From positions 326,414 to 390,413 of the forward strand of contig CAWAMM010000004.1 in the NCBI GenBank assembly GCA_963783145.1: a stretch of 64,000 nucleotides of DNA. Reading direction: 5' to 3'. Both the position numbers and the translations under genes were made by a program. The notes beneath the pieces were generated by a model. That model made no database searches, was not told the DNA's origin, and saw nothing but the letters and a program-made list of their open reading frames with translations. This DNA is from an uncultured delta proteobacterium. GTDB lineage: Bacteria; Desulfobacterota; Binatia; Binatales; Binataceae. This document shows, one piece after another, positions 1 through 64,000 of this stretch. Numbering within the stretch: position 1 is the first letter of the stretch; each line of letters opens with the position of its first letter.

Positions 1-12
1 ACGCTTTCCAAA

Positions 13-720
13 TCAGTCGGTCGGCACCAATTCGACGCGCCGATTCTGTGCGCGACCTTCGTCGGTATCATTCGAGGCGACGAAGTTGGTCTTGCCGAAG
101 CCACGCGGAATCAGTCGCGAGGCCACGATGCCGTGATCTTCGAGATACTTGGCCACCGCATCGGCCCGGCGCTGCGATAGCTTGAGGTTGTATTCCTCGC
201 TGCCGATCGCGTCGCAATAACCGTCGACGTAGATGTTCACGTCCGGATGCGCCTGGAGAATTCCGACCGCCTCATCGAGGATCGCCGCGTCACCGGGGCG
301 GATCTTCGACTTGTTGAAGTCGAAATGTACTCCGCGCAGCACCAGCTTCTCATGCTTGGCCGGAGGCGGAGGAGGCGGCGGTGGTGGCGGAGGAGGTGGT
401 GGCGGTGGAGGAGGCGGCGGTGGCGGCGGCACCAACGGATCGCAGACGAAATGCCCGGCCAGGCCGCCGATCAGAGCGCCGGCAACTGCACCGCCTGCAC
501 CCGTCCAGGCCTTGCCGCTGCTGTTGGGGGGACCCTTGCGGCTATTGTCGTAGATGACAATGCCGGAAGCCGCGCCCGCGCCTGCACCGAGGCCAGCGCC
601 GACTGCGGCACATCCACCCCATTCGCGGCCGCCCAAGGTGCAGCCGGCCAAGGCGCCTGCGCAAAATGCCAATCCGGCAACTGCGGCTAATCCTTTGAGT
701 ATCCAGGACTTAGGTCTCAT
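13..720 (-). CDS. OmpA-family outer-membrane lipoprotein with a glycine-zipper N-terminal region and a ~26-residue poly-proline linker
   Basis: Signal peptide with lipobox (LAGC). Gly-zipper segment (GxxxG repeats). Run of about 26 Pro. C-terminal OmpA_C-like peptidoglycan-binding domain (NKSKIRP...NLKLSQRRADAV...NRRVEL). Confidence 0.8.
   Translation of the reverse strand: MRPKSWILKGLAAVAGLAFCAGALAGCTLGGREWGGCAAVGAGLGAGAGAASGIVIYDNSRKGPPNSSGKAWTGAGGAVAGALIGGLAGHFVCDPLVPPPPPPPPPPPPPPPPPPPPPPPAKHEKLVLRGVHFDFNKSKIRPGDAAILDEAVGILQAHPDVNIYVDGYCDAIGSEEYNLKLSQRRADAVAKYLEDHGIVASRLIPRGFGKTNFVASNDTDEGRAQNRRVELVPTD
361..432. repeat. (GGN)n simple sequence repeat encoding the poly-Pro linker of the OmpA-like gene
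   Basis: About 72 nt of near-perfect ggaggcgg/ggtggcgg triplet repeats seen directly in the sequence. Confidence 0.9.
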
Positions 721-1037
721 GAGCTCTCCTCATCAGGTTCAGTTCGGCTGGTGGGACTAACCGCCGCGTGCATTATCCGCACATCGCATTTTGAAACTAA
801 TTGCCGGAAATATAACGGTCACGGGTCAAGACTTCAACATCCCGTAACAATCTTAATGACTGTACGGCCAGCAAGGATTTTTGAGTTTTCAGGGTCCGAT
901 GCCCCATTTTCGCGCTTATGCTTAGTCGCTAATCATCTTCCTCGCAAGCGTGATGACGCGGGTTCCGGGCTTCCTCCGGTCGCTATTCGCCGCAGTGGAG
1001 ACGCAGAGGCGCCAGGTGGCTATAATCTTTCCTTATC

Positions 1038-3275
1038 ATGCTGTCATTGGCGCGCGGTAAAGAAGGAAGCTTCAAACTGGTCTCGAGCTATCGCCCTGAG
1101 GGCGATCAGCCGGCGGCGATTGAAGCACTGGTTCATCATCTCAATGAGAACTTGCAGCATCAGGTTCTCCTTGGCGTAACCGGTTCGGGGAAAACCTTCA
1201 CCATGGCGAATGTGATTTCGCGGGTGAATCGGCCGACCCTCGTGATGGCGCCCAACAAGACCCTCGCCGCGCAACTTTACAATGAGTTCAAGAGCCTCTT
1301 CCCTGAAAATGCGGTCCGCTACTTCGTCTCGTACTACGACTATTATCAGCCCGAGGCGTATGTTCCTTCGACCGACACCTTCATCGAGAAGGACGCCAGC
1401 ATCAATGATGAGATCGACAAGCTGCGGCATTCAGCGACCAAGGCACTGCTCGAACGCAACGATGTCCTGATCGTCGCGTCGGTCTCATGCATTTATGGCC
1501 TCGGTGAGCCCGAGGTTTATTTCGAGATGGTGCTGTTCGTCGAGGAAGGCCAGCGCATCGATCGCGACAAGGTGCTGCGCAAGCTGGTTGATATCGCGTA
1601 TCAGCGCAACGACTACGATTTCCATCGCGGAACGTTCAGGGTGCGCGGCGACACGATCGAGGTGTTCCCCGCATACGAAGAGAGCAGGGCGGTCCGTATC
1701 GAGTTCTTCGGCGATGAGATCGAGGCGCTTTATGAGATCGATCCGTTGCGAGGAAAGGTCATCCGCAAGCTCTCGACCGTGTGCGTCTATCCCGCCTCAC
1801 ATTACGTGACGACCTCAGATCGAATGGAAGTCGCGGTCAAGAATATCCGCGAGGAGTTGAAGGAGCGCCTCGAGCTGTTTCGCTCTGAGAACAAATTGCT
1901 GGAAGCCCAGCGCCTCGAACAGCGCACCATGTACGATCTGGAACTGCTCGCCGAAATGGGCTTCTGCCCGGGCATCGAAAACTACTCGCGCCATTTGACT
2001 GGACGCATGCCGGGACAGGCGCCCCCGACGCTATTGGATTACTTCCCCAAGAACTCCCTGTTCTTCATCGATGAAAGCCACGTCACCATTCCGCAGATCG
2101 GCGGGATGTACCGAGGCGACCGCTCGCGCAAACAGACGCTGGTGGATTTCGGCTTCCGTCTCCCGTCTGCGCTCGACAATCGGCCGCTCAACTTCGAGGA
2201 ATGGGAACAGACCATCAAGCAGGCCGTCTACGTCTCCGCGACGCCCGGCGACTGGGAGCTCAAGAAGTCTGAGGGCTTGGTCGTTGAGCAGCTCATTCGC
2301 CCAACTGGCCTTATCGATCCCGAGATCGAAGTGCGCAAGGCCGGCACTCAGGTCGACGATTTGCTCGATGAGATTCGCAAGCGCGTCGAAGTGAACGAGC
2401 GCGTGCTGGTGACCTGCCTCACCAAGAAAATGGCCGAGGATCTTACCGACTACTACCACGACCTTGGCGTGCGCGTGCGCTATCTGCATGCCGATATCGA
2501 GACGATCGAGCGGGTCGAGATAATTCGTGGACTGCGCCGCGGCGACTTCGATGTGCTGGTAGGCATCAACCTGTTGCGCGAGGGACTCGATTTGCCCGAG
2601 GTCTCGCTGGTCGCGATCCTCGACGCCGATAAGGAAGGCTATTTGCGCTCGCCGCGCTCCCTGATCCAGACCATCGGGCGCGCGGCCCGCCATATCAACG
2701 GCAAGGTCATCATGTATGGCGACAAGATGACCGATTCGATGAAGTTCGCCATCGACGAAACCTACCGCCGCCGCGCCAAGCAGCTCGCCTATAATGAGGA
2801 GCACCACATCACGCCCGCGAGCATCAGCAAGGCTATCGATGCGTCGTTGGTCGAGATGTACTCGCCCGAATGGGCGGTGGTGCCGGAGATCGGTGACAGC
2901 AAGCCCTCGAAAGAAGACGATTTTCCGGCGCATGAGCTTTCGGATCGCATCACCGACTTGCGCCGTCAGATGATGGAGGCTGCCGACGGGCTCGAATACG
3001 AACGGGCGGCGGAACTCCGCGATCGCATCAAGAAGCTCGAGCGCAAGGTCTTCGGGCAATCGATGGGTACCGAGCGCGCCCCGCAACCTCCCAGCCTACC
3101 GCCGGGCTCTGCGGGCACCGGCGCTATCCGCGCCAATCGCGAGCGGATGGAACGTCAAAAGCCGCCCGAGACCAGCATCCTGGGGATGCGCACGCGCGGG
3201 ATGCGCAAGGACAAGGGCACCGCGCCCGCCGCTAAGCAGGGCCGCCTCAAGCTGATCCCCGATGCTCCGAAATAG
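1038..3275 (+). CDS. uvrB: Excinuclease ABC subunit B (UvrB) with a C-terminal basic extension of about 80 aa after the UVR domain
   Basis: N-terminal FKL.S.Y.P.GDQP.AI motif. Walker [14 protein letters not shown]. Helicase motifs. C-terminal UVR domain ([12 protein letters not shown]). 745 aa versus the typical ~670. Confidence 0.95.
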
Positions 3276-3802
3276 CTCTGTGCGCGATGTCGCAGTTCAT
3301 TCCGGGCGTGCGCCGGGCGCTTTGCCAAGGCGATCGTGGATGAGATTAGGGACGAATCAATCCGAAACATTTACGCCAAAGTAGGACCCAGAGGTTCCAT
3401 CGATCAATTTGCTGACAGCACCAACCTGCTAACGAATACTGAGTTATGGACTCGGCTCCGCAGGTTGTTTGAAAGCACGAATTCCTAATCGATCAACCTC
3501 CGGTTGCGTAATATTGGGAACGGGCAACCGCATCCATTGGCAAGCAGATTTGGTCCGCGACGTGCGTCCTTAGCCATCACAGAAAAATCATTGGACTTAA
3601 CTTCGACGCGTCGTTAGACTCAGGTTTCGCTTAACAACTAGTGAAGCGTCGTAGACGCTTGATAGTTGCGAGGAGGCCGCGGCGCCTCGTAACCGGTCGT
3701 CGGGTGGGCGATGACCAGCTTCGAGGCGAAAATGTCACGGAATTGACATCCTGAATAATTTTGCATGTTTTTCTCGTCAAGTGTCATGTTTTGTTCTTGG
3801 CG

Positions 3803-3836
3803 TTATGCGTGAATGGGTTACAATCTCCCTGACAAG
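3803..3836 (+). promoter_or_regulatory. Candidate sigma70-type promoter (TTGGCG-N16-TACAAT) upstream of a small ORF
   Basis: Hexamers read directly in an AT-richer ORF-free region. A GAGGTGG Shine-Dalgarno lies 7 nt before the ATG at 3845. Confidence 0.3.
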
Positions 3837-3844
3837 ACTCCGAG

Positions 3845-4075
3845 GTGGCCACCATGCGAATTTTGCTCCAGCCGCCCAGGCCTGATGCCCCCAGCTTCGA
3901 GGTCGACTTCGAAATCCAAAAGGCATTAGTTGCGCTCCACGGCTACTCAATCAAGATTCGCGGTGCAGGACGATTCGGCGACGGAGCCGCTGCCATCGTG
4001 TTGCAACGCGAAACCGACCTGACGAGGGCGCTGGCCGCGCTCAAGGATGCCGGCATCCGAGCCTCGATGACGTAG
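3845..4075 (+). CDS. Small hypothetical protein (76 aa)
   Basis: ORF with a plausible RBS and promoter. No recognisable family. Confidence 0.3.
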   Translation: MATMRILLQPPRPDAPSFEVDFEIQKALVALHGYSIKIRGAGRFGDGAAAIVLQRETDLTRALAALKDAGIRASMT

Positions 4076-4234
4076 CTGTCGCGGAAGTCCGCCCTCCCAC
4101 CTGATTGGCTGCTTCAGCCGCTGCGTAGTTATATCGTTCGATGCCTGCCTGCCAATGTGCAGAAGGGACGCCCGGCCGTCTCGGGCGACTGCCGAAATTC
4201 TTCGCGAATTCCGCCATCGTGCTATAACTCTTCG

Positions 4235-7200
4235 ATGCCCTCCATCCTCGAGCGCTTTCATCCGGTCGTCCGTACCTGGTTCGAGCGTCGCTTCACCGCG
4301 CCCTCGCGCGCCCAGGAGCTCGGATGGCCCGTCATTGCGGATGCCACTGGGGCCGATGCGAACCGCGAACCGAGTCACGACGTGCTCTTGTGTGCACCAA
4401 CCGGCAGCGGCAAAACACTCGCGGCATTCATGTGGGCGATCAATCGTCTCGTTGTCGAGGCCGAGCAGGGCGCGCTTCGTGATGAGGTCTCGGTTCTGTA
4501 TGTCTCCCCGCTGAAGGCGCTGGCCAACGATATCCGCCTCAACCTCGAGGAGCCGCTGGACGGCGCCGGCGAGGTCGCGCGCGCGAGCGGGATCAAGATC
4601 GCCGACATTCGCGCCGGCCTGCGCACCGGTGATACGCCTGCCAATGAGCGCAGCGCGATGTTGCGGCGTCCGCCGCATATCCTCGTCACCACGCCCGAGT
4701 CACTGTTCATCCTGCTGACCTCGGCGCGGTTTCGCGACAAGCTCAAGTCGGTGCGGCACGTCATCGTCGATGAGTTGCACGCGATTGCCGGTAACAAACG
4801 CGGCGCTCATCTGATGCTCACGCTGGAGCGTCTCGAGCGGATGGTGATGGCGACCGGCGCGCCGCGACCCACGCGCATCGGCCTTTCCGCGACGCTTAAT
4901 CCGATCGAGCGGCTGGCCGAGTTCCTCGCCGGAGCGGAAGTTTCGCGCGAGGGCGTTCGAACGCCACGTCCCATCAAGATCGTGCGCGCCGATGATCGCG
5001 CGCGTCACATGGACTTGCGCGTGCTAACTCCGGGTCCGGAGTTGGGCCCGCTCGCGACCCATCCGCATTGGGAAGCGATGTATGACGAGCTCGCCAGGCT
5101 GATCGGCGAGCATCGCACGACGCTGGTCTTCACGCTGAGTCGTCGCGCCGCGGAACGGGTCGCGATCAATCTGCAGAAGCGCCTCGGCAAGGACGCGGTC
5201 ATGGCGCATCACGGCAGCCTCGCGCGCAAGGAGCGCCTCGACGCCGAGCAGCGCCTCAAGCGCGGCGAGTTGAAGGCCATCGTCGCCACCGCATCACTCG
5301 AACTCGGCATCGACGTGGGCGCGGTTGAACTCGTCTGCCAGGTTGACACTCCTAAATCGATTTCGGCAGCGATCCAGCGCGTCGGACGCTCCGGGCATAG
5401 CCTCGGTGCGACGCCGAAGGGACGCTTCTTCGCGATGACGCTCGACGACCTCCTCGAATGTGGCGCTGCGGTGCGCGCGATTCGCGCCGGACGCCTCGAT
5501 GAAGTGGAAATTCCAACCGGATGCATCGATGTGGTCGCGCAGCAAATCGTCGCGATCGCGGCCGAAGAGGGCGAAACTGGCGTCGGCGAGCACGAGCTGC
5601 TGGGTATCTTGCGCAGCGCCTACAACTTCGCCGATCTCAGCGAAGACACCTTTCGTCAACTCCTCAAGCAGATGGCGTCGGAGTTGAACGAACGCATCTA
5701 TGGTGCGGCGCCGAAGATTTTTTATGACCCGCGGCGCGGCCGCATAACCGCAAAACGTGGCGCGCGCATGGCGGCGATCACCTCGGGCGGCACCATTCCT
5801 GAGAATGGCAACTACGACGTCGTCATCGAGTCGCAGGGCCGCAAGATCGGCGACGTCGAGGAAGATTTCGCGCAAGAGTCGGTGCGCGGCGATATTTTTT
5901 CCCTCGGTTCGATGCCGTGGGAGATTCGGCGCATCTCACGCGGGCGTCTGATGGTCGAGCCGGCCCCCGGAATGGCGCCCTCGTTGCCGTTCTGGCAAAC
6001 CGAAGCCGCGGGACGCTCGTGGGGATTGTCCGCCGAGGATTGCGACTTGCGGCGCGAAATCGCCGCCCGGCTCGCGCGCGAGGGCGAGGCCAGCGCGAGA
6101 GCGTTTCTCGAAACCGAATGCATGCTCGACGAAGGGTCGGCGCGTCAGGCGGTGGATTATGTGCGTCGTGGCGTCGCCGCGCTGGGGGTGGTTCCGGACG
6201 AGCACAACATCGTGGTCGAGCGCTTCTTCGATGGCCTCGGCGGGACACAAATCGTCATCCACGCACCCTTCGGAATTCGCTTCAACCGCGGGCTCGGGCT
6301 GGCGATTCGCAAAAAGCTCTGCCAGAGCTTCGATTTCGAAATCCAGGCTTCCGCGATCGACGACGCGTGCCTGCTCGCCCTCAACGCCAAGCATAGTTTT
6401 CCGCTCGAAGATATTTTGCACATGGTCACCTCGCGCAACGCGCGCAACGTGCTCACGCAGGCGCTGCTCAACGCGCCGATGTTCGAGACCCGCTTTCGTC
6501 ACGTTGCCAGCCGCGCCCTCGCCATCATGCGCTCCAACAAGGGCGACCGGATTCCGCCGTATCTTCAACGCCTGCGTTCGCAGGAATTGCTCGCGGCGAT
6601 TTTTCCCGGCCAGCAGGCGTGCTTCGAGAACCGCCCGCCTGCGATCGAACTGCCCGACCACTACATCCTGACCGAGACGATTCGCGAATGCCTGGAAGAA
6701 TCGACCGATGCGGCGCGGATGGAAGCGGTCCTGCGCGGCCTCGAGGACGGCTCGATTCGCGCGCACGCGGTCGATTCGATTGCGCCTTCCGTCTTTGCGC
6801 ATCGATTGTTGCTCGCCTGGGACTACTCGTTCCTCGACGACGGCGAGCGCGCCAATCGCCGCTCGCGCACGGTGCAGATGAATCGCGGGATGGCCGAAGA
6901 CGTGCTGCGCTCGGAAGATTTGTCCGAGATGCTCTCGCGCGAGGCAATCGAGGGCGTCATTGCTGAAATCACCAGCACGGCGCCGAATCGGCGCGCGCGC
7001 ACGCCCGATGAGCTATGCGAAATCATCCGTACGCACGGTGGGCTGTCAATTGACGACGTCGCGGAGCGTGTGCGCGGCGATGGCGACGCGATCCTGGATG
7101 AGCTGCGCCGCGAAGGCCGCATCGTCGCGCTGCGCCCTACATCGATCGCGCCTGAGCTCCTCGTGACTTTCGAAGATGCTCCTTTTTATATGAGCGCGTA

Positions 7201-8785
7201 CCCCGAAGCCTCGCTGAGCGGCGAGGGTGCGGTTGCCGAAAGACCGGACCCGGATGCCTCGCGCGACGAGATCGTTCGACGCGCGTTCAAGACCTCAGGT
7301 CCTGCGACGCCGAAAGAGATGGCGCGGCGTCTTCACATGACGGATTCGGAAATCACCGGCGCGCTGACGCGACTGGAAGCCTCGGGCGCAGTCTTCCGCG
7401 GGCATTTCACCTCAGGCAGCGTGCAGCAATGGTGCGATCGCTATGTGCTGCAGCGGGTTCATCGCGAGACGCTGGCTAAAGTTCGCGCCGAGATCGAGCC
7501 GTGCGCGGATCAGGATTACGCCGCGTTCCTGATTCGATGGCATCACCTCGCCGGCGCCGATTTGGAAGAAGGGCAGGGCGGCCTCGCCGCGGTGCTCGAC
7601 CAGCTTTCCGGCCTGACTTTCGCGCCCGAGATATGGGAGCGCTCGATTCTGCCCGCGCGAGTTCCCGGCTATCGCCCCGAGCTACTCGACCTTCTGTGCC
7701 TTGGCGGACAATTCGCCTGGGTGGCGTTGCCGCCTGAAGATGAAATTCCTGACTTGCCGGCCAAGGTCGCCTTCGTAAATCGCCACGAACGATTTCTTTT
7801 CCAACCCGCGACCCCAGAGCCGTCCACCGATGCGAAGGAGCTGTCGATCTGGGGCGCGTTGAGCGCCGGCGGCGCGCAATACCTCGATCAGGTTGCCGAT
7901 CGCGCGGAGGTTTCCGAACGCGACGCGCTGGCCGCTTTGTGGAAGCTGGCCGCGCGCGGCCGCGTCTCAAACGATAGCTTCGCACCGCTGAGGATGTTCA
8001 CTTCCGCACCTGATGCCGCGCGACTGGTCGACGTCACCGCAACTCCTGGTGGCACGCGGCGCGATGCGGCCATGCGGGCGCGGCTCAAATCGAGCATCTC
8101 GGGCCGTTGGTCCGCGCTGGTGGCTCCCAAGAGTGAGCCGCACAGCGAGAACGATCGCCCGCGTGAGATCGCGATGTTGTTGCTTCATCGCCACGGTATC
8201 GTCGCGCGCGAGATGATGGCGCTCGAGTCCATCAACCTGCCCTGGTCAGAAATTCAGTTCGCGCTGCGCCGGCTCGAATATGGCGGAACGATTCGCCGCG
8301 GATGGTTCGTTCATTCGCTCTCGGGTGAGCAGTATGCGCTGCCGGAGGCGGTCGAGATGTTGCGTGCGATGCGCGGAGCGAATCCGGCGCGCGAAAAGCC
8401 GGTGGCGATGGGCGCCATCGATCCCGCAAATCCGTACGGCGCCGTCCTTAAAGGATGCGGCGTCGCGCGCGAGGCCGCGAACGTGGTGGTGATTCGTGGC
8501 GGAAGGTTGATCCTCGCGCTCGTGAGTCATGCGATCGTGACCGCACCCTCGATCGACAAGAATGGCGAGCCGCTCGACGACGAAAGCTTCTCGGCCGCGG
8601 CGGCAGCTCTGATGGCCACGCGTGGTAAGTTGCGCATCGACACTATCGATGAGGTGCCAGCGTTGGAATCCTCGCGGGTGGGACTGCTCGCCGCGATGCG
8701 CTTTCACTCGGATGGCCGCGCGCTGGTCTTCGACGGCCTGCCGGGACCGGCGCCGATGCGTGCGCGTCCCGCGACCCTCCGATAG
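4235..8785 (+). CDS. lhr: Lhr-family large ATP-dependent helicase (Lhr core plus the long C-terminal domain)
   Basis: N-terminus FHPVVRTWFERRF...PTGSGKTLAAF. DEAH box (VIVDELH). About 1500 aa, typical of full-length Lhr. Start moved from 4157 to the internal Met (MPSILERF) that matches Lhr N-termini. Confidence 0.85.
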   Translation: MPSILERFHPVVRTWFERRFTAPSRAQELGWPVIADATGADANREPSHDVLLCAPTGSGKTLAAFMWAINRLVVEAEQGALRDEVSVLYVSPLKALANDIRLNLEEPLDGAGEVARASGIKIADIRAGLRTGDTPANERSAMLRRPPHILVTTPESLFILLTSARFRDKLKSVRHVIVDELHAIAGNKRGAHLMLTLERLERMVMATGAPRPTRIGLSATLNPIERLAEFLAGAEVSREGVRTPRPIKIVRADDRARHMDLRVLTPGPELGPLATHPHWEAMYDELARLIGEHRTTLVFTLSRRAAERVAINLQKRLGKDAVMAHHGSLARKERLDAEQRLKRGELKAIVATASLELGIDVGAVELVCQVDTPKSISAAIQRVGRSGHSLGATPKGRFFAMTLDDLLECGAAVRAIRAGRLDEVEIPTGCIDVVAQQIVAIAAEEGETGVGEHELLGILRSAYNFADLSEDTFRQLLKQMASELNERIYGAAPKIFYDPRRGRITAKRGARMAAITSGGTIPENGNYDVVIESQGRKIGDVEEDFAQESVRGDIFSLGSMPWEIRRISRGRLMVEPAPGMAPSLPFWQTEAAGRSWGLSAEDCDLRREIAARLAREGEASARAFLETECMLDEGSARQAVDYVRRGVAALGVVPDEHNIVVERFFDGLGGTQIVIHAPFGIRFNRGLGLAIRKKLCQSFDFEIQASAIDDACLLALNAKHSFPLEDILHMVTSRNARNVLTQALLNAPMFETRFRHVASRALAIMRSNKGDRIPPYLQRLRSQELLAAIFPGQQACFENRPPAIELPDHYILTETIRECLEESTDAARMEAVLRGLEDGSIRAHAVDSIAPSVFAHRLLLAWDYSFLDDGERANRRSRTVQMNRGMAEDVLRSEDLSEMLSREAIEGVIAEITSTAPNRRARTPDELCEIIRTHGGLSIDDVAERVRGDGDAILDELRREGRIVALRPTSIAPELLVTFEDAPFYMSAYPEASLSGEGAVAERPDPDASRDEIVRRAFKTSGPATPKEMARRLHMTDSEITGALTRLEASGAVFRGHFTSGSVQQWCDRYVLQRVHRETLAKVRAEIEPCADQDYAAFLIRWHHLAGADLEEGQGGLAAVLDQLSGLTFAPEIWERSILPARVPGYRPELLDLLCLGGQFAWVALPPEDEIPDLPAKVAFVNRHERFLFQPATPEPSTDAKELSIWGALSAGGAQYLDQVADRAEVSERDALAALWKLAARGRVSNDSFAPLRMFTSAPDAARLVDVTATPGGTRRDAAMRARLKSSISGRWSALVAPKSEPHSENDRPREIAMLLLHRHGIVAREMMALESINLPWSEIQFALRRLEYGGTIRRGWFVHSLSGEQYALPEAVEMLRAMRGANPAREKPVAMGAIDPANPYGAVLKGCGVAREAANVVVIRGGRLILALVSHAIVTAPSIDKNGEPLDDESFSAAAAALMATRGKLRIDTIDEVPALESSRVGLLAAMRFHSDGRALVFDGLPGPAPMRARPATLR

Positions 8786-8924
8786 CGAGTCTGCTCCGTT
8801 CTCGCCCAGCCGTTTAACCAGAATCGTGCGCGCGCTATTGTTGGGTTGAATCACAAAATTGTTCGCGCCCGATGACGGCGCGAACTTCACTCGAAATCCT
8901 TCGCGGAAAGGAATCGGCGATCTC

Positions 8925-11682
8925 ATGGCGAGCAATAGTTTCGGCGCGCGTACTACTCTCAAGGTCGGCTCGACCGACTACACCATCTTCAAACTGGAGA
9001 CCCTCGAAAAACGCGGCTACGCGATCGCGCGCCTGCCGTTCTCCATTCGCGTGATGCTGGAAAACGTGCTGCGGCGCGAGGACGGCGGCGTCGTAACCGC
9101 GGATCAGATCGAGGCGGTCGCAAAATTCAATGGCAAGGGCGGCGAGAGCGAGGTCTCGTTCATGCCGGCGCGCGTGTTGTTGCAGGACTTCACCGGCGTG
9201 CCGGTCGTGGCAGATCTCGCAGTGATGCGCGATGCGATCAAGCGTCTCGGCGGCGATCCCGCGACTATCAATCCACTGCAGCCGGTCGATCTGGTGATCG
9301 ATCATTCGGTGCAGGTCGACGCGTCCGGGACTAAGGCCGCATTCGCGACCAACGCCGAACTGGAGTTCCAGCGCAACCGCGAGCGTTACCTGTTCCTTCG
9401 ATGGGGACAGGGCGGCTTCGATAATTTTCGCGTAGTGCCGCCCGACACCGGCATCGTGCATCAGGTGAACCTCGAATTTCTCGCGCCGGTGGTGTTCAGC
9501 TCGAAGGACAACCGAGGCATATCCCGATACAGTGCTCGGCACCGATTCGCATACCACGATGGTCAATGGGCTGGGCGTCGTCGGGTGGGGCGTCGGAGGT
9601 ATCGAGGCCGAAGCCGCGATGCTCGGGCGCTCGATGCCGATGCTGATTCCCGACGTTATCGGCATGCGGCTGACCGGCAGTCTGCGGCCGGGCGCCACGG
9701 CGACTGACCTCGTACTCACTGCGACTCAGATGCTGCGCAAGCGCGGCGTGGTCGGAAAATTTGTCGAATATACCGGGGCGGGCATCAAGACCTTGAGCGT
9801 CGCCGATCGCGCGACGCTGGCCAACATGGCGCCCGAGTATGGTGCGACGATCGGATTCTTCCCGGTCGATCAGCAGACCCTCGACTATCTGCGCGTCACC
9901 GGCAGGCCGGCCGATCGGCTCGCGCTGATCGAGGCGTACTGCAAGGAGCAGGGCCTGTTCCGCACCGATACGTCGCCGGAGCCCATCTTCACCGATACGC
10001 TCGAACTCGATCTCGGCAGCGTCGAGCCGAGCCTCGCAGGTCCGCGGCGTCCGCAAGATCGGGTGCCGCTGGCCAACGCCAAGAAAGATTTTCGCCGGCA
10101 GCTGGTGAAAGAAATCCACGGCGACGTGCAAGGTCCAGCGAAGCAGCGCATCGAGGACTGGATCGAGGAAGGCGGAAACGTCAACGCCGCGGAGCCCGAG
10201 GGCTCGCATCTGAAGCCGCTCGGCGCCAGCGCGCAGGTTGACGCCGACGGCGCCAGTTTCGCGCTGTGCCACGGCTCGCTCGTCATCGCGGCGATTACGA
10301 GTTGCACCAACACCTCGAATCCATCGGTGATGATCGGTGCGGGACTCCTTGCGAAGAAAGCCGTCGCACGCGGGCTCACCGTCAAGCCGTGGGTGAAAAC
10401 CAGTCTCGCGCCCGGATCGAAAGTGGTCAGCGACTATCTCAAGCGCGCCGGTCTGATCGAGCCGCTCGAGCAACTGCACTTCAACATCGTCGGCTACGGA
10501 TGCACCACCTGCATCGGCAACAGCGGACCCGTCGCGGAGGGGATCGCCGCGGCGATCAGCAAGAACAACCTGGTCGCGAGCGCGATTCTGAGCGGCAATC
10601 GCAATTTCGAAGGCCGCATCAATCCGGTCGTGCGCTTCAACTATCTCGCGTCGCCACCGCTAGTGGTCGCCTACGCGATCGCGGGCACCATGGATTTCGA
10701 CGTCGAAACCCAACCGCTGGGTACCGACCAGAGCGGCAAGCCGGTGTTCCTCAAGGACATCTGGCCGACGTCGGAAGAAATCGCGGCGACGGTTGCGAGC
10801 TCGATCGATTCCGAGATGTTCCGCAAATCATATGGAAAAGTCTTCGACGGCGACGAGCGATGGCAGGGCCTCGCGGTTCCGAAGGGAAATCTCTTCCAGT
10901 GGGATGTGAAATCGGAATACGTCAAGGCGCCGCCGTTTTTCGATGGGGTCGGCAAGACGCCTCAGCCGCTGAAAGACATCGTCGGCGCGCGCGTTCTGGC
11001 GGTACTCGGCGATAGCGTCACCACCGATCACATCTCACCGGCGGGAAATATCGCGCGCAACGGTCCTGCCGGCGAGTACCTGGTCGCGCACGGCGTGGAC
11101 CCGAAGGATTTCAATTCGTATGGCGCGCGTCGCGGCAATCATGAGGTGATGGTGCGCGGCACGTTTGCGAACATCCGCTTGCGCAACCTAATGGTGCCCG
11201 GCGTTGAAGGCGGTTTCACCGCGCATCAACCGAGCGGCGAGAAGATGACGATCTTCGCGGCCTCGGAGCGCTATCGCGCAGAAGGCGTTCCACTCATTGT
11301 CATTGCCGGCAAGGAATACGGCACCGGATCCTCGCGCGATTGGGCCGCTAAGGGCACGCAACTCCTTGGCGTGCGCGCGGCGATTGCGGAAAGCTTCGAG
11401 CGGATCCATCGCAGCAATCTGGTCGGGATGGGGGTGCTGCCGCTCGAATTCACCAATGGCCAGAATCGCGAGTCGCTGGGGCTCACTGGACGCGAGAAGT
11501 TTACCATCGCAGGATTGGCGGCAGGCTTGAAGCGTGGACAGAAGCTCACGGTGCGCGCCGAGCTCGATGGCAAGGTCATCGAATTCGAGACGCTCGCGCG
11601 GGTCGACACGCCAGATGACGTCGAATTCATCAAGCACGGCGGGATTTTGCCGTTGACGCTGCGCGAGTTGCTGCACGCTTAG
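8925..11682 (+). pseudogene. acnA: Aconitate hydratase A (AcnA), reading frame broken by an apparent single-base indel around 9505-9530
   Basis: ORF 8859..9707 carries the AcnA N-terminus (MASNSFGARTTLKVGSTDYTIFKLETLEKRGY...HQVNLEFLAPVV). The conserved continuation AYPDTVLGTDSHTTMVNGLGVVGWGVGGIEAEA is in the +1 frame (ORF 9532..11682), which carries the rest including the C-terminal swivel domain. Two overlapping ORFs in different frames. Confidence 0.85.
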
Positions 11683-11703
11683 CTTCGTTGGGGGTGCCAC
11701 CGG

Positions 11704-12435
11704 ATGGAAACCAAGGTCGATGAAATCGCTGACAAAATTTATCGGTTCTCCACGCTGATTCCTGGAGTCGCGGGTCCGGCGGGGCTCACCTTCAACCAGT
11801 TTCTGATCGATGCCGACGAACCGCTGCTCTTCCACACCGGCCAGCGGCCGCTGTTCGCCGCGATTTCCGCCGCGGCCGCGCGCATCATCGACCTCGCGAA
11901 ACTACGCTGGATCACCTTCAGCCACGTCGAATCCGATGAATGCGGCGCGCTCAACGAATGGCTCGCGATCGCTCCCAAAGCGACTGCGGCGCATGGACGT
12001 GTCGGATGTAACATCTGGCTGAACGACATGGCGGATCGTCCGCCGCGCGCGCTCGCAAATGGTGAGGTACTCGACCTCGGCGGAAAGAAGGTGCATCGCA
12101 TCGACACGCCGCATCTACCGCATTGTTGGGATGCCGGGCTGATTTACGAGGAAACCACCGGAACCTTGTTCACCAGTGATGTTTTCACACATCCCGGCGA
12201 GGTGCCGGCGCTCACCGAAAATGACATCGTCGGCCCCGCGCTCGCCCTGGAGAAGGTGCTCCCGTTTACAGCTGTCTCGCCCGAGACGGTTTCGACGTTG
12301 CGAAAGCTGGCGGCATTGTCACCGCGCAAATTGGCGCTGATGCACGGCTCGTCATTCTCGGGGAAGGGACAAGTTCCACTCGAAGCGCTCGCGAGCCATT
12401 ACGAGGAAAAACTGCGCGCTTCCATCGCTAAGTGA
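11704..12435 (+). CDS. MBL-fold / ODP-like (FprA N-terminal-domain-like) metalloprotein
   Basis: Beta-lactamase-like fold signature. The H-x-E-x-D-H metal motif is replaced by SHVESDECG (HxExDE). Confidence 0.5.
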   Translation: METKVDEIADKIYRFSTLIPGVAGPAGLTFNQFLIDADEPLLFHTGQRPLFAAISAAAARIIDLAKLRWITFSHVESDECGALNEWLAIAPKATAAHGRVGCNIWLNDMADRPPRALANGEVLDLGGKKVHRIDTPHLPHCWDAGLIYEETTGTLFTSDVFTHPGEVPALTENDIVGPALALEKVLPFTAVSPETVSTLRKLAALSPRKLALMHGSSFSGKGQVPLEALASHYEEKLRASIAK

Positions 12436-12450
12436 TTTATCAACGTTGAA

Positions 12451-13578
12451 TCAGACGGGGAGTGGCTTTGCGAGATCGAGGCGGACCGCGGCGCCGCTCT
12501 TGCGTGCCGCGTAGCGCGAGAGCAGCCGCACCACCGCGGGCGTCACTTCGCCGATGGCCTCGGGACGGAAGCCGACTACCTCGGCGCCGCGGGTGCGCAT
12601 CATACCCAGCATCGAAAGCCGCAGCAGCGAGCCCACCGCCTGGCAATAGCGGAAGCGCTCGAAGTCCAGCGGCGCCATCGCGTGATAGAGCGGGATGTAC
12701 AGCGACGCGAACAGGGTGCGCAGTGAATTTCCCACCGGGTTGTCGCGCATCCAGCGCGGATGCTCCATCGCCGAGGACGACAGGATCGCGGCAGTCATCG
12801 CGGCGTCGAGATGACGATCGCCGATGTCGGTGTTGACCCAATCGATCACACCGTTAACGCGGAACCCCTCCACCACGACGTTTTGTGGATGGTAGTCCAT
12901 GTGCACCAGCGAAAGCGGCGTGGTGCGGAATTCGGATGCGCGAGCCGCGAGGCGGGCGTGCGCTTCCTTTAGTCCGGGCAGGGGTCCTTGCTCGACGCGC
13001 TGCGCGATTATCTTGAGCATTCGATCAAGCAGCGGCGCGTTGGCATCGATTCCCGCCGGCGCATAGGCGCGCGGGATCTCATCAAGCCCGGACTTACGCA
13101 ACTCCATCTGGTGGAGGCGGACCTGCGCGCGCACGAAGCCGAAAAATCCCAGCGAGAAAGTCTTGAACGCGGTTGCAAAACTGCGCGTCGAGAACAGCGG
13201 CCCGCCGGGCACCCGCTCCATGATAAGAAACGGCGCGCCGAGCACCTCGTGCGAGGGCTCGTAGCCGTACGGTTTCGGAACGCAGAACCCGGCGCCGGCG
13301 AGTTTCGCAATGTTGATGTTTTCGCGCCCGCCCTTCGCGTCAGCGAAGGGTCCCTGGTAGAAGCGCAGCACCAGTGGCGTACGAGGCGGTATCAGAGGCA
13401 GGCGCGAGGAGTTCGACGCGGCTGCGAATTCGAAGACCGTGGTCTCCCATCCGCTGGCGAGGACCTTCAGCGAAAGCAGCGGCGTGCCGAGGTATTCGGC
13501 TAGGCGGGTTTGGATCTCGGCAAGTTCCAGCATCGCAATATTGCGGCTGACGCTAGTACATACGCGACGCGCTGGCAA
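12451..13578 (-). CDS. Phosphotransferase enzyme family protein (APH/CotS/choline-kinase-like kinase)
   Basis: Brenner motif HMDYHPQNVVV and downstream DWVNTDIGD (HxDxxxxN...D). The start may be the internal Met (MLELAEI) at about 13533. Confidence 0.7.
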   Translation of the reverse strand: MPARRVCTSVSRNIAMLELAEIQTRLAEYLGTPLLSLKVLASGWETTVFEFAAASNSSRLPLIPPRTPLVLRFYQGPFADAKGGRENINIAKLAGAGFCVPKPYGYEPSHEVLGAPFLIMERVPGGPLFSTRSFATAFKTFSLGFFGFVRAQVRLHQMELRKSGLDEIPRAYAPAGIDANAPLLDRMLKIIAQRVEQGPLPGLKEAHARLAARASEFRTTPLSLVHMDYHPQNVVVEGFRVNGVIDWVNTDIGDRHLDAAMTAAILSSSAMEHPRWMRDNPVGNSLRTLFASLYIPLYHAMAPLDFERFRYCQAVGSLLRLSMLGMMRTRGAEVVGFRPEAIGEVTPAVVRLLSRYAARKSGAAVRLDLAKPLPV

Positions 13579-13608
13579 GAAACTGACACGCGTGTCAGGT
13601 GTCCGAGA

Positions 13609-14913
13609 TCAGGGTTGCTCAGGTTGACGATGCGGATGCAGTTTGCGCAAGAGTTCCCTCATCAGATGATGATGCTGCGGCTGCGAAGAATCGCGCTCCT
13701 GATCCGATAGCGGGCGTTCTGCCGGCGGCAGGTTCTCATTCGGCACCACCTGCCCGCCTTTGAAGAAGTGGCGCTGCACGATCGAAGAAAGCAGCGGCCC
13801 GTGGGTATCGTGGATATCGATGGAGGTGTCCACCGACAGACCCAGGCGCAGGGGTTTGTCGGCCGGTGGTTCCTCATCCAGGACGATCTTCACCGGGATC
13901 CGTTGGACGACCTTGACCCAGTTGCCGGTCGCGTTCTCGGGTGGAAGCAGTGAGAACGCGGCGCCGGTCCCCATGCTGATGGAGTCGACATGGCCCTGAT
14001 AGATGTGATCCGGGTAGATGTCAGCCTCGATGGTTGTCTTCTGCCCGACGCGGACGTAGGTGAGCTGGGTCTCTTTGAAATTTGCCACGATGTAGAGATG
14101 CTGCGTCGGAACATCCGCCATCAGAGGCTCGCCCGGCTGCACCCGGTGGCCGACGTGAACACTCTTGTGGGTGATGATGCCATCGAAGGGTGCGGTTATC
14201 CGGGTGTATGCGAGGTCGAGCTTGGCTTGCTCGAGCGCCGCACGCGCTTGCTGGACGATCGGACGATCGTAGCGCGAATCATCCAGGGCTTCTTCCTGAC
14301 TCTTTGCTTCCTGGGTCACCGCGGCGCTCGCATCGTCTTTGGCATCGGAAAAAGACGCGGGTGCCGGCGCTTGATCCTGAATCGTTCCGCCCAAAGCGGC
14401 GCGTGCCTGCGATACCTCATGCTGCGCGAGGGCGACGTTAGCCTCGCCCATCCGATAGGCAGTTACCGCCTGATCGTAAAATTCACTAGAAACGACGCCG
14501 GCCTTGCGCAGTTGCTCGGCGCGAGTGTAATCGAGCTTCGCCTGTTTGGCCTGCGAGTCCGCCAGCGCGAGTCCGGCTTCGGCGGCATTGACCTGCGCGA
14601 ACATCTCATCGACGGTTTGCTTGGCGCGCGCCAGTTGCGCCTCGGCCTGGCTGACGCGGACCTGGAAGTCGCTCGGATCGAGCGTCACCAGCAGATCGCC
14701 GCGCTTGACCGTCCAATTGTCCTCGACATAAACCGCTGACACGGTACCGGACACGCGAGTCGAAACCAGCGCCACCGTCCCGTCGACATAAGCGTCATCG
14801 GTCGAGACGTGGGAAGAGAAATAGTTGTAATAACGAATTGCGGGAAAGATGCCGGCGATGACCACCACGATAACGATGGCCAATAGCGCCCGGCGCAGCC
14901 AGGGAGATTTCAT
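13609..14913 (-). CDS. HlyD-family secretion protein / EmrA-like membrane-fusion (periplasmic adaptor) protein with a C-terminal His/Pro-rich tail
   Basis: N-terminal TM anchor. Conserved VSTDDAYVDG...VSTRVSGTV...VKRGDLLVTLD biotinyl-lipoyl-like motif. Coiled-coil middle. Beta-barrel C-terminal part. Confidence 0.85.
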   Translation of the reverse strand: MKSPWLRRALLAIVIVVVIAGIFPAIRYYNYFSSHVSTDDAYVDGTVALVSTRVSGTVSAVYVEDNWTVKRGDLLVTLDPSDFQVRVSQAEAQLARAKQTVDEMFAQVNAAEAGLALADSQAKQAKLDYTRAEQLRKAGVVSSEFYDQAVTAYRMGEANVALAQHEVSQARAALGGTIQDQAPAPASFSDAKDDASAAVTQEAKSQEEALDDSRYDRPIVQQARAALEQAKLDLAYTRITAPFDGIITHKSVHVGHRVQPGEPLMADVPTQHLYIVANFKETQLTYVRVGQKTTIEADIYPDHIYQGHVDSISMGTGAAFSLLPPENATGNWVKVVQRIPVKIVLDEEPPADKPLRLGLSVDTSIDIHDTHGPLLSSIVQRHFFKGGQVVPNENLPPAERPLSDQERDSSQPQHHHLMRELLRKLHPHRQPEQP

Positions 14914-15112
14914 AATTTAATCAGCGCGCCCCGCGACCCAAACGGATCCGCCGCGGCGTCAATCCATGCCTCGAGATGAACAGTTTCGCTAACTTTGCGT
15001 GATCCCGCCATGCTGTCAAACCGCCCGGCGACTTTGCTTGCCGCCCCGGTCATCCATACCGCTTCGTTTGCCATCCCCTTCGTCGCGCGACTTCATCGAG
15101 CCTTCGGTGCCG

Positions 15113-15853
15113 CTAGGGTTGTACGATGGTGACAACCGGTCCGCCAGTAGCGTGTGCGACGACGGCGCCATTGATAAGCAGATCGATATTGAACGGACCG
15201 AGGGTCTGAATCTGTTGGATGGTGGCGTCGACGTCGCCATTGGGACTATCGAATAGTATCAGCGCCGGCACGCGATCGCTGAACTCGAAGCCGGTGTTGC
15301 TGTCCTCGAAGAGACCCGAAAAACGTTCGCTCAGGGGTCCCTTGACGAACAGCCGGACGTCAGGACTTTGCGCGGGAGGAGGAGGGTCGAAGCCCGGAGC
15401 GGTTAGGCCGTTTTGAATCGACGTAGTGCCATAAGGATCGCTGGTAGACTCGACATCCTCGACATTGAAGCCGACGGTGAGCTGCAGGCTGAGAATACCG
15501 TTCCCTCCCGAGAGCTTGGTCGCGATCACCCGCACCGGAGTTTGATTATTAACGATTATGAGGTTCATCGGTACGGAGCCGGTGACCTTCCAGCTAGTAT
15601 GCGAATCGGAAACCAGGGCGGTGAATTGCATGCCTGCCTGGCCGAGGACACGGAAAGCCGCCCCCGGTGGGCTGTTAGGGGTATTACCGACGCCCGTCTG
15701 GAAGGCTCCCAAGCCGCCGTTACAGGCGGGCAGCAGCAAGGCCAGTAGCGCTCCAGCCCAAACCCAAAGACGAACGATTCGCAATCCGCCACGCATCGGA
15801 TGGTTCCAGCTCAAAGCGGGCTCGCCGATGTCCCAGTGCATATCCCAGGACAC
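15113..15853 (-). CDS. Hypothetical secreted lipoprotein
   Basis: Hydrophobic signal ending LLLPAC (lipobox-like). Probable true start is the internal Met (MRGGLRIV) near 15796. No family recognised. Overlaps the upstream gene by 43 nt, so probably co-transcribed. Confidence 0.5.
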   Translation of the reverse strand: MSWDMHWDIGEPALSWNHPMRGGLRIVRLWVWAGALLALLLPACNGGLGAFQTGVGNTPNSPPGAAFRVLGQAGMQFTALVSDSHTSWKVTGSVPMNLIIVNNQTPVRVIATKLSGGNGILSLQLTVGFNVEDVESTSDPYGTTSIQNGLTAPGFDPPPPAQSPDVRLFVKGPLSERFSGLFEDSNTGFEFSDRVPALILFDSPNGDVDATIQQIQTLGPFNIDLLINGAVVAHATGGPVVTIVQP

Positions 15854-17991
15854 GGCCCGGATGCCGAGTCAGAGTTACTGCATGAGCTGGGGCACGGTGA
15901 TGAAGTTGCGCCCGGTTGCGGAACCGTCACGGGTTGGGCAGGGCCGATCGCGGTTGGCGTTGGAATTGGCGTCGCAATCGCGGTTCCGGACATGGTTGCC
16001 CCTGGCGTCGCCGTGGGTAGGGTTTCAAATCGTTGTAATACGTAATCATCGGGCGGAACGCACAGCGAATACTGGGCGTTGCCGTTGGGGTTGCTGGAAG
16101 AGAACAGTCCGGACGCGGTTCCGAGGACCTGGACTTCTTGATTTGCCACCATATCCAGCTTTTCCACCTCGATAGTAGTGCCGCTGTCGGGATTTTGTAC
16201 GGTCCCGGTGATGCTTCCGTGGCCGACACAATCCATCGCAGGCATCATCAACGGCGTCGGCGTGGGCTCCGGCACGGCCGGTGGTGTCGGTTGCGGCGTT
16301 TCGACCGGGGGGACAAAGGCGCACGGCGCCGAGGGCGCCGGGACATCGGCGAGCACCGAAATATCGTGGCCCGGGAAGGGCGAGGTCGCGCCGAGATAGG
16401 GATCAATCGCAACCGCAAACAAATCAAAGTTCGGTCCTGCTCCCGTGATGGGAACATTCAGCGTGAAGGGTTGCGAGGTTTGTTGGTTGCGGAACACTAC
16501 CGGCTGCGTCAACGCCGACACGATCTGATTGGTCCCGCTATTCTCAGCGAAGACCTGCACCATAACGGAGTTACCAGGCGGAGGATCAGTTACCAGGTTT
16601 ACGGTGCCACTGATGTATCCGGTCGTCAGCGAGAAGTTGCAGATAGTCGAAGGGTTGGCGCTTGATGCAGAACAGACCTGATTCTTATTTGCCTTCAAAA
16701 AGACGCCGGAGAAGAGCGACGAATATCCGCTGGCTGTGACTCGCACCGCTAGATCGGGATTGCCTAACGGGATTTGGGAGAAGGGCGCCGGGTTCTTGGT
16801 GGTCCCGGGCAAGGGATAATCTCCCGACTGATCCGTGGTGGCGCTTGCAACCGCCACGCACTGGTCGGGATTGCTGAGACAGAACCCGGGCGCGGGAGGT
16901 GTTGGTCGAGGCTTCGGCAACATCGTCGCAGGAGGAGGTGCCAGCAGCTCCAATTGAGCGCCTTGAATCGCGCTCCCCGTGCAACCATCGGAAATGGTGC
17001 CGGTGAAGGTGGTCGGAGTGACCGCAGTGGGGGACAGGTTTTCGGTTACGGACAGGCCGGGTACCAACCGAATGTTCTGCACCGTCTCGAAAGAGCCGGT
17101 GCCACCGGACGTGAAAATATCATAAGTAGTTCCGCCCGAGGCGGCCGGCAACTCCAGGGTATAGACGCCTTTGGCCTTTACCGGAGCGGTCTCAATTATC
17201 GTGTTGGTGCCGCTGACTTCCGCCGATACTGAAAGGGGCGCAAATGTTGAGCTTGAGGAGGTTCCCTTGAGCGAAACGCTACCGGTCACCGTACCGAGAA
17301 ATGAACCGAAATTTACTTCACTGGCGCTAATGTTTGCCACGTAGGGGTCGCCGGTGTCGACTGGTCCCGTAGCTATGCTCACTGCGAGTTGGAGTACCAG
17401 CGGCGCGGTTGCGTTCGCGCTGACGGTGAGCGGTGTCGGCAGAGTGAAAATGACATTGTTGAGGTTCGCACTAATGGTGTTGAACTCCAACGGATAGTTG
17501 ACGCAGCCCTCGGTGTTGGAGATTGCCGCTTGGCACGCCGGTACGATGGTGCCCGGCAGCAAAGGGTCCACCAGCACTTGCACCGTATTATAGGTCGCCG
17601 CCGGCACCCCTCCGATGTTGAAAAAGGTCGCCTGCGTCTGGCCCTTGATCAGATCGAGTTGCAAATCCCCTGGATTTTGCTGGTTCCCAGTGCCGACCCC
17701 AGACGGTACCGCTATGGTGACCCAACCTGGTGAGGTCGAGGTCGCACCACTGCTTTGATTGATGCGGATGCCGGAAATATTCAGCAAAACGCTGCGGAAA
17801 TTCCCCTGCGGAGGCACTCCCACCAATGCCACTGCTACGCTGGCGCTGGTCGGCGCCGGAGTTGGACTGGAACTGCCGCCGCCGCCGCATCCGGATGGTC
17901 CAACCAGTAAGCCGCACAAAAGAATCAGGGGTGGCAGGATGGAAAAAACCATCCACCACGGATGTTGATGCTTCACTCGTGAATCACTCAA
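15811..17991 (-). CDS. Large Thr/Ser/Pro/Gly-rich surface lipoprotein with repeated beta-sandwich (CarboxypepD_reg/Cna-B-like) modules
   Basis: Signal peptide plus Cys-Gly-rich lipobox region (LLVGPSGCGGGG). Low-complexity PTPAPT linkers. Recurring G.I.G.V....G.Y.L patterns typical of carboxypeptidase-regulatory-like domains. 726 aa. Confidence 0.55.
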   Translation of the reverse strand: MSDSRVKHQHPWWMVFSILPPLILLCGLLVGPSGCGGGGSSSPTPAPTSASVAVALVGVPPQGNFRSVLLNISGIRINQSSGATSTSPGWVTIAVPSGVGTGNQQNPGDLQLDLIKGQTQATFFNIGGVPAATYNTVQVLVDPLLPGTIVPACQAAISNTEGCVNYPLEFNTISANLNNVIFTLPTPLTVSANATAPLVLQLAVSIATGPVDTGDPYVANISASEVNFGSFLGTVTGSVSLKGTSSSSTFAPLSVSAEVSGTNTIIETAPVKAKGVYTLELPAASGGTTYDIFTSGGTGSFETVQNIRLVPGLSVTENLSPTAVTPTTFTGTISDGCTGSAIQGAQLELLAPPPATMLPKPRPTPPAPGFCLSNPDQCVAVASATTDQSGDYPLPGTTKNPAPFSQIPLGNPDLAVRVTASGYSSLFSGVFLKANKNQVCSASSANPSTICNFSLTTGYISGTVNLVTDPPPGNSVMVQVFAENSGTNQIVSALTQPVVFRNQQTSQPFTLNVPITGAGPNFDLFAVAIDPYLGATSPFPGHDISVLADVPAPSAPCAFVPPVETPQPTPPAVPEPTPTPLMMPAMDCVGHGSITGTVQNPDSGTTIEVEKLDMVANQEVQVLGTASGLFSSSNPNGNAQYSLCVPPDDYVLQRFETLPTATPGATMSGTAIATPIPTPTAIGPAQPVTVPQPGATSSPCPSSCSNSDSASGPCPGICTGTSASPL

Positions 17992-18127
17992 GTAGGAGAT
18001 TTAGATAACGTAACGGTTTGGGATAACCTAACAGATACATGAACGCAAGGAAGCTGCCCCAAGCCAAGCTTGTCACGCGCCATCTTGACGCAGCCCACGT
18101 GCGACCGAACAATCATTTCCATCACCG

Positions 18128-19813
18128 GTGCGTTGCCCCGTATCTCCGTCAATGATGAATCCGCGCATGAGACCGATTCTGTTCCCCCGAAGCATCTTCG
18201 CACTATGCTTGATGTTGCTGATCTCGATCGCCGCCGCGTCCGTTACGGATGCCTCGATGTCCCTCTCGATCGGGAATCCCAGCCTGGAACATTTCGATTC
18301 CGATGGCGGCGTCGAGCTAAATTTCGGCCTGACCGACAACAACGGCCAGCCGGTCGGCAATCTCAAACCCGAAAATGTCAAAGTATTCGAGGATGGCAAG
18401 CCGGCCAAGATCATCGATTTCCGCGGCGTCGGGCAAGGCCGCCCGGTCGACATCGTCTTTGTCCTCGATGTCACCGAATCGATGCAGCCCTATATCGATG
18501 CGGTCAAACAGAACGTCATCCAATTCGTCCAGGACCTCTCGGCCAACAATCGCGACTACCGGCTCGGCCTGGTGACCTTCGAAGATTACGTCGTCTCCAA
18601 ATATCCCGATTGTAACTGCGAGTATCGCAATAGCTTCACTTCGAATGTGCACCAGTTTACCGATTGGGTCAGCTCGCTGCACGCGGGCGGCGGTGGCGAC
18701 ATTCCCGAGGATCAGCTCGACGCGCTCGCCTATGCGGCCAGCTTTCCGTTCCGGCCCCAGGCCGAGGGAATCATTATCATCGTGACCGATGCGCCGCCGC
18801 ATCATAAAGGCGACGGCTCCCGCTACACCCAACACGATCAGGCCTACCATGATCATCATGCCTCCGACACCGACGTCACCGAGGAGACCGGCGATGATGT
18901 CGCGGCCACCCTCAAGAAAAATGGTCTGACCCTGTATGCGGTGGTACCACCGCCATTCATCGCGCCTGAGTATCAGCAGATCGTCGATGCCACCCACGGC
19001 AAGTCCTACAACATCATTACCGAGGAAGGTCGCTTCGCCTCGCTGGTGCGTGAGATCGGGCATTCGATTGCGACCGAGTACTCGCTGACCTATCGCACGC
19101 CGCGTCCCATCGAAGATGGGACCGACCGCGCGGTTGAGCTGCAGGTCGACTACGACGGCAACACTGCCGAGGCGAAGACTTCCTACCAGGTGCGCGGCGT
19201 GGGAGGCGCGGCGATCAACGTCCCCGAAGACAATGGCGTCGGTGGCGCAGCTGCGGGCAACGAAAATGTCCCCGGCACCGGGCTCGAGCAACTATCATTC
19301 AAATGGTGGAATGGCGCGGTTCCGCTGCTCGCGCTGCTGATGCTCTTCGCGCTGTCGAAGCTACGCTTCGGCCTCTCCACCGACGAGCTCAAGGCCGCGC
19401 TGGAAGCGCAGGCCCGCGCTCCGGCCGGAGGTCCGCGCGCTCCCGTCGTCGTGCAGTCGGCGCCGCGCGCGCCGGCATCATCACCCTCGACCGCGCCTCG
19501 GGTGGCAGCCTCGACCGGAGGTGCCGCGCGTCTGATGACGATCAACCCTGTCGATCCGGTCCCCTCGGAATACAGCCTTTTTAAAGATGAGGTCACGGTC
19601 GGCCGCGGCGAGGACAACGACGTGGTGATACCGCATTCGAGTGTCTCGCGCGCGCATGCGCGGCTGATGAAGCGCAACGGCGCCTATGAGCTGATGGATC
19701 TGAACTCGACCAACGGAACCTTCATCGACGATCGGCGCCTTGCGGGCTCGCAGTCACTGTCCAATGGGAGCCGCGTCCGCTTCGGCGACGTCCAGTTCAT
19801 TTTGAGGTTCTGA
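18128..19813 (+). CDS. vWA domain - transmembrane - FHA domain protein (signalling/scaffold-type)
   Basis: N-terminal signal/TM. vWA with a MIDAS motif (VFVLDVTESM...). Single TM (WWNGAVPLLALLMLFALS). C-terminal FHA domain (VTVGRGEDNDVVIP...VSRAHARL...LNSTNGTFIDDRRL). Confidence 0.8.
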   Translation: MRCPVSPSMMNPRMRPILFPRSIFALCLMLLISIAAASVTDASMSLSIGNPSLEHFDSDGGVELNFGLTDNNGQPVGNLKPENVKVFEDGKPAKIIDFRGVGQGRPVDIVFVLDVTESMQPYIDAVKQNVIQFVQDLSANNRDYRLGLVTFEDYVVSKYPDCNCEYRNSFTSNVHQFTDWVSSLHAGGGGDIPEDQLDALAYAASFPFRPQAEGIIIIVTDAPPHHKGDGSRYTQHDQAYHDHHASDTDVTEETGDDVAATLKKNGLTLYAVVPPPFIAPEYQQIVDATHGKSYNIITEEGRFASLVREIGHSIATEYSLTYRTPRPIEDGTDRAVELQVDYDGNTAEAKTSYQVRGVGGAAINVPEDNGVGGAAAGNENVPGTGLEQLSFKWWNGAVPLLALLMLFALSKLRFGLSTDELKAALEAQARAPAGGPRAPVVVQSAPRAPASSPSTAPRVAASTGGAARLMTINPVDPVPSEYSLFKDEVTVGRGEDNDVVIPHSSVSRAHARLMKRNGAYELMDLNSTNGTFIDDRRLAGSQSLSNGSRVRFGDVQFILRF

Positions 19814-19861
19814 AGTTTAGTATTTCCCTTCTTCTCCTTCCTAATGCTCCTCCTTAATGCT

Positions 19862-19884
19862 CTTCCCCCGTGGTTCGGGGGAAG
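19862..19884. other. Perfect 9-bp GC-rich hairpin (CTTCCCCCG-tggtt-CGGGGGAAG) 50 nt after the vWA-FHA stop
   Basis: Inverted repeat read directly. No U-run follows, so not a canonical intrinsic terminator. Confidence 0.5.
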
Positions 19885-20434
19885 TGGCCCAGCGCGATTC
19901 ATGCGATCGCTGCACGCATGAATTGTGATGGGTCGAAGAGGGACCTCAGCTCTGGATTCTGCCTCCTGTGCTTCCTTCGATATTACCGACATTACGTCGA
20001 TACAAGTGGCTTTGTTTCTGCAGTCTGACGGTGGTGGCTGGGCGAGTCGCGCCCCAGACCCTTTCACTTGTAACTTCGGAAAGACCCCGCGTTTTTCCTC
20101 GATTATTTGGCTTCGTTTCGTCAATTTCGGCGCGTGGCGAACGGCTCGAGTGGGTTTGTTTTTGCGTTTTCGTCGATCGAATCCGTACTCACGCGATACT
20201 CGGTGCGATGGCTTCGTTTATGTTCCAACACACCTTAGACATTCCCTGGAACCCCCAATTGAACGGGGATCTAAAAAGATCGAAATCCTTTAAAATCAAC
20301 CACTTGGTGGGTTCGTTCATGTAAAAACGCCCTTCCGCGAAGCGGTTACCTCCAAAAACGACATTGGCGCCCACGCGGGCGCCACAACCATACGATAGCA
20401 CAATCCGACCGCCGAGGGTCGATTTTTTCTTAGC

Positions 20435-20476
20435 CGCTTCCTACCCCTCGCCCAATCCAATTTGGGCGAGGAGTAT
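20435..20476. repeat. Palindromic repeat element copy A (CGCTTCCTACCCCTCGCCCAA-tccaat-TTGGGCGAGGAGTAT), 10-bp stem
   Basis: Near-identical copy at 24736..24775. Both sit 40-90 bp 3' of a minus-strand gene stop. Confidence 0.7.
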
Positions 20477-20517
20477 CTAGACGCGGAGGAGCGGAGAAGA
20501 AGCGGTAACGCGCCACA

Positions 20518-21270
20518 CTAATCAATCCGCATCAGGCCGCGGCGGGGCGTTTCGGTTCCATAGGTCTCAGCCATCACGGCGACTCCCATTTCCGCGAGCG
20601 CCGCTCGATGCTGCTTCAGCGGGGTGCGCAACAAACGATCCTCGATCGGCTTCAGCTTCTCGAAGCTTTCCAGGTTTAGGACGCGCTCCACAAATGCCGC
20701 GGTGCGAGGCCATCGCGCGGCATCGACTCGAAACCGCGCGAATCCCGCGTTGCGAAAGAAGCACGCGATACTGATATCGGCAATCGTTACCTCGCCGAAG
20801 ATGAAGCCCTGAGCGGGAATTTCGGCTTCCAGGTAGTCCAGCACTTGCGGCATATCTTCGCTGAGAGTCTTTTCGACCGCTGCTTGGTCGGTTGCTTCAC
20901 CCCAAACGTTGGGTTTGATCGCAACCTGGTTGAACAGTCCCCAGATGAATACCTCGCCCATCCGCGAATCGGCATACTCCTCGAGCCAGCGCGCGCGAGC
21001 CCGATCAACGATACTCGTTGGATAGAGCATCGGACGTGGATAGCGGTCCTCCAGGTATTGGCAGATGACCGAGGAGTCGGCGAGGGTGACCTGCTCGTCG
21101 AGGAGAACCGGAATGCGCCGCACCGGACTCATGCGGGTGAAATTATCGTCCCCGAAAAACGGCACAATCGGATCGATTTCATAGCCGATACCCTTCAGGT
21201 CGAGAACCACCAGCACCTTGCGGACGTACGGTGAAAGATAACTTCCGATGATCTGCACGGCCTGCGCCAT
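20518..21270 (-). CDS. Glutathione S-transferase family protein
   Basis: GST N-terminal thioredoxin-like domain (SPYVRKV...RIPVLLDE...L.DS..I..YL). Confidence 0.8.
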   Translation of the reverse strand: MAQAVQIIGSYLSPYVRKVLVVLDLKGIGYEIDPIVPFFGDDNFTRMSPVRRIPVLLDEQVTLADSSVICQYLEDRYPRPMLYPTSIVDRARARWLEEYADSRMGEVFIWGLFNQVAIKPNVWGEATDQAAVEKTLSEDMPQVLDYLEAEIPAQGFIFGEVTIADISIACFFRNAGFARFRVDAARWPRTAAFVERVLNLESFEKLKPIEDRLLRTPLKQHRAALAEMGVAVMAETYGTETPRRGLMRID

Positions 21271-21333
21271 GATGACTCCTTGTGGTGATAGGGCGCGAGG
21301 CGATTCGCTCGTCGCCTCGCGCCCGAGGTGGTC

Positions 21334-21975
21334 TTACTTCTTCATCATTGCGGCGAGCGCCGCCTGCTGCTCGCCGAGCGTTTCCTTCGTGGAGGGGCGC
21401 GCCTGAGCTTGTCCCCACCACGCAGCCAGTTTGGGCCGGCCTTCCAGGGGCGGCTTGGCGCCGAACATCGGCAGGATATTCACCAGGAAGAAAACCGTCG
21501 GCGCTAGCGCCGCATCCGCCAGCGTGAAAGCAGCGCCGGTGGCCCATGGACCGGCGAGCGCTACTTCCAACTGATCAAGACGGCGGTTAAGGTCGGCGAT
21601 CTTTTCCTGGATGAATCCGTCGTCGAGCTTTTTGCCGAATAGCTGCGGCAGCAGCGCGCGCATCGGCGGATCCAGGTACAGATCATTCAGCCGGCTGAAC
21701 GATCGCACTCGGGCGCGGCCTTCCGCGTCTTTCGGCAGCAGTGGCGTCTCGGGAAATTTATCTTCCAGATACTCGTTGATGATCTCGGACTCGGCGATCA
21801 CCTGCCCATCATCGAGTTGGAGCGCCGGAATCTTTCCGAACGGATTCAGCTTTTTGTACTCCGGCGAATTCGTGCCGCCCGGAGGAGCCGTCATCTCGAC
21901 TTTCAATCCTTTCTCGCGAATCACGATCCGACTCTTCGACGCAAAGTTACTCAGGTCACGGTTGTACAGCTTCAT
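21334..21975 (-). CDS. Glutathione S-transferase family protein
   Basis: GST_N motif (SNFASKSRIVIREKGL...KIPALQLDDGQVIAESEIINEYLE) and GST_C. Confidence 0.8.
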   Translation of the reverse strand: MKLYNRDLSNFASKSRIVIREKGLKVEMTAPPGGTNSPEYKKLNPFGKIPALQLDDGQVIAESEIINEYLEDKFPETPLLPKDAEGRARVRSFSRLNDLYLDPPMRALLPQLFGKKLDDGFIQEKIADLNRRLDQLEVALAGPWATGAAFTLADAALAPTVFFLVNILPMFGAKPPLEGRPKLAAWWGQAQARPSTKETLGEQQAALAAMMKK

Positions 21976-22072
21976 TTCTTCACCTCACGGAACTCATTTT
22001 CGATCTCGGGACGAAAGATAAGGTCATCCGGCGAAGTCGTCTATTGGCAATATTGACTTTCTTGATATCGTT

Positions 22073-23038
22073 TTGGCCATGAAGGTGAATGTCCTTGTCC
22101 TCGACTGCGTATTCGATACCGGCCTGGCGACGGTGCTTGATTCCTTCGGTACCGCCAATGAACTGGCCGAGCTGTTTGGCCTTACTTCACTCCGCTTCGA
22201 GGTGAGTACGGTGGCCGTGCGCGCATCGGTGCGAACCTCGCAGGGATTGCAGGTGCCGGTAATTCCAGTTGCCCGGCGCGCCAAACCGGATTTGGTGGTC
22301 GTGCCCGCGCTCGGCTACAAAATGCCCGATCCGTTGATCGCGGCCCTCGCGCGGCCCGATGTACTCGAAGCTGGCCACGCATTGCGGCGATGGGCGGGGC
22401 AGGGCGCGATGACTGCGGCGGCGTGCATCGGCACGTTCGTGATCGCTCAGACGGGGTTGCTCGACGATCACGAGGCCACCACGACCTGGTGGCTAGCCCC
22501 ATTGTTCCGTGAGCGCTATCCGAAGGTGCGCCTTGATGAATCACGCATCATCGTTCCGTCGGAGCGAATGGTGACCGCCGGTGCGGCCCTTAGTCATCTC
22601 GATCTCGCGCTATGGCTAATTCGCCAGGCCAGCCCCGAGCTTGCCGCGCTGACCGCGAAGTATCTGGTGGTCGACGCGCGTCCGTCGCAGGCGGCCTACA
22701 TGATCCCCAGTCACCTGGCGCATTCGGATCCGGTGGTCGAGCGCTTCGAGCGATGGGCGCGGCAGCGGCTCGGGAATGGATTTTCCCTGGATGAATCGGC
22801 GCGCGCGACGCGGACCAGCAAACGCACTCTCGCACGCCGGATGCATAAGGTATTGGGAAAATCTCCGCTCTCATATTTCCAGGACTTGCGCATCGAGCGC
22901 GCCGTTCATCTGCTGAAAACCAGCGATGAGAGCGTGGACGAAATCGCTTCCCGGGTTGGGTATGCGGATGGCGTAAGCCTGCGCTTGCTGCTACGTCGAC
23001 GGATGGGGCGCGGAGTCCGCGAGTTGCGCGCCGGGTAG
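22073..23038 (+). CDS. GlxA-family transcriptional regulator (DJ-1/PfpI-like domain plus AraC-type HTH)
   Basis: N-terminal class-I glutamine-amidotransferase-like fold. C-terminal AraC HTH (LARRMHKVLGKSPLSYFQDLRIERAVHLLK...). Divergent from the tandem GST genes. Confidence 0.8.
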   Translation: MAMKVNVLVLDCVFDTGLATVLDSFGTANELAELFGLTSLRFEVSTVAVRASVRTSQGLQVPVIPVARRAKPDLVVVPALGYKMPDPLIAALARPDVLEAGHALRRWAGQGAMTAAACIGTFVIAQTGLLDDHEATTTWWLAPLFRERYPKVRLDESRIIVPSERMVTAGAALSHLDLALWLIRQASPELAALTAKYLVVDARPSQAAYMIPSHLAHSDPVVERFERWARQRLGNGFSLDESARATRTSKRTLARRMHKVLGKSPLSYFQDLRIERAVHLLKTSDESVDEIASRVGYADGVSLRLLLRRRMGRGVRELRAG

Positions 23039-23162
23039 GATCTCAGGCTGCCAGGCTCCGCAACTCCTCGCAAACTTTGGGTAATGGCTCCCGCGTCTGC
23101 TTCGGTGAGGTCCAGTTCATCCTCAGGTTCTGATGCTCCCGGACTTCTCTCCTCATCCGTCA

Positions 23163-23981
23163 CTAATCGGGCAGTTCGATGCCGCAGTACGAATATCCAC
23201 CGTCGACCCGCAGCACGGTTCCGGTCATATAGCTGGATGCTCTGGATGCGAGGAGCAGTAGCGCGCCGGTCAACTCCGCAGGATCCGCGGCGCGTCGCAT
23301 TGGGATCGCGTTGCGCCATTTCTCGCCGTCGGGTCCATCGAGGATGCTCTTCACCATCGCGGTGTTCATCCAGCCCGGCGCCAGACAGTTGACGCGGATC
23401 TTATGCTGAACCAGCTCTATCGCCATGTTGCGGGTCAAATGCTCCACCGCCGCTTTGGATGCGGCATAGGGGACGCGTTTCAGTTGCGAGCGAAATCCCA
23501 GCGATGACGAAATATTGATGATGCTGCCCTCGACCGCGTGTTCCACCATATATCGGGACACCTCCGTCGCAGCCATCCAGGTGCCCTTCAGATTCACGTT
23601 CAAAACTTTGTCCCACTCGCTTTCGGTGACGCCGAACAGGAACGCATCATCGCCTAAAATTCCGGCGCAGTTGATCAACACATCAATCGAGCGGAATTTT
23701 TTATCGGTGTCGTGTACGAGCTGGAGAATCTGGGTCTTTTGTGTGACATCGCACTTTTGAACGAGAACCCTTTCACCTGTGGGGTCGATCTTTTGTGACA
23801 ATGGGTTGAGTTTGCTCTCATCGGTATCCGCGAGGACGATTCGAGTGCCGGCATCAGCCAGGATGGTGGCCAATTCGCTCCCCAGCCCGCCCGCCGCTCC
23901 AGTTACCACCGCAACCTGATCTTTCAAGGAAAACTGATCGACCCAACCCATCGCATTCTCCCTCGCCATAATATCCGACAT
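23163..23981 (-). CDS. SDR-family oxidoreductase
   Basis: TGAAGGLG Rossmann motif. YxxxK active-site region. Confidence 0.85.
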   Translation of the reverse strand: MSDIMARENAMGWVDQFSLKDQVAVVTGAAGGLGSELATILADAGTRIVLADTDESKLNPLSQKIDPTGERVLVQKCDVTQKTQILQLVHDTDKKFRSIDVLINCAGILGDDAFLFGVTESEWDKVLNVNLKGTWMAATEVSRYMVEHAVEGSIINISSSLGFRSQLKRVPYAASKAAVEHLTRNMAIELVQHKIRVNCLAPGWMNTAMVKSILDGPDGEKWRNAIPMRRAADPAELTGALLLLASRASSYMTGTVLRVDGGYSYCGIELPD

Positions 23982-24116
23982 CAGTCGGTATCCGTGGCTT
24001 TCGTTTCTGCGATTTTACTCCTCTCTTATTCCGTCCGCGCAGCGGGTGGTGGTGCCTGCGTCACGGTTCTCCCTCAGCGCAGTCGTATCGCTCACGAGCC
24101 CGGCCAGGGAAAGCAA

Positions 24117-24416
24117 TCAGTAGTGGTACCGTGCCTGGAGGAAATCGATGCGGTCGGGGCTGACTGCGTATACCATCCGATGTTCTTCCGTGATGCGCCG
24201 CGACCACGCTCCGGCCAGAACGTATCTTAAGGGTTCCGGTTTGCCGATGCCGCGGAATGGATCGCGTAAAATGGCCTCAACCAAATCCATAATCCGCAGC
24301 GCCACTCTTCGATTGGTCTCGACCCAAAAGGGTAGGTCTTCCCGGAATTCTGGATGAAACGCCGCGAGGCGTTCACGTTCCTTCGTCAAGCCCGAACTCG
24401 CGCCGAAGCTTGCCAA
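24117..24416 (-). CDS. yoeB: YoeB/Txe-family toxin (type II TA, mRNA interferase)
   Basis: Strong similarity to YoeB (FEGKGKPEPL / SRRITEEHRMVYAV...RYHY). Confidence 0.9.
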   Translation of the reverse strand: MASFGASSGLTKERERLAAFHPEFREDLPFWVETNRRVALRIMDLVEAILRDPFRGIGKPEPLRYVLAGAWSRRITEEHRMVYAVSPDRIDFLQARYHY

Positions 24417-24660
24417 CCGTTTGCGGCTTAAGCTTCTTCTTTCTGGCCCGCAGCAGGGCCTTTACGAGCCGTTGAGCGTTCTTCGGTGAGCGCAACAGAT
24501 GCGCGGTCTCGCTAAGGGCTTCCAGTTCGTCGGCCGCGACCAGCGCCACGTCGCGCGCGCCCCGCCGATGAATGATCAGCGCCTCTCGAGTTTCGGCCAC
24601 TTCATCACACAGCGAAGCAAGATTGGCGCGCGCCTCGGTGTAGGTCGTTTCTTTGACCAT
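24373..24660 (-). CDS. yefM: YefM/Phd-family antitoxin
   Basis: N-terminal TYTEARANL...V..T.E...I motif. 44-nt overlap with yoeB. Confidence 0.85.
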   Translation of the reverse strand: MVKETTYTEARANLASLCDEVAETREALIIHRRGARDVALVAADELEALSETAHLLRSPKNAQRLVKALLRARKKKLKPQTVGKLRREFGLDEGT

Positions 24661-24667
24661 TTTTAAA

Positions 24668-24690
24668 CCTGTACAGGAAATCTGTACGCT
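24668..24690 (-). promoter_or_regulatory. Putative yefM-yoeB operator: perfect palindrome CCTGTACAGG followed by a TGTACG half-site
   Basis: TGTACA-core palindromes are the known YefM-YoeB operator signature. They are read directly at 8-30 nt upstream of the yefM start. Confidence 0.55.
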
Positions 24691-24735
24691 ATTTGCGAAT
24701 TCGATTCAATCAATCCGCATGATGCCGCGGCGAGG

Positions 24736-24775
24736 CGCTTCCTACCCTCGTCCAATCATATGGGCGAGGAGTATT
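24736..24775. repeat. Palindromic repeat element copy B (CGCTTCCTACCCTCGTCCAA-tcat-ATGGGCGAGGAGTAT)
   Basis: Direct repeat of the 20435..20476 element. The stem is imperfect here. Confidence 0.7.
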
Positions 24776-24834
24776 CAGAGAACTTGGGAGAGACGACGGT
24801 CCCTTGCGATGCGGGTCCTATGGTTGCGAGCGGA

Positions 24835-25800
24835 TCAGACTTCCAGGCTGCGCAGCTCCGCGCGATAGATATCCTGCACCGGTTCCTCACCATAGATGCG
24901 CTCGAGCCGTCGCAGCCCGAAGTGGTAGTAGGCGATCTGATTGAAAAAATTCGTGAAGTAGCCGTTGAGCGCCGCGCCTCCAACCGCGCCCGCAATCGGA
25001 ACCATCTCTGCGTATGCGAGGTCGAGGGCGAGATAGCCGAAGCGGCCCGCGATCGCACTTATCAGTCGCGTCACCTCCGGCGCCGCCCCGCGCGCGAGCG
25101 CTTCGGTGAGTTGGAGGGTGCTCTTACCCGCGAGGAAGCGGCCCGCGTCGCGAACCAACAGCGTCAGCGCCAAACGCGAGGTCAGGTACGACGACTCCAT
25201 CGTGTCATCGCTCTGGGCAGGGCCGCCGAGACTCAACACCGACACGCATTCCAGCCGCGTCGCCGGATCGTCAAGGTCGGCGCCGAAGTCGCGCGCAATC
25301 GCCGCGATCGAGCGCAGGATCACCAGCGTGGTTACCGGGAGCTCGATAGGCAGCGCCGCGATACCCAGTGCGCCGCCGAGTCCGCCGAGAATCGATGCCG
25401 CGGTGACATGGATCGCGCTGCGCGACTTGACCACCGCGCTGGAAAGTCGCGAGACATGTCTCTCATCGGCGTGAATCGAACCGTCGAGCGTTTTCGCGGC
25501 CCATCCGACCGCATCGAGAAGCGCGCGTTGCAAAGCGCGCTCGATGCGCGAACTGGCCCACGCCGGAAGTCCTTTGATGATTGCCTCGGCCGGCTTGCCC
25601 ATGGTGTTGAGGAACTCGACTAGGCGTCCGGGGCGCTCCAACTTGCGCACCGCCGCGGCGATGAAAGCGCGATCCATTAGATCGATGGGCATCGGCCTGT
25701 AGTTCGTGGGGGGAATCGAGAGGTCGCGATCCATCGAAGCCACCTCGGCAATAATTGTAAGCGTCAGCGCCGACGACACGCCAGCGGCGTTGGCGCTCAA
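24835..25800 (-). CDS. Hypothetical protein (possibly EcsC-like)
   Basis: Long ORF with good codon bias. The family assignment is a weak guess only. Confidence 0.4.
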   Translation of the reverse strand: MSANAAGVSSALTLTIIAEVASMDRDLSIPPTNYRPMPIDLMDRAFIAAAVRKLERPGRLVEFLNTMGKPAEAIIKGLPAWASSRIERALQRALLDAVGWAAKTLDGSIHADERHVSRLSSAVVKSRSAIHVTAASILGGLGGALGIAALPIELPVTTLVILRSIAAIARDFGADLDDPATRLECVSVLSLGGPAQSDDTMESSYLTSRLALTLLVRDAGRFLAGKSTLQLTEALARGAAPEVTRLISAIAGRFGYLALDLAYAEMVPIAGAVGGAALNGYFTNFFNQIAYYHFGLRRLERIYGEEPVQDIYRAELRSLEV

Positions 25801-25824
25801 TCATCGGGCGCTCATACTGATCTT

Positions 25825-26460
25825 ATGGCCAAGCAGGAAAACCTCGCCATTCAGCTCATACCTCCTCACGCTAGTTTGAAGACGCTCGCCGAGGCTGCGA
25901 AGGAATGCCGCGCCTGTGATTTGTGGAAAAACGCGACCCAGACCGTGTTCGGCGAGGGCGCCGCGCATGCGTCCTTGATGTTGGTCGGCGAGCAACCCGG
26001 CGACAAAGAAGACCTCGCAGGAAGACCGTTCGTCGGTCCGGCCGGAAAGCTGCTCGACAAGGCGCTGGCCGCGGCGCGCATCGATCGGAAACGGATCTAC
26101 ATCACCGGCGCGGTCAAGCACTTCAAATGGGAACCGCGCGGCAAAGTGCGTATCCACAAGAAGCCCAACGGCAAGGAGATCGCGGCCTGCCGCCCGTGGC
26201 TCGATGCGCAGATCCTCGCGATTCGGCCCAAGGTGATCGTGCTGATGGGAGCCACCGCGGCGCAGGCGGTGCTAGGCAGGAATTTCCGCGTCACGCAGCA
26301 TCGCGGCGAGTTCATCGAGGCGGAAAGTCCATATCCGCACGAGGTAACGGCGACGGTGCATCCCTCATCGATCCTGCGCGCGCCCGACGAGGAGATGCGG
26401 CATCAGCAGATGGAGGAGTTTATCGAGGATCTGCGCCTGGTTTCGCGCCGGCTCGCATAA
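25825..26460 (+). CDS. Uracil-DNA glycosylase, family 4
   Basis: CRACDLW...GEQPGDKEDLAGRPFVGPAGKLLD (GE[AQ]PG motif) plus an Fe-S Cys pattern. Confidence 0.85.
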   Translation: MAKQENLAIQLIPPHASLKTLAEAAKECRACDLWKNATQTVFGEGAAHASLMLVGEQPGDKEDLAGRPFVGPAGKLLDKALAAARIDRKRIYITGAVKHFKWEPRGKVRIHKKPNGKEIAACRPWLDAQILAIRPKVIVLMGATAAQAVLGRNFRVTQHRGEFIEAESPYPHEVTATVHPSSILRAPDEEMRHQQMEEFIEDLRLVSRRLA

Positions 26461-26465
26461 GGATG

Positions 26466-26774
26466 CTAGCGCTCTGAAGAGAGGTCGGCATCGCGGCGGA
26501 TGCGGCGCACGTGGATCTGTTTTTCGCGCTTGCGGGTTTGCGCAATATCGTAGGCGGACTGCATTCGCATCAGGGTGTCCATCTTCACGCCGAATGCCTT
26601 CTCGATTCGTATCGCCATCTCGCCGGACAGCGCAGCCCTGCCGTTAAGCAAGCTGGACAGAGTGGGGCGCGAAACCCGCAGCGCGTCGGCAGCTGCGGTA
26701 ACTGAAAGACCGGCCGGCTTAACGATTTCGGTCCGAATAAAGTCGCCTGGATGAGGAGGATTTTTGATGGACAC
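26466..26774 (-). CDS. higA: HigA-family antitoxin (XRE HTH)
   Basis: Addiction-module antidote HTH (HPGDFIRTEI...GLSVTAAADALRVSRPTLSSLLNGRAALS). Confidence 0.85.
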   Translation of the reverse strand: MSIKNPPHPGDFIRTEIVKPAGLSVTAAADALRVSRPTLSSLLNGRAALSGEMAIRIEKAFGVKMDTLMRMQSAYDIAQTRKREKQIHVRRIRRDADLSSER

Positions 26775-26792
26775 GAAATGGTCTCCTGTCGG

Positions 26793-27083
26793 CTAGTGGT
26801 AATCTTCAAGGTTGACGTCGCAAATTTCCCACTCGGCAAAATTGATGCGAAAGGTCAACCGGAGATTGCGTGTTACGCTCAGGCTCCAAGTGCCCTTGCG
26901 ATCGCCGGTTAAGGTGTGAACCTTCCAAACGGCGAGCGCGCGCAATTCCTCAGGGTCCTGCATGTTATCGAGGTAGCCCAGCATTTTTCGCAACTTGTCC
27001 ACGTTCTCAGGAGGCACGCCCTTCGCGCTGTCGTCGGTGTAGAGGCGCTCCAGCCCTTTGTGGGCGAAGTTCCGAATATTCAC
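26793..27083 (-). CDS. higB: HigB-family (RelE-like) toxin, plasmid-maintenance killer protein
   Basis: Typical HigB sequence (FAHKGLERLY...ELRALAVWKVHTLTGDRKGTWSLSV). Toxin lies upstream of the antitoxin as in HigBA. Confidence 0.85.
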   Translation of the reverse strand: MNIRNFAHKGLERLYTDDSAKGVPPENVDKLRKMLGYLDNMQDPEELRALAVWKVHTLTGDRKGTWSLSVTRNLRLTFRINFAEWEICDVNLEDYH

Positions 27084-27200
27084 CCATCGATTGTAGCCTG
27101 TAGCTTAACACTTATCGATGAGAAAAGATAAGCGAAGTTACACTCGCCAGTCTCCCCTCACTGGATGGCGTCGTAAGCTCGGCCGGGCGGGAGGAGGGTT

Positions 27201-27752
27201 CTACTCAGTCATGGCGGCTTGAGGCACTGCGGGAGGCGACTCGAGCGGGGCCGCAGCGGCCGCGGTCGAGGGCCGAGGGCAGCGGCAATCCGCACCAATC
27301 GAAAGGATCAGCATCCCCTGCTCATAGCGCGGGCCACCGACCATCAGCACGCCATGATTGCGCAACTTGAGCTCGGTCGTCATCAACGGCTGCTCGCCCT
27401 GAAACAGGATCAGCTCCATCAGAATCATGTCGCCGTCCATCCCGCGCGGTTCCACATGGAGAATGCGCCCGCCCGGGAGGTTGAACAGGATCAGCGTACC
27501 GATCGGGGTCTGCTGCTCCTGATGGTTCACCAGGTGAAAGGTGCTGTAGCTGAAGAGCGAGTGCAGACGCGGCGCCATCGGAGTCAACTGCGGATCGACC
27601 CCTTCATTAGTGTCGGAAGCGACGACTGAATCGACGCGAAAACCGATCTTTGGTGGACTGGCCGAAGACCCCGCCCACATACGACCGACGGCCACGAAGC
27701 TGAGTGCCATCGTGGCGGCGACGGTCAGAATCCCCCATCTTTTCTGTAACAT
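27201..27752 (-). CDS. Hypothetical secreted protein, third gene of the ECF sigma module
   Basis: Signal peptide. No family recognised. Same strand immediately after the anti-sigma gene. Confidence 0.4.
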   Translation of the reverse strand: MLQKRWGILTVAATMALSFVAVGRMWAGSSASPPKIGFRVDSVVASDTNEGVDPQLTPMAPRLHSLFSYSTFHLVNHQEQQTPIGTLILFNLPGGRILHVEPRGMDGDMILMELILFQGEQPLMTTELKLRNHGVLMVGGPRYEQGMLILSIGADCRCPRPSTAAAAAPLESPPAVPQAAMTE

Positions 27753-27760
27753 GCTTAAGG

Positions 27761-28381
27761 CTATTTATCCGTTGGCAGCCAAATTACCGTGGTGCCGTTT
27801 TCGGGTTCGCTCCACACTGCGGTCGTCGGATATTCCGATTCAAGTTTCTTGATGACAGTATGCGAATCGCCCGACCCACCAGACGCCATCTGCTGCGGCT
27901 CCGTTTCCGTCGGTACTACCGCCCGAGTGCTCTCCTGGTCGGTGGTCGTCGATGCGAGGCTGGGCGCGTTCGAGGTTTGCACCTTAGCCAGCGGCGCAAT
28001 CGGGCCGCCGATCCCCATGTCGCGGCGCAAGTACGGCGTCAGCACCAGCGCGGTGATGACGGCCACTGCGCCGGCCATCGATACCATCGCGAAGGCTGCG
28101 GCCCATCGCTCGTTGAGTTCCTCGAAGAACGCGCCGATCCGTTCGCGCAGCGGCACCTTAAGTTCCGCAATGCGCGCGTCGACGCCGGCGGCGAAGCCGG
28201 TCAGCGGCGGGATGGTGATGATCTCGCGCAGCTCGCGTCCGACCGCGGAGTAATCGCCGAGGAGCTCTTCGCATGAATTGCAGGTCGCCAAGTGGCGCGC
28301 GACCTCCTGCATCTCATGAGGCTCGAGTTCGCCGTCTTCGAAGGCTCCGAGTAGTAGGGATATCTGGTTGCAGTCACTCAT
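27761..28381 (-). CDS. Anti-sigma factor, zf-HC2 (ChrR/RsrA-type) with one TM helix
   Basis: H..L..C..C zinc motif (HEMQEVARHLATCNSCEELL). Central TM. Directly downstream of the ECF sigma. Confidence 0.8.
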   Translation of the reverse strand: MSDCNQISLLLGAFEDGELEPHEMQEVARHLATCNSCEELLGDYSAVGRELREIITIPPLTGFAAGVDARIAELKVPLRERIGAFFEELNERWAAAFAMVSMAGAVAVITALVLTPYLRRDMGIGGPIAPLAKVQTSNAPSLASTTTDQESTRAVVPTETEPQQMASGGSGDSHTVIKKLESEYPTTAVWSEPENGTTVIWLPTDK

Positions 28382-28428
28382 AAGCTTTCTTCATGGGACC
28401 GGTTGAGCTTGACGTACATAAGCTTCAT

Positions 28429-29031
28429 TTAATTTGACGCGAAATCCTTCAAAATACTTCGAAGTTTGTTGCGCGCATAATGCAGCCGACTCATCACCGT
28501 ACCCCGCGGACACTGTAGCACGTCGCTGATCTCGTCGTAGGATAGCCCTTCTACTTCGCGCAAAAGTACCACGGCGCGATGTTCCGGGGTCAACTCCTCC
28601 AGGGCGTCCTTCAGTCTGCCTCCCAGTTCGGTCTGACTGGCGATGCGATACGAGTCACCCTCGCCACTGGGCATCCGGCGCATCTCATTCTCGGCATCCT
28701 CGCCGCGCAGGACGTTATAACGGCCTTCGCGGCGCCAGAAATCTATCGAGAGGTTAGCCGCGATCCGATACAGCCAGGTCGAGAAGCTGGAGCGCGATTC
28801 AAAATTTTTCAGGTTCTGGAACGCGCGTACAAAGGTCTCCTGCGCCAGCTCCAGGGCGTCATCTTGATTGTGCACTACCGCCAATGCGACGCCGACCACT
28901 CTGCGCTCATAGCGCTGGACCAGAACACTGAAGGAATCGCGGTCTCCTTCGCGTGCCTTCGCAATGAGTTCGGCCTCGTCGCCGTCCTGACGGCTCTTCG
29001 TCCTCAGTCGGTTAGACGGGGTAGACGCCAA
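28429..29031 (-). CDS. RNA polymerase ECF (sigma-70 group 4) sigma factor
   Basis: Sigma70_r2 (FVRAFQNL...STWLYRIAAN) and r4 (EGLSYDEISDVLQCPRGTVMSRLHYARNKL). Confidence 0.9.
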   Translation of the reverse strand: MASTPSNRLRTKSRQDGDEAELIAKAREGDRDSFSVLVQRYERRVVGVALAVVHNQDDALELAQETFVRAFQNLKNFESRSSFSTWLYRIAANLSIDFWRREGRYNVLRGEDAENEMRRMPSGEGDSYRIASQTELGGRLKDALEELTPEHRAVVLLREVEGLSYDEISDVLQCPRGTVMSRLHYARNKLRSILKDFASN

Positions 29032-29063
29032 GAAATTCAGCCTTGTTTGGGTTCATCAGGTTG

Positions 29064-31655
29064 TCAGGTTTCCTCAGAGGTAAGTTGAGCCCAGTTCGGT
29101 CCCCATTTGAGATCAGCCTTCAGGGGAACCAGGAGTTCGGCCGCCCGCTCCATCTCGCCTTTGGCAATTTCCTTAACGACAGCGAGGGATTTGGCTTCGA
29201 CCTCGATCAGCAATTCGTCATGCACCTGGAGCAGCATTCGAGCCTTGAGACTACGGCGTTTTAGCTCTCCGGCCAACTTGATCATGGCCACCTTTATCAA
29301 ATCCGCCGCAGTGCCCTGAATCGGCGTATTAACCGCGATTCGCTCCGCCTGCGCCCGCGCACCGCCCTCGGGCGACCGCAGCTCGGGAAGATAGCGGCGT
29401 CGTCCATACATGGTGGCAACGAAGCCGGTTTCGCGCGCCTTCGCCAAAGTTTCGTCGATAAACGCGCGCACTCCCTCGAGGCGCTCGAAGTAGCGCTTGA
29501 TATATGACGAAGCTTCACCCAGCGGTATTCCGAGTTCGCCCGCGAGGCGCGATGGACCCATCCCATAAATGATGCCGAAGTTGATAACCTTTGCGATGCG
29601 ACGAGCATTGGCATCCACCGTATCCCGAGTCAGCCCCAACAACTCGACTGCCGTGCGGATGTGGATATCCTCGCTGCTGCGAAAAGCGCTGGTTAATGTT
29701 GGATCTTTTGACAGATGCGCCAGCACTCGCAGGTCAATCTGCGAATAATCTGCCGAGAGCAAGACGCTTCCTTTCTCCGCGACGAATGCGCGCCGGATGC
29801 GCATCCCATCCTCGGTGCGGGTCGGGATATTCTGCAGATTCGGGTCGCTGGAGCTAAGCCGTCCCGTCGCCGTCAGCGCTTGGTGAAAAGTCGTGTGAAT
29901 CCGGCCCGTTTTCGGGTCGATGAGCTCCCCGAGCGCGTCCGAGTAGGTCGACTTCAGCTTGGTGACCGACCGATATTCCATCAGCTTGCGCGGCATTGGA
30001 TGGACCGCCGCGAGCTTCTCCAGCGTGTCGACATCGGTCGAGTACCCGCTCTTGGTCTTCTTTAGCCCCTTTACGGTCAGCTTAAGATGATTAAACAGAA
30101 CATCGCGAAGCTGAATCGGTGAGTTGAGGTTGAACTCGCGCCCAGCCAGCTCGTAGCACTCGCGCTCCAGCTTGGCGGCCTCCGCGCCGAATTCCTTCGA
30201 GATGGTTTTAAGCGCGGCTGCATCGACCGCGATGCCGGTTTCCTCCATCTCATCGAGGACCTTCGCGCATGGCATCTCGATATCGTTGAAAAGCGGCATC
30301 AGCCCGTCGCGTTCGAGCTTCGGCAGCAGCGCGAGCCGCAGCGCCGCGACAATCGCGGGTTCGGCGCCGCTAGGGGCGCCACCAGACAGCCCTGCCAGAT
30401 GCTCATGATAAAGGTCGCCGAGGTTCGGCTCCGGCTTGCCGGAGTTCACCAGAAACCCGGCCATCATCGTGTCGAAGTCCACTCCCGCGAGGCGAATCTG
30501 GAATGGCGACAGCTTGCGCAGATGGGTCTTGAGGTCGTGGACTTCCTTGGGCGGCGAGGCCTCATTGAGCAGCGGCGCGGTTCTGCCGATGAGATGCGTA
30601 TCGAAGAGAAAGGTTTTCGCCTCGCCGGAAATTTTCAGTTGCGCGGCGCCGATCGCATTCGCGCTGAGGTTCAACGATAGCCGCGGCGCGCGCTTCAGTT
30701 CCTCGAGCGCGGCGGAAAGCGTCTCCTCGGTGACCTCGATCTCCTCGCCCGCGCGAACGGGAATCGCCACCTCCGAGGGCGTCAGCTCCTGGAGTAGCGA
30801 GTTGAACTCCAACTCGCGCAGCAGCTCCGACAGCGCCTTCTCATCGATAGTATCCCACGCGAAATCCTCGGGGCCGAGGTCGAGCGGCACCTCGCAGTCG
30901 ATCGTCACCAGCTTGCGCGCCAGCATCGCATCGTCACGATGCTCGGTGAGCAGCGCGGCGACCTTTTTGGCGCCGCGAATCTTCTTCGATTCCTCCACCT
31001 TGCCGAGATTGGCATACAGATTGTCGAGGCTGCCGAATTCCTGGATGAGCGCGGACGCGGTCTTCTCTCCAACGCCTGGCACGCCCTTGATGTTGTCGAT
31101 CGAATCGCCCATCAGGGCCTGGATGTCGATGAGGTTCCGGGGCTCGACGCCGAAGCGCTCGCGCACCTCTTTCACGCCGGTGGATTTGTCGCGCATCGGA
31201 TCCCATAGCCGCACATGAGGCCCGACCACCTGCATGAAATCCTTATCGGCCGTGATGATCACAGAATCGATCTTTTTCTTGACTCCGGCGGTCGCGAGGG
31301 TCGCGATGACGTCGTCGGCCTCATAGCCTTCGCGCACGATGCGCTTGATGCGGAACGCGTCGATGACCTTATAGATGTACGGAATCTGCACCTGCAGATC
31401 GTTGGGCGTCTCGGAGCGATTGGCCTTGTAGTCGGTGAAGAGATCGTCGCGGAAGGTTCGCTTGGGCGAATCGAAAATCGCGCCGATATAGCTCGGATGC
31501 TGCTCCTTGATCAACTTGAGGAACATCCGGATGAAGCCGTAGACCGCGTTGGTCGGCATCCCGCGCGAGTTGTTGAGGGGAGGGAGGGCGAAGAAGGCTC
31601 GAAAGATGTAATTCGAGCCATCGACCAGAAAGAGTTGCCGCCGCTCCTCGACCAT
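29064..31655 (-). CDS. polA: DNA polymerase I, apparently lacking 3'-5' exonuclease motifs
   Basis: 5'-3' exonuclease N-terminus (LFLVDGSNYIFRAFFAL). Pol A motifs (RRIAKVINFGIIYGM, QVHDELLIE). 863 aa. No DTET-type Exo I motif seen in the middle domain. Confidence 0.9.
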   Translation of the reverse strand: MVEERRQLFLVDGSNYIFRAFFALPPLNNSRGMPTNAVYGFIRMFLKLIKEQHPSYIGAIFDSPKRTFRDDLFTDYKANRSETPNDLQVQIPYIYKVIDAFRIKRIVREGYEADDVIATLATAGVKKKIDSVIITADKDFMQVVGPHVRLWDPMRDKSTGVKEVRERFGVEPRNLIDIQALMGDSIDNIKGVPGVGEKTASALIQEFGSLDNLYANLGKVEESKKIRGAKKVAALLTEHRDDAMLARKLVTIDCEVPLDLGPEDFAWDTIDEKALSELLRELEFNSLLQELTPSEVAIPVRAGEEIEVTEETLSAALEELKRAPRLSLNLSANAIGAAQLKISGEAKTFLFDTHLIGRTAPLLNEASPPKEVHDLKTHLRKLSPFQIRLAGVDFDTMMAGFLVNSGKPEPNLGDLYHEHLAGLSGGAPSGAEPAIVAALRLALLPKLERDGLMPLFNDIEMPCAKVLDEMEETGIAVDAAALKTISKEFGAEAAKLERECYELAGREFNLNSPIQLRDVLFNHLKLTVKGLKKTKSGYSTDVDTLEKLAAVHPMPRKLMEYRSVTKLKSTYSDALGELIDPKTGRIHTTFHQALTATGRLSSSDPNLQNIPTRTEDGMRIRRAFVAEKGSVLLSADYSQIDLRVLAHLSKDPTLTSAFRSSEDIHIRTAVELLGLTRDTVDANARRIAKVINFGIIYGMGPSRLAGELGIPLGEASSYIKRYFERLEGVRAFIDETLAKARETGFVATMYGRRRYLPELRSPEGGARAQAERIAVNTPIQGTAADLIKVAMIKLAGELKRRSLKARMLLQVHDELLIEVEAKSLAVVKEIAKGEMERAAELLVPLKADLKWGPNWAQLTSEET

Positions 31656-31709
31656 GATCGTCTCAGGTTATCCGAGGCGGCAGGGAAAATGAAATCGTGG
31701 ACGATCCAG

Positions 31710-31778
31710 GTAGGGGCGGTTCGCGAACCGCCCGCAAGGACGTGGCGATGTGAGATCCTTCCCGATTGCCCCATCGGT
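31710..31778 (+). repeat. REP element, 5' flank of the RAYT gene (GTAGGGGCGGTTCGCGAACCGCCCGCAAGGACGTGGC...GATCCTTCCCGATTGCCCCATCGG)
   Basis: Perfect palindrome GGGCGGTTCGCGAACCGCCC. About 70 bp is shared with the 3' flank copy. Confidence 0.8.
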
Positions 31779-31835
31779 TGGAAAGCGTCAGAGGATTCTT
31801 TGCGGGATGCAAACTGTAAACCGATTGAGGCGTCA

Positions 31836-32360
31836 ATGAGTAGCGCGATACCTCGCCGACGCAGCGTGCGTTTGGACGGATACGATTACTCCTCTGAGGA
31901 ATTATATTTCGTAACCATCTGCACCGATGGTCGCGCGCCTCTCTTCGGGGAAATCATCGATGGCGAGATGATCCTTAACGCGTCAGGATCGATCGTCGAT
32001 GGGATCTGGCGGACGATGTTCCGCGTCTCGGAGGATTCGGAAACCTGGATTGTGATGCCGAATCACCTTCACGGAATTATTGCCATTGGCGATATCGCTG
32101 CGGGCGGTTCGCGAACCGCCCCTACGAAGAAACCGCTCGGGCGATGGGTGGGAGCGTTCAAGACCGCGTCGACGAACCGCATCAATGAAGTTCGCGAGAC
32201 CACTGGCTCGGTCATCTGGCAGCGAAGCTTCTATGAACACATCATTCGAGACGAGAGATCGCTGGAGCGGATAGTGGCCTATATTCGGGATAACCCAATG
32301 CGCTGGGGCACCGACCCCGAAAATCCGGAGGCCTGCAAGCGCGGCAATTCCTCCTCGTAG
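31836..32360 (+). mobile_element. REP-associated tyrosine transposase (RAYT, IS200/IS605-like HuH TnpA_REP), 174 aa
   Basis: RRRSVRLDGYDYS...YFVTICT N-terminus. HuH motif (PNHLHGII). Catalytic Tyr motif (WQRSFYEHIIRDE). The ORF-track entry 31215..32360 is an antisense read-through into polA. Start set at the ATG at 31836. Confidence 0.85.
32099..32124 (-). repeat. REP copy in inverse orientation inside the RAYT coding sequence (encodes AAGGSRTAPT)
   Basis: GCGGGCGGTTCGCGAACCGCCCCTAC is the reverse complement of the flanking REP core. Confidence 0.75.
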
Positions 32361-32430
32361 GGGCGGTTCGCGAACCTCCCGCAACGATGTGGCAACAGCT
32401 AGATCCTTCCCGATTGCCTCATCGCAGCGG
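32357..32430 (+). repeat. REP element, 3' flank of the RAYT gene; starts on the stop codon (GTAGGGGCGGTTCGCGAACCTCCCGCAACGATGTGGC...GATCCTTCCCGATTGCCTCATCGC)
   Basis: Direct repeat of the 5' flank copy with a few substitutions. Confidence 0.8.
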
Positions 32431-32761
32431 GTCGGCCCGTCATCATCCTACGCAGCGTCCGGCGGGTCACGCCAAGCAACATCGTGATTTTACTGACGGT
32501 GCGTCGACCAGATTCGAACGCCCGGTAAAGCATCCTCGCCGGACATGAGTCCTCGGGCAGGTAGCTTCTCCCTAGCGATATTGCTCCAAATTTCCTCGAT
32601 AACCCATTGATGCACCTTATTCAGCAGTAAAAATTGACTGATTCGCAGAAATCATCTTGGACTCGCTTTATTCTTCATTTATATGCTAATAGGCGTGTAA
32701 CTCGGCTGGTTATTCTTCTGTTTCGCTGAGGCCACGACATACGCACGGGAGGGAGAATGGA

Positions 32762-33715
32762 ATGAGGAATCGCACCTTAAACACGGTTGCCATGGCGATT
32801 GCGATTTTTTTGACCGCAGTCGCATTTTCGGCGTCGGCTGATGCGGGCTCGCTGCGCGAGGGTGCGACGGGTTCGGGGAGCGCGGTTACCGGAGCATTGC
32901 CGGGACAGGTTCTGTGGACCTATTACCAGACCGCTGATGTCGCCAACCTGAGTTACTCCACAGCTTTTAAAGAATACGCGTACTTCGTCAACTTTCCCGG
33001 AGGAGCGGCCGGGCGGGTAGTCGTTCCGGCAAAACTACCATCAACTCCAGTTACCGTGCGTGTCGGGAAAATTTGCTCGGGTTCGCTTGTCCCCTATGAG
33101 ACGACTTTTTCCTGTCCGGCGGATAACATCATCCGCCTCACCAACCCCAACGGTGGCGCAAACGGCAATCTGGCCGGTGCCGATCCGCAGACGGTTTGCG
33201 CGATGATCTATGTTTTCGATGATGACGAGGAAATGGGCGAGTGCTGCGGTTGCCCTTTGAGCTCGGCGCAGCTGGCGACCTTCTCGGTGGAAAACAACCT
33301 TACGGCGAACTGGGGACTTGCGGGGGGACCTGAGGCGGGACAGCAGACCAACGGGGCAATCGCTGTCGTTGCCACGGCGCCGAATGGTCCGGGGAGCACT
33401 TGCAACCCGACCAATCTTCCAGGCTACAGCGTCACCAACGCCAATAATCTGCTGGGCAGCGTCACGAACAGTCAAACCTCTTTCGTACCACTCGGCCGCA
33501 CCACAACACTTATTTCCGTTTCTGGCGGCGACGCCCAAAATTTCGTTGCGAATGGACCCAAAGTCGGTCTTCGGATTCAACCTGCGATCACCGAAACCGC
33601 GCTTTCCGATGACGCCGGTGGTGACCCAACCAACCTCACCTATCTGCAGAATCAATGCGGCGCGCTGATCGGCAACGGCACCGGCGGCGGTATCTGCAAT
33701 TGTCCGACCGAATGA
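32762..33715 (+). CDS. Hypothetical secreted Cys-containing protein
   Basis: Signal peptide (AIFLTAVAFSASA). Preceded by an AT-rich promoter region and a GGGAGG RBS. No family recognised. Confidence 0.5.
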   Translation: MRNRTLNTVAMAIAIFLTAVAFSASADAGSLREGATGSGSAVTGALPGQVLWTYYQTADVANLSYSTAFKEYAYFVNFPGGAAGRVVVPAKLPSTPVTVRVGKICSGSLVPYETTFSCPADNIIRLTNPNGGANGNLAGADPQTVCAMIYVFDDDEEMGECCGCPLSSAQLATFSVENNLTANWGLAGGPEAGQQTNGAIAVVATAPNGPGSTCNPTNLPGYSVTNANNLLGSVTNSQTSFVPLGRTTTLISVSGGDAQNFVANGPKVGLRIQPAITETALSDDAGGDPTNLTYLQNQCGALIGNGTGGGICNCPTE

Positions 33716-33740
33716 GGCGCGAGGCCTGAGATTCGCGGCA

Positions 33741-34085
33741 CTACCTCGTCATCGCGGGGGCGAAGACCACCAGCAGCACCAGCTCCTCGGTGATGCCGTG
33801 GAATCGATGCTCCTCGTGCGCCTTTACGAAGATGACATCACTGGTTGAAATCGCGTGATCCTGCTCGGGCTGATTTTCCGCCGCGACCCTCATGTGCGCC
33901 GCGCCGCTGACGACATAGTAGATTTCATCTTCGTGGTGCGGCGTCTGCCGATCTTCTTCGCCGGGTTGGAGTATATAAACGCCGCAACTCATCGCTGGAA
34001 TCCGCAGAAATTCCGCATAGGGACGTTTGCTGGACAGCTTTTGGCGGATCTCATCGATGGTGTAAAACGATTGCATGCGCATCAT
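33741..34085 (-). CDS. Cupin-domain protein
   Basis: Cupin motifs (GVYILQPGEE...HHEDEIYYVVSG ... H..H). Confidence 0.7.
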   Translation of the reverse strand: MMRMQSFYTIDEIRQKLSSKRPYAEFLRIPAMSCGVYILQPGEEDRQTPHHEDEIYYVVSGAAHMRVAAENQPEQDHAISTSDVIFVKAHEEHRFHGITEELVLLVVFAPAMTR

Positions 34086-34301
34086 ATTGCCAGGGCGCGA
34101 TCATCGACGGCTAATCTTCCGGTGGTCGAAACCCTCTTAACATCGGGGCGCGCATGTATTATTCATTCTACTTGTCACCGGCATGGTTGAAGGGGCGTGA
34201 CCTCGGGGAATCGATGCGCCGGGACAGCAAATTTCTATTTGATGTGAAACGAGCGAATTCACCATTGTGCCCTGGAATGGCTGGATGAGGTCGATTACCG
34301 A

Positions 34302-35072
34302 ATGATTGAAGTACGGCATTTGACCAAGGTTTACGGCAACTTCGTCGCGGTCCGCGATGTGTCCTTCAATGCCGACCGCGGTTCGATTCTCGGCTTCCTC
34401 GGGCCCAATGGGGCCGGCAAAACCAGCACCATGCGGGTCATCACCGGCTTCATGCCCGCCACCTCGGGGACCGTGGTGATCGATGACCTCGACATTTTCG
34501 AGAATTCGCTCGAGGCGCGCCGCCGGATTGGCTACCTGCCGGAAAATCCGCCGCTGTATTCCGATATGCGCGTCGACGCGTATCTGCGCTTCGTGGCCAG
34601 ACTGCGCGGAGTGCCGCGAGCGAATGTGGAAAATGCACTCGAGCACGCGCTGAATGTGTGCGGCCTGGAAGACATGGCGCATCGCATCTGTGGGCAGCTT
34701 TCGAAGGGCTATCGCCAGCGCGTCGGTCTCGCGCAGGCGCTGATTCATGATCCTCCGGTGCTGGTGCTCGACGAGCCCACGATCGGCCTCGATCCGCGTC
34801 AGATTCACGAAATTCGCGGACTGATCAAAACGATGGCGACCGGCAATCGCACGGTGGTGCTCTCGACCCACATCCTGCCCGAGGTTTCGCAGATCTGTGA
34901 CAAGGTCGTGATCATCAACGAGGGCCGCGTCGCGCTGGAGCAGAAGATCGCGGATCTGCCGGCCGGAACCTCGCTCGAAGATGTCTTCCTGTCGGCGATC
35001 ACCAAGGAGCATCACGAGCTGGAGGGGAGCCGCGAGGAGACGTTGGAGGAGGTGGGAGCGGGGCGCGCCTAA
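34302..35072 (+). CDS. ABC transporter ATP-binding protein (ABC-2 / GldA-like)
   Basis: Walker A GPNGAGKTST. Signature LSKGYRQRVGLAQAL. Walker B LVLDEPT. Confidence 0.9.
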   Translation: MIEVRHLTKVYGNFVAVRDVSFNADRGSILGFLGPNGAGKTSTMRVITGFMPATSGTVVIDDLDIFENSLEARRRIGYLPENPPLYSDMRVDAYLRFVARLRGVPRANVENALEHALNVCGLEDMAHRICGQLSKGYRQRVGLAQALIHDPPVLVLDEPTIGLDPRQIHEIRGLIKTMATGNRTVVLSTHILPEVSQICDKVVIINEGRVALEQKIADLPAGTSLEDVFLSAITKEHHELEGSREETLEEVGAGRA

Positions 35073-35087
35073 GTCCCGGTCATCCAG

Positions 35088-35864
35088 ATGCGAAATTCAA
35101 TTACGATCGCGGGCAAAGAGCTCGCGGGATATTTCGTGCAGCCGGTCGCCTACGTGGTGATGACGGTGTTCCTCCTGTTGGGAGGATTTTTCTTCTTTTC
35201 GTTGCTGCAGCGATTCAGCATGCTGGTGCAAATGTACGCGGCGATGCAGAATCCGCAGGTCCTGCAGCGCATCAACCTGAATCAGATCGTGATCGAGCCG
35301 CTGCTGCACAATTTGTCGATCGTGCTGGTGATCCTGGTGCCCGCGATTACGATGCGCAGTTTCGCCGAGGAAAAACGCGCCGGCACCTACGAGCTGCTGC
35401 TGACCGCGCCGGTGCGCACCGGCGAAATCGTCGCGGGCAAGTTCATCGCGGCCTCCGCTTTCATGCTCATCATGATCGCGCTGGCGGGAATCTTCCCGCT
35501 GATCCTGGTCGCATTCGGCAATCCGGAAGTGGCGGTCATGCTGTCGGGATACGTTGGGCTCGCGATTCTTTCCATCGCGTTCATCTCGATCGGGCTGTTC
35601 ACCAGCTCGCTGACCCAGAACCAGATCATCGCGGCGATCACGTGCTTCGGCGTGTTGCTGATGCTGTACGTGATTTCATGGCCGGCGCAGGAAGGCAGCG
35701 AGTCGATCATGTCGGAACTGCTGCGCTATCTATCGCTGCCGGATCATTTCGGGCAGATGGTGACCGGCATCATCGATACCAAGGACCTCGTGTACTTTTT
35801 CAGCCTGATCCTCGTGTCGCTGTTCCTGACACAGCGCTCAGTAGAATCAGCGCGTTGGCGCTAA
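35088..35864 (+). CDS. ABC-2 family transporter permease
   Basis: Six predicted TM helices. Adjacent to the ABC ATPase. Confidence 0.75.
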   Translation: MRNSITIAGKELAGYFVQPVAYVVMTVFLLLGGFFFFSLLQRFSMLVQMYAAMQNPQVLQRINLNQIVIEPLLHNLSIVLVILVPAITMRSFAEEKRAGTYELLLTAPVRTGEIVAGKFIAASAFMLIMIALAGIFPLILVAFGNPEVAVMLSGYVGLAILSIAFISIGLFTSSLTQNQIIAAITCFGVLLMLYVISWPAQEGSESIMSELLRYLSLPDHFGQMVTGIIDTKDLVYFFSLILVSLFLTQRSVESARWR

Positions 35865-35879
35865 GCAAGGTAGGAGAGG

Positions 35880-37445
35880 ATGCAGCGGCGATCGGCGGCG
35901 CTTTACGGAATTCTCGGTCTTATCGCGTTACTTTTCGCGGCCTTTGCCTACTTTGTGGCGGCCGCGTTCCGGCCTTACATCTTCATCAACCTGATCGCGG
36001 GCGTGTTCCTGATCATCATGTGGATCAGCGCCGGATGGTCGGAGGTCGGGACCTTCGTCGGGCAGCGCTCGACCCAATACGGCGCCAACGCGGTTATCTA
36101 TTCGATAATCTTCGTCGCGATTTTGATCGCGGTGAACTATATCTCGGCACAGCATCACCGGCGCCTCGACATGAGCGAAGAGCGCGTCTACAGCCTCTCC
36201 ACGCAGTCGGTGAACGTGGTGAAGAACCTGCCGAAGCCGCTCAAGATGTACGGCTTCTTCGCGGGCGGTGACAATCCCACCGCGCTGGAACTCTACGAGG
36301 AGTACGCTTACGCCTCGCCCAAGGTGACCTTCCAGATGGTCGATCCGGATCGTAACCCGGAGCTCGCCGAACGCTACAAAGTGTCGGCCCTGGGCACCAC
36401 CCATCTGCAGTACGGCGGTGACGAAAACGGCAACGGCACCAACGTCACCGAGCTGTCCGAGGAAGCCATCACCAACGCGATCATTCGGGTCACCAAATCG
36501 GCCAAAAAGACCATCTGCTTCACCGATGGTCATGGCGAAGGCGATCCGGATGACGCGACCGGGCAGAACGGATACGGCACCCTCAAGACCGCGCTCGAAG
36601 GCGAAGGCTTCCAGATCAAAAAAGTCCTGCTCGCGACCCAGGCCTCGGTGCCAGACGATTGCACGATCCTCGCCATCGCCGGCCCGGTGAAGCCGCTCGA
36701 TCCACATGAACTCGACGCGGTCGGGAAATACCTTGACGGCGGCGGTCGTGCGCTCATCACGTTCCGCGCGCCGCGGCCCAACAACGAAGTCGACGAGGGC
36801 GGCCTGGTCAAGCTGGCCGGGCAATGGGGCGTCGATGCCGGCAACGATATCGTCGTCGATCAGGTGACGCGGCTGTTCGCGGCCCCCACGCTGGGCGTCA
36901 GTCCGCTGGTGCAGAACTACGGCACGCATCCGATTACCAAGGATTTCAAGGAGCGCACGATTTTCCCGATGTGCCGATCGGTGACGCCCGCCGCCAAGCC
37001 CAAAGACGGCGAGACGGTGACGCCGCTGGCCATGACCAGCGATACCTCGTGGGCGGAAACCGACATCGATGGAATTTTCAAGCGCCAGGAAGCCAAGCTC
37101 GATCCGCAGGACAAGCGCGGGCCGATCGACGTGGCTGACGCGGTCCAGGCCGCGCAGGAGAAAGCCGGCGCCGGCAAAGAAACCCGCATCGTCGTAATCG
37201 GGAGCACCGATGCGGGTGACAATCAGTGGGTCGGACAACTGTTCAACCGCGACTTCTTCGTCAACAGCGCCGACTGGCTGTCAGGCGAGGAAAATCAAAT
37301 TTCGATTCGTCCGCGGCAGTTGCGCTCGTCGCGCTTCCGGCTGACCGCCGAACAGTTCACCATCGTGTTCATCCTGTCGGTGTTGCTGTTGCCGGAACTA
37401 CTGCTGATCGCGGGGATCGTGGTGTGGTGGGAGCGGCGCAACTAA
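35880..37445 (+). CDS. GldG-like ABC-transporter auxiliary component
   Basis: N- and C-terminal TM anchors flanking a large periplasmic domain. Conserved position after an ABC-2 ATPase/permease pair. Confidence 0.65.
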   Translation: MQRRSAALYGILGLIALLFAAFAYFVAAAFRPYIFINLIAGVFLIIMWISAGWSEVGTFVGQRSTQYGANAVIYSIIFVAILIAVNYISAQHHRRLDMSEERVYSLSTQSVNVVKNLPKPLKMYGFFAGGDNPTALELYEEYAYASPKVTFQMVDPDRNPELAERYKVSALGTTHLQYGGDENGNGTNVTELSEEAITNAIIRVTKSAKKTICFTDGHGEGDPDDATGQNGYGTLKTALEGEGFQIKKVLLATQASVPDDCTILAIAGPVKPLDPHELDAVGKYLDGGGRALITFRAPRPNNEVDEGGLVKLAGQWGVDAGNDIVVDQVTRLFAAPTLGVSPLVQNYGTHPITKDFKERTIFPMCRSVTPAAKPKDGETVTPLAMTSDTSWAETDIDGIFKRQEAKLDPQDKRGPIDVADAVQAAQEKAGAGKETRIVVIGSTDAGDNQWVGQLFNRDFFVNSADWLSGEENQISIRPRQLRSSRFRLTAEQFTIVFILSVLLLPELLLIAGIVVWWERRN

Positions 37446-37464
37446 AGCCCGTATCGATTCGACA

Positions 37465-38904
37465 GTGAAGCGCTTTCGTAACACGCTCATCGCGCTGGTC
37501 GTGCTGCTGATCATCGGCGGCTACGCCTTCGTTAATTACTATTTCAGCAAGCCCGAAGCGGTGAAGACCGCGTTCAACATCAAGGCCGATGACATCGCGA
37601 AGATCGATTTGAAGTATCACGATCGCGATCTGGTGCTGGAGCATAAGCCGGGCGACCAATGGATCATCACCAAGCCAATCGGCGCCTTTGCGGATCAGAC
37701 CGCGGCCGGGAACCTGGCGCGCGCCATCGCCGATTGCCAAATCACCAAGACGGTCGAGGACAAGGCCGACAACCTCGCGCCGTTCGGCCTCGACAAGCCG
37801 CAGGTGACCGTGATTGTCACCGATACCAAGGGCAAGACGCTGCCTGGGCTCGAGGTCGGGAAGGTTACGCCGGTAGGATTTTCCGCCTACCTGAAGTACA
37901 CCGACCAGCCGCAAATCATGCTGACCTCGTCGGCGTTTCCGTCGGGGATGAACAAGACCATCGACCAGATGCGCGATCGCGAGTTGATGTCGTTCAAGGT
38001 CGACGATGTCCAGAAGCTGCTGATCACGCATGACGACGGGACTCAAATCGAGATCGATCGCGACGGCGACAAGTGGAAAATCGTCAAGCCCGGCAACTAT
38101 GAAGCCGATCCGACCCAGGTCCGGCAGATCCTGACCACCCTGGGCGATTCCAAGGTCGCGGATTTCATTACCGACGCGCCTACCAATGCGGCCCAGTACG
38201 GCCTCGAGAAACCGCATCTCGTCGCCACGGTTTATCTCAAAAAGGGCGGCGCGCAGGAGTCGTTGCTGTTCGGCTTCAAGCAGAAGGAGCAGGGCAAGGA
38301 CGGCATCTACGTGCGGCGCGGCGAGCGCGCGCCCATCTATACGATCGCGCCATGGGTGATGAGCGGGGTCGACAAGACGGTGCTCAATCTGCGCGACAAG
38401 ACCGTGCTGTCTTTCGATTCGTCACAGATCGACACCATCGAGATCAAACCGAGTGACAAGCCGCAGTTCGAGATCAAGCGTGCCGGCAACGATAAGTGGA
38501 ACGTCGTCGCCGCCGGCAAAACCTCGCCCGCGGATTTGGCGATCGTCGAGCGTTTCCTGGATCAGATTCACGATTTGAAAGGCAACTCCATCATCATGGA
38601 CCCGATCAAGAGTCCCGAGATGTTTGGGATGGATAAGCCCTCGCTCACCGTTACGCTTCAGGACAAGGATGGAAAACAGGTCGGGCAGCTCAGGCTTTCG
38701 AAGATCGAGGTGAAGAAGGCGCCCACCGCGGCGACCTCGGAAGCGCCGCCGTCGGCGAGCACGCAAACCGATTACTATGCCGCATCGAGCGGGAGCGGGG
38801 CGTTGTTTTCCACCGACGAGTTCCTCTTCAGCCAGTTGAACAAGACCGCCGACGAATTCCGCGCGAAAGAATCTGCGACACCGGCCGCGACGCCGAAGAA
38901 ATAG
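37465..38904 (+). CDS. Periplasmic protein of the GldG-associated family (DUF4340-like)
   Basis: N-terminal TM anchor. Repeated about 90-aa modules. Position as the fourth gene of the ABC-2/GldG cluster. Confidence 0.5.
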   Translation: MKRFRNTLIALVVLLIIGGYAFVNYYFSKPEAVKTAFNIKADDIAKIDLKYHDRDLVLEHKPGDQWIITKPIGAFADQTAAGNLARAIADCQITKTVEDKADNLAPFGLDKPQVTVIVTDTKGKTLPGLEVGKVTPVGFSAYLKYTDQPQIMLTSSAFPSGMNKTIDQMRDRELMSFKVDDVQKLLITHDDGTQIEIDRDGDKWKIVKPGNYEADPTQVRQILTTLGDSKVADFITDAPTNAAQYGLEKPHLVATVYLKKGGAQESLLFGFKQKEQGKDGIYVRRGERAPIYTIAPWVMSGVDKTVLNLRDKTVLSFDSSQIDTIEIKPSDKPQFEIKRAGNDKWNVVAAGKTSPADLAIVERFLDQIHDLKGNSIIMDPIKSPEMFGMDKPSLTVTLQDKDGKQVGQLRLSKIEVKKAPTAATSEAPPSASTQTDYYAASSGSGALFSTDEFLFSQLNKTADEFRAKESATPAATPKK

Positions 38905-38908
38905 CTCC

Positions 38909-39301
38909 TCAGCCTTCCGCGATCGCATGCGCGATCGCCTGATCCGCGGTATGGGTGAGGCTCAGGTGAAAATCGGTGATGTTTTTGCGCCGCGCGAACG
39001 CTGCCGACTTGCCGTGGAGTACGATAGTGGGGGCCTTGCCGCGCTCGCGCACCACCTCGATCTCCGACCAGCCCACGTTGCGATTCCATCCGGTGCCCAT
39101 CGCCTTCATGGTAGCCTCCTTCGCCGCGAAGCGCGCCGCATAGCTCTGATAGCGGCCCTTGCCACGTGACTCGCAGTAGGTAATTTCGTCCGCGGTGAAG
39201 ACCCGATTGCGAAAGCGCTCGCCGGTGACGTCGTTGGTGAGCGCGCGCTCGATGCGCGCGACCTCGATCACGTCGATGCCGGTTCCGATGATGTTGGCCA
39301 T
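38909..39301 (-). CDS. acpS: Holo-[acyl-carrier-protein] synthase
   Basis: MANIIGTGIDVIEVARIER...FAAKEA. The ORF-track entry (to 39640) is over-extended upstream. Start set at the ATG at 39301. Confidence 0.9.
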   Translation of the reverse strand: MANIIGTGIDVIEVARIERALTNDVTGERFRNRVFTADEITYCESRGKGRYQSYAARFAAKEATMKAMGTGWNRNVGWSEIEVVRERGKAPTIVLHGKSAAFARRKNITDFHLSLTHTADQAIAHAIAEG

Positions 39302-39388
39302 GGTGTCATCGAAAGTATCATCACGCGCGCGGTCGGGCGCAACGCGGTCACTTGCGGCGCGCAAAGCTGCGAATCTATTGTTCAGCTC

Positions 39389-39622
39389 ATGGCGAAATTG
39401 AAAATTACCGTGAACAAAACCCGCTGCATCGCGAGCGGCGATTGCGTCGAGACTGCGCCGGCGGTTTTTCAACTCGATGCGGATGGCAAGTCCGAGGTCG
39501 CGAATGCAACCGGCGCGCCCGACGGCACCATCATCGCCGCGGCGCGCTCGTGTCCGGTCAAGGCAATCACCGTCGTCAATGAGGACACCGGCAAGCAATT
39601 GTTCCCGCCTCCGAAGAAGTAA
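39389..39622 (+). CDS. Small ferredoxin (single-cluster type)
   Basis: C..SG.C.....P ... SCP motif (CIASGDCVETAP...SCPVKAI). 77 aa. Confidence 0.75.
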   Translation: MAKLKITVNKTRCIASGDCVETAPAVFQLDADGKSEVANATGAPDGTIIAAARSCPVKAITVVNEDTGKQLFPPPKK

Positions 39623-39642
39623 CCTCGCGCGATCGGTCATTC

Positions 39643-40134
39643 ATGGCGCTACGAAAAAAGCAGGAAGGCAAACTCATCGTCGAGCAAACGCGCGACCTCG
39701 GGGTCCTGCGCGCGATGCTTTCCGGCGCGGACATGCTCACCGAGGGCCTCGAATGGCCGCCCGCGTGCTATCTCGTCGCGTACTTCGGAACCGAGCCGGT
39801 TGGCGTGATTGGAGTCGAGCCGAGCCTCGATGCTGCACTCCTTCGTTCGCTCTATGTCGTCGAGGCAATGCGCCGGCACGGCATCGCCACGGAGCTGATT
39901 GCGGCGGCGCGCAAAGCGGCGCATACGCGCGGTGCGCGCTCGCTATATCTCTTCAGCACTGACGCCGGCGAGTTTTTTAAGCGATTTGGCTTTGTTCAAG
40001 TGCCGGTCGCGCAACTGGTCGCGGCGCTCGGCGCGGCGCCGCAGGTCAAGTACTACATCGCACGTCCCGACGAGCTCGCGCACGAGGTCGCATGGCACCT
40101 CGACATTTCGCAGGACGGCATCATCTTGCGGTAG
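39643..40134 (+). CDS. GNAT-family N-acetyltransferase (ArsN2/ArgA-like)
   Basis: Acetyl-CoA-binding-like segment (RRHGIATELIAAARKAAHTRGARSLYLFS...FFKRFGF). Confidence 0.55.
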   Translation: MALRKKQEGKLIVEQTRDLGVLRAMLSGADMLTEGLEWPPACYLVAYFGTEPVGVIGVEPSLDAALLRSLYVVEAMRRHGIATELIAAARKAAHTRGARSLYLFSTDAGEFFKRFGFVQVPVAQLVAALGAAPQVKYYIARPDELAHEVAWHLDISQDGIILR

Positions 40135-40897
40135 TCGGCGGCTCGTAGCGGCCGAGGTAATTGCCCGACGACGTCGTCACCAGAAGGTAGCGATGACTTT
40201 TCAGCAGCTCGGCGGCGAGGCGATGGGTCATGTCGGGGCGAATCGTCTGCGGCGCGGGATTTATCGCCTCGATCGCGCGACTGCTCCCGGCATTCGTTTC
40301 GACCGCGCCGAGAAGAATGCCATCCGAATTCAGGACGACTCCACTTACATCGGTGCGCGGGCCTGAAATGGCGATCGAATCCGACGGATGCAGGCGCTGC
40401 AGATCATCGTGCGTGCGTTGCGCGATGGTGGGACGTCGCGAGATCGCGATCCAGCCCGCGCGAACTCCGGGCGCAAGGTTGTTGATGAAGTAGGGCAGGG
40501 CGCGCAGCTTCTTCCGCATCGGCGGCGTGGGATCGCATGGCAATCCGCGCAGCAGCCAGTCAGCCTTGCCGCGCAGATAATGCATCACCTCGCGATAGCC
40601 GAGAAATTCGAGCTGCGCCGCAGCCCGCGCGCTGAGGTCTCACAAACAATCGCGGCAGTAGACGACGACCGGCCGCTTCTTATCGAGCGCATGCTCGGCC
40701 TGGTGCAGCAGCTTCGGGAGGGGCAGATGAATCGCTCCCCGAATGGCCGCGATGCGATGCTCATGCGCCGGCAAAACGTCAACGACCTGGCCGCCCGCAG
40801 CGAGGATTCTCAGAACTTCGCGATGATCGACGACGCGCACATTGGAGGAGCGGCGATCCGAGCAATTACTCGGCGGACCGCCGCTCAAGAATCGCAA
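40121..40897 (-). CDS. Rhodanese-like sulfurtransferase with an in-frame TGA (40640..40642) at the position aligning with the catalytic Cys. Candidate selenoprotein, otherwise a pseudogene. It has an uncharacterised C-terminal extension of about 137 aa
   Basis: ORFs 40640..40897 and 40121..40588 are in the same frame, separated by a single TGA. Read-through gives ...KKRPVVVYCRDCL-[TGA]-DLSARAAAQLEFLGYREVMHYLRGKADWLLRGLPCD. This aligns with GlpE ...[22 protein letters not shown]...GG..AW, placing the catalytic Cys at the TGA. Confidence 0.6.
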
Positions 40898-41197
40898 TTA
40901 CTTGCGCGTGACCTCTTGCAGGATGTCGACTTGCGGACGCCCTTCGAGCAGGCTTCCTATCGCGCCACCGAAAGCTTTCATGTGATCGGTTTTGCCATGA
41001 TGATCGAGCGCGGCCTGATCGGGATAGACCTCATAATAGACGTATTCGGTCGGGTCCTTCACTCCCTTGTGCAACACGTATTGAAGCGTGTTGGGTTCGG
41101 CGGAGCGCATCGTCTCGATCATTTTGCGCGCGGCTTCTTCGAACTGCTTCTCGCTTCCGGCCTTGGTTTTGAGTTTGGCAATGACAGTAATGGCCAT
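40898..41197 (-). CDS. Antibiotic-biosynthesis-monooxygenase (ABM) domain protein
   Basis: 99-aa ferredoxin-like ABM fold signature (MAITVIAKLKTKAG...YYEVYPDQAALDHHGKTDHMKAF). Confidence 0.75.
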   Translation of the reverse strand: MAITVIAKLKTKAGSEKQFEEAARKMIETMRSAEPNTLQYVLHKGVKDPTEYVYYEVYPDQAALDHHGKTDHMKAFGGAIGSLLEGRPQVDILQEVTRK

Positions 41198-41393
41198 CGA
41201 AATCTCCTTGGGACTGATTGGTTCCGGTGCGACGCCGATTTAATTGGTCTTCGCGCTCCGGACCTCACCTGCGCTCATATCGCCATAGCGAGGGTTTTTC
41301 AAGGAAGCCGGCCAGGCGCGGCCTCTTTCATTGCGGCGCGCGGTCGGTTAACTGAGATGCCATCGGCGCTTCCGCGCAATTGGAGAACCATCG

Positions 41394-42536
41394 ATGTTTG
41401 GCTTCGACCTGACCGAGGAACAGCTGGAACTAAAGTCGCTGGCGCGGAAGTTTTCCGAGCAGGAGATAATTCCGCGCGCGAAGGAATGCGACGAGAAGGA
41501 AATCTTCCCGCGCGACGTCGCGCAGAAGGCGTGGGACGCGGGGCTCATCAACTTCGGCGTTCCCAAGGAACTCGGCGGACCCGGCCTCGATATCCTGGAA
41601 ACCTGCCTCATCGCCGAAGAGCTGAACTACGGATGCGCCGGGATCACGAACTCCATCGCGGCCAATGACCTCGCGACGCTGCCGCTGCTGATCGCCGGCA
41701 ACGAGGAGCAGAAGAAAACCTACCTCGGCGCGCTGATGAAGAAGCTTTCGTTCTGCGCGTTCGCGATTACCGAGCCGGGCGCGGGCTCCGACGTCGCGGG
41801 CATGAGCACCAGCTATCGGCGCGAGGGCGACGAGTACGTGATCAACGGCACCAAGCATTTTATCTCCAACGGCTCGGTGGCGGATTGGTACGTGACCTTC
41901 GCGACCTCGGACAAGCGCCTCAAGCACAAGGGCATCTCATGTTTCGTGTTTCCCGCGACGACTCCCGGCATTACCAGGCGCAGGATGCATGGCAAGCTGG
42001 GGCAGCGGGCGGCGGATACCGCCGAGATTTTTTTTGAAGATGTGCGAATTCCGGCGAGCGCGCTGGTTGGGCGCGAAGGCGAGGGCTTCAAGTACGCGAT
42101 GGGCACCTTCGACAAGAGCCGCCCGGAGATCGGCTCGATCGCCGTCGGAATCTCGCAGCGCGCGCTGGACGAATGCCTCAAGTATTCGCGCCAGCGCAAC
42201 GCGTTCGGACAGCCGATCGCGAATTTCCAGGCGGTGCAGTTCATGATGGCCGACATGGCCATCAACATCGAGGCGAGCCGGCTGCTCACCTACAAGGCCG
42301 CATGGCTGGTCGATAAGGATGCGCCACCCAGCGCGATTTCTGCGATCGCGAAGGCGTTCAGCGCCGATGCGTGCATGAAGAATACAACTGATGCGGTGCA
42401 GATCTTCGGCGGCTACGGCTATATGAACGAATACCCGGTCGCGAAGCTGATGCGCGATGCGAAGCTGCTGCAGATTTATGAGGGCACGTCGCAGATCCAG
42501 CGCGTCGTCATCGCGAGGAATTTGCTGAAGGACTAG
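41394..42536 (+). CDS. Acyl-CoA dehydrogenase (short/medium-chain type)
   Basis: ACAD N, middle and C domains. Catalytic region YEGTSQIQRVVIAR. Confidence 0.9.
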   Translation: MFGFDLTEEQLELKSLARKFSEQEIIPRAKECDEKEIFPRDVAQKAWDAGLINFGVPKELGGPGLDILETCLIAEELNYGCAGITNSIAANDLATLPLLIAGNEEQKKTYLGALMKKLSFCAFAITEPGAGSDVAGMSTSYRREGDEYVINGTKHFISNGSVADWYVTFATSDKRLKHKGISCFVFPATTPGITRRRMHGKLGQRAADTAEIFFEDVRIPASALVGREGEGFKYAMGTFDKSRPEIGSIAVGISQRALDECLKYSRQRNAFGQPIANFQAVQFMMADMAINIEASRLLTYKAAWLVDKDAPPSAISAIAKAFSADACMKNTTDAVQIFGGYGYMNEYPVAKLMRDAKLLQIYEGTSQIQRVVIARNLLKD

Positions 42537-42922
42537 CGATAGCCGTCGGGCGCGGCATCATCGGAATCGGGCTGCGCCTTGGGATGCGGCAGCGGAGGAT
42601 CTTGATCCTCGTGGCCGTCAACCGAGCCGAGGTAATTGCCCTTGTGATAGACGCCGACATCGCCGCTGGTGGGATCGGGGAAAATATTCCACTCGCCGTT
42701 GGGGTCGCTATCGAACATCACGGATTTGGGCGGCTGCGGGGCCACTGCGACAGGCGGTGGTGGTGAGGGCGGCTTCTCAGGCGGAGTGGTGCATCCGAAG
42801 AACGCAAACGCGCCCAATGCCAGAATCGTCGAACCCGCGGTGCGCCTGAAGACTAGCCCCATCTGAACTCGCAAACCAAAGCGAGATTCAAATATCTTCG
42901 TCACGCGCGGCGCGAGGCGCAA
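42533..42922 (-). CDS. Hypothetical Pro-rich lipoprotein
   Basis: Signal plus lipobox (AFFGC). Confidence 0.45.
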   Translation of the reverse strand: MRLAPRVTKIFESRFGLRVQMGLVFRRTAGSTILALGAFAFFGCTTPPEKPPSPPPPVAVAPQPPKSVMFDSDPNGEWNIFPDPTSGDVGVYHKGNYLGSVDGHEDQDPPLPHPKAQPDSDDAAPDGYR

Positions 42923-42934
42923 GGCCCCCGGCCG

Positions 42935-43714
42935 CTACGCAGCGTTGCCTTTGAACATGCCACCGGCGATGCGCGCGACCAGCGACCGCGGCGTGAAGCG
43001 CGTCGACTGCGCCATGACCTGATTGATGATGCCGTTGATGCGCACCGACTTGCCGCGTTTGGCCGAAGCCAGCGCCTGCGCCACCACCGTTTTCGCATCC
43101 ATGTACGCGAACGATGGCACTCCGGTCTCGTTGACCCCGGCGACATCCTGAAACTCGGTGCGGGTTGGTCCGGGGCACAGCGCCATCACGGTGACGCCGA
43201 AGGGTTTCGCTTCAAAAGCCACCGCCTCGGAGAAATCGAGCACGAAGGATTTGGTGGCCGCATAGGTTGCCATGTAGGGGACCGGCTGAAACGCCGCGGT
43301 CGAGGCCACATTAATGATAGTGCCGCGACGCCTCGCGACCATCCCTTCGAGGAAGAGGCGGGTCATCGAGACCAGCGAAGTGACATTGAGGTTGATCTCT
43401 TCGACCTCGCGATCGAGCGGCAGGTTATGAAAAATTCCATGAGTGCCGAAGCCGGCGTTGTTGACGAGATAGTCGATCTCGAGGCCGCGCTCGGAAATCT
43501 GCCGATGCAGATTCGTTGCGGCGTCCGGCTGCCCGAGGTCACATGCGATCACCTCGACCTTCGAAGAGCCAAGCTTTATCGCTTCGGCCGCGACCACCTT
43601 GAGGCGATCCTCGCGGCGCGCAGTCAGGACCAGGTCGTAGTTTTCGCGCGCGAGTTGACGCGCGAATTCCTCGCCGAGTCCGCTCGAGGCTCCGGTGATC
43701 AGTGCGGTTGCCAT
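42935..43714 (-). CDS. SDR-family oxidoreductase
   Basis: ITGASSGLG motif. Classical SDR. Confidence 0.85.
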   Translation of the reverse strand: MATALITGASSGLGEEFARQLARENYDLVLTARREDRLKVVAAEAIKLGSSKVEVIACDLGQPDAATNLHRQISERGLEIDYLVNNAGFGTHGIFHNLPLDREVEEINLNVTSLVSMTRLFLEGMVARRRGTIINVASTAAFQPVPYMATYAATKSFVLDFSEAVAFEAKPFGVTVMALCPGPTRTEFQDVAGVNETGVPSFAYMDAKTVVAQALASAKRGKSVRINGIINQVMAQSTRFTPRSLVARIAGGMFKGNAA

Positions 43715-43740
43715 TGAATCTCCAAAAAATCCCCTCGACC

Positions 43741-44685
43741 CTAGGTGCGAGTCAGTTTCAGTTCGTTGCGAAAATACTCGATGCTGCGTTTCAGCCCCTC
43801 GCGCAGGGGAATCTTCGGTTCCCAGCCCAGATGCTTCTTCGCCAGCGTGATGTCGGGGCGCCGGCGCGTCGGGTCATCGGGGCGCGTCGGCTTGCGTACG
43901 ATCTTCGAGGAACTGCCGGTCAGCTCGATGGTCAGCTTAGCGAGCTCCTCGACGGTGAACTCATCGGGATTGCCGATGTTCACCGGACCGGTGAACCCGG
44001 TCGGCGTGTTCATCATGCGAACGATGCCTTCGATGAGGTCGTCGACATACGCGAAGGAACGGGTCGCGCTTCCGTCCCCGTAAAGTTCGAGCGGCTCGCC
44101 CTTGAGCGCCGCCACGCAGAAGTTCGAGACCACGCGGCCATCGTTGATCGCCATCCGCGGACCATAGGTGTTGAAGATGCGCACGATCTTGACGTCGACG
44201 TTGTTCTGGCGATGGTAGTTCATCATCAGGCATTCGGCGAGGCGCTTGCCCTCGTCGTAACACGAGCGCTCGCCGTTCGGATTGACGTGTCCCCAGTAGT
44301 CTTCCGTTTGCGGATGGACTTCCGGATCGCCATAGACCTCGCTGGTCGAAGTGAGCAGGATGCGCGCCTTCACCCGCTTCGCCATCCCGAGCGTGTTGAT
44401 CGCGCCGAGCACGCTGGTCTTGACGGTTTTGACGGGGTTGTACTGGTAGTGGACCGGCGAGGCCGGGCAGGCGAGGTTATAAATCTGATCGACTTCGAGC
44501 AGGATCGGTTCGACGATATCGTGGCGAATGATCTCAAAGTTCTGATAGTCGCGCAGGTGAAGAATGTTGGCGCGCTTGCCGCTGAAGTAGTTGTCGAGGC
44601 AGATCACCTCTTGTGCGTCTTTCAGCAGGCGTTCGCAGAGATGGGAACCGAGAAAACCGGCGCCGCCGGTAACGAGAATCCTCAC
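43741..44685 (-). CDS. UDP-glucuronate decarboxylase (UXS / ArnA C-terminal-domain-like, NAD-dependent epimerase/dehydratase)
   Basis: [20 protein letters not shown]...DNYFSG...Y..SK: UDP-xylose-synthase family signature. Confidence 0.8.
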
Positions 44686-44704
44686 CCGTGCCTCCTAGCA
44701 GCTT

Positions 44705-45886
44705 TTAGCGTTTGTTTTCGCGAACCAGGCTTCGCACTGTCTCAATCACATAATTCACGTCATCCGCGCTCATCGCGGCATAAATCGGCAGCGACAGACA
44801 ACGGCTGAAAATGTCCTCGGTCACCGGAAATTCCCCGGTCCGGTAACCGTAAGTCTTCTGATAGAAATCCATGGTATGCAGCGGGATGCAATGCACCGAG
44901 GTGCCGATACCGCGCTCGCGCAACATCTCGACGAACTGATTGCGCCCGACCTTGAGCAGCTCGGGGCGCAGCCGCAACACATACAGATGCCATGCATGCT
45001 CGACGCCCGGCTCGACATAGGGTACCTGCAATGCGTCTTCGGTCTTGAAGGCCTCGGTGAAGGTGCGCGCGACTTCCGTCCGGCGTCGCATGAACTGATC
45101 GCACTTCTTGATTTGCGCGAGTCCGATTGCCGCGTGCACGTCGGACAGATTGTACTTGAAGCCAGTGTCGTGGATCTCATAAAACCACGAGCCGGTCTTG
45201 TCGTAGCGCTTCCACGCGTCCTTGTTCATGCCGTGGAGGCTCGCGACCTGGATTTTCTCGGCCAGCGCGTCATCTTCGGTCATGATCGCGCCACCCTCGG
45301 CGGTGGTGATGTTCTTGGTCGCATAGAAGCTGAAGCAGGTGAGATCGCCGATGGTGCCGATGCGGGTCATCCCGCGCCCTTCCATGTGGCGCGCGGCGCC
45401 GATCGCATGCGCCGCATCTTCGACGATTTTCAAATTGTATCGCCGTGCGATGGCGAGGATGCGATCCATATCACATGGTTGCCCGGCGAAATGCACCGGC
45501 TCGATCGCCTTGACCCGCTTATGCCGGCCGCTTTCCAGCACCTCCTCGATTCGCGCGGGGTTGATGTTGAAGGTGCCCGGGTCGACATCGACAAAAACCG
45601 GCTTGGCGCCCAGATATCCCAGCACCTCGGCGGTTGCGGTAAACGTAAACGGAGTGGTGATAACTTCGTCGCCGGGGCCGATGCCCAGCGCCCATAGCGC
45701 CAGATGCAGGGCTCCGGTGCAGTGCGAGAGCGCGAGCGCGTGCTTCGCGCCGACGTACTGCGCCAGTTCGGTTTCGAAACGTTTGGCCTTGGGGCCGGTG
45801 GTGATCCATCCCGAGCGCAGAGATTCGATGACCTCGTGCTCCTCCTCGGGACCAATCGAAGGACGGAAAAAGGGAACTTCTCGCAT
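44705..45886 (-). CDS. DegT/DnrJ/EryC1/StrS-family PLP aminotransferase (ArnB-like UDP-4-keto-sugar aminotransferase)
   Basis: Typical N-terminus (FFRPSIGPEEEHEVIESLRSGWITTGPKAKRFE). PLP-Lys region. Confidence 0.85.
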   Translation of the reverse strand: MREVPFFRPSIGPEEEHEVIESLRSGWITTGPKAKRFETELAQYVGAKHALALSHCTGALHLALWALGIGPGDEVITTPFTFTATAEVLGYLGAKPVFVDVDPGTFNINPARIEEVLESGRHKRVKAIEPVHFAGQPCDMDRILAIARRYNLKIVEDAAHAIGAARHMEGRGMTRIGTIGDLTCFSFYATKNITTAEGGAIMTEDDALAEKIQVASLHGMNKDAWKRYDKTGSWFYEIHDTGFKYNLSDVHAAIGLAQIKKCDQFMRRRTEVARTFTEAFKTEDALQVPYVEPGVEHAWHLYVLRLRPELLKVGRNQFVEMLRERGIGTSVHCIPLHTMDFYQKTYGYRTGEFPVTEDIFSRCLSLPIYAAMSADDVNYVIETVRSLVRENKR

Positions 45887-45980
45887 TGATGGTGTCGTGA
45901 TGTTGCTAGCGAATCGTCAAGCCGATTCGGTTGGTTTCGACGAGTATAAGGGACAAGTCAAAAGGGGAGCAAGGTAGGTT

Positions 45981-46250
45981 TTGATGAGACGTGGGGGCGT
46001 GGCGGCGGTCGGCGTGGTGGTCGGATGGTACGCGCTGGCGCTCGCGGTGCTGCGCTCGCCAGTCATGCTACGCGTCGCCATTGGAGAATCTAGGACCTGG
46101 AAAGGCTGGCCAGCCCCGGCGCAAGCGCGAGTAGGGCGTCGCGTTCTTCTGCGGTCGGCTGCTCCTTTATCTTCGGTAACGTCGGGTGCAAACACGCCCA
46201 CGGCGGCGCACTCCCGGTCCACATCTCAACCTGCGGCCGAAATCCACTAG
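45981..46250 (+). pseudogene. Duplicated 5' fragment of the downstream GT39/ArnT-like gene (gene remnant)
   Basis: The first about 60 nt and 22 aa (MMRRGGVAAVGVVVGWYALALA) mirror the start of the 46645 gene (MRRRDVVAVGAVVGWYAFALA). After that it diverges into low-complexity sequence that overlaps the antisense GFA gene. Confidence 0.55.
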
Positions 46251-46563
46251 GGTCATCCAGACTCGCCGCCACAATGATCATCAGGTCGGGGTAACGATGA
46301 GGTTTGACGACCAGCGGCGAGCCGCACTGAGGACAAAAGCCTCGATCCAATGGATACCCGCTGGTCCCGGTCACCCGGTAATATTTCGGTGATCCACTCG
46401 TCAGGGTGAAATTTGCGGCAGGCATAAACAGAAGCGCCGCTGAAGCGTTGCCGCTGGCGCGTTGACAATCGCGGCAATAGCAAATTTCCGATAGAAGAGG
46501 TTCTGCCGAACACTCGTAGCGAATCTCCCCACAGGCGCACCCGCCGCAGAATAGTCCCGACAT
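46090..46563 (-). CDS. GFA-family (glutathione-dependent formaldehyde-activating / CENP-V-like) Zn-binding protein
   Basis: Cys pattern CGGCACGEIRYEC...CYCRDCQ...CPQCGSPL. Confidence 0.75.
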   Translation of the reverse strand: MSGLFCGGCACGEIRYECSAEPLLSEICYCRDCQRASGNASAALLFMPAANFTLTSGSPKYYRVTGTSGYPLDRGFCPQCGSPLVVKPHRYPDLMIIVAASLDDPSGFRPQVEMWTGSAPPWACLHPTLPKIKEQPTAEERDALLALAPGLASLSRS

Positions 46564-46644
46564 AAGGGTCTCTCCTTAATGCTTAAAACATGAAGCGATG
46601 CCACGTATATCAAATAAGCAAATGGAAATCCGGCTGAAAACTGA

Positions 46645-48255
46645 ATGAGACGTAGGGACGTCGTCGCGGTCGGTGCGGTGGTGGGATGGTATGCGTTCGC
46701 CCTCGCGATGATGCATCCGCTCGCCGACGGCCCGGTGGCGGATAGCTGGATCTATGCCGAGGCAGTCCGCTGGTTTCGCGCCAGCGGCGAGTTCCGCTTT
46801 CCCGGCTACACCGAGACGATGCCAGTCGCGCAGATACTGTATGGCGCGGGATGGGGATCAATTTTCGGCACCAGTGCGATTTCGCTCGACCTCGCGAATG
46901 TGTCCCTCGGCATCGTCGGCGCGCTCCTTTTGCATGCCCTCGCGATGCGATGCGGTGCGCACTCGTGGCAGGCGCTCGGGGCTGCCGGCCTTCTGATCTG
47001 TAATCCCTGCTACCTGTTTCTCAGCTTCTCGTTCATGAGCGAGATCGCATTTCTCGCGGCACTGCTGGGATCGTATCTGGCGTTCGCCAATGCCGAGGGC
47101 CCAAACCGGATCGCCTGTCTATGGCTCGCGGCGATGCTCGCCCTGATCGCATTCGCGGTGCGTCCATTCGGAGGCGCGGCGATTGTGGGCTCCGCGAGCG
47201 CTGTCCTGCTGTATGACGTGAAGTGGCGAGCACGCCCGCGCGCCACCATGATCCGGCTCGCATCGATGCTGGCGCCCTTCGCGGTCGCGCTGGTCGGATG
47301 CGGGCTCATCTGGATCTGGCTGACGGTCATACGGCCACCGCCATGGAAGCTTGTCCAGCGCGGGACAAATCTTACGCACCTCTTCCAAGTGCCGCTAACG
47401 GAATATCTGCGGATGGGCATCCTCGGCCCGCTGCTCTATCTCGGCATCGTTCTGAGTCCGATGGCGCTGCTGCGCGTCGTATCGAAAGATACCGGCCGGA
47501 TTCTCGCACTCGGAGGGGGACTTTTCATCGCGACGGTTGTCCTCGTGCGTATCGGCATTCCCTATCCCGCGACGCCGGAGATGAGTTGCTTTGGCGGATG
47601 GTCGAACGCGCTCATCCTGCGCGGAATGCCGAATCGCTTCGAATGGAATGATGGATGGCGTTATGTGCTGATGCTGTTGGGCAGCCTCGGCGGGGCAGCG
47701 CTGATCTTCGGAGCCATCGACGTGATTCCGCGGCTGACGCGAGCGTCGGTGGCGGTGCTGCTGACCGCCGCGGTTTATTGGGCCGCGATGATCCCGCTGT
47801 GGTTCTTCAACGATCGGTACTACCTGGTACTGGTCCCCGCGGGAGCGTTGATTCTCGCTCTCGCGCCACTACCGCAAAGAACGCCGGCGCAGATTGCCGC
47901 TTGGGCGATGACGGCGGCGATGGGTTTGATGTCGCTGGGCGGCGTCTACTCGTACCAGCGCGGCCTCGCGGTGGTGATGGCGGCGCGCGACATGTTGGAA
48001 AGCCGCGGCATCGAGCGCGCCTCCATCGATGCGGGCTACGAACTCAACGGATTGGATCTCTATCGATTCGCGCGCCCCGGCGGCGAGTCGCAGGATGAAG
48101 CGGCTCACGTTCCGATGATCACCTCGGGAAAGTTGGACGATTACACCATCGCCGCAGGGCCGATCGTCGGCACTGAAATTATCGGGAAAATTGCGCGACC
48201 TGGACCGTTCGGCCTCGGAACGCGCGAGATCTATCTGCTCAGGCGAATGCCTTAG
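46645..48255 (+). CDS. GT-C glycosyltransferase, family 39 / ArnT-like (PMT-type) membrane transferase
   Basis: Multi-TM protein with the ArnT/PMT-type N-terminal region. Divergent from the UXS/ArnB-like pair. Confidence 0.65.
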   Translation: MRRRDVVAVGAVVGWYAFALAMMHPLADGPVADSWIYAEAVRWFRASGEFRFPGYTETMPVAQILYGAGWGSIFGTSAISLDLANVSLGIVGALLLHALAMRCGAHSWQALGAAGLLICNPCYLFLSFSFMSEIAFLAALLGSYLAFANAEGPNRIACLWLAAMLALIAFAVRPFGGAAIVGSASAVLLYDVKWRARPRATMIRLASMLAPFAVALVGCGLIWIWLTVIRPPPWKLVQRGTNLTHLFQVPLTEYLRMGILGPLLYLGIVLSPMALLRVVSKDTGRILALGGGLFIATVVLVRIGIPYPATPEMSCFGGWSNALILRGMPNRFEWNDGWRYVLMLLGSLGGAALIFGAIDVIPRLTRASVAVLLTAAVYWAAMIPLWFFNDRYYLVLVPAGALILALAPLPQRTPAQIAAWAMTAAMGLMSLGGVYSYQRGLAVVMAARDMLESRGIERASIDAGYELNGLDLYRFARPGGESQDEAAHVPMITSGKLDDYTIAAGPIVGTEIIGKIARPGPFGLGTREIYLLRRMP

Positions 48256-49613
48256 GGTGCCGAGAAACTCGCGGTCAGGCCTGAATCGTCAGGAGCCGGA
48301 CCCGGCATCACATAGGTAGGGATGCCGCTTTGCGCGATGACCGCGTTCTCAAGCTTCTTCCAGTCGACCTGATCCTCAAGGCCCTTTTGCTGGACCAGAT
48401 CGCGTGCGAGACTCCACAACCCAGGATACTTGCCGTACAGGTCGGAGTGGACTTCGACATAGAGGGCGTCACCGCGCCATCCGAATTTGATCGGCTGATA
48501 GACAATCGCTCCGGGAGTTCCAACTTTGGTCTTATGGAACAGGCGGTCGATGTCTTCGGGATAGAGCCGGATACACCCGTGACTGACTTCCATGCCGACG
48601 CCCCAGGGAACGTTGGTCCCATGGATGCCGTATTCAGGTATAGACAAGTCGAGCTTGTAATGACCGAGCGGATTGTCGTCATCGCCACCGTGGATGACGT
48701 GCTCCGCCTCGCCATCGCGCTCGAGGTGCTCCTTGTAGATGTCATCGGGAACCACCCAGGTCGGGTCTTTGACCTTGGCGGTAACTCGAAACGCGCCGAC
48801 GGGAGTCTTCCAATCGAACCTGCCGAGACCAACCGGGAAGGTGTAGACGACTTCGGCCATCGAGCCACCGGCCGTCGCCGCATGGCCGTAGTGCTTATGC
48901 GCCTTCGAGATGGTCGTCGCCTTGGCGGTGGGGGCGGCCTCAGGCTCGGGCGCTGCTTCCGGAGCGGATTCGTCTTCCGGAGCGGGTGCGCCTTCCGGCG
49001 GGGGCTCGTCGGGAGGGCCCTCGATGATCTCGGTATCGATGATCTTTTTGAATTCGCCCGGCGTGACGCCTTCCTTCTTCAACTTGCCGCGATGAGGTGA
49101 GGGACCAGTGGTGGGCGACGGATAGTAGTAATAGAGGCGCATCTCGGGGATGTTCAGGACCAACCCGACCCGTGGCGTATCGGGCAGGATGTGCTCGTCG
49201 GTCAGAATAACCTTGGTGCCGACCGGCGGCGCCCACCAGTCCATATGATTATTGGCGTCGGAAATTTCCTTCGCACTCAATCCATACCATCGCCCGACGT
49301 CGAGCAATGTATCGCCCTTCTGGAGCTGATACTCGACAAGGTTGCCGACGATATTGTCGCGTCCCTGCGGCGCGGGATAGGCAAACAGCGGACGATGCTC
49401 GAACTCGTCTTCGTTCCAACCGCGCGCAATTGCCGGGAGCGCGACCGCGGCGATCAGGAGCGAAATGATGGCGACGAGATTCCTGCTCGAACTGGAGAGT
49501 GATTTCCTCAAGCTAAGCGCACAGCCTCCGGCCCCGCGGGCCTTCCTGAAGTTTTTCAGAGATCGGAGTGCCCTCCAAGTAAGAATGATAAGGATTCCGC
49601 TCAAGCGGAGCAA
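48252..49613 (-). CDS. L,D-transpeptidase (YkuD domain) with LysM domain
   Basis: LysM (YQLQKGDTLLDVGRWYGLSAKEISDAN). YkuD catalytic HG...SHGCIRL. Confidence 0.85.
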   Translation of the reverse strand: MLRLSGILIILTWRALRSLKNFRKARGAGGCALSLRKSLSSSSRNLVAIISLLIAAVALPAIARGWNEDEFEHRPLFAYPAPQGRDNIVGNLVEYQLQKGDTLLDVGRWYGLSAKEISDANNHMDWWAPPVGTKVILTDEHILPDTPRVGLVLNIPEMRLYYYYPSPTTGPSPHRGKLKKEGVTPGEFKKIIDTEIIEGPPDEPPPEGAPAPEDESAPEAAPEPEAAPTAKATTISKAHKHYGHAATAGGSMAEVVYTFPVGLGRFDWKTPVGAFRVTAKVKDPTWVVPDDIYKEHLERDGEAEHVIHGGDDDNPLGHYKLDLSIPEYGIHGTNVPWGVGMEVSHGCIRLYPEDIDRLFHKTKVGTPGAIVYQPIKFGWRGDALYVEVHSDLYGKYPGLWSLARDLVQQKGLEDQVDWKKLENAVIAQSGIPTYVMPGPAPDDSGLTASFSAP

Positions 49614-49619
49614 CTTTTG

Positions 49620-51800
49620 CTAAATGGGGCGCAGATTCGCGAACTTCAAAACCAGCAGCTTGACCCCGCCGCGATCGAAGTTGATCCAGACCTTGGCGGT
49701 GTCGCCGCGCCCCTCGCGCTTGCGGATGGTTCCGCGCCCGAAGGTAGGATGCATCACTTGCGCGCCGACGCTCAGGCCGCCGGTCGCCAATTCCTCCTCG
49801 GGCAATTGCGATTCGCTGTAATCGACGTAGCGCTCATTCGGCCCCGGGGTGCGGATGAAAGGAACCCGCGGCGGCTCTTCAGGCGCGATCCTGCGAAGCA
49901 AATCCTGCTTGATTTCCGCCAGGAAGCGCGACGGCCGCGGCTCATTGCGCTGCCCATAGAGCTCCCGCGACAGCGTGTTGGTGAGATACAGGAGTTGGCG
50001 CGCGCGGGTCATGCCGACATAGCAAAGCCGCCGCTCCTCCTCGATATTCTCGCCGTTGTTTTCATTGGAGCGCTGATGCGGAAACAGCCCTTCCTCCATC
50101 CCCGCGATGAACACCACCGGGTATTCCAACCCCTTCGAGGTATGCAGGGTCATCAGGGCGACGCGCCCACCCGCGGAGGCCACCGCATCGGCGTCGCTGA
50201 TCAGTGCGACATTCTCAAGATATTCGGTGATGCCGCCGTTTTTTTGATTGTCGAATTCGCCGGCGCCCGCGAGAAGTTCCGCGACGTTTTGCCGGCGCTG
50301 CTGTCCGTCGGCCAGCCCCTCCAGATAGGAGATGAAACCTGACCGCACGATGATCTCGTCCAGGATGCTGCGTACCGACATTTCCGGCGCGCGCTGAATG
50401 AGATCGTGCATCCACGAGTACAGTGCGCTCGCCGACTTGGCGATGCGCAGGGCCACATCGCGCGCAGTTTCCAGCCGGCCCAGCGTTTCAAGCATCGGGA
50501 TGCCCTCATGCGCGGCCAGCTCCTTCATCACTTCGATGGTGCGGGCGCCGATCCCGCGCGTCGGCACACCCAGCATCCGCTCGAGGCTGACCGCATCGGC
50601 AGGATTCGCGATCACTTTCAGATACGCGAGCAGGTCGCGAATTTCCTTCAGCTCGTAAAATCGATGGCCGCCGACGACGAAGTAGGGCAGGCGGCGACGC
50701 ACCAGCGCCTCTTCGATGATGCGCGACTGCGCATTGACGCGATAGAAGACCACCACCTCGGCGGGCTTGAACTTATTCGCCTCGACCAGCGAGGCAATTT
50801 CGCGCGCGATAAAGTCGGCCTCGTCGCGCTCGGTCATCGCAGTGAAATAGGTGACCTTCTCGCCGCTATCGTTCTCGGTCCACAGGGTTTTTTCCTTGCG
50901 CTCGCGATTGTGCGAAATCACCGCGCCCGCTGCCGCGAGGATGGTCTTGGTCGAGCGGTAATTCTGTTCAAGCTTGAAGATTTGCGCGTTGGGAAAGTCG
51001 TGCTCGAAATCCAGGATGTTGCGGATATCGGCGCCGCGCCATTTGTAGATGGATTGATCCTCGTCGCCGACCACGCAGATATTTCCGCTGCGCTCCGAGA
51101 GCGCCCTCACCAGCAGATACTGCACGCGATTGGTGTCCTGGTACTCATCCACCATCAGATGAACCGCGCGCCGCTGATACTTTTCCAGGATCTCCGGATG
51201 GTCGCGGAACAGCTCGTAGGTCAAAAGCTGAAGGTCGCTGAAGTCCATCGCATTGATGGTGCGCAGGCGCTCGCGATAGAGCCGATAGAGCTGCGCGATG
51301 GTTTTGTCGCGGCTGGTCTCGGCACGCGCGGCCAGCTCGTCAGCGGAGATCGCCTCGTTCTTGGCCTGCTCGATGCGGGCGCGGGCCAGCTCCGGCGCCG
51401 GCGAGTCGGCTAGCGCCGCGGCTTCGATGACGTCACGAATGACCGACATCGAATCGCCCTCATCGAGGATGGAATAATTCTGCTCGTAGCCGACCGCGCG
51501 GGCCTCGGCACGCAGAATCCGGGCGCAAGCGGAATGAAAGGTGCTGACCCACGGCGCCTGCGCGCCATCTATCAGCGCGGCGACCCGCTCACGCATTTCG
51601 GCGGCGGCCTTGTTGGTGAAGGTGACCGCGAGGACCTCGCGCGGGTCGACATTGCGCTCGCCCAGCAGGTGGGCGATACGATAGGTGATCGCGCGGGTCT
51701 TGCCCGAGCCGGCGCCGGCGAGAATCAGAATGGGGCCGTCGGGCGCGAGGACCGCGGCGCGCTGCTCAGGATTTAGAACGTCGAGATTTAACGAAGACAT
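49620..51800 (-). CDS. UvrD/PcrA/Rep-family ATP-dependent DNA helicase
   Basis: LNPEQRAAV...ILAGAGSGKTRAITYRIAHLL plus the remaining SF1 motifs. 726 aa. Confidence 0.9.
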   Translation of the reverse strand: MSSLNLDVLNPEQRAAVLAPDGPILILAGAGSGKTRAITYRIAHLLGERNVDPREVLAVTFTNKAAAEMRERVAALIDGAQAPWVSTFHSACARILRAEARAVGYEQNYSILDEGDSMSVIRDVIEAAALADSPAPELARARIEQAKNEAISADELAARAETSRDKTIAQLYRLYRERLRTINAMDFSDLQLLTYELFRDHPEILEKYQRRAVHLMVDEYQDTNRVQYLLVRALSERSGNICVVGDEDQSIYKWRGADIRNILDFEHDFPNAQIFKLEQNYRSTKTILAAAGAVISHNRERKEKTLWTENDSGEKVTYFTAMTERDEADFIAREIASLVEANKFKPAEVVVFYRVNAQSRIIEEALVRRRLPYFVVGGHRFYELKEIRDLLAYLKVIANPADAVSLERMLGVPTRGIGARTIEVMKELAAHEGIPMLETLGRLETARDVALRIAKSASALYSWMHDLIQRAPEMSVRSILDEIIVRSGFISYLEGLADGQQRRQNVAELLAGAGEFDNQKNGGITEYLENVALISDADAVASAGGRVALMTLHTSKGLEYPVVFIAGMEEGLFPHQRSNENNGENIEEERRLCYVGMTRARQLLYLTNTLSRELYGQRNEPRPSRFLAEIKQDLLRRIAPEEPPRVPFIRTPGPNERYVDYSESQLPEEELATGGLSVGAQVMHPTFGRGTIRKREGRGDTAKVWINFDRGGVKLLVLKFANLRPI

Positions 51801-51948
51801 CGGAGTGCGGTCAAATACAACTACCGTGCGCGGAGTCAGTCAGCGCGGGTTTTGTCAGGATACAGACTTCGAATCCTTGATCAAACTCAGTTTGTGGATA
51901 TTCGCTCGCGAGCGGAAATGCTGCGCGGACGCGGAGTGAAAAACTAAC

Positions 51949-52539
51949 GTGGCGACCTACGAGCCTCGCGACAAATATTACCGCAAAGCGCGCGAGAAGG
52001 GGTTGCCTTCGCGTGCCGCATTCAAAATCGAGGAGCTGATCGGGCGCATCAAGCTGCCGCCCGATGCGCGTGTGATCGACCTCGGATGCGCGCCCGGCGG
52101 ATGGCTCGCGATCCTGGGCGCCGCGGTTGGCCGCAATGGCCGCGTGATTGGAATCGATCTGGTCTCATGCGGAAATTTCGGCTCGAATGTCGAATCGATG
52201 GTGGCCGACATCCGTGATCCTCAACTTCCCGACATTTTAAAGGAGAAGCTCGGCCGTCCCGCCGATCTAATCACCAGCGATCTCTCGCCGAAGCTGACCG
52301 GCATCCGCGATCATGATGAGGCGCAATTCGAGGAGCTGATCGATGCCGCCCTTGCGATTGCCTCGCGCACGCTGAAACCCGGCGGCGTGATGATCGCGAA
52401 GCTGTTCATGAGCGGCGCGTTCAAGGGCATCGTCGCGCGCTTCGAGCAGCTATTTGCCAAGGTGGATGTGACCAAGGTGAAGGCCACCCGCCCCGGCTCC
52501 TCCGAGCTGTACGTCATCGCCCGCGGCTTCGAAGCTTGA
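51949..52539 (+). CDS. rlmE: 23S rRNA (uridine2552-2'-O)-methyltransferase RlmE/FtsJ
   Basis: YRKAREKGLPSRAAFKIEEL...VIDLGCAPGGW. Confidence 0.9.
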   Translation: MATYEPRDKYYRKAREKGLPSRAAFKIEELIGRIKLPPDARVIDLGCAPGGWLAILGAAVGRNGRVIGIDLVSCGNFGSNVESMVADIRDPQLPDILKEKLGRPADLITSDLSPKLTGIRDHDEAQFEELIDAALAIASRTLKPGGVMIAKLFMSGAFKGIVARFEQLFAKVDVTKVKATRPGSSELYVIARGFEA

Positions 52540-52595
52540 TCGGATCGAAGTCCGTTTCGTCCGTGCCGGGTTTATTTCCGATGGAGTGCTGCATT

Positions 52596-53342
52596 CTACA
52601 TCGCGGATAGCCCGAGCATTGGAAACACATACTGAAGGGTTTGAAACAGGGAGCCGATCAAAACCAGAATCGCTCCGTAACCGCCCAACCGGCGGTCTGG
52701 CAAATTGTCCGCCCATGCTTCTATCGAAGGAGCGAGAGCGACCAACAGCGCACTCGACAACCCGGTGACTAGTCCGACCTTGACCCCGTATGCGAGCGCG
52801 TCGGCTTCCTTATGGATCGCGCCACTGAGTATCGCGGCCAGTCCGATCGAGGCGCCGCGAAAGGCAGCGCGCGCGAGCACCGCTCGGTCAATCTGCGGAC
52901 GGCCGGAACTCATGTCCGCGCGTGGCGGACCGACAATCAGGTAGGCGGCGACGAATCCGATCAGGCTGAAGATTCCAAAATTGATTCCGAACCAGGCGTC
53001 CCGCGCAAGCCATCCGGCGGCGCCGAAGCTGGCGGCCCGCAGGAAGCTGAACGCCAGTGCCTCGAAAAAAGGATGGGCGTTGCGAACTTCGCGGCGTCCG
53101 ATCTCAAAGCTGAGGAGGGGGCCCGAAACCAGCAAGCCCGCCAGTCCGAACCACACTCCGAGTGGTAGCGCGTAGGCGCTCCCGAATAGCACCCCATAGC
53201 TGGCGCTCTTGGTGATCGTTCTAAGCGGCCCGTTCTTCCCGCCGAATAACTCGTAGGCCAGATACAGCCCGCCCAGCGCGTCCATTATCACGCCCGCCAA
53301 GCTCAGAACCGGAATGAGATCGTGCCGCCATCCACCACTCAT
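52596..53342 (-). CDS. Hypothetical polytopic membrane protein
   Basis: About 7 hydrophobic helices. No family recognised. Confidence 0.45.
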   Translation of the reverse strand: MSGGWRHDLIPVLSLAGVIMDALGGLYLAYELFGGKNGPLRTITKSASYGVLFGSAYALPLGVWFGLAGLLVSGPLLSFEIGRREVRNAHPFFEALAFSFLRAASFGAAGWLARDAWFGINFGIFSLIGFVAAYLIVGPPRADMSSGRPQIDRAVLARAAFRGASIGLAAILSGAIHKEADALAYGVKVGLVTGLSSALLVALAPSIEAWADNLPDRRLGGYGAILVLIGSLFQTLQYVFPMLGLSAM

Positions 53343-53360
53343 GAGGCTTATTCGAACACG

Positions 53361-54062
53361 TCATGCCACGGGAGGGTTGATATCGGACCACAGCCGGCGC
53401 ATGAACTCGATATGCATCTCGACCGCCCATAAGGTTTCGGCCGCGGCGCTTTCGGGGATCGCGCGGAAGATGGAGCCCGCGCTCGAATCGCCATGATCCT
53501 TGTCGACTTCGATGTGTACGGTGAAGAAACGCACTCCCGCATCAGACAATTTGTAATGTTTTTGTAACCCCTCGACGACGCGCATATAAGCGTCGGGGTT
53601 GAATAGCTCCGAACCGAGGCTGATGCCCGCCAGCGTGACGTACCACGGCTTGGAATCCGCCAGCCAGTACATCCAATGCACCATCGCGGTGGCGTCGGGA
53701 GTCATCCGCGCATGGAGGAGTTCCTCGCGCGGGATTCCGACCGCCTCGCCAAATTCCAGATACAGCTCCATATGCGAGCGGCCCACGCCCGATTGTCTGC
53801 CGAGTTCCTCTTCGAGCAGGTTCTCAACGATCGCGCGGCGCGCGCCGAAATCGTCGCACTTGGCATAGATGAGCCCGAGGATATTCGCATTGTGGCCCTT
53901 GTTGCCGATGTAGAGCTGGGTCGCCCAATGGCGTAGTTGGTCGGCGCTCAACTCGCCGCGCTCGATTTTGTCGATGGTCGGATGCGATTTCAGCGTGCGA
54001 TGGTTGCGCTCGAGCCGCTTGATGAGCCCGTTGAGCAGGCCGATGCCCTTTTGAATATCCAT
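53361..54062 (-). CDS. TenA/PqqC-like (haem-oxygenase-like fold) iron-containing redox-enzyme-family protein
   Basis: Helical protein with conserved H/E/D positions of the TenA_THI-4/PqqC superfamily (weak, pattern-based). Confidence 0.45.
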   Translation of the reverse strand: MDIQKGIGLLNGLIKRLERNHRTLKSHPTIDKIERGELSADQLRHWATQLYIGNKGHNANILGLIYAKCDDFGARRAIVENLLEEELGRQSGVGRSHMELYLEFGEAVGIPREELLHARMTPDATAMVHWMYWLADSKPWYVTLAGISLGSELFNPDAYMRVVEGLQKHYKLSDAGVRFFTVHIEVDKDHGDSSAGSIFRAIPESAAAETLWAVEMHIEFMRRLWSDINPPVA

Positions 54063-54099
54063 GGGGTTTCCTTAGCAAGGCGGCGCTCAAATGTCAGCG

Positions 54100-54822
54100 T
54101 CACCGCCCGCGCAGCATCGCGGTCGTCAGGTAGATTGCGACCATGCCCAGGACCGTGGCGACCATTACCCAGGGGGAATCGTGCTCGCGTGCTTCAGGTA
54201 GTAGATCGGATGCGCCGATGTACAAAAACGAACCCACGAAGAACGCCAACACCCACGGGAGCAGCGCGACATCCAAATGAAAAACCACCGTGAGGGTCGC
54301 GCCGAGAACCGGCGCCGTCATGTCCGCGATCAGCCATCGCACCGCGTGCCTCAGCGGGTTGCCATGCGCAAGGACTACGGTGACGGTGTTCATCCCATCG
54401 CTCAGATCGTGCGCGATGATTCCGAGCGCGATCAGCAGACCGATGTGGGTGCTGGTCTGGAAGCCGACGCCGATCGCGACTCCATCGAGAAAGCTATGCA
54501 GCACCAGGCCCGCCGCGGATAGCGAGCCCAGCTCGGTCTCATGCGCGCGGTCAGCATGGATGTGCTCGCGCGCGCGATGCAGCGCGGTGTAGCGTTCGAG
54601 TCCGAAGAAGGTCAGGAAGCCCAGCGCGGCAATCGGCATGTAGGATGGTCCGCCGAGCGCGAAGACCTCGGGCAGGATGTCGAACAGCGCGACCGCCAGC
54701 ACCGCGCCCGAGCTGAAGCCGAGCAGAAAATGGAGCCGGTCGCGAAATCGTACCGCGGCCATCCCGCCCACGCAGGTTGAGCAGAAGCTAACGCAGGCCA
54801 GGAGGATCGGGACGAGGCGCAT
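54100..54822 (-). CDS. ZIP-family divalent metal (Zn) transporter (ZupT-like)
   Basis: HSFLDGVAIGVGF and IIAHDLSDG metal-binding TM motifs. Confidence 0.85.
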   Translation of the reverse strand: MRLVPILLACVSFCSTCVGGMAAVRFRDRLHFLLGFSSGAVLAVALFDILPEVFALGGPSYMPIAALGFLTFFGLERYTALHRAREHIHADRAHETELGSLSAAGLVLHSFLDGVAIGVGFQTSTHIGLLIALGIIAHDLSDGMNTVTVVLAHGNPLRHAVRWLIADMTAPVLGATLTVVFHLDVALLPWVLAFFVGSFLYIGASDLLPEAREHDSPWVMVATVLGMVAIYLTTAMLRGR

Positions 54823-54874
54823 GCGCGGGCATTATTCGGGCTTTGCGGGGCCCGCGCAATCAAGCCAGCGCCGG

Positions 54875-55582
54875 TTATGCTTCGGCCGGAGGTTGGGGTG
54901 CGAGGCGCACGGAACTTCGCGCGACGATCGGCGATAGGATCATCGCATAGACCTCATCGACGATCTTGCCATGCTGTTCGCGGTCGCGCGCCGGCTCGTA
55001 CCATCCGAAAACCGAATTCATCGCGCCGAACACCAGCGAGGTCAGGATGCGCGAGGTTTCGCGATCCATCGCCGCGCCATGCGTTTCGGCGACCTGCTCG
55101 ATGATCCTGCGGCAGAGGTTCGAGTATTCGCGCATCTGGCGCGCGATCTGGGTCGCGTTGCGCCCGGAGAGCGAGCCCGCCTCGCGAATCAGCACCTTCA
55201 TCTCGGCGACATTATCGAGCTGATATTCGATGTGCCCGGTGATGAACAGTTTCAGTTTTACTTCGGCATCCTGAACGCCGGCGATCTGGACCTCGGCGCG
55301 GCCGGAGAGCTGCTCGAAGGCGCGCTTGGAGATCAGGTAGAGGAGTTCCTCTTTGTTGCGCAGATAGTAGTAGATACGCGGAAAGGAAATGCGCGCGTGC
55401 GCCGCGATATCGCGAATCGAGGCGAGCCCGAAACTCTTCTCGGCGAAAACCTCGGCAGCGGCGCGCAGGATGTAATCGATATTGGCGTCGTAGCGCTCGG
55501 CGGGCGCCATCGCGCGGATCTGCGCCTTGGGTCCCGCTGCGCGCTTCGACGCGGCCATGGCAGATGACTTCTTCACTCGCAC
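54875..55582 (-). CDS. TetR-family transcriptional regulator
   Basis: TetR_N HTH (ILRAAAEVFAEKSFGLASIRDIAAHARISFPRIYYYLRNKEELL). Confidence 0.9.
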   Translation of the reverse strand: MRVKKSSAMAASKRAAGPKAQIRAMAPAERYDANIDYILRAAAEVFAEKSFGLASIRDIAAHARISFPRIYYYLRNKEELLYLISKRAFEQLSGRAEVQIAGVQDAEVKLKLFITGHIEYQLDNVAEMKVLIREAGSLSGRNATQIARQMREYSNLCRRIIEQVAETHGAAMDRETSRILTSLVFGAMNSVFGWYEPARDREQHGKIVDEVYAMILSPIVARSSVRLAPQPPAEA

Positions 55583-55745
55583 CTCACTCCCGGGGACATA
55601 AGAATTGTGCCCGCTAAAGGTGTCGAGTAAAAGAGACAGCCGTTTATGATCGGTTGAAATTCGCCGGCGTCATCGACGCGCCGTCGATTCACCGATCACA
55701 ATGGCGCAAATTCAGATCAAATTGTTGATGGGAACGTGGCGCCTC

Positions 55746-56516
55746 TCAGCCCGCCATCGTCAAGCCGCCGCTGATGCTGAGCACCTGGCCGGTCGCATAG
55801 TCGGCGTCCGAGGACGCAAAGAATGCGACCGCGCCCGCCAGGTCTTCGGGCTGGCCGAGGCGCCGAAACGGAATGCCGCGCGCCATCGCATCGAGAACAC
55901 CTTCGCGCCCGGCCATCGCATTCTTGAGCAACGCGGTCTGGGTCGGCCCCGGACACACCACATTGACGTTGATGCCGTATCGGGCGAGCTCGCGCGCGAG
56001 TGTCTTCGAGAAGCCGATAATGCCGGCCTTGCATCCCGCATAGACCGCCTCGCCGGTGGAGCCGACCCGGCCCGCATCGGAGGCGATCGATACGATCTTG
56101 CCGCGCCCGCGCTGCTGCATCTTCGTCGCCACCGCTTTGCAGCAGTTGAGAACGCCTCGATAATTGATCGCGATAACCTTGTCCCAGGTTTCCGGCTTGC
56201 TCTCGAGGAACGGTTCGATAATGTCCCATCCCGCGTTGTTGATGAGAATATCGATGGGCCCCAGCTCGCGCTCGACCAGCTCCGTGGCATCGAGCGCATC
56301 TTGCAGGCGGGTCACATCGAGCTTCACCGCGAGGGCACTTGCGCCGGTCTTCTTGATCTCCTCGGCGGTACGAGTGGCGCCTTCGATATCGATGTCGGCG
56401 ACGGCAACCTTGGCGCCTTCGCTCGCGAGCCGCATCACGATCGCACGCCCGATGCCCTGCGCCGAGCCGGTCACGATCGCCACTTTGTCTTTGAGTCTGC
56501 TGATTGCTGCTTCCAT
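55746..56516 (-). CDS. SDR-family oxidoreductase (FabG-like)
   Basis: VTGSAQGIGRAI...NAG...YAGCKAG. Confidence 0.85.
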   Translation of the reverse strand: MEAAISRLKDKVAIVTGSAQGIGRAIVMRLASEGAKVAVADIDIEGATRTAEEIKKTGASALAVKLDVTRLQDALDATELVERELGPIDILINNAGWDIIEPFLESKPETWDKVIAINYRGVLNCCKAVATKMQQRGRGKIVSIASDAGRVGSTGEAVYAGCKAGIIGFSKTLARELARYGINVNVVCPGPTQTALLKNAMAGREGVLDAMARGIPFRRLGQPEDLAGAVAFFASSDADYATGQVLSISGGLTMAG

Positions 56517-56531
56517 TTTTTCTTTTCTGTA

Positions 56532-56556
56532 CCCCCTTCCCAGTAGGGGAAGGGGG
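56532..56556. other. GC-rich hairpin (CCCCCTTCCC-agta-GGGGAAGGGGG) between the tandem SDR genes
   Basis: About 10-bp stem with one bulge. On the plus strand the T-run lies 5' of the hairpin, and no U-run follows it on either strand, so it is not a canonical terminator. Confidence 0.45.
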
Positions 56557-56571
56557 CTAGGGGGTTAGGTC

Positions 56572-57369
56572 TTAGGAGACCGTCCATCCGCCATCAATAA
56601 TGAAGGGCGCGCCGGTCGCGAATGACGAATCATCGCTGGCGAGGAACAGCGCGGTCTTCGCGATTTCCTCGGGCCTGCCGACGCGGCCGAAGAACGACGT
56701 GCGCGCGCCGCTATTCGGAAGCGCGCCCGCGGCCTTGTTGATGCGCTCCACCATCGGCGTGTCGATCGCGCCGGGACAAATCGCATTGACGCGGATGTTG
56801 TAGCGTCCGTATTCCATCGCGGCGACGCGGGTCAGCGCGATGACCCCGGCCTTCGACGCGCAATAAGCCGCCGCGCCTTTGTTCGCGACCAGCCCGGCGA
56901 TCGAGGCAGTGTTGATGATCGAGCCGCCGCCGTTTTTGATCATGTGCGGAAGCGCGGCCTTCATGCCGAGCCATACGCCGCGCAGGTTGATCGCGATGAC
57001 CTTGTCGAAGGCCTCCTCGCTCAGTTGCGCGAGGAAGTTGCCTTCCCCCTCGATGCCCGCATTGTTGTAAAGAATGTTCGGCGCGCCGAAGCGCTTGATA
57101 GTCTCATCGACCATCGCGGTGGTGTCGGCCGATAAGGAGACGTCGACCCGCATCGCGAACGCACTGCCGCCCGCGGCTTTGATTTGCTTCGCGGTCTCCT
57201 CCGCGGCTTCGAGGTTGATATCGACCGCGGCGATCTTCGCGCCTTCTTTGGCGAACAGCAGCGACGCGGCGCGGCCCATGCCCGATCCGGCGCCGGTGAT
57301 GATGGCGATTTTATTTTCCAGTCTCATGATGATGTTCTCCCGCGGAAATGCATCCGCGCCGAGGAACAT
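56572..57369 (-). CDS. SDR-family oxidoreductase
   Basis: ITGAGSGMGRA...NNAG...YCASKAG. Confidence 0.85.
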   Translation of the reverse strand: MFLGADAFPRENIIMRLENKIAIITGAGSGMGRAASLLFAKEGAKIAAVDINLEAAEETAKQIKAAGGSAFAMRVDVSLSADTTAMVDETIKRFGAPNILYNNAGIEGEGNFLAQLSEEAFDKVIAINLRGVWLGMKAALPHMIKNGGGSIINTASIAGLVANKGAAAYCASKAGVIALTRVAAMEYGRYNIRVNAICPGAIDTPMVERINKAAGALPNSGARTSFFGRVGRPEEIAKTALFLASDDSSFATGAPFIIDGGWTVS

Positions 57370-57436
57370 AGCTCATTTCTGATGCGAGCAGTTAATCGCC
57401 AAGGCTGGGTGAGACGATCACAGCCCTTCATTTCCG

Positions 57437-57470
57437 GTAGGGGTCGTTCGCGAACGACCCGCAGCGAAGG
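57437..57470 (+). repeat. Orphan REP copy (GTAGGGGTCGTTCGCGAACGACCCGCAGCGAAGG)
   Basis: Same GTAGGGG-NNN-TTCGCGAA-NNN-CCCGCA architecture as the RAYT-flanking REPs, with compensatory changes in the stem. Confidence 0.7.
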
Positions 57471-57546
57471 CGCAATTGCCAAGATCCTCCGCGACAGCCA
57501 CATCGCCGCGGGCGCATCGCGATGCGTCCCTACCACGAAGGTGCGG

Positions 57547-58401
57547 TTACGGTTTTTTCGTCACCAACTGATTCATCTCCATATGGCTGATGAGGTCGGG
57601 TGCGGTGAACGCAGTATAGGTGCTGCTCTTGAATAACTCCTCGGCGAGGCGACGCAGGGCAGTCAGCGCGGCACGCGCGGGGCCGCCGCCGGTGCTGACC
57701 CGGGCGACTCCGAGTTTCTCCAATTCGAGCGCGCTGGGCATTCCCGGCAGCACCATCACGTTGACAGGCCCGCGGATCGCCGCAGTGAGTTTCCCGATGA
57801 TCTCGGCGTTGGCCGGGCCGGGAACGAAAATGCAATCGGCGCCGGCGGCCAGATACGTATTGGCGCGGCTTACCGTATGCTCGAAGCGTGCGGACTTGTC
57901 GCCGATCGCGTGCAGAAAAACATCGGTGCGCGCGTTGATGACGAGGGGCACGCCGGCGGCGGTGGCCGTCTCGCGAACCGCTTTGATACGCGCGACCGCG
58001 GTCTCAACCGGGAATAGCTCATTCGCGCCGCCCTTCATCGAGTCCTCGAGGTTGATACCAACCGCACCGGCCTCGATGACCGCGCGAATCGTAGCCCTAA
58101 GACCATCGAGATCCGAAGCGTATCCGGCTTCGATATCCGCACTCAGCGGCACGAGGAGCCCGCGCGCGATGCGCCGGATGACGTCGAGCATCTCATCGCG
58201 CGAAACTGCCTCGCCATCCGGATAGCCAAGCGAATTCGCCACGCCGGAGCTGGTCGTCGCGACGGCGCGAAAACCGGCCGCCTCGAAAATCTTTGCGCTG
58301 GCCACATCCCAGGCATTCGGAAGCACGAGGATCCGCGAGCGGTCATGCAACTTACGAAATGCCTCCGCCTTCTGCCGTTGCGTCGCTATATCTATCGTCA
58401 T
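57547..58401 (-). CDS. Isocitrate lyase/PEP mutase-family protein (2-methylisocitrate lyase / carboxyvinyl-carboxyphosphonate phosphorylmutase-like)
   Basis: ICL/PEPM signature (LVLPNAWDVASAKIFEAAGFRAVATTSSGVA...DIEAGY). Confidence 0.8.
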   Translation of the reverse strand: MTIDIATQRQKAEAFRKLHDRSRILVLPNAWDVASAKIFEAAGFRAVATTSSGVANSLGYPDGEAVSRDEMLDVIRRIARGLLVPLSADIEAGYASDLDGLRATIRAVIEAGAVGINLEDSMKGGANELFPVETAVARIKAVRETATAAGVPLVINARTDVFLHAIGDKSARFEHTVSRANTYLAAGADCIFVPGPANAEIIGKLTAAIRGPVNVMVLPGMPSALELEKLGVARVSTGGGPARAALTALRRLAEELFKSSTYTAFTAPDLISHMEMNQLVTKKP

Positions 58402-58477
58402 CGCTTTTTCTCCAGCGCATATCTCCGATTGAACATTAGAACACCGCCGGCCTCGAAACGTGAGACGGAAAATCCGC

Positions 58478-59839
58478 TCAGTACGGTGGTGAGATGATAG
58501 TCAGCGCGGCCCCGGTTCCATCGCCGTCGGCAATCGCAAGATAGCGCCCGCGCGGGGACCAACTCATGGCGATGGCGCCGCGCAGCGGTCCGAACGCGAC
58601 CAGGAACGCGCGCCTCGGTGCGACCGAAAAAATCACAATCTTGCGCAGCGGGCCGTCGAGGGCGGGGCTGACGGTCGCGATTGCGGCCGCGTCAGTCGCG
58701 CGCGTGTAAGTCATCGTGCTTGCGGCGAGCATCGTGGGGGTCGAGTTGAATCCCAGCGACTGGACCTCGGTATCGGTGCCGGCGGGATTCGAAATCGCCA
58801 GCTCCGCGCGAACCGGTCCCTCCGGGGCGGCCTGCGCGCCGCGAAACGTGAGCGCGCCGTTACCCAGCGCCAGGATCTGGTCGTTGCCGATAAATGCTGC
58901 CGCGCCCGAAGAAATCGCGATCAGCCGCGCGGTGTTGTTCACGAGGTTATAGCGATAAATTCCGGTTCCGACGGTTCGATTGGTTTCCTGGAAAAGAAAC
59001 GACTTCGATTCGTGGTCCCAGTCCAGCACCCGGATCGGCGCCTGCGCGTTAATGGGCCGGCATGATTCCCTGCTCCGATCGATGATTATCGGGGGAGCAT
59101 CCTTGTCGCCCGAACCAGCCGCGACCACGCCCTCCGGTGACCAGCTAAGCGGCGACATCTTGCAGTCCAGTTTCAGGTATCCGGTCGTCACTACCCCGCT
59201 GATGTTGATGAGGTAAAGTCCGCTTGATGCGACGGCGAGTGGCGCGGAAACGGGATCGGTCGTGGCCGGAGGTTCGGAGGAGACTTGACTGGCCGTGCGC
59301 AACGCGACTGGAACGCTGAACTCTCCCAGCCATCCGATACTGACGCTTTCGAATTCGCCGTCAAAATTGGAGACCGGGGGCGCCGCGCCTTCGGAGATCA
59401 AATCGCGCATAACAACGTCCAGGCGCGGTTCCTTTAAACTCGCGACCGCGAGCGCGAGGACCATTCCGTCGGCGCTGGGCGCCAGATCGACGATCCGGCC
59501 GTCAGGAGCGCCGATACCGCCGTCTTCCGCAATTATGCGCTCAGTGCGGTAGCCGAGGCCGCTATAGCCCAGCACCAGCGCGTGTCCATTGCGCGTGCCA
59601 ACCACCGCGACTTCTTTCCCTGCCTGGAGCCACATTGGTGGGTAATCCGCGGAGGGAACGAAGCCGTCAGGGAGCGCCACCCGGGTCAGCACTTCGATTC
59701 CGGGTGTGATGTTCAAGGTCGCGGTGCGGACGCTGCGGGTCGGAAGCGGTCCGGCGTTGGGCTTTTGAGTCGCGCAACCCGCGACGCCAAAGAGGAGGGC
59801 GACGATTAGGGAGAAGCCTGGAAAGAAAGACCTGAGCAT
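58478..59839 (-). CDS. Hypothetical lipoprotein, probable beta-propeller (TolB/WD40-like)
   Basis: Signal plus lipobox (LFGVAGC). Repetitive beta-strand-rich sequence. Confidence 0.45.
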   Translation of the reverse strand: MLRSFFPGFSLIVALLFGVAGCATQKPNAGPLPTRSVRTATLNITPGIEVLTRVALPDGFVPSADYPPMWLQAGKEVAVVGTRNGHALVLGYSGLGYRTERIIAEDGGIGAPDGRIVDLAPSADGMVLALAVASLKEPRLDVVMRDLISEGAAPPVSNFDGEFESVSIGWLGEFSVPVALRTASQVSSEPPATTDPVSAPLAVASSGLYLINISGVVTTGYLKLDCKMSPLSWSPEGVVAAGSGDKDAPPIIIDRSRESCRPINAQAPIRVLDWDHESKSFLFQETNRTVGTGIYRYNLVNNTARLIAISSGAAAFIGNDQILALGNGALTFRGAQAAPEGPVRAELAISNPAGTDTEVQSLGFNSTPTMLAASTMTYTRATDAAAIATVSPALDGPLRKIVIFSVAPRRAFLVAFGPLRGAIAMSWSPRGRYLAIADGDGTGAALTIISPPY

Positions 59840-59917
59840 CGGAACCAGCTAATCTATTTGAGCAATATCGATCGTATCAATCACATGAGTCGCCGCGGAA
59901 TTGCGGCAGGGAATTGA

Positions 59918-61735
59918 ATGACTAAGTCTTCGCTGGCACGAATCTTTGCCACCCGGATCGTTCGGGTCGCCACCTTATGCGCGATTTTGGTTGCGCTGGC
60001 CGGTCTGGCTCTCTACTTCGGTAATAGGTCGCTGGGCTTTGCGTTGCTGACCGCGGCGATCGCGATCGGGGCCGCATTCTTTGTATTCGTGATTCGGCCC
60101 GCACGCATTCCGCGCGACGCGGTCCTGACCCTTCGCCTGAGCGGCGCGCTGCCCGAGGAACCCCATCGATCGCTGATCGATCAGCTGCGTGGCCACCTGG
60201 CGCCCGCGCTGTCGCATCTGCGCTACGCACTCGAAGAGGTCCGCCGCGATCCCGCCGTTCGAGCGGTAGTGATTGAAATCGCGGGGATCGACAATGGGCT
60301 CGCGACCGCCGAGGAGCTGCACGATCTGATTCGGCGCGCGCGCGAATCGGGCAAACGCGTCATCGCGGTGCTGGACGGCGAATCTGCCGGGGTGCGCGAC
60401 TATCTAATCGCCTCGGCCGCGGATGAAATCGTGTGCAATCCCGAAACCATGCTCACCATGCTTGGAGTTTCCGCCGGGAGCGTATTCCTCAAGCGCGCGT
60501 TCGAAAAGCTTCATGTGCAGGTCCAGACCCTCCAATACAAGGAGTATAAGGGCGCGGCCGAGATGTTCAGCCGCGAGAGCATGTCGCAGCCGCTGCGCGA
60601 AAGTCTGCAGGCCATCGTCGGCGATTGGCGCCAGGTGCTGACCGAGCGCATCGCGCGGGCGCGCAACCTTTCCACCGAAACTGCGGCGGAGTTGGTCGGA
60701 CGCGGATTCATGACCGCGCATGATGCGCGCGCGGCGGGCCTGATCGATCGCGAAGGTTACACCGAAGACATTCGCGCGGAGTTCGATCCCGAGGGCAAGC
60801 GCAAAAAGTTTGTTGGCCTCGCGCGCTACCTGCGTCACGCGATGTACATGAATGAGGGCGGCGAGCGTCACCGGATTGCCGTGATCTGCGGCGTCGGGCC
60901 GGTCATCTCAGGTGATCCTTCGATGACGGGGGATTTCATCAGCCCCGAAACTACCGGGGCGCAAATCGAGCGCGCCTCGCGTGACGAGAATATCGAGGCG
61001 ATCGTGTTCCGCGTGAACTCGCCGGGCGGATCGGCGGTCGGCTCCGACCTGGTATGGCGCGCGGTTCGCGCGGCGCAGGGCCGGGGTAAGCCGGTGGTCG
61101 TGTCGATGGGCGACGTCGCGGGCTCCGGTGGCTATTACGTCGCGGCCTGCGCCGACGCCATCGTCGCGCAAGCCTCGACCCTTACCGGCTCGATTGGCGT
61201 CGTATACGCGAAGTTCGACGTTTCCTCCCTGATGAACCAATTTGGGGTCAACATCGAAAATACCAAGAGCCATCCGATAAGCGATGCGATGTCGCCGACC
61301 CGGGCGATGACCGAAGGTGAAATCCGTCAGCTCGATGGCGTGCTTAACCAACTGTACGGAAACTTTACCGGCAAGGTGGCGGAGGGCCGCAAGCTCGATG
61401 CCGAAGCGACCGAGACGCTTGCGCGAGGCCGCATCTGGAGCGGCACGGCCGCGAAGGCGAGCGGGCTGATCGACGAGGTCGGCGGGATGGCGCGGGCGGT
61501 CGAGCTCGCGCGCGAGAAGGCGGGGATTCCCGCCGGCGACGCGCACCAACTGGTCTCCTACAGTCAGGCGCGATTTATTAACGCATTGAAATTGTCGATG
61601 AACGCGGGCGAAGCGGACGCGATCTCCTTACTGGCGGGGAAGCTGGTCGGCATGCCCTCGCGATGGATGCCCGCCCTGACTCATCTGCTATGGCGCGGCG
61701 GTGTGGTGATGCTCGGCCCGTTCATCGAGTTCTGA
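59918..61735 (+). CDS. sppA: Signal peptide peptidase SppA (protease IV, 67K type, S49 family)
   Basis: Two tandem S49/ClpP-like domains (VIEIAGIDNG...; VNSPGGSAVGS...GDVAGSGGYYVA). N-terminal TM segments. Confidence 0.85.
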   Translation: MTKSSLARIFATRIVRVATLCAILVALAGLALYFGNRSLGFALLTAAIAIGAAFFVFVIRPARIPRDAVLTLRLSGALPEEPHRSLIDQLRGHLAPALSHLRYALEEVRRDPAVRAVVIEIAGIDNGLATAEELHDLIRRARESGKRVIAVLDGESAGVRDYLIASAADEIVCNPETMLTMLGVSAGSVFLKRAFEKLHVQVQTLQYKEYKGAAEMFSRESMSQPLRESLQAIVGDWRQVLTERIARARNLSTETAAELVGRGFMTAHDARAAGLIDREGYTEDIRAEFDPEGKRKKFVGLARYLRHAMYMNEGGERHRIAVICGVGPVISGDPSMTGDFISPETTGAQIERASRDENIEAIVFRVNSPGGSAVGSDLVWRAVRAAQGRGKPVVVSMGDVAGSGGYYVAACADAIVAQASTLTGSIGVVYAKFDVSSLMNQFGVNIENTKSHPISDAMSPTRAMTEGEIRQLDGVLNQLYGNFTGKVAEGRKLDAEATETLARGRIWSGTAAKASGLIDEVGGMARAVELAREKAGIPAGDAHQLVSYSQARFINALKLSMNAGEADAISLLAGKLVGMPSRWMPALTHLLWRGGVVMLGPFIEF

Positions 61736-61788
61736 GATCCTTCGCGACGCAGCGTCGCTCCGGATGAGCATTCGGCGGTGCCGAATGC

Positions 61789-62721
61789 TCACATCGGATA
61801 GCGCTGGAGTTCCTCGCGAATCGAGTACATCTTCTGCCGCGCCTCGGCGACGTAGGTGTCGAGGTTGCGCCGATGATTGGCAAAGATGCCATCGGGCGCG
61901 CCGTTGAAAACAATCAGTGGCTTCAGCACCGCAGCCTTGCCGCACGCCGCGATGGTGTCATCGATCAAGGTCAAGAGGATCGGATCGTCCTTGATCTGGC
62001 CCGCATACTCACGGCGCACCGCCTGCATCATGTAGAACATCACGTGGGTGTAGCCCTGCGCGTGATAAAAAAGATCGTCGTCGTTCCATGCGGTGATCGG
62101 TTTCCCGCCGTAGTTATCGGACTGATAGAGCATCGCGTGCGCGTCGCCCAGCATATCGGACCAGGACTGCACCAGGCGGATCAGCTCGACGGCGCGTTGA
62201 TTGAGTTCGCGCGAGGTTTCCGGATTGGCGTGCAAGCCGGCGATATATGCGCGCAGATGCTCGACCCCATCTTCGTACTTGCCTTCGGGCGCCGGCAGAA
62301 TCCATCGCTCTGCATCGTTACGAAAGTCGGTGTCGGCGACCACCAGGTTCGGATCGTATTCGTTGGAGGAAACCTTGGTCAGGTGATCCTTGAAAACGCG
62401 CATCGTCTCGCGCACCGCCATGATGATGCCGAGCTGGCGGTTGGCATTGTTGTCGGCGAGTACCTTGGGTCCCCATAGAAAAAAATCGTTAGGCCGCCAT
62501 CCGAAAGTGGAATGGAGTTCGCGATCCATGATCTCGGCCAGCGTCGAGGCGAAAATTTCGCCGGGCTTGAACGGCTGATTGGGCGGAAATTTCGCGTCGA
62601 TATCGTAATCGAGGCGGTCATGACGTTTCTGTCCGAAGTGCAGCAGCAAGCTACCACCCAGCCACGCGACGAGGAGCGCGGCCGCGATCGCGATTGTGAC
62701 GTTCCTGGTCTTATGCGACAT
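61789..62721 (-). CDS. Hypothetical membrane-anchored protein (possibly DUF2333-like)
   Basis: N-terminal TM anchor. Family assignment is tentative. Confidence 0.4.
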   Translation of the reverse strand: MSHKTRNVTIAIAAALLVAWLGGSLLLHFGQKRHDRLDYDIDAKFPPNQPFKPGEIFASTLAEIMDRELHSTFGWRPNDFFLWGPKVLADNNANRQLGIIMAVRETMRVFKDHLTKVSSNEYDPNLVVADTDFRNDAERWILPAPEGKYEDGVEHLRAYIAGLHANPETSRELNQRAVELIRLVQSWSDMLGDAHAMLYQSDNYGGKPITAWNDDDLFYHAQGYTHVMFYMMQAVRREYAGQIKDDPILLTLIDDTIAACGKAAVLKPLIVFNGAPDGIFANHRRNLDTYVAEARQKMYSIREELQRYPM

Positions 62722-62785
62722 CGAGGCTCATTGTGCACGGTGGGCGGGCGCAGTGGAACGCCGTCGAAGCGCTGCACCGGGAGGG

Positions 62786-63070
62786 CTAGAAATGCGCGGG
62801 CCATCTACGTGACGCGTGGTAGACACGCAGCACCTCGACAACCTGCTCTCTCACGCGGTACGGAACGATGTACGGTGTACCCGAAATTACTAACTCGCGA
62901 GTTTCGGAAATTCGCCCCGGCCGGCCCAGCCAGGGAAACTCAGCCAATCGGTTCACGCTGACCGAGATCGTCTCAACCAACCGGGCAGCCGCCTGTGGGC
63001 TCTCGAGAGAAATAAATCTAGCGGCAGCGTTGAGGTCCTGGTCCGCACGACGGAGCCATCTAACGCGCAA
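62786..63070 (-). CDS. ParE/RelE-family type II toxin
   Basis: RelE/ParE fold signature (RRADQDLNAAARFI...PWLGRP...RELVI..TPYIVPYRV...VEVLRVYHASR). Confidence 0.8.
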   Translation of the reverse strand: MRVRWLRRADQDLNAAARFISLESPQAAARLVETISVSVNRLAEFPWLGRPGRISETRELVISGTPYIVPYRVREQVVEVLRVYHASRRWPAHF

Positions 63071-63299
63071 GCTTTTTCCATTTTCTCAGCGTGGCTTTGA
63101 CTTCAGCATCAGTTGCGAAATTTCCGGCATCAGCTTCTTTGATCGCCTGCTTGATCCCTTCGATTTGCCATTCGTTAATGTCCACGTATGACCGAATCGC
63201 CTCGGCCATTAAACGCGATTCGGGCCTGCGGGTCTCGATGGCAAGTTTCTCGAGCCGCGCTTTGGTTTTGCGATCCACGCGCACCGTGACTTCGGGCAT
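63060..63299 (-). CDS. Ribbon-helix-helix (CopG/ParD-like) antitoxin
   Basis: RHH N-terminus (VTVRVDRKTKARLEKLAIETRRPESRLMAEAIRSYV). 11-nt overlap with the downstream toxin. Confidence 0.75.
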   Translation of the reverse strand: MPEVTVRVDRKTKARLEKLAIETRRPESRLMAEAIRSYVDINEWQIEGIKQAIKEADAGNFATDAEVKATLRKWKKLAR

Positions 63300-63346
63300 G
63301 GTTCGTATTCTCCTGACCAGAACACCTTACAACAAATCGCCCATCC

Positions 63347-64000
63347 TCAGAACTTACTCAGCACTCGGTCGACAAGGGTCGCTTTCTTCTCCGCGATATC
63401 CGAGGGCGCTAGCAGCGCGACCGTTGTGGTCGATTGCCCATCGACGATCACCTCGGCACTGCCGATCCTCTGGCCGGCCCGAATCGGAGCGGCGATCATC
63501 GCGGGGACGGAATAGTTGACCTTGTATCCGGTTTTGGTATCGCCACGCTTGGCAAAGAATGCCGCGTCATCGCCCCATACCGGCACAATCTTCGGCGCCG
63601 AGCCATCAGTGACCGCGATGCTCACATTCGAGGCGGCGCCTTTTTTCGCGATCGCTTTCATCTCGTACTGCGCGAAACCTTCCGAAAGCATTTCGCCCGC
63701 CGAGCGGAAGTTTTCGGCCTTGCGTGGCGAGCCGAGCACCACCGCAATCAGCCGCAAGCCGCCGCGATGCGCGGTCGCGACCACATTGAAACCGGCCTTG
63801 TAATAGAAGCCGGTCTTGAGGCCGTCGCAGCCGTTGTAGTTGAAGACCAGATGATTGGTGTTGCGCAGCTCGAAGGTTCCGGCGCGAAACGGCGCAGTCG
63901 TGATCCCGGACCACTGCAGAATCTGCGGATGCTTCACCAGCGCGCGCGCCAGCAGCGCCTGATCGTATGCGCTCGCGACATCAGCCTTCTGACCCGCCGC
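63347..64000 (-). CDS. D-alanyl-D-alanine carboxypeptidase (PBP5/6, peptidase S11), 3' part only; the gene continues past the window end
   Basis: KTG motif (GLKTGFYYKAGFN) and the PBP5 C-terminal domain. The reading frame stays open to position 64000. Confidence 0.8.
   Translation of the reverse strand, partial: AAGQKADVASAYDQALLARALVKHPQILQWSGITTAPFRAGTFELRNTNHLVFNYNGCDGLKTGFYYKAGFNVVATAHRGGLRLIAVVLGSPRKAENFRSAGEMLSEGFAQYEMKAIAKKGAASNVSIAVTDGSAPKIVPVWGDDAAFFAKRGDTKTGYKVNYSVPAMIAAPIRAGQRIGSAEVIVDGQSTTTVALLAPSDIAEKKATLVDRVLSKF

Follow-up and report, generated by a model that had tools for sequence, protein, structure and literature searches.

We think that this locus is a REPtron, that is, a domesticated HuH/Y1 RAYT gene accompanied by its cognate GTAG-footed REPs, one of which lies inside the gene itself and is passively tolerated there, and we would put the probability of this reading at roughly 80%. 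The gene was found in a 64,000-nt stretch of DNA from an uncultured delta proteobacterium (the window), and on sequence it fits most closely the TnpA_Y1 subclass 2.4 of Quentin, Siguier, Chandler and Fichant (2018, BMC Genomics 19:475; PMC6006769), the subclass with in-frame REPs inside the gene, which is the same as RAYT group 4 (Bertels et al. 2017, GBE 9:2110). The arrangement is real but ordinary, since it has been known for subclass 2.4 since 2018, and where the earlier note on this DNA called the internal REP unusual we have to disagree: a REP read in-frame between the HuH and Tyr motifs is a published hallmark of that subclass (PMC6006769).

The RAYT (TnpA_REP-like) gene occupies positions 31836..32360 of the forward strand, running from an ATG at 31836 to a TAG at 32358-32360, and encodes 174 aa. 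The proposal that the product is a HuH transposase of the RAYT/TnpA_REP type is borne out by its predicted Y1 fold, its motifs, an NCBIfam match and the flanking REPs. Indeed, when the AlphaFold2 model (mean pLDDT 80.4) was compared with the PDB by Foldseek, the top matches were 2xm3, 4er8 and 2vjv (ISDra2 TnpA, E. coli TnpA_REP and IS608 TnpA; E 6e-6 to 1e-4), and the first 30 matches were all Y1 transposases, namely those of ISDra2, IS608 and IS200, TnpA_REP and an S. tokodaii enzyme. Profile searches gave scores below the curated cutoffs. The best and sole NCBIfam match, NF047646 (REP_Tyr_transpos), reaches 69.3 bits (E 3e-19), below its equivalog cutoff of 80; this model was, we assume, trained on E. 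coli-type proteins. Pfam Y1_Tnp (PF01797) reaches 21.8 bits against a gathering cutoff of 23 (E 2e-4) and covers the C-terminal half alone, and many homologues carry a precomputed PF01797 match. The Y1_Tnp domain is split here by the REP-bearing loop, and it is because REP-coded peptides split this domain that the Pfam and NCBIfam scores of these genes fall below the cutoffs.

The motifs were assigned from the residue roles established for E. coli TnpA_REP (PMC3479197), in which W94, Q95, E100, H101 and R104 read the GTAG foot (PMC6006769). In the window protein H77-L78-H79 aligns with H59-M60-H61 of 4ER8, and W128, Q129, E134, H135 and R138 align with the five foot-reading residues and would make up its own GTAG-recognition motif. 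The segment WQRSFYEHIIR had been taken for the Tyr motif, which is wrong, as it is precisely this segment that aligns with the GTAG-recognition region of 4ER8; the catalytic tyrosine is instead Y149 in AYIRDNP, aligned by phmmer with Y115 of the E. coli enzyme and followed by N153-P154. H77, H79, Y149 and N153 are all intact, and the HuH and catalytic Tyr are invariant in the homologue alignment. The Tyr motif therefore reads Y-x-x-x-N-P and not the IS200-type Y-x-x-x-Q, as the classes are defined in PMC6006769. In codon alignments with relatives the gene has a dN/dS of 0.10-0.20, which at that level of comparison demonstrates purifying selection on the protein, and the identical protein was recovered on seven metagenome contigs, the longest of 1.03 Mb. 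The gene is present on ERZ25039491 contig_27570, ERZ25039522 contig_4937 and ERZ25039507 contig_21378, which measure 0.7-1.03 Mb.

On both sides of the gene stand REPs of the single-foot kind, in which a GGG...CCC stem comes directly after the GTAG. The upstream REP (31710..31736, forward strand; GTAGGGGCGGTTCGCGAACCGCCCGCA) consists of a GTAG foot, the perfect 20-nt palindrome GGGCGGTTCGCGAACCGCCC and then GCA, and is predicted to form a hairpin in single-stranded DNA. It is followed at 31737..31776 on the same strand by a REPIN-type linker with a conserved tail at 31754-31776, beyond which the right arm is not recognisable. The downstream REP (32357..32383, forward strand) lies in direct orientation relative to the upstream one and its palindrome has one mismatch (AACCTCCC), so that the claim that both flanking repeats open with a perfect palindrome holds upstream and fails downstream. 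Its linker and decayed right arm extend over 32384..32451 of the forward strand, with the tail at 32402-32424 and the arm at 32427-32451, GCGGGTCGG...CCTAC. The direct repeats of about 70 bp described in the earlier note are accordingly 67-nt direct repeats, each made of a REPIN left arm plus linker, and the tail that they were said to share, GATCCTTCCCGATTGCCYCATCG, is indeed found at those two places and nowhere else in the window, where no occurrence is expected. Alignment with an intact REPIN elsewhere in the window and with the downstream REPIN of a relative, L081, identifies this shared tail as the REPIN linker. The 3' repeat had also been placed at the TAG stop codon, and the stop at 32358-32360 does coincide with the TAG, bases 2-4, of the GTAG foot of the downstream REP; the same layout, with the stop codon supplied by the REP foot, is seen in L081.

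That intact REPIN is a complete extragenic REPIN/BIME at 57437..57533 on the forward strand, composed of a left REP (GTAGGGGTCGTTCGCGAACGACCCGCA) whose stem varies in a compensatory way, a linker that shares homology with the tail, and a right REP in inverted orientation with CTAC at its end. It sits between ORFs that end at 57369 and start at 57547, and its fold is a single long hairpin (-25.8 kcal/mol, z -2.05). The REPtron reading had been said beforehand to depend on further REP copies, and the related REPs of this inverted doublet provide them, bringing to five the REP units visible in 64 kb. With up to three mismatches allowed, the 20-nt palindrome has three occurrences in the 64 kb, where 0.02 would be expected. 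Folding of the single REPs with their flanks as ssDNA predicts the expected 8-10-bp hairpins, but since shuffled GC-rich sequences fold nearly as well, the z-scores are just -0.5 to -1.2 and the REPIN at 57.4 kb alone stands out; for this reason we took the significance of the REPs from exact-repeat statistics and not from folding energy.

The internal REP, reported by the earlier note as an inverse copy of the palindrome between the HuH and Tyr motifs, is confirmed at 32099..32125 on the reverse strand, and it is an exact reverse complement of the upstream REP (100% over 27 nt). It is read in-frame, with the GTAG foot on the antisense strand, and supplies the codons for A88-T97 (AAGGSRTAPT) of the beta3-alphaC loop. 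Residues 88-96 have a pLDDT below 50 in a model that averages 80, and in that predicted structure the REP is shown to encode a disordered surface loop between strand beta3, which bears the HuH, and helix alphaC. Two accounts of the internal copy had been offered, a REP insertion tolerated in-frame and a gene segment that doubles as a recognition hairpin. The former is favoured, because the loop is disordered, because sister genes have a decayed or absent copy, and because the REP is mostly extragenic.

What is conserved in this segment is the DNA and not the peptide. Among the 11 genes with GGSRTAPT, the third positions of all seven REP codons are identical (100%), against 47-56% in conserved control motifs, and it is from these frozen positions that we draw the distinction. 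The window gene and its relatives L087 and L081 do not differ at all over eight REP codons, at a dS between the window gene and L081 of 1.25. The same peptide encoded by unrelated nucleotides in the relatives would have meant coincidence; they share instead the nucleotides at synonymous sites. Conservation does not extend to every close relative, however. The internal REP is partly decayed in L090 and fully decayed in L091, and the loops of L088 and L089 are four codons shorter and have no REP, with the flanking inverted REPs kept. Such sister genes show that the internal copy is dispensable.

To place the loop in its family, we surveyed 82 homologous genes in 86 loci from many phyla, whose proteins share 37-53% identity. 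GTAGGG and/or CCCTAC occurs within the HuH-to-WQR stretch of 67 of the 82 genes (both in 45, neither in 15), at 3.6-4.2 foot motifs per kb in this stretch as against 0.25 per kb across whole loci. As to the reading frame of GTAGGG there, 42 cases are in frame 0, 14 in frame 1 and none in frame 2, in which a TAG stop would arise. Single-foot internal REPs carry CTAC at the 3' end in 16 cases and GTAG at the 5' end in six, an orientation bias that, in our judgement, does not clearly exceed the one that avoidance of stop codons would give by itself. The palindrome centres vary among loci while the two arms change in concert, and the stems of the loop palindromes are mostly perfect across the family. 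Copies per loop range from 0 to 3, at positions from 9 to 37 codons past the HuH proline. The centre of the loop REP also follows its surroundings. With up to two mismatches allowed, the internal 14-nt centre recurs within 1.2 kb of its own flanks in 36 of 59 genes (61%) and in the flanks of other loci in 4%, and under a stricter test with an exact 14-mer it does so in 18 of 53; these sequence comparisons show covariation of the loop REP with the REPs around the same gene. As for the protein motifs, Y[IV]xxNP is present in 78 of the 82 genes, the middle residue of the HuH among homologues is L in 29, V in 24, I in 16, F in nine and M in four, and the fourth residue of the Y motif is D in 26, N in 22 and E in 11. 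Distances vary with the loop, from 45 to 96 aa between the HuH proline and WQR and from 64 to 115 aa between HuH and Tyr (family median 81, published median 88), and 25 residues separate Y149 from the stop, which is also the family median.

Metagenomes tell us where the REP lives otherwise. Of 83 judgeable sites of the exact 24-mer REP, 82 are separated from every detectable RAYT by over 400 nt, and at least 120 metagenome contigs have the REP and no RAYT. No metagenome site was classified as lying inside a RAYT loop, and about a dozen that were translated by hand have stops in all neighbouring frames. By this count the REP is overwhelmingly extragenic in metagenomes.

How such a system might work is suggested by E. 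coli TnpA_REP (PMC3479197, PMC3333891). By analogy, the enzyme would bind REP hairpins on single-stranded DNA and read the GTAG foot through its W-Q...E-H...R motif, and Y149 would cut and rejoin the DNA, so that REP and REPIN copies spread and are renewed. The internal copy would be a member of this REP population that landed, or was inherited, in the one stretch of the gene where extra residues are tolerated, and the renewal process that also keeps extragenic REPs uniform may keep it identical to the population. An insertion would survive solely if its frame does not turn the TAG of the foot into a stop. Passive insertion alone leaves the persistence of a perfect palindrome in most family members unexplained.

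It is possible, if unlikely, that the internal REP is instead selectively maintained, either as an autoregulatory hairpin in mRNA or ssDNA on which the enzyme or RNases act, or as a built-in 'seed' copy. A footed palindrome in the same loop of 67 of 82 genes, despite protein identities of only 37-53%, would be expected on this account, as would the mostly perfect stems and the frozen synonymous sites. In addition, among 25 long loci there are nine whose internal REP is perfect and has no second copy within about 20 kb, so that local gene conversion cannot maintain the internal REP in those cases, and the family has the patchy, multi-phylum distribution that was also published (PMC6006769). Were selection indeed at work, it would explain how a perfect palindrome persists at one place in most members of a very old subclass that spans many phyla, why its synonymous sites do not drift and why lone internal copies exist in about a third of long loci; a 'seed' would mean that each transfer of a RAYT gene brings with it a REP from which a REP population could be founded anew, and a self-recognition or autoregulatory hairpin would let the enzyme or RNases limit RAYT expression. 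Against this, a constrained, intact gene is kept in L090 and L091, where the REP is decayed, and in L088 and L089, where it is absent, and 15 of the 82 genes have no foot motif. The variable copy number (0-3) and position (9-37 codons past the HuH proline) look like insertion turnover and not like a fixed functional site.

An autonomous insertion sequence of the IS200/IS605 type, with the flanking hairpins as its left and right ends, is very improbable. The window protein does of course share the Y1 fold with the transposases of IS608 and ISDra2, which are among its top structural matches, and it may, as they do, recognise subterminal hairpins in single-stranded DNA. The genomic contexts of close relatives are unrelated (polA in the window, dnaN/PMT in L087, a sigma factor/anti-sigma pair in L081), and one locus, L004, has two near-identical tandem copies, both of which would suit a mobile element. 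The Y-x-x-x-N-P motif, however, is that of class 2, and the GTAG REPs that flank the gene also occur far from it, at 57.4 kb in the window and in the RAYT-free metagenome contigs. The flanking repeats are direct and of one REPIN type, not distinct left and right ends, the window's ORF list has no tnpB-like ORF adjoining the gene, and the gene is present once in 64 kb; the Y-x-x-x-Q motif, domain-swapped dimers, distinct ends, high element copy number and frequent tnpB of IS200/IS605 elements are not seen here. On the motif, the direct REP flanks, the single copy and the missing tnpB we reject this candidate. That the palindrome arises by mere chance from GGSRTAPT as a conserved protein motif, or that a REP has broken the gene and left a pseudogene, is scarcely credible: the peptide does recur in many homologues, but third positions that are 100% identical in the REP and about 50% identical in truly conserved motifs, together with other homologues in which this place holds different palindromes read in other frames, contradict the former, and an intact reading frame with its catalytic residues, purifying selection and seven contigs with the identical protein contradict the latter.

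Returning to the REPtron, its likeness to subclass 2.4 covers the class-2 motifs NHuH, WQ and Y-I-x-x-N-P, an insertion of variable length and sequence between beta3 and alphaC, the lack of a conserved C-terminal tail domain, in-frame REP copies between the HuH and Tyr motifs, flanking REPs that are long (with a GGG/CCC stem base) or 'double-foot' (GTAG...CTAC), a low REP copy number and a patchy spread over many phyla, Cyanobacteria and Bacteroidota included. The agreement is close but not literal, in that the consensus NH[IFV]H and YIxNNP are NHLH and YIRDNP in the window protein (WQ agrees), which at 174 aa is also shorter than the median of 194, and the window's internal REP has a single foot and runs opposite to the two flanks, themselves direct repeats, which differs from the subclass. 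E. coli TnpA_REP itself (subclass 2.2; PDB 4ER8; Ton-Hoang 2012, Messing 2012) shares the HuH/Y1 fold (TM 0.50, rmsd 4.3 Å), the W, Q, E, H and R residues, a catalytic Tyr with N four residues on and a REP-flanked gene, at about 21% identity and with motifs of the DHLH and YIHYNP type; unlike the window protein, it closes its active site with a C-terminal extension, its REPs are imperfect and bulged, and its gene has no internal REP.

The repeats too have known counterparts. As in REPINs (Bertels and Rainey 2011) and BIMEs, the units at 57437-57533 and 32357-32451 are inverted REPs around a conserved linker of about 45 nt; unlike those systems, the copy number appears low, with one free REPIN in 64 kb, and the RAYT-flanking copies have lost their right arm, completely upstream and partly downstream. 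REPs within protein-coding genes were described by Di Nocera et al. (2013, BMC Genomics 14:522), and here as there a GTAG-tagged palindrome is read in-frame, giving a short peptide in a tolerant region of the protein. The difference is that our host gene encodes the presumptive mobilising enzyme of the REP, and that the site is common to a whole subclass. Other scans of the surroundings were uneventful: there was no sigma-70-like promoter in 31500-32800 and the single terminator-like match there was at chance level, no Rfam family reached its gathering score in the whole window, base composition around the locus gave no compositional island, and a small antisense ORF at 32399-32533 has sub-threshold HTH matches only (E 0.04-0.1).

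The locus is thus one more example, from an uncultured bacterium, of a feature that was published in 2018. For those who work on these proteins, GGSRTAPT, GAVREPPL, GRFANRPY and their analogues (VGARHAVPL, VGATRRVAPT, AGFKPAPT and others) are GTAG-REPs in translation and are not to be taken for protein motifs. Our observations go slightly past the published description in that the REP in the loop covaries with the local REPs, has frozen synonymous sites, avoids the frame that would yield a stop and is dispensable in sister genes.

The 174-aa open reading frame at 31836–32360 (plus strand) encodes a protein with the fold and motifs of a Y1 transposase, and its sole Pfam and NCBIfam matches, to Y1_Tnp (21.8 bits) and REP_Tyr_transpos (69.3 bits, E 3e-19), lie slightly under the respective curated cutoffs of 23 and 80. 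The first 30 PDB matches that Foldseek returns for its AlphaFold2 model (mean pLDDT 80, with 45 homologues as input) are all Y1 transposases, including ISDra2 TnpA and IS608 TnpA, and 4ER8, the complex of E. coli TnpA_REP with a REP hairpin, superposes with a TM of 0.50 and an rmsd of 4.3 Å. In the E. coli enzyme, H59 and H61 form the HuH motif, Y115 is catalytic and N119 coordinates a metal (PMC3479197), while recognition of the GTAG foot falls to W94, Q95, E100, H101 and R104 (PMC6006769); the equivalents here are H77/H79, Y149 and N153, together with W128, Q129, E134, H135 and R138, and phmmer aligns residues 126–158 with 4ER8 residues 92–124. Because these residues match the E. coli roles, WQRSFYEHIIR, which an earlier note had taken for the tyrosine motif, is instead the predicted GTAG-recognition motif, with A-Y149-IRDNP as the tyrosine motif. 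A relic disrupted by a REP is ruled out by purifying selection on the gene (dN/dS 0.10–0.20 against six relatives at 60–83% identity) and by its presence, intact and identical, on seven independent metagenome contigs, which together point to a working gene.

Close relatives at 63–85% identity sit in unrelated neighbourhoods: the window gene lies 180 bp from the divergent polA (29064–31655, minus strand), and those of three closer relatives lie by dnaN and a PMT-family glycosyltransferase (L087, 1–464), a sigma-70/zf-HC2 pair (L081, 904–2201) and an acetyltransferase/MazE region (L088). Over the time separating these relatives, the REPtron has therefore changed place or been transferred. Two of the neighbourhoods are those of replication genes, perhaps by coincidence.

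The locus is a real, well-formed REPtron, as the earlier note had outlined it, with an in-frame REP inside the RAYT gene. The upstream REP GTAGGGGCGGTTCGCGAACCGCCCGCA (31710–31736, plus strand) consists of a perfect 20-nt palindrome preceded by a GTAG foot and followed by GCA, and the inverse copy reported within the gene is indeed its exact 27-nt reverse complement (32099–32125, 100%). The downstream REP (32357–32383) has the upstream orientation, and bases 2–4 of its GTAG form the TAG stop of the gene. Allowing up to three mismatches, the palindrome occurs at these three sites only in 64 kb, against 0.02 expected, and a 23-nt tail only at 31754–31776 and 32402–32424, against none expected. 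The proposed flanking repeats are thus right as to their shared tail and the stop codon in the 3′ copy, but the palindrome of that copy is not perfect, having one mismatch. A relaxed search adds a fourth REP, GTAGGGGTCGTTCGCGAACGACCCGCA (57437–57463), a variant with both stem arms changed together, and its inverted partner ending in CTAC (57510–57533); the two delimit a complete extragenic REPIN/BIME (57437–57533) between the minus-strand ORFs 56572–57369 and 57547–58401, which belongs to the family of the RAYT-flanking REPs, with compensatory stem variants, and folds as a single long hairpin (−25.8 kcal/mol, z −2.05). In alignment A2 its linker is homologous both to the tail that the RAYT-flanking repeats share and to the linker within an intact REP doublet, which lies immediately downstream of L081, the closest sequenced relative; each flanking direct repeat of about 70 bp is therefore a left REP plus REPIN/BIME linker. 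The downstream repeat has a decayed right arm (GCGGGTCGG...CCTAC, 32427–32451); in the upstream repeat a right arm is not recognisable.

A 44-aa minus-strand ORF (32399–32533, MLYRAFESGRRTVSKITMLLGVTRRTLRRM...) overlaps the downstream linker and decayed arm and resembles a helix-turn-helix fragment, with below-threshold Pfam matches to HTH_31 (E 0.036) and an Xre-like HTH (E 0.098), and is possibly the remnant of a gene, possibly an ORF that arose by chance. Directly 3′ of the locus, a 317-aa ORF (32762–33715, plus strand) has a hydrophobic, signal-like N-terminus, several cysteines and no Pfam match, and its gene is also called beside the RAYT on the other contigs carrying the locus.

More than 3,000 homologues of the RAYT protein fall below an E of 1e-5. 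Among 45 that were aligned, GGSRTAPT recurs at one position (absent in some, doubled in one), and several C-termini read GAVREPPL, the identical palindrome in another frame. Across 80 genomic loci from about 20 phyla and six closer relatives, nearly every gene has a perfect palindrome, GTAGGGGC-N-GCCCCTAC, just after the HuH strand, and its centre differs from locus to locus with both arms covarying (GGTTCGCGAACC, ACGGCATGCCGT, GACCCGCCGGGTC, GGGTTTCAAACCC, AATTCATGAATT, GTATTGCAATAC), so that the loop is translated as GGSRTAPT, VGARHAVPL, VGATRRVAPT, VGAGFKPAPT, VGAIHELPL and others. GTAGGG and/or CCCTAC lies within the HuH-to-WQR stretch in 67 of 82 genes (both in 45), at a density of 3.6–4.2 per kb versus 0.25 per kb over whole loci; in some, the loop holds two or three copies in tandem or a split doublet. 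Of the GTAGGG motifs, 42 stand in codon frame 0 and 14 in frame 1, and frame 2, which would create a TAG stop, is empty, the mark left when insertions are screened for an open reading frame.

Two loci hold RAYT pairs: side-by-side paralogues in L003 (9471–9657 and 10214–10379) have differing internal REPs, GCACGGCCGTGC and GGTTCGCGAACC, and near-identical tandem duplicates in L004 (8725–8911 and 10211–10397) share one. In L056, a Deferrisomatales MAG locus, at least 24 copies of GGGCGACGCATGCGTCGCCC are regularly spaced in alternating orientation over some 7 kb around the RAYT (9767–16449), which has the same REP internally.

The earlier note had called the internal copy unusual; on the contrary, an in-frame internal REP is an already published hallmark of its subclass. 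In the TnpA_Y1 classification of Quentin, Siguier, Chandler and Fichant (BMC Genomics 2018, 19:475; PMC6006769), subclass 2.4, equivalent to RAYT group 4 of Bertels et al. 2017, has the motifs NH[IFV]H, WQ and YIxNNP, a median length of 194 aa, a variable beta3-alphaC insertion, no C-terminal tail domain and 'long' or 'double foot' (GTAG...CTAC) REPs, and is plentiful among Cyanobacteria and Bacteroidetes and scattered in other phyla. Our homologue set shares these motifs as NH[LVIFM]H, WQ and YIx[DNE]NP, along with the short C-terminus, and has a median HuH-to-Tyr distance of 81; the window's NHLH and YIRDNP match the literal consensus only approximately, and it is on such shared features that we would place its RAYT in subclass 2.4. 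The figure of only about 14 genome-wide copies of flanking 16-mers for group 4 (Bertels et al., PMC5581495) fits the low REP density in the window.

It is the DNA that is conserved, with the peptide as a consequence, since every third position of seven REP codons is identical in 11 GGSRTAPT genes, against only 47–56% identity in the conserved control peptides PNHLHG, GAFKT and WQRN, and this answers in the negative the question, posed by the earlier note, whether the same peptide goes with unrelated nucleotides. Synonymous sites are frozen to the point that the window gene, L087 and L081 show no differences over eight REP codons, despite a dS of 1.25 between the window and L081. The internal REP also covaries with the REPs around its own gene: the 14-nt internal centre (up to two mismatches) recurs within 1.2 kb, in the gene's own flanks, in 36 of 59 genes, against 4% when the flanks come from loci whose centre differs. 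Further copies, the other check that the earlier note had proposed, exist both at 57437–57533 and, in metagenomes, as the exact 24-nt core GGGCGGTTCGCGAACCGCCCCTAC on at least 120 unrelated contigs; among the matches listed, the sites are single-foot or double-foot and nearly all fall outside RAYT genes. Of the 83 sites among those matches whose distance from a contig end allows a judgement, 82 are separated by more than 400 nt from every detectable RAYT gene and sit in sequence with stops in all frames. The window's REP is primarily an extragenic element, its intragenic copy being exceptional.

Why, then, is a perfect palindrome so regularly retained in the loop? Passive tolerance alone does not explain it, nor does it explain why, in 9 of the 25 genes that have 5 kb or more of flank to either side, the internal REP is the only copy in a locus of about 20 kb (up to two mismatches in the 14-nt centre). 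Lone perfect or near-perfect copies are found in L003, L004, L005, L021, L022, L024, L033 and L036, and with no second copy in about 20 kb, local gene conversion cannot keep them intact. Selection on the internal REP, whether it serves co-transfer as a seed copy or acts as an autoregulatory hairpin, would account for such cases, and we regard it as unlikely in view of the sister genes. Within the window's own clade, the copy is identical in L081 and L087; it has three substitutions in L090 and is decayed beyond recognition in L091, which is flanked by REPs of another stem variant; and L088 and L089, with a loop four codons shorter and no REP in it, retain the canonical geometry of a GTAG-hairpin upstream and a hairpin-CTAC downstream. 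Moreover, residues 88–96, exactly those encoded by the REP, have pLDDT <50 in the model, between strand 77–83 and helix 101–120. By these comparisons the internal REP is dispensable, in line with the insertion tolerated in frame that had been suggested at the outset.

By analogy with E. coli TnpA_REP, the enzyme would bind REP hairpins on single strands and read their GTAG foot, and tyrosine-mediated cleavage and rejoining would spread and renew the REPs. The internal copy may then be a REP whose place in the only tolerant loop goes back to insertion or to inheritance and which is kept like the remaining REP population, and a REPIN landing at the 3′ end of the gene would have created its present stop codon, which the downstream REPIN supplies in L081 as well. 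As for what this means for annotation, the three frames of GGGCGGTTCGCGAACCGCCCCTAC, GRFANRPY, GGSRTAPT and GAVREPPL, will recur as pseudo-motifs in predicted proteins.

Follow-up and report, generated by a model that had tools for sequence, protein, structure and literature searches.

Rhodanese domains occur in an established class of selenoproteins (PMC13188914, PMC9312934), and rhodanese-like selenoproteins have been described as 'forms 1-5' in the line of papers from Zhang & Gladyshev, including NF041203 rhodanese_LYCAU, which has a 'CxU' motif, and NF045694 TsoB, which has a 'UxxxxU' motif (PMC13188914). The protein described here shares with these forms the PF00581 fold, a predicted Sec in or beside the active-site loop, and the occurrence of Cys-containing homologues. 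As in form 3 (LYCAU), the canonical Cys is kept and Sec lies downstream of it, and as in TsoB, the two chalcogen residues have an x4 spacing. On the other hand, Sec here follows the canonical Cys at +5 (C-x4-U), whereas the CxU form has it at +2 and the UxxG forms have it on that Cys; the protein also has a C-terminal CBS pair, and the lineage is Binataceae. Among Cys-type rhodaneses, GlpE and PspE of E. coli are single-domain sulfurtransferases of the same fold, whose central strand ends in the catalytic Cys, the equivalent of Cys62 in our protein. However, their loop has six residues (C-x-x-G-x-[RS]), whereas ours is two residues longer and contains a second Cys/Sec and two Asp; the CBS pair is also additional, and matches to PspE models were sub-threshold. 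The best structural match was a structural-genomics rhodanese, BH2092 from Bacillus halodurans (PDB 3NHV/3O3W), which was also the only solved one to align gap-free through the loop (yCwgpaCngatkaaa vs yCrdclC/UdlsaraaA). BH2092 has the same C-x4-C spacing and loop length, although Sec, a CBS pair and conserved Asp at +2/+6 are all absent from it, and identity is 24-28%.

The gene is located in a 64-kb stretch of DNA from an uncultured member of the Binataceae, hereafter called the window. The first-pass annotation reported two minus-strand ORFs in the same frame that were split by a lone TGA. Translation of 40897..40121 on the minus strand confirmed this arrangement: the region is one frame with a single internal stop, TGA at 40642..40640, and reads VVVYCRDCL, then the stop, then DLSARAAAQLEFLGYREV. 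The gene and its two key codons are as follows.

40121..40840, minus strand: complete gene, with start GTG at 40840..40838, Sec-UGA as codon 67 and stop TGA at 40123..40121, encoding a 239-aa rhodanese + CBS-pair protein.
40655..40657, minus strand: invariant TGC encoding Cys62, which lies at the end of strand VVVY and corresponds to the canonical catalytic cysteine of rhodaneses.
40640..40642, minus strand: inferred Sec codon UGA (U67), TGA in 48 of 59 Binataceae loci and in the window, TGC in 11.

The limits of the two ORFs had to be revised. The downstream ORF, given as 40121..40588, is not a unit, because the frame already resumes at 40639 after the TGA and 40588 is the first internal GTG. 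Likewise, TTG 40897 was rejected as the start because, of the closest relatives L001-L005, all but L003 have just 67-69 open codons upstream of the TGA. GTG 40840 is the probable start, in agreement with the N-termini of homologues (MRIVDHREV/VREIQH). Full-length Cys homologues are 236-251 aa long and cover 97-100% of the 239-aa protein. The entropies at the 1st, 2nd and 3rd codon positions were 0.87, 0.71 and 1.31 upstream of the TGA and 0.56, 0.35 and 1.16 downstream, with the order 3rd>1st>2nd on both sides; that is, both flanks of the TGA evolve as coding sequence in one frame. The window has 39 same-frame TGA junctions with high GC3, and protein-like sequence was present on both sides only at this one. 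Scanning for promoters and terminators gave nothing exceeding the shuffle expectation.

In dozens of genomes and metagenomes, public gene calls split the gene into a 66-aa piece and a 'hypothetical protein' of ~155 aa; the many database entries of this kind (fragments of 66-67 aa and 'hypothetical proteins' of 150-177 aa) are what favors a reading as two genes, in which translation stops at the UGA to give a 66-aa peptide and a separate 155-172-aa protein begins downstream. We regard that arrangement as very improbable, since the break would split the rhodanese fold at a near-invariant Cys within its active-site loop, each Cys form is one uninterrupted protein, and no start is conserved past the TGA (the GTG-ATG of the window is GTC-CGC in most orthologues, and the starts chosen by gene callers vary among TTG, CTG and GTG). 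The hairpin constraint described below is also confined to TGA genes.

UGA alternating with Cys at a conserved Cys column is the classical signature of Sec. We scored this column in 60 sequences, namely those of 59 species-level Binataceae genomes (48 TGA and 11 TGC) and the window; the codon was TGA in 49 and TGC in 11, with no other codon and no TAA or TAG, a pattern far beyond chance. The TGC forms were scattered at no fewer than four separate places in a neighbor-joining tree, suggesting recurrent Sec/Cys switches. Cys orthologues aligned at the UGA column comprised the 11 TGC orthologues and the full-length Cys proteins P0001 and P0004-P0020. In the wider rhodanese-CBS family, the Sec column was Cys in 63 of 66 representatives and W or R in two, indicating that residue 67 is functionally constrained. 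The Sec/Cys exchange proposed in the first-pass annotation is seen among the orthologues. TGA ends 15 of the 37 long ORFs of the window, more than any other ordinary stop, and also terminates this same gene, so there is no global reassignment of TGA.

A pseudogene or a sequencing or assembly error, in which an ordinary Cys-rhodanese gene lost its function through a recent TGC>TGA mutation or miscall, would require only one substitution, and frameshifts were indeed present in some long-read MAG copies (L052, L054-L058). However, 48 species-representative genomes have the same TGA, as do four independent assemblies (L061-L064) from different samples of the window population, whose copies were 98-100% identical to the window gene. 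The TGA was recovered by both short-read and long-read assemblers, including at least 15 short-read assemblies; hence, a read error is ruled out. In addition, coding-type constraint was observed on either side of the TGA, and TAA or TAG never occurred at the column. The comparative data thus effectively refute this explanation, to which we assign a negligible probability. The flanking locus, which had been judged free of decay, was intact and syntenic in about 45-50 genomes, with the conserved order ACAD, ABM, a DegT aminotransferase and a ceramidase-like gene (in most loci), the present gene, GNAT, ferredoxin and AcpS. These neighboring genes indicated no sulfur or selenium pathway.

The mRNA just downstream of the UGA contains a hairpin.

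40609..40627, minus strand: SECIS-like hairpin of 8 bp, with stem C16-C23/G27-G34 and loop G24 G25 C26 (U of UGA = 1).

The hairpin begins 13 nt past the UGA, overlaps codons R-A-A-A-Q-L and has an energy of -12.9 kcal/mol, accounting for 89% of the ensemble. The stem-loop drawn in the first-pass annotation was partly retained: its inner GGGCUGC/GCAGCUC pairing is conserved, whereas its outer ACCUC...GAGGU pairing is lost in homologues. Published constraints on bSECIS elements are a loop of 3-9 nt, an upper stem of 4-16 bp, a G in the first two loop positions, a UGA-to-loop distance of 16-37 nt and an MFE of -7.5 kcal/mol or lower (PMC13188914). The window hairpin, with a loop of GGC or C-GGC-G, a stem of 7-8 bp, 20 nt between UGA and loop, and -12.9 kcal/mol, falls within all four limits of PMC13188914, so that the stem-loop, for which the first-pass annotation had left the SECIS assignment unverified, fits the published description. 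The loop C-GGC-G also fits the N1-G-[G|U]-N-N2 pattern. Like E. coli fdhF and the bSECIS consensus, it is a coding-sequence hairpin just 3' of the UGA, with GG at the start of the loop and an upper stem of 7-8 bp. G23/U24 of the E. coli fdhF loop are at a nearly equal distance from the UGA. The window hairpin nevertheless differs from the E. coli SECIS element in that it is unrelated in sequence, lacks an evident bulged U, and has a triloop/pentaloop closed by C-G.

RNAalifold recovered the hairpin from homologues, and paired cells amounted to 99% at the hairpin, as compared with 17-50% when it was slid. The stem was intact in 45 of 49 TGA sequences but in only 3 of 11 TGC sequences (Fisher p = 2.6e-5). 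Stem changes in TGA genes, 20 of them from A-U to G·U with one further G·U and one U·G, kept pairing, whereas those in TGC genes broke it. Third-position entropy (H3) over codons +6..+10 was 0-0.15 in TGA genes, as against 0.44-0.99 at codons +6..+8 in TGC genes, and third positions of the codons flanking the hairpin varied by 1-1.6 bits. Codon choice was equally restricted: GCU makes up 5% of the Ala codons of the window, yet was used in 47 of 48 TGA genes at the hairpin site, and the Arg codon of the hairpin was CGA or CGG in 47 genes out of 48 and AGA in the remaining one, but never CGC, which is the 60% codon. These results show a hairpin that rare codons maintain where the gene has TGA and that has decayed where it has TGC. 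Note that the stem varies so little that it contains no double compensatory changes and that the shuffle control carries no information; the structural evidence therefore comes from constraint and contrast, not covariation. Folding of the single sequence gave energies no better than those of dinucleotide shuffles in this GC-rich coding context (z = +0.9 for 76 nt and -0.9 for 30 nt). An Rfam scan of the whole window at the gathering score gave no match, SECIS families included, and a rescan of 40540..40680 at a permissive E-value gave two chance-level matches only (P37 and sR32). The question of the hairpin is decided by comparative data, not by single-sequence thermodynamics.

The column pattern of UGA and Cys, together with a hairpin that is kept in TGA genes and decayed in TGC genes, identifies at the sequence level a genuine Sec/Cys selenoprotein family, in which we infer actual insertion of Sec. 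Codon 67 of the window gene is almost certainly a real selenocysteine codon. The alternative that the UGA is read through without Sec, either by hairpin-stimulated near-cognate insertion of Trp, Cys or Arg or by a lineage-specific suppressor tRNA, draws on the Sec machinery: selA, selB, selD and tRNA-Sec were found neither in the 64-kb window nor in 60 flanking loci, which are small pieces of genomes (up to ~12.7 kb each). ARAGORN detected only tRNA-Phe in the window and these 60 loci, and tblastn with E. coli SelA, SelB and SelD (approximate query sequences) gave no match in ~0.8 Mb made up of ~12-21-kb genome pieces. The W or R at the column in the two wider-family representatives mentioned above would also suit such readthrough, since both are single-nucleotide neighbors of TGA. 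On the other hand, Cys is the specific alternative at this conserved Cys column, the geometry of the hairpin and its GG loop agree with the bSECIS model, TGA is a normal stop here, as noted above, this gene included, and rhodanese-domain selenoproteins are already established (PMC13188914, PMC9312934). We therefore consider readthrough without Sec unlikely, while the gene at 40840..40121 very probably encodes one 239-residue cytoplasmic rhodanese + CBS protein in which UGA codon 67 is decoded as Sec.

The regions of the encoded protein are the following.

40526..40840, minus strand: rhodanese homology domain, approximately residues 1-105 (Pfam PF00581), with the extended loop C62-R-D-C-L-U67-D-L-S.
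40439..40525, minus strand: helical linker (PYFINNLAPG... region), with AF2 helices 108-122 and 124-133 and conserved N120, N121, P124, R127 and W130.
40145..40438, minus strand: CBS pair (Bateman module), approximately residues 135-232, by Foldseek and AF2 fold and in part by Pfam.

The assignment as a rhodanese-like gene was substantiated by PF00581, which scored 40.4 bits against a cutoff of 22.2 (E = 4e-10) in the window protein and matched 27 of 27 homologues, and by fold matches in Foldseek, where BH2092 (3nhv) and other rhodaneses were the best matches of the rhodanese part (prob 1.00). The AF2 pLDDT was 84-96 over this domain, except for the active-site loop, the least confident part, at ~69. 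The TGA had been placed on the catalytic Cys, and this proved incorrect: the catalytic Cys of the solved rhodaneses 6mxv, 3tp9 and 1wv9 aligns with Cys62 in phmmer, as does Cys65 of GlpE, with the first Cys of VVVYC, in hhalign. The codon of Cys62 was TGC in 59 of 59 sequences scored (48 in the TGA group and 11 in the TGC group), and the residue is located at the end of a strand in the AF2 model. Sec67 is five residues downstream, within the two-residue insertion of the active-site loop, giving the pattern C-x-D-x-x-U/C-D, or Y-C-x-D-x-x-U-D-L-S-x-R in full. As judged from these alignments, selenium would adjoin the classical catalytic cysteine rather than replace it. Both the Cys62 and residue-67 positions are conserved across the wider uncharacterized rhodanese-CBS family; a literature search for rhodanese-CBS fusions returned no paper.

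The C-terminal extension, which the first-pass annotation had left unexplained, is real and can now be identified as a CBS pair. Of 27 homologues, 11 gave a significant match to Pfam CBS (PF00571; best E = 5e-7), with the window protein below the cutoff (14.6 bits vs 24), and the AF2 pLDDT over the region was ~90. Foldseek matched it at prob 1.00 to the CBS domains of OpuCA (5ks7), CBSX2 (4gqy), AcuB and MgtE; 2emq and 9s51 are among the matched entries. On the modeled fold, and partly by sequence, the C-terminal region is a CBS pair, in which two CBS motifs form the beta-alpha-beta-beta-alpha arrangement. The C-terminal 100 residues share this fold with the CBS modules of OpuCA, CBSX1/2, AcuB and the MgtE cytosolic domain, matched structures that bind AMP, ATP, SAM or c-di-AMP according to their entry descriptions, although similarity to them is weak (12-20% identity).

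With respect to the described forms, NF041203 rhodanese_LYCAU (form 3) scored 19.7 bits against its cutoff of 115. The motif between Cys and Sec is YCRD[CSAV]LU, and because the position before LU is variable, the 'CxU' in the window is incidental. NF045694 TsoB (form 5, UxxxxU, a rhodanese/DsbD fusion) scored 27.2 bits against 805, over the rhodanese part only; unlike TsoB, the window protein has one Sec and no DsbD-like region. It also differs from the UxxG forms 2 and 4, which have Sec at the canonical catalytic position, in that the catalytic Cys aligns with Cys62. The site resembles form 1 'UxxS' (Geobacter WP_010941598.1) in reading U-D-L-S, and the protein may belong to form 1. Since the protein reached neither curated NCBIfam model for rhodanese selenoproteins, it looks like a new Sec 'form' of this class by sequence, with form 1 compared by motif only.

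As for function, the 8-bp GGC-loop hairpin would act as a bacterial SECIS, bringing SelB·GTP·Sec-tRNASec to a ribosome that has paused on the UGA. Cys62, the canonical persulfide carrier, is retained and may be paired with Sec67, such that one of the two would accept sulfane sulfur or an oxidized substrate and the other would resolve it via a selenenylsulfide. The protein would then be a redox-active, reductase-like rhodanese instead of a simple sulfur carrier, and its activity is probably linked to an adenosyl ligand through the CBS pair. The Cys62-Sec67 redox cycle, the substrate and the CBS ligand are proposed from sequence and from an AF2 model in which the loop has a pLDDT of ~69. It is conceivable, though on balance doubtful, that the protein represents a sixth, undescribed 'form' of rhodanese selenoprotein, and that no selenoprotein had been recognized in the phylum Binatota before it. 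In this form, Sec would not be the persulfide-carrying residue but the second, resolving chalcogen of the C-x-D-x-x-U-D loop, and a nucleotide-sensing CBS pair would control the Cys-Sec redox pair. A literature search linking Binatota with selenocysteine found no paper, the sole co-occurrence being an entry in a reference list.

Recognizing the Sec codon restores to one piece a conserved Binataceae gene that annotations now split in two, and indicates that this abundant uncultured lineage of soil and peat decodes UGA as Sec; the understanding of Sec decoding itself is unchanged. The TGA and TGC orthologues constitute a natural experiment, in which a SECIS embedded in coding sequence and held by rare codons decays after Sec is replaced. 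The finding also singles out a rhodanese subclass in which two chalcogen residues, five apart, are conserved. In the experience of the field, Sec takes the place of Cys at redox-active positions, suggesting that the second Cys of the rhodanese-CBS family, and perhaps that of BH2092-type proteins too, is a catalytic candidate. A sixth form, if that reading is true, would define how a large uncharacterized rhodanese-CBS family works chemically, a family present in Binataceae, Acidimicrobiales and Chloroflexota and systematically mis-annotated as two fragments.

The minus strand from 40897 to 40121 translates as one reading frame whose sole internal stop is a TGA (context ...RPVVVYCRDCL*DLSARAAAQLEFLGYREV...). 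The Pfam Rhodanese domain PF00581 spans this stop (40.4 bits, against a cutoff of 22.2), and the C-terminus gave a weak CBS match. The true start is most likely GTG 40840, since the homologue N-termini (MRIVDHREV/VREIQH) coincide with it and the closest relatives (homologous loci L001–L005 except L003) have only 67–69 open codons upstream of the TGA. The features are therefore as follows.

40840..40121, minus strand: rhodanese-CBS gene, 239 codons, UGA at codon 67, own terminator also TGA
40642..40640, minus strand: in-frame TGA, only internal stop of the frame
40627..40609, minus strand: SECIS-like hairpin, from local folding and alignment

The 3' ends of this gene (40121, minus strand) and of a convergent GNAT acetyltransferase gene (39643..40134, plus strand) overlap by 14 nt (40121–40134), as retained in most loci.

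A protein search gave two classes of relatives: full-length proteins of 236–251 aa, annotated as 'rhodanese-related sulfurtransferase', and many 'hypothetical proteins' of ~150–177 aa covering only the C-terminal 64–71%. The full-length relatives read VVVYCRDCLCDLSARAAAQLE, with Cys exactly at the position of the window's TGA. We then compared 60 loci at the DNA level (one genome per species, all Binataceae or 'delta proteobacterium' MAGs). The codon in this column was TGA in 48 and TGC in 11, with TAA or TAG in none; the remaining locus is a second copy, frameshifted but with the TGA retained. The Cys forms stand at no fewer than four separate places in a neighbour-joining tree, indicating repeated Sec/Cys exchange. 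Judging from record names, the TGA is present in short-read assemblies from both MEGAHIT and SPAdes and in long-read MAGs; it is also identical in four assemblies obtained independently for the population of the window. Furthermore, variation among the 48 TGA genes follows codon periodicity, in one and the same frame, before and after the TGA (entropy at the first, second and third codon positions is 0.87, 0.71 and 1.31 upstream, and 0.56, 0.35 and 1.16 downstream). Sequencing error, a pseudogene or chance was thus ruled out by the TGA in 48 loci, the several assembly types and the two-sided periodicity. Global code reassignment does not apply either, because TGA is the most frequent ordinary stop of long ORFs in the window (15/37).

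Note that gene callers routinely split the gene at the UGA into an N-terminal fragment ending in YCRDxL and a C-terminal 'hypothetical protein', whose false start differs between calls. Such products occur in public collections (P0254, P0258 and P0268, 66–67 aa; P0002, P0003, P0031 and others, 150–177 aa) and in the gene calls of L061–L064, and at 50% clustering the fragments are the top representatives of the family. The second copy (L052 5940–6760, in the same MAG as L003, CAWBJR01) has two frameshifts with the TGA still present, and reflects a duplicate in decay, heterogeneity among strains or indel errors of long reads; downstream frames in L054–L058 are likewise truncated.

The mRNA from the UGA in all TGA genes reads UGA GAC CUC AGC GCG CGR GCU GCG GCG CAG CUC GA. 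Numbered from the U of UGA, C16–C23 pair with G27–G34 around a G24-G25-C26 loop. This hairpin was dominant in local folding (89% of the ensemble), and RNAalifold recovered its inner seven pairs from a 49-sequence alignment. It satisfies all four constraints of the published bacterial SECIS model (PMC13188914).

Constraints of the bacterial SECIS model (PMC13188914) and corresponding values of the hairpin
Apical loop: model 3–9 nt; hairpin GGC (3 nt) or C-GGC-G
Upper stem: model 4–16 bp; hairpin 7–8 bp
UGA-to-loop spacing: model 16–37 nt; hairpin 20 nt
Folding energy: model ≤ −7.5 kcal/mol; hairpin −12.9 kcal/mol

Folding energy by itself was no better than that of shuffles, and an Rfam scan matched no family, SECIS families included. 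The strongest evidence for an RNA element is the contrast between TGA and TGC orthologues. Third-position entropy at codons +6 to +10 was 0.15/0/0/0/0.15 in the TGA genes, where flanking codons vary by 1–1.6 bits, whereas codons +6 to +8 in the TGC genes gave 0.99/0.44/0.68. GCU occupies the hairpin site in 47/48 sequences, although it accounts for 5% of the window's Ala codons. The hairpin Arg codon is CGA or CGG in 47/48 (usage 8% and 17%) and AGA in one, and never CGC, which makes up 60% of Arg codons and would mispair. Substitutions in TGA genes preserve pairing (20 sequences have G·U in place of A-U, and a further G·U and a U·G occur once each), while those in TGC genes (U21C, C23G, G27A) disrupt it; no double compensatory change was seen in the TGA-gene alignment. 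An unbroken full-length stem is seen in 45/49 TGA versus 3/11 TGC sequences (Fisher p = 2.6e-5, ignoring phylogeny). The SECIS-type hairpin is thus under RNA-level selection only where the codon is UGA.

The conserved UGA, its alternation with Cys and the hairpin support the first-pass annotation in proposing a selenoprotein gene; however, that annotation had placed the TGA by eye on the catalytic Cys, and our alignments move the catalytic residue to Cys62, the first Cys of VVVYC. Specifically, phmmer aligned the catalytic Cys of the solved rhodaneses 6mxv, 3tp9 and 1wv9 on Cys62, with a two-residue gap facing the Sec column, and a low-probability hhalign alignment of E. coli GlpE gave the same register, against ...VVVYC-RDCLCDWSARAAAQ. 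The Cys62 codon is TGC in 59/59 sequences scored. A profile search over 1.8 billion cluster representatives revealed a wider family of two-domain proteins (210–245 aa), whose named members are from Acidimicrobiales and Chloroflexota with generic names only. Their signature is Y-C-x-D-x-x-C-D-[LMV]-S-x-R, with the second Cys in 63/66 representatives. Sec67 therefore takes the place of a second Cys that is conserved throughout the family, while the canonical Cys is kept; the loop exceeds that of standard rhodaneses by two residues. Two conserved chalcogen positions lie five apart in the rhodanese fold. The residue preceding Leu66 varies (C/S/A/V), so the window's 'CxU' is incidental. BH2092 (PDB 3NHV/3O3W), which the AlphaFold model matches best in structure, is the only solved rhodanese that aligns gap-free, and has the same C-x4-C spacing (yCwgpaCngatkaaa).

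The loop also carries two conserved Asp (C-x-D-x-x-U-D), which may bind a metal or metalloid. Two cluster representatives of the wider family, P0150 and P0228, have Trp (SLWDMS) or Arg (ALRDMS) in place of Sec/Cys. The codons TGG and CGA/AGA each differ from TGA at one nucleotide, and the two cases might represent Sec codons outside Binataceae that have mutated or been called wrongly.

The C-terminal extension, previously left unexplained, is a CBS pair according to structure prediction. A second AlphaFold model, built for the C-terminal 154 residues from a 60-sequence alignment, had a pLDDT of 81.8, with ~90 across the last 100 residues, and matched CBS-pair structures with probability 1.00, among them 5ks7 (OpuCA CBS dimer with c-di-AMP), 4gqy (CBSX2 with AMP), AcuB and the MgtE cytosolic domain. 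Pfam CBS was significant in 11/27 full-length homologues, and a helical linker (PYFINNLAPG...) runs between the rhodanese and CBS parts.

The conserved gene order (acyl-CoA dehydrogenase, ABM monooxygenase, rhodanese-CBS gene, convergent GNAT, ferredoxin, AcpS) indicated no pathway, and selA, selB, selC and selD were absent from the 64-kb window and the ~12–21-kb flanks. Most loci, including most Binatus genomes, carry a ~2.6-kb insert between the ABM and selenoprotein genes (L009 3347–5997), with one gene for an aminotransferase of the DegT/DnrJ type (426 aa) and one for a protein resembling neutral ceramidase (454 aa). The window lacks this insert, as do its closest relatives L001, L002, L004, L005 and L045. 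One divergent clade without the ACAD/ABM/GNAT/ferredoxin synteny has a tRNA-Phe (GAA) ~4–5 kb upstream of the gene (L040 2085–2160, L053 1318–1393, L059 452–527, L060 1044–1119). Upstream of AcpS, window 34248–38904 (plus strand) holds a cluster of four genes, for an ABC ATPase, an ABC-2 permease, ABC_transp_aux/DUF7088 and DUF4340 (Pfam labels from identical genes in L061), with no evident connection to the selenoprotein gene.

We propose that the hairpin would direct SelB-dependent Sec insertion at the UGA. Other C..U/U..C selenoproteins, described in reviews as mostly homologous to thiol-based oxidoreductases (PMC9312934), suggest by analogy that Cys62 and Sec67 may act as a pair, attacking a sulfane-sulfur or oxidised substrate with resolution through a selenenylsulfide. 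The CBS pair may make activity responsive to an adenosyl ligand.

Selenoproteins with a rhodanese domain form an established class, and a 2026 review distinguishes five forms: UxxS, UxxG, CxU (NF041203), UxxG and TsoB UxxxxU (NF045694) (PMC13188914). By field convention, a different Sec site in one domain marks a different subfamily (PMC9312934). For the window protein, the NF041203 model (cutoff 115) gave 19.7 bits and the NF045694 model (cutoff 805) gave 27.2 bits; it matched no other NCBIfam selenoprotein model. The UxxG forms have Sec at the canonical position, unlike the window protein. It may be identical with form 1 (UxxS, Geobacter WP_010941598.1), as its site reads U-D-L-S. The combination of Sec site and architecture would be new within this known class.

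Taken as a whole, this is very probably a true selenoprotein gene that is conserved widely and mis-annotated systematically. It brings no new principle; what it offers is an apparently new form of rhodanese selenoprotein and a way into the uncharacterised rhodanese-CBS family. We found nothing in the literature on selenocysteine in Binatota. The gene is also the first sign that this group uses Sec.
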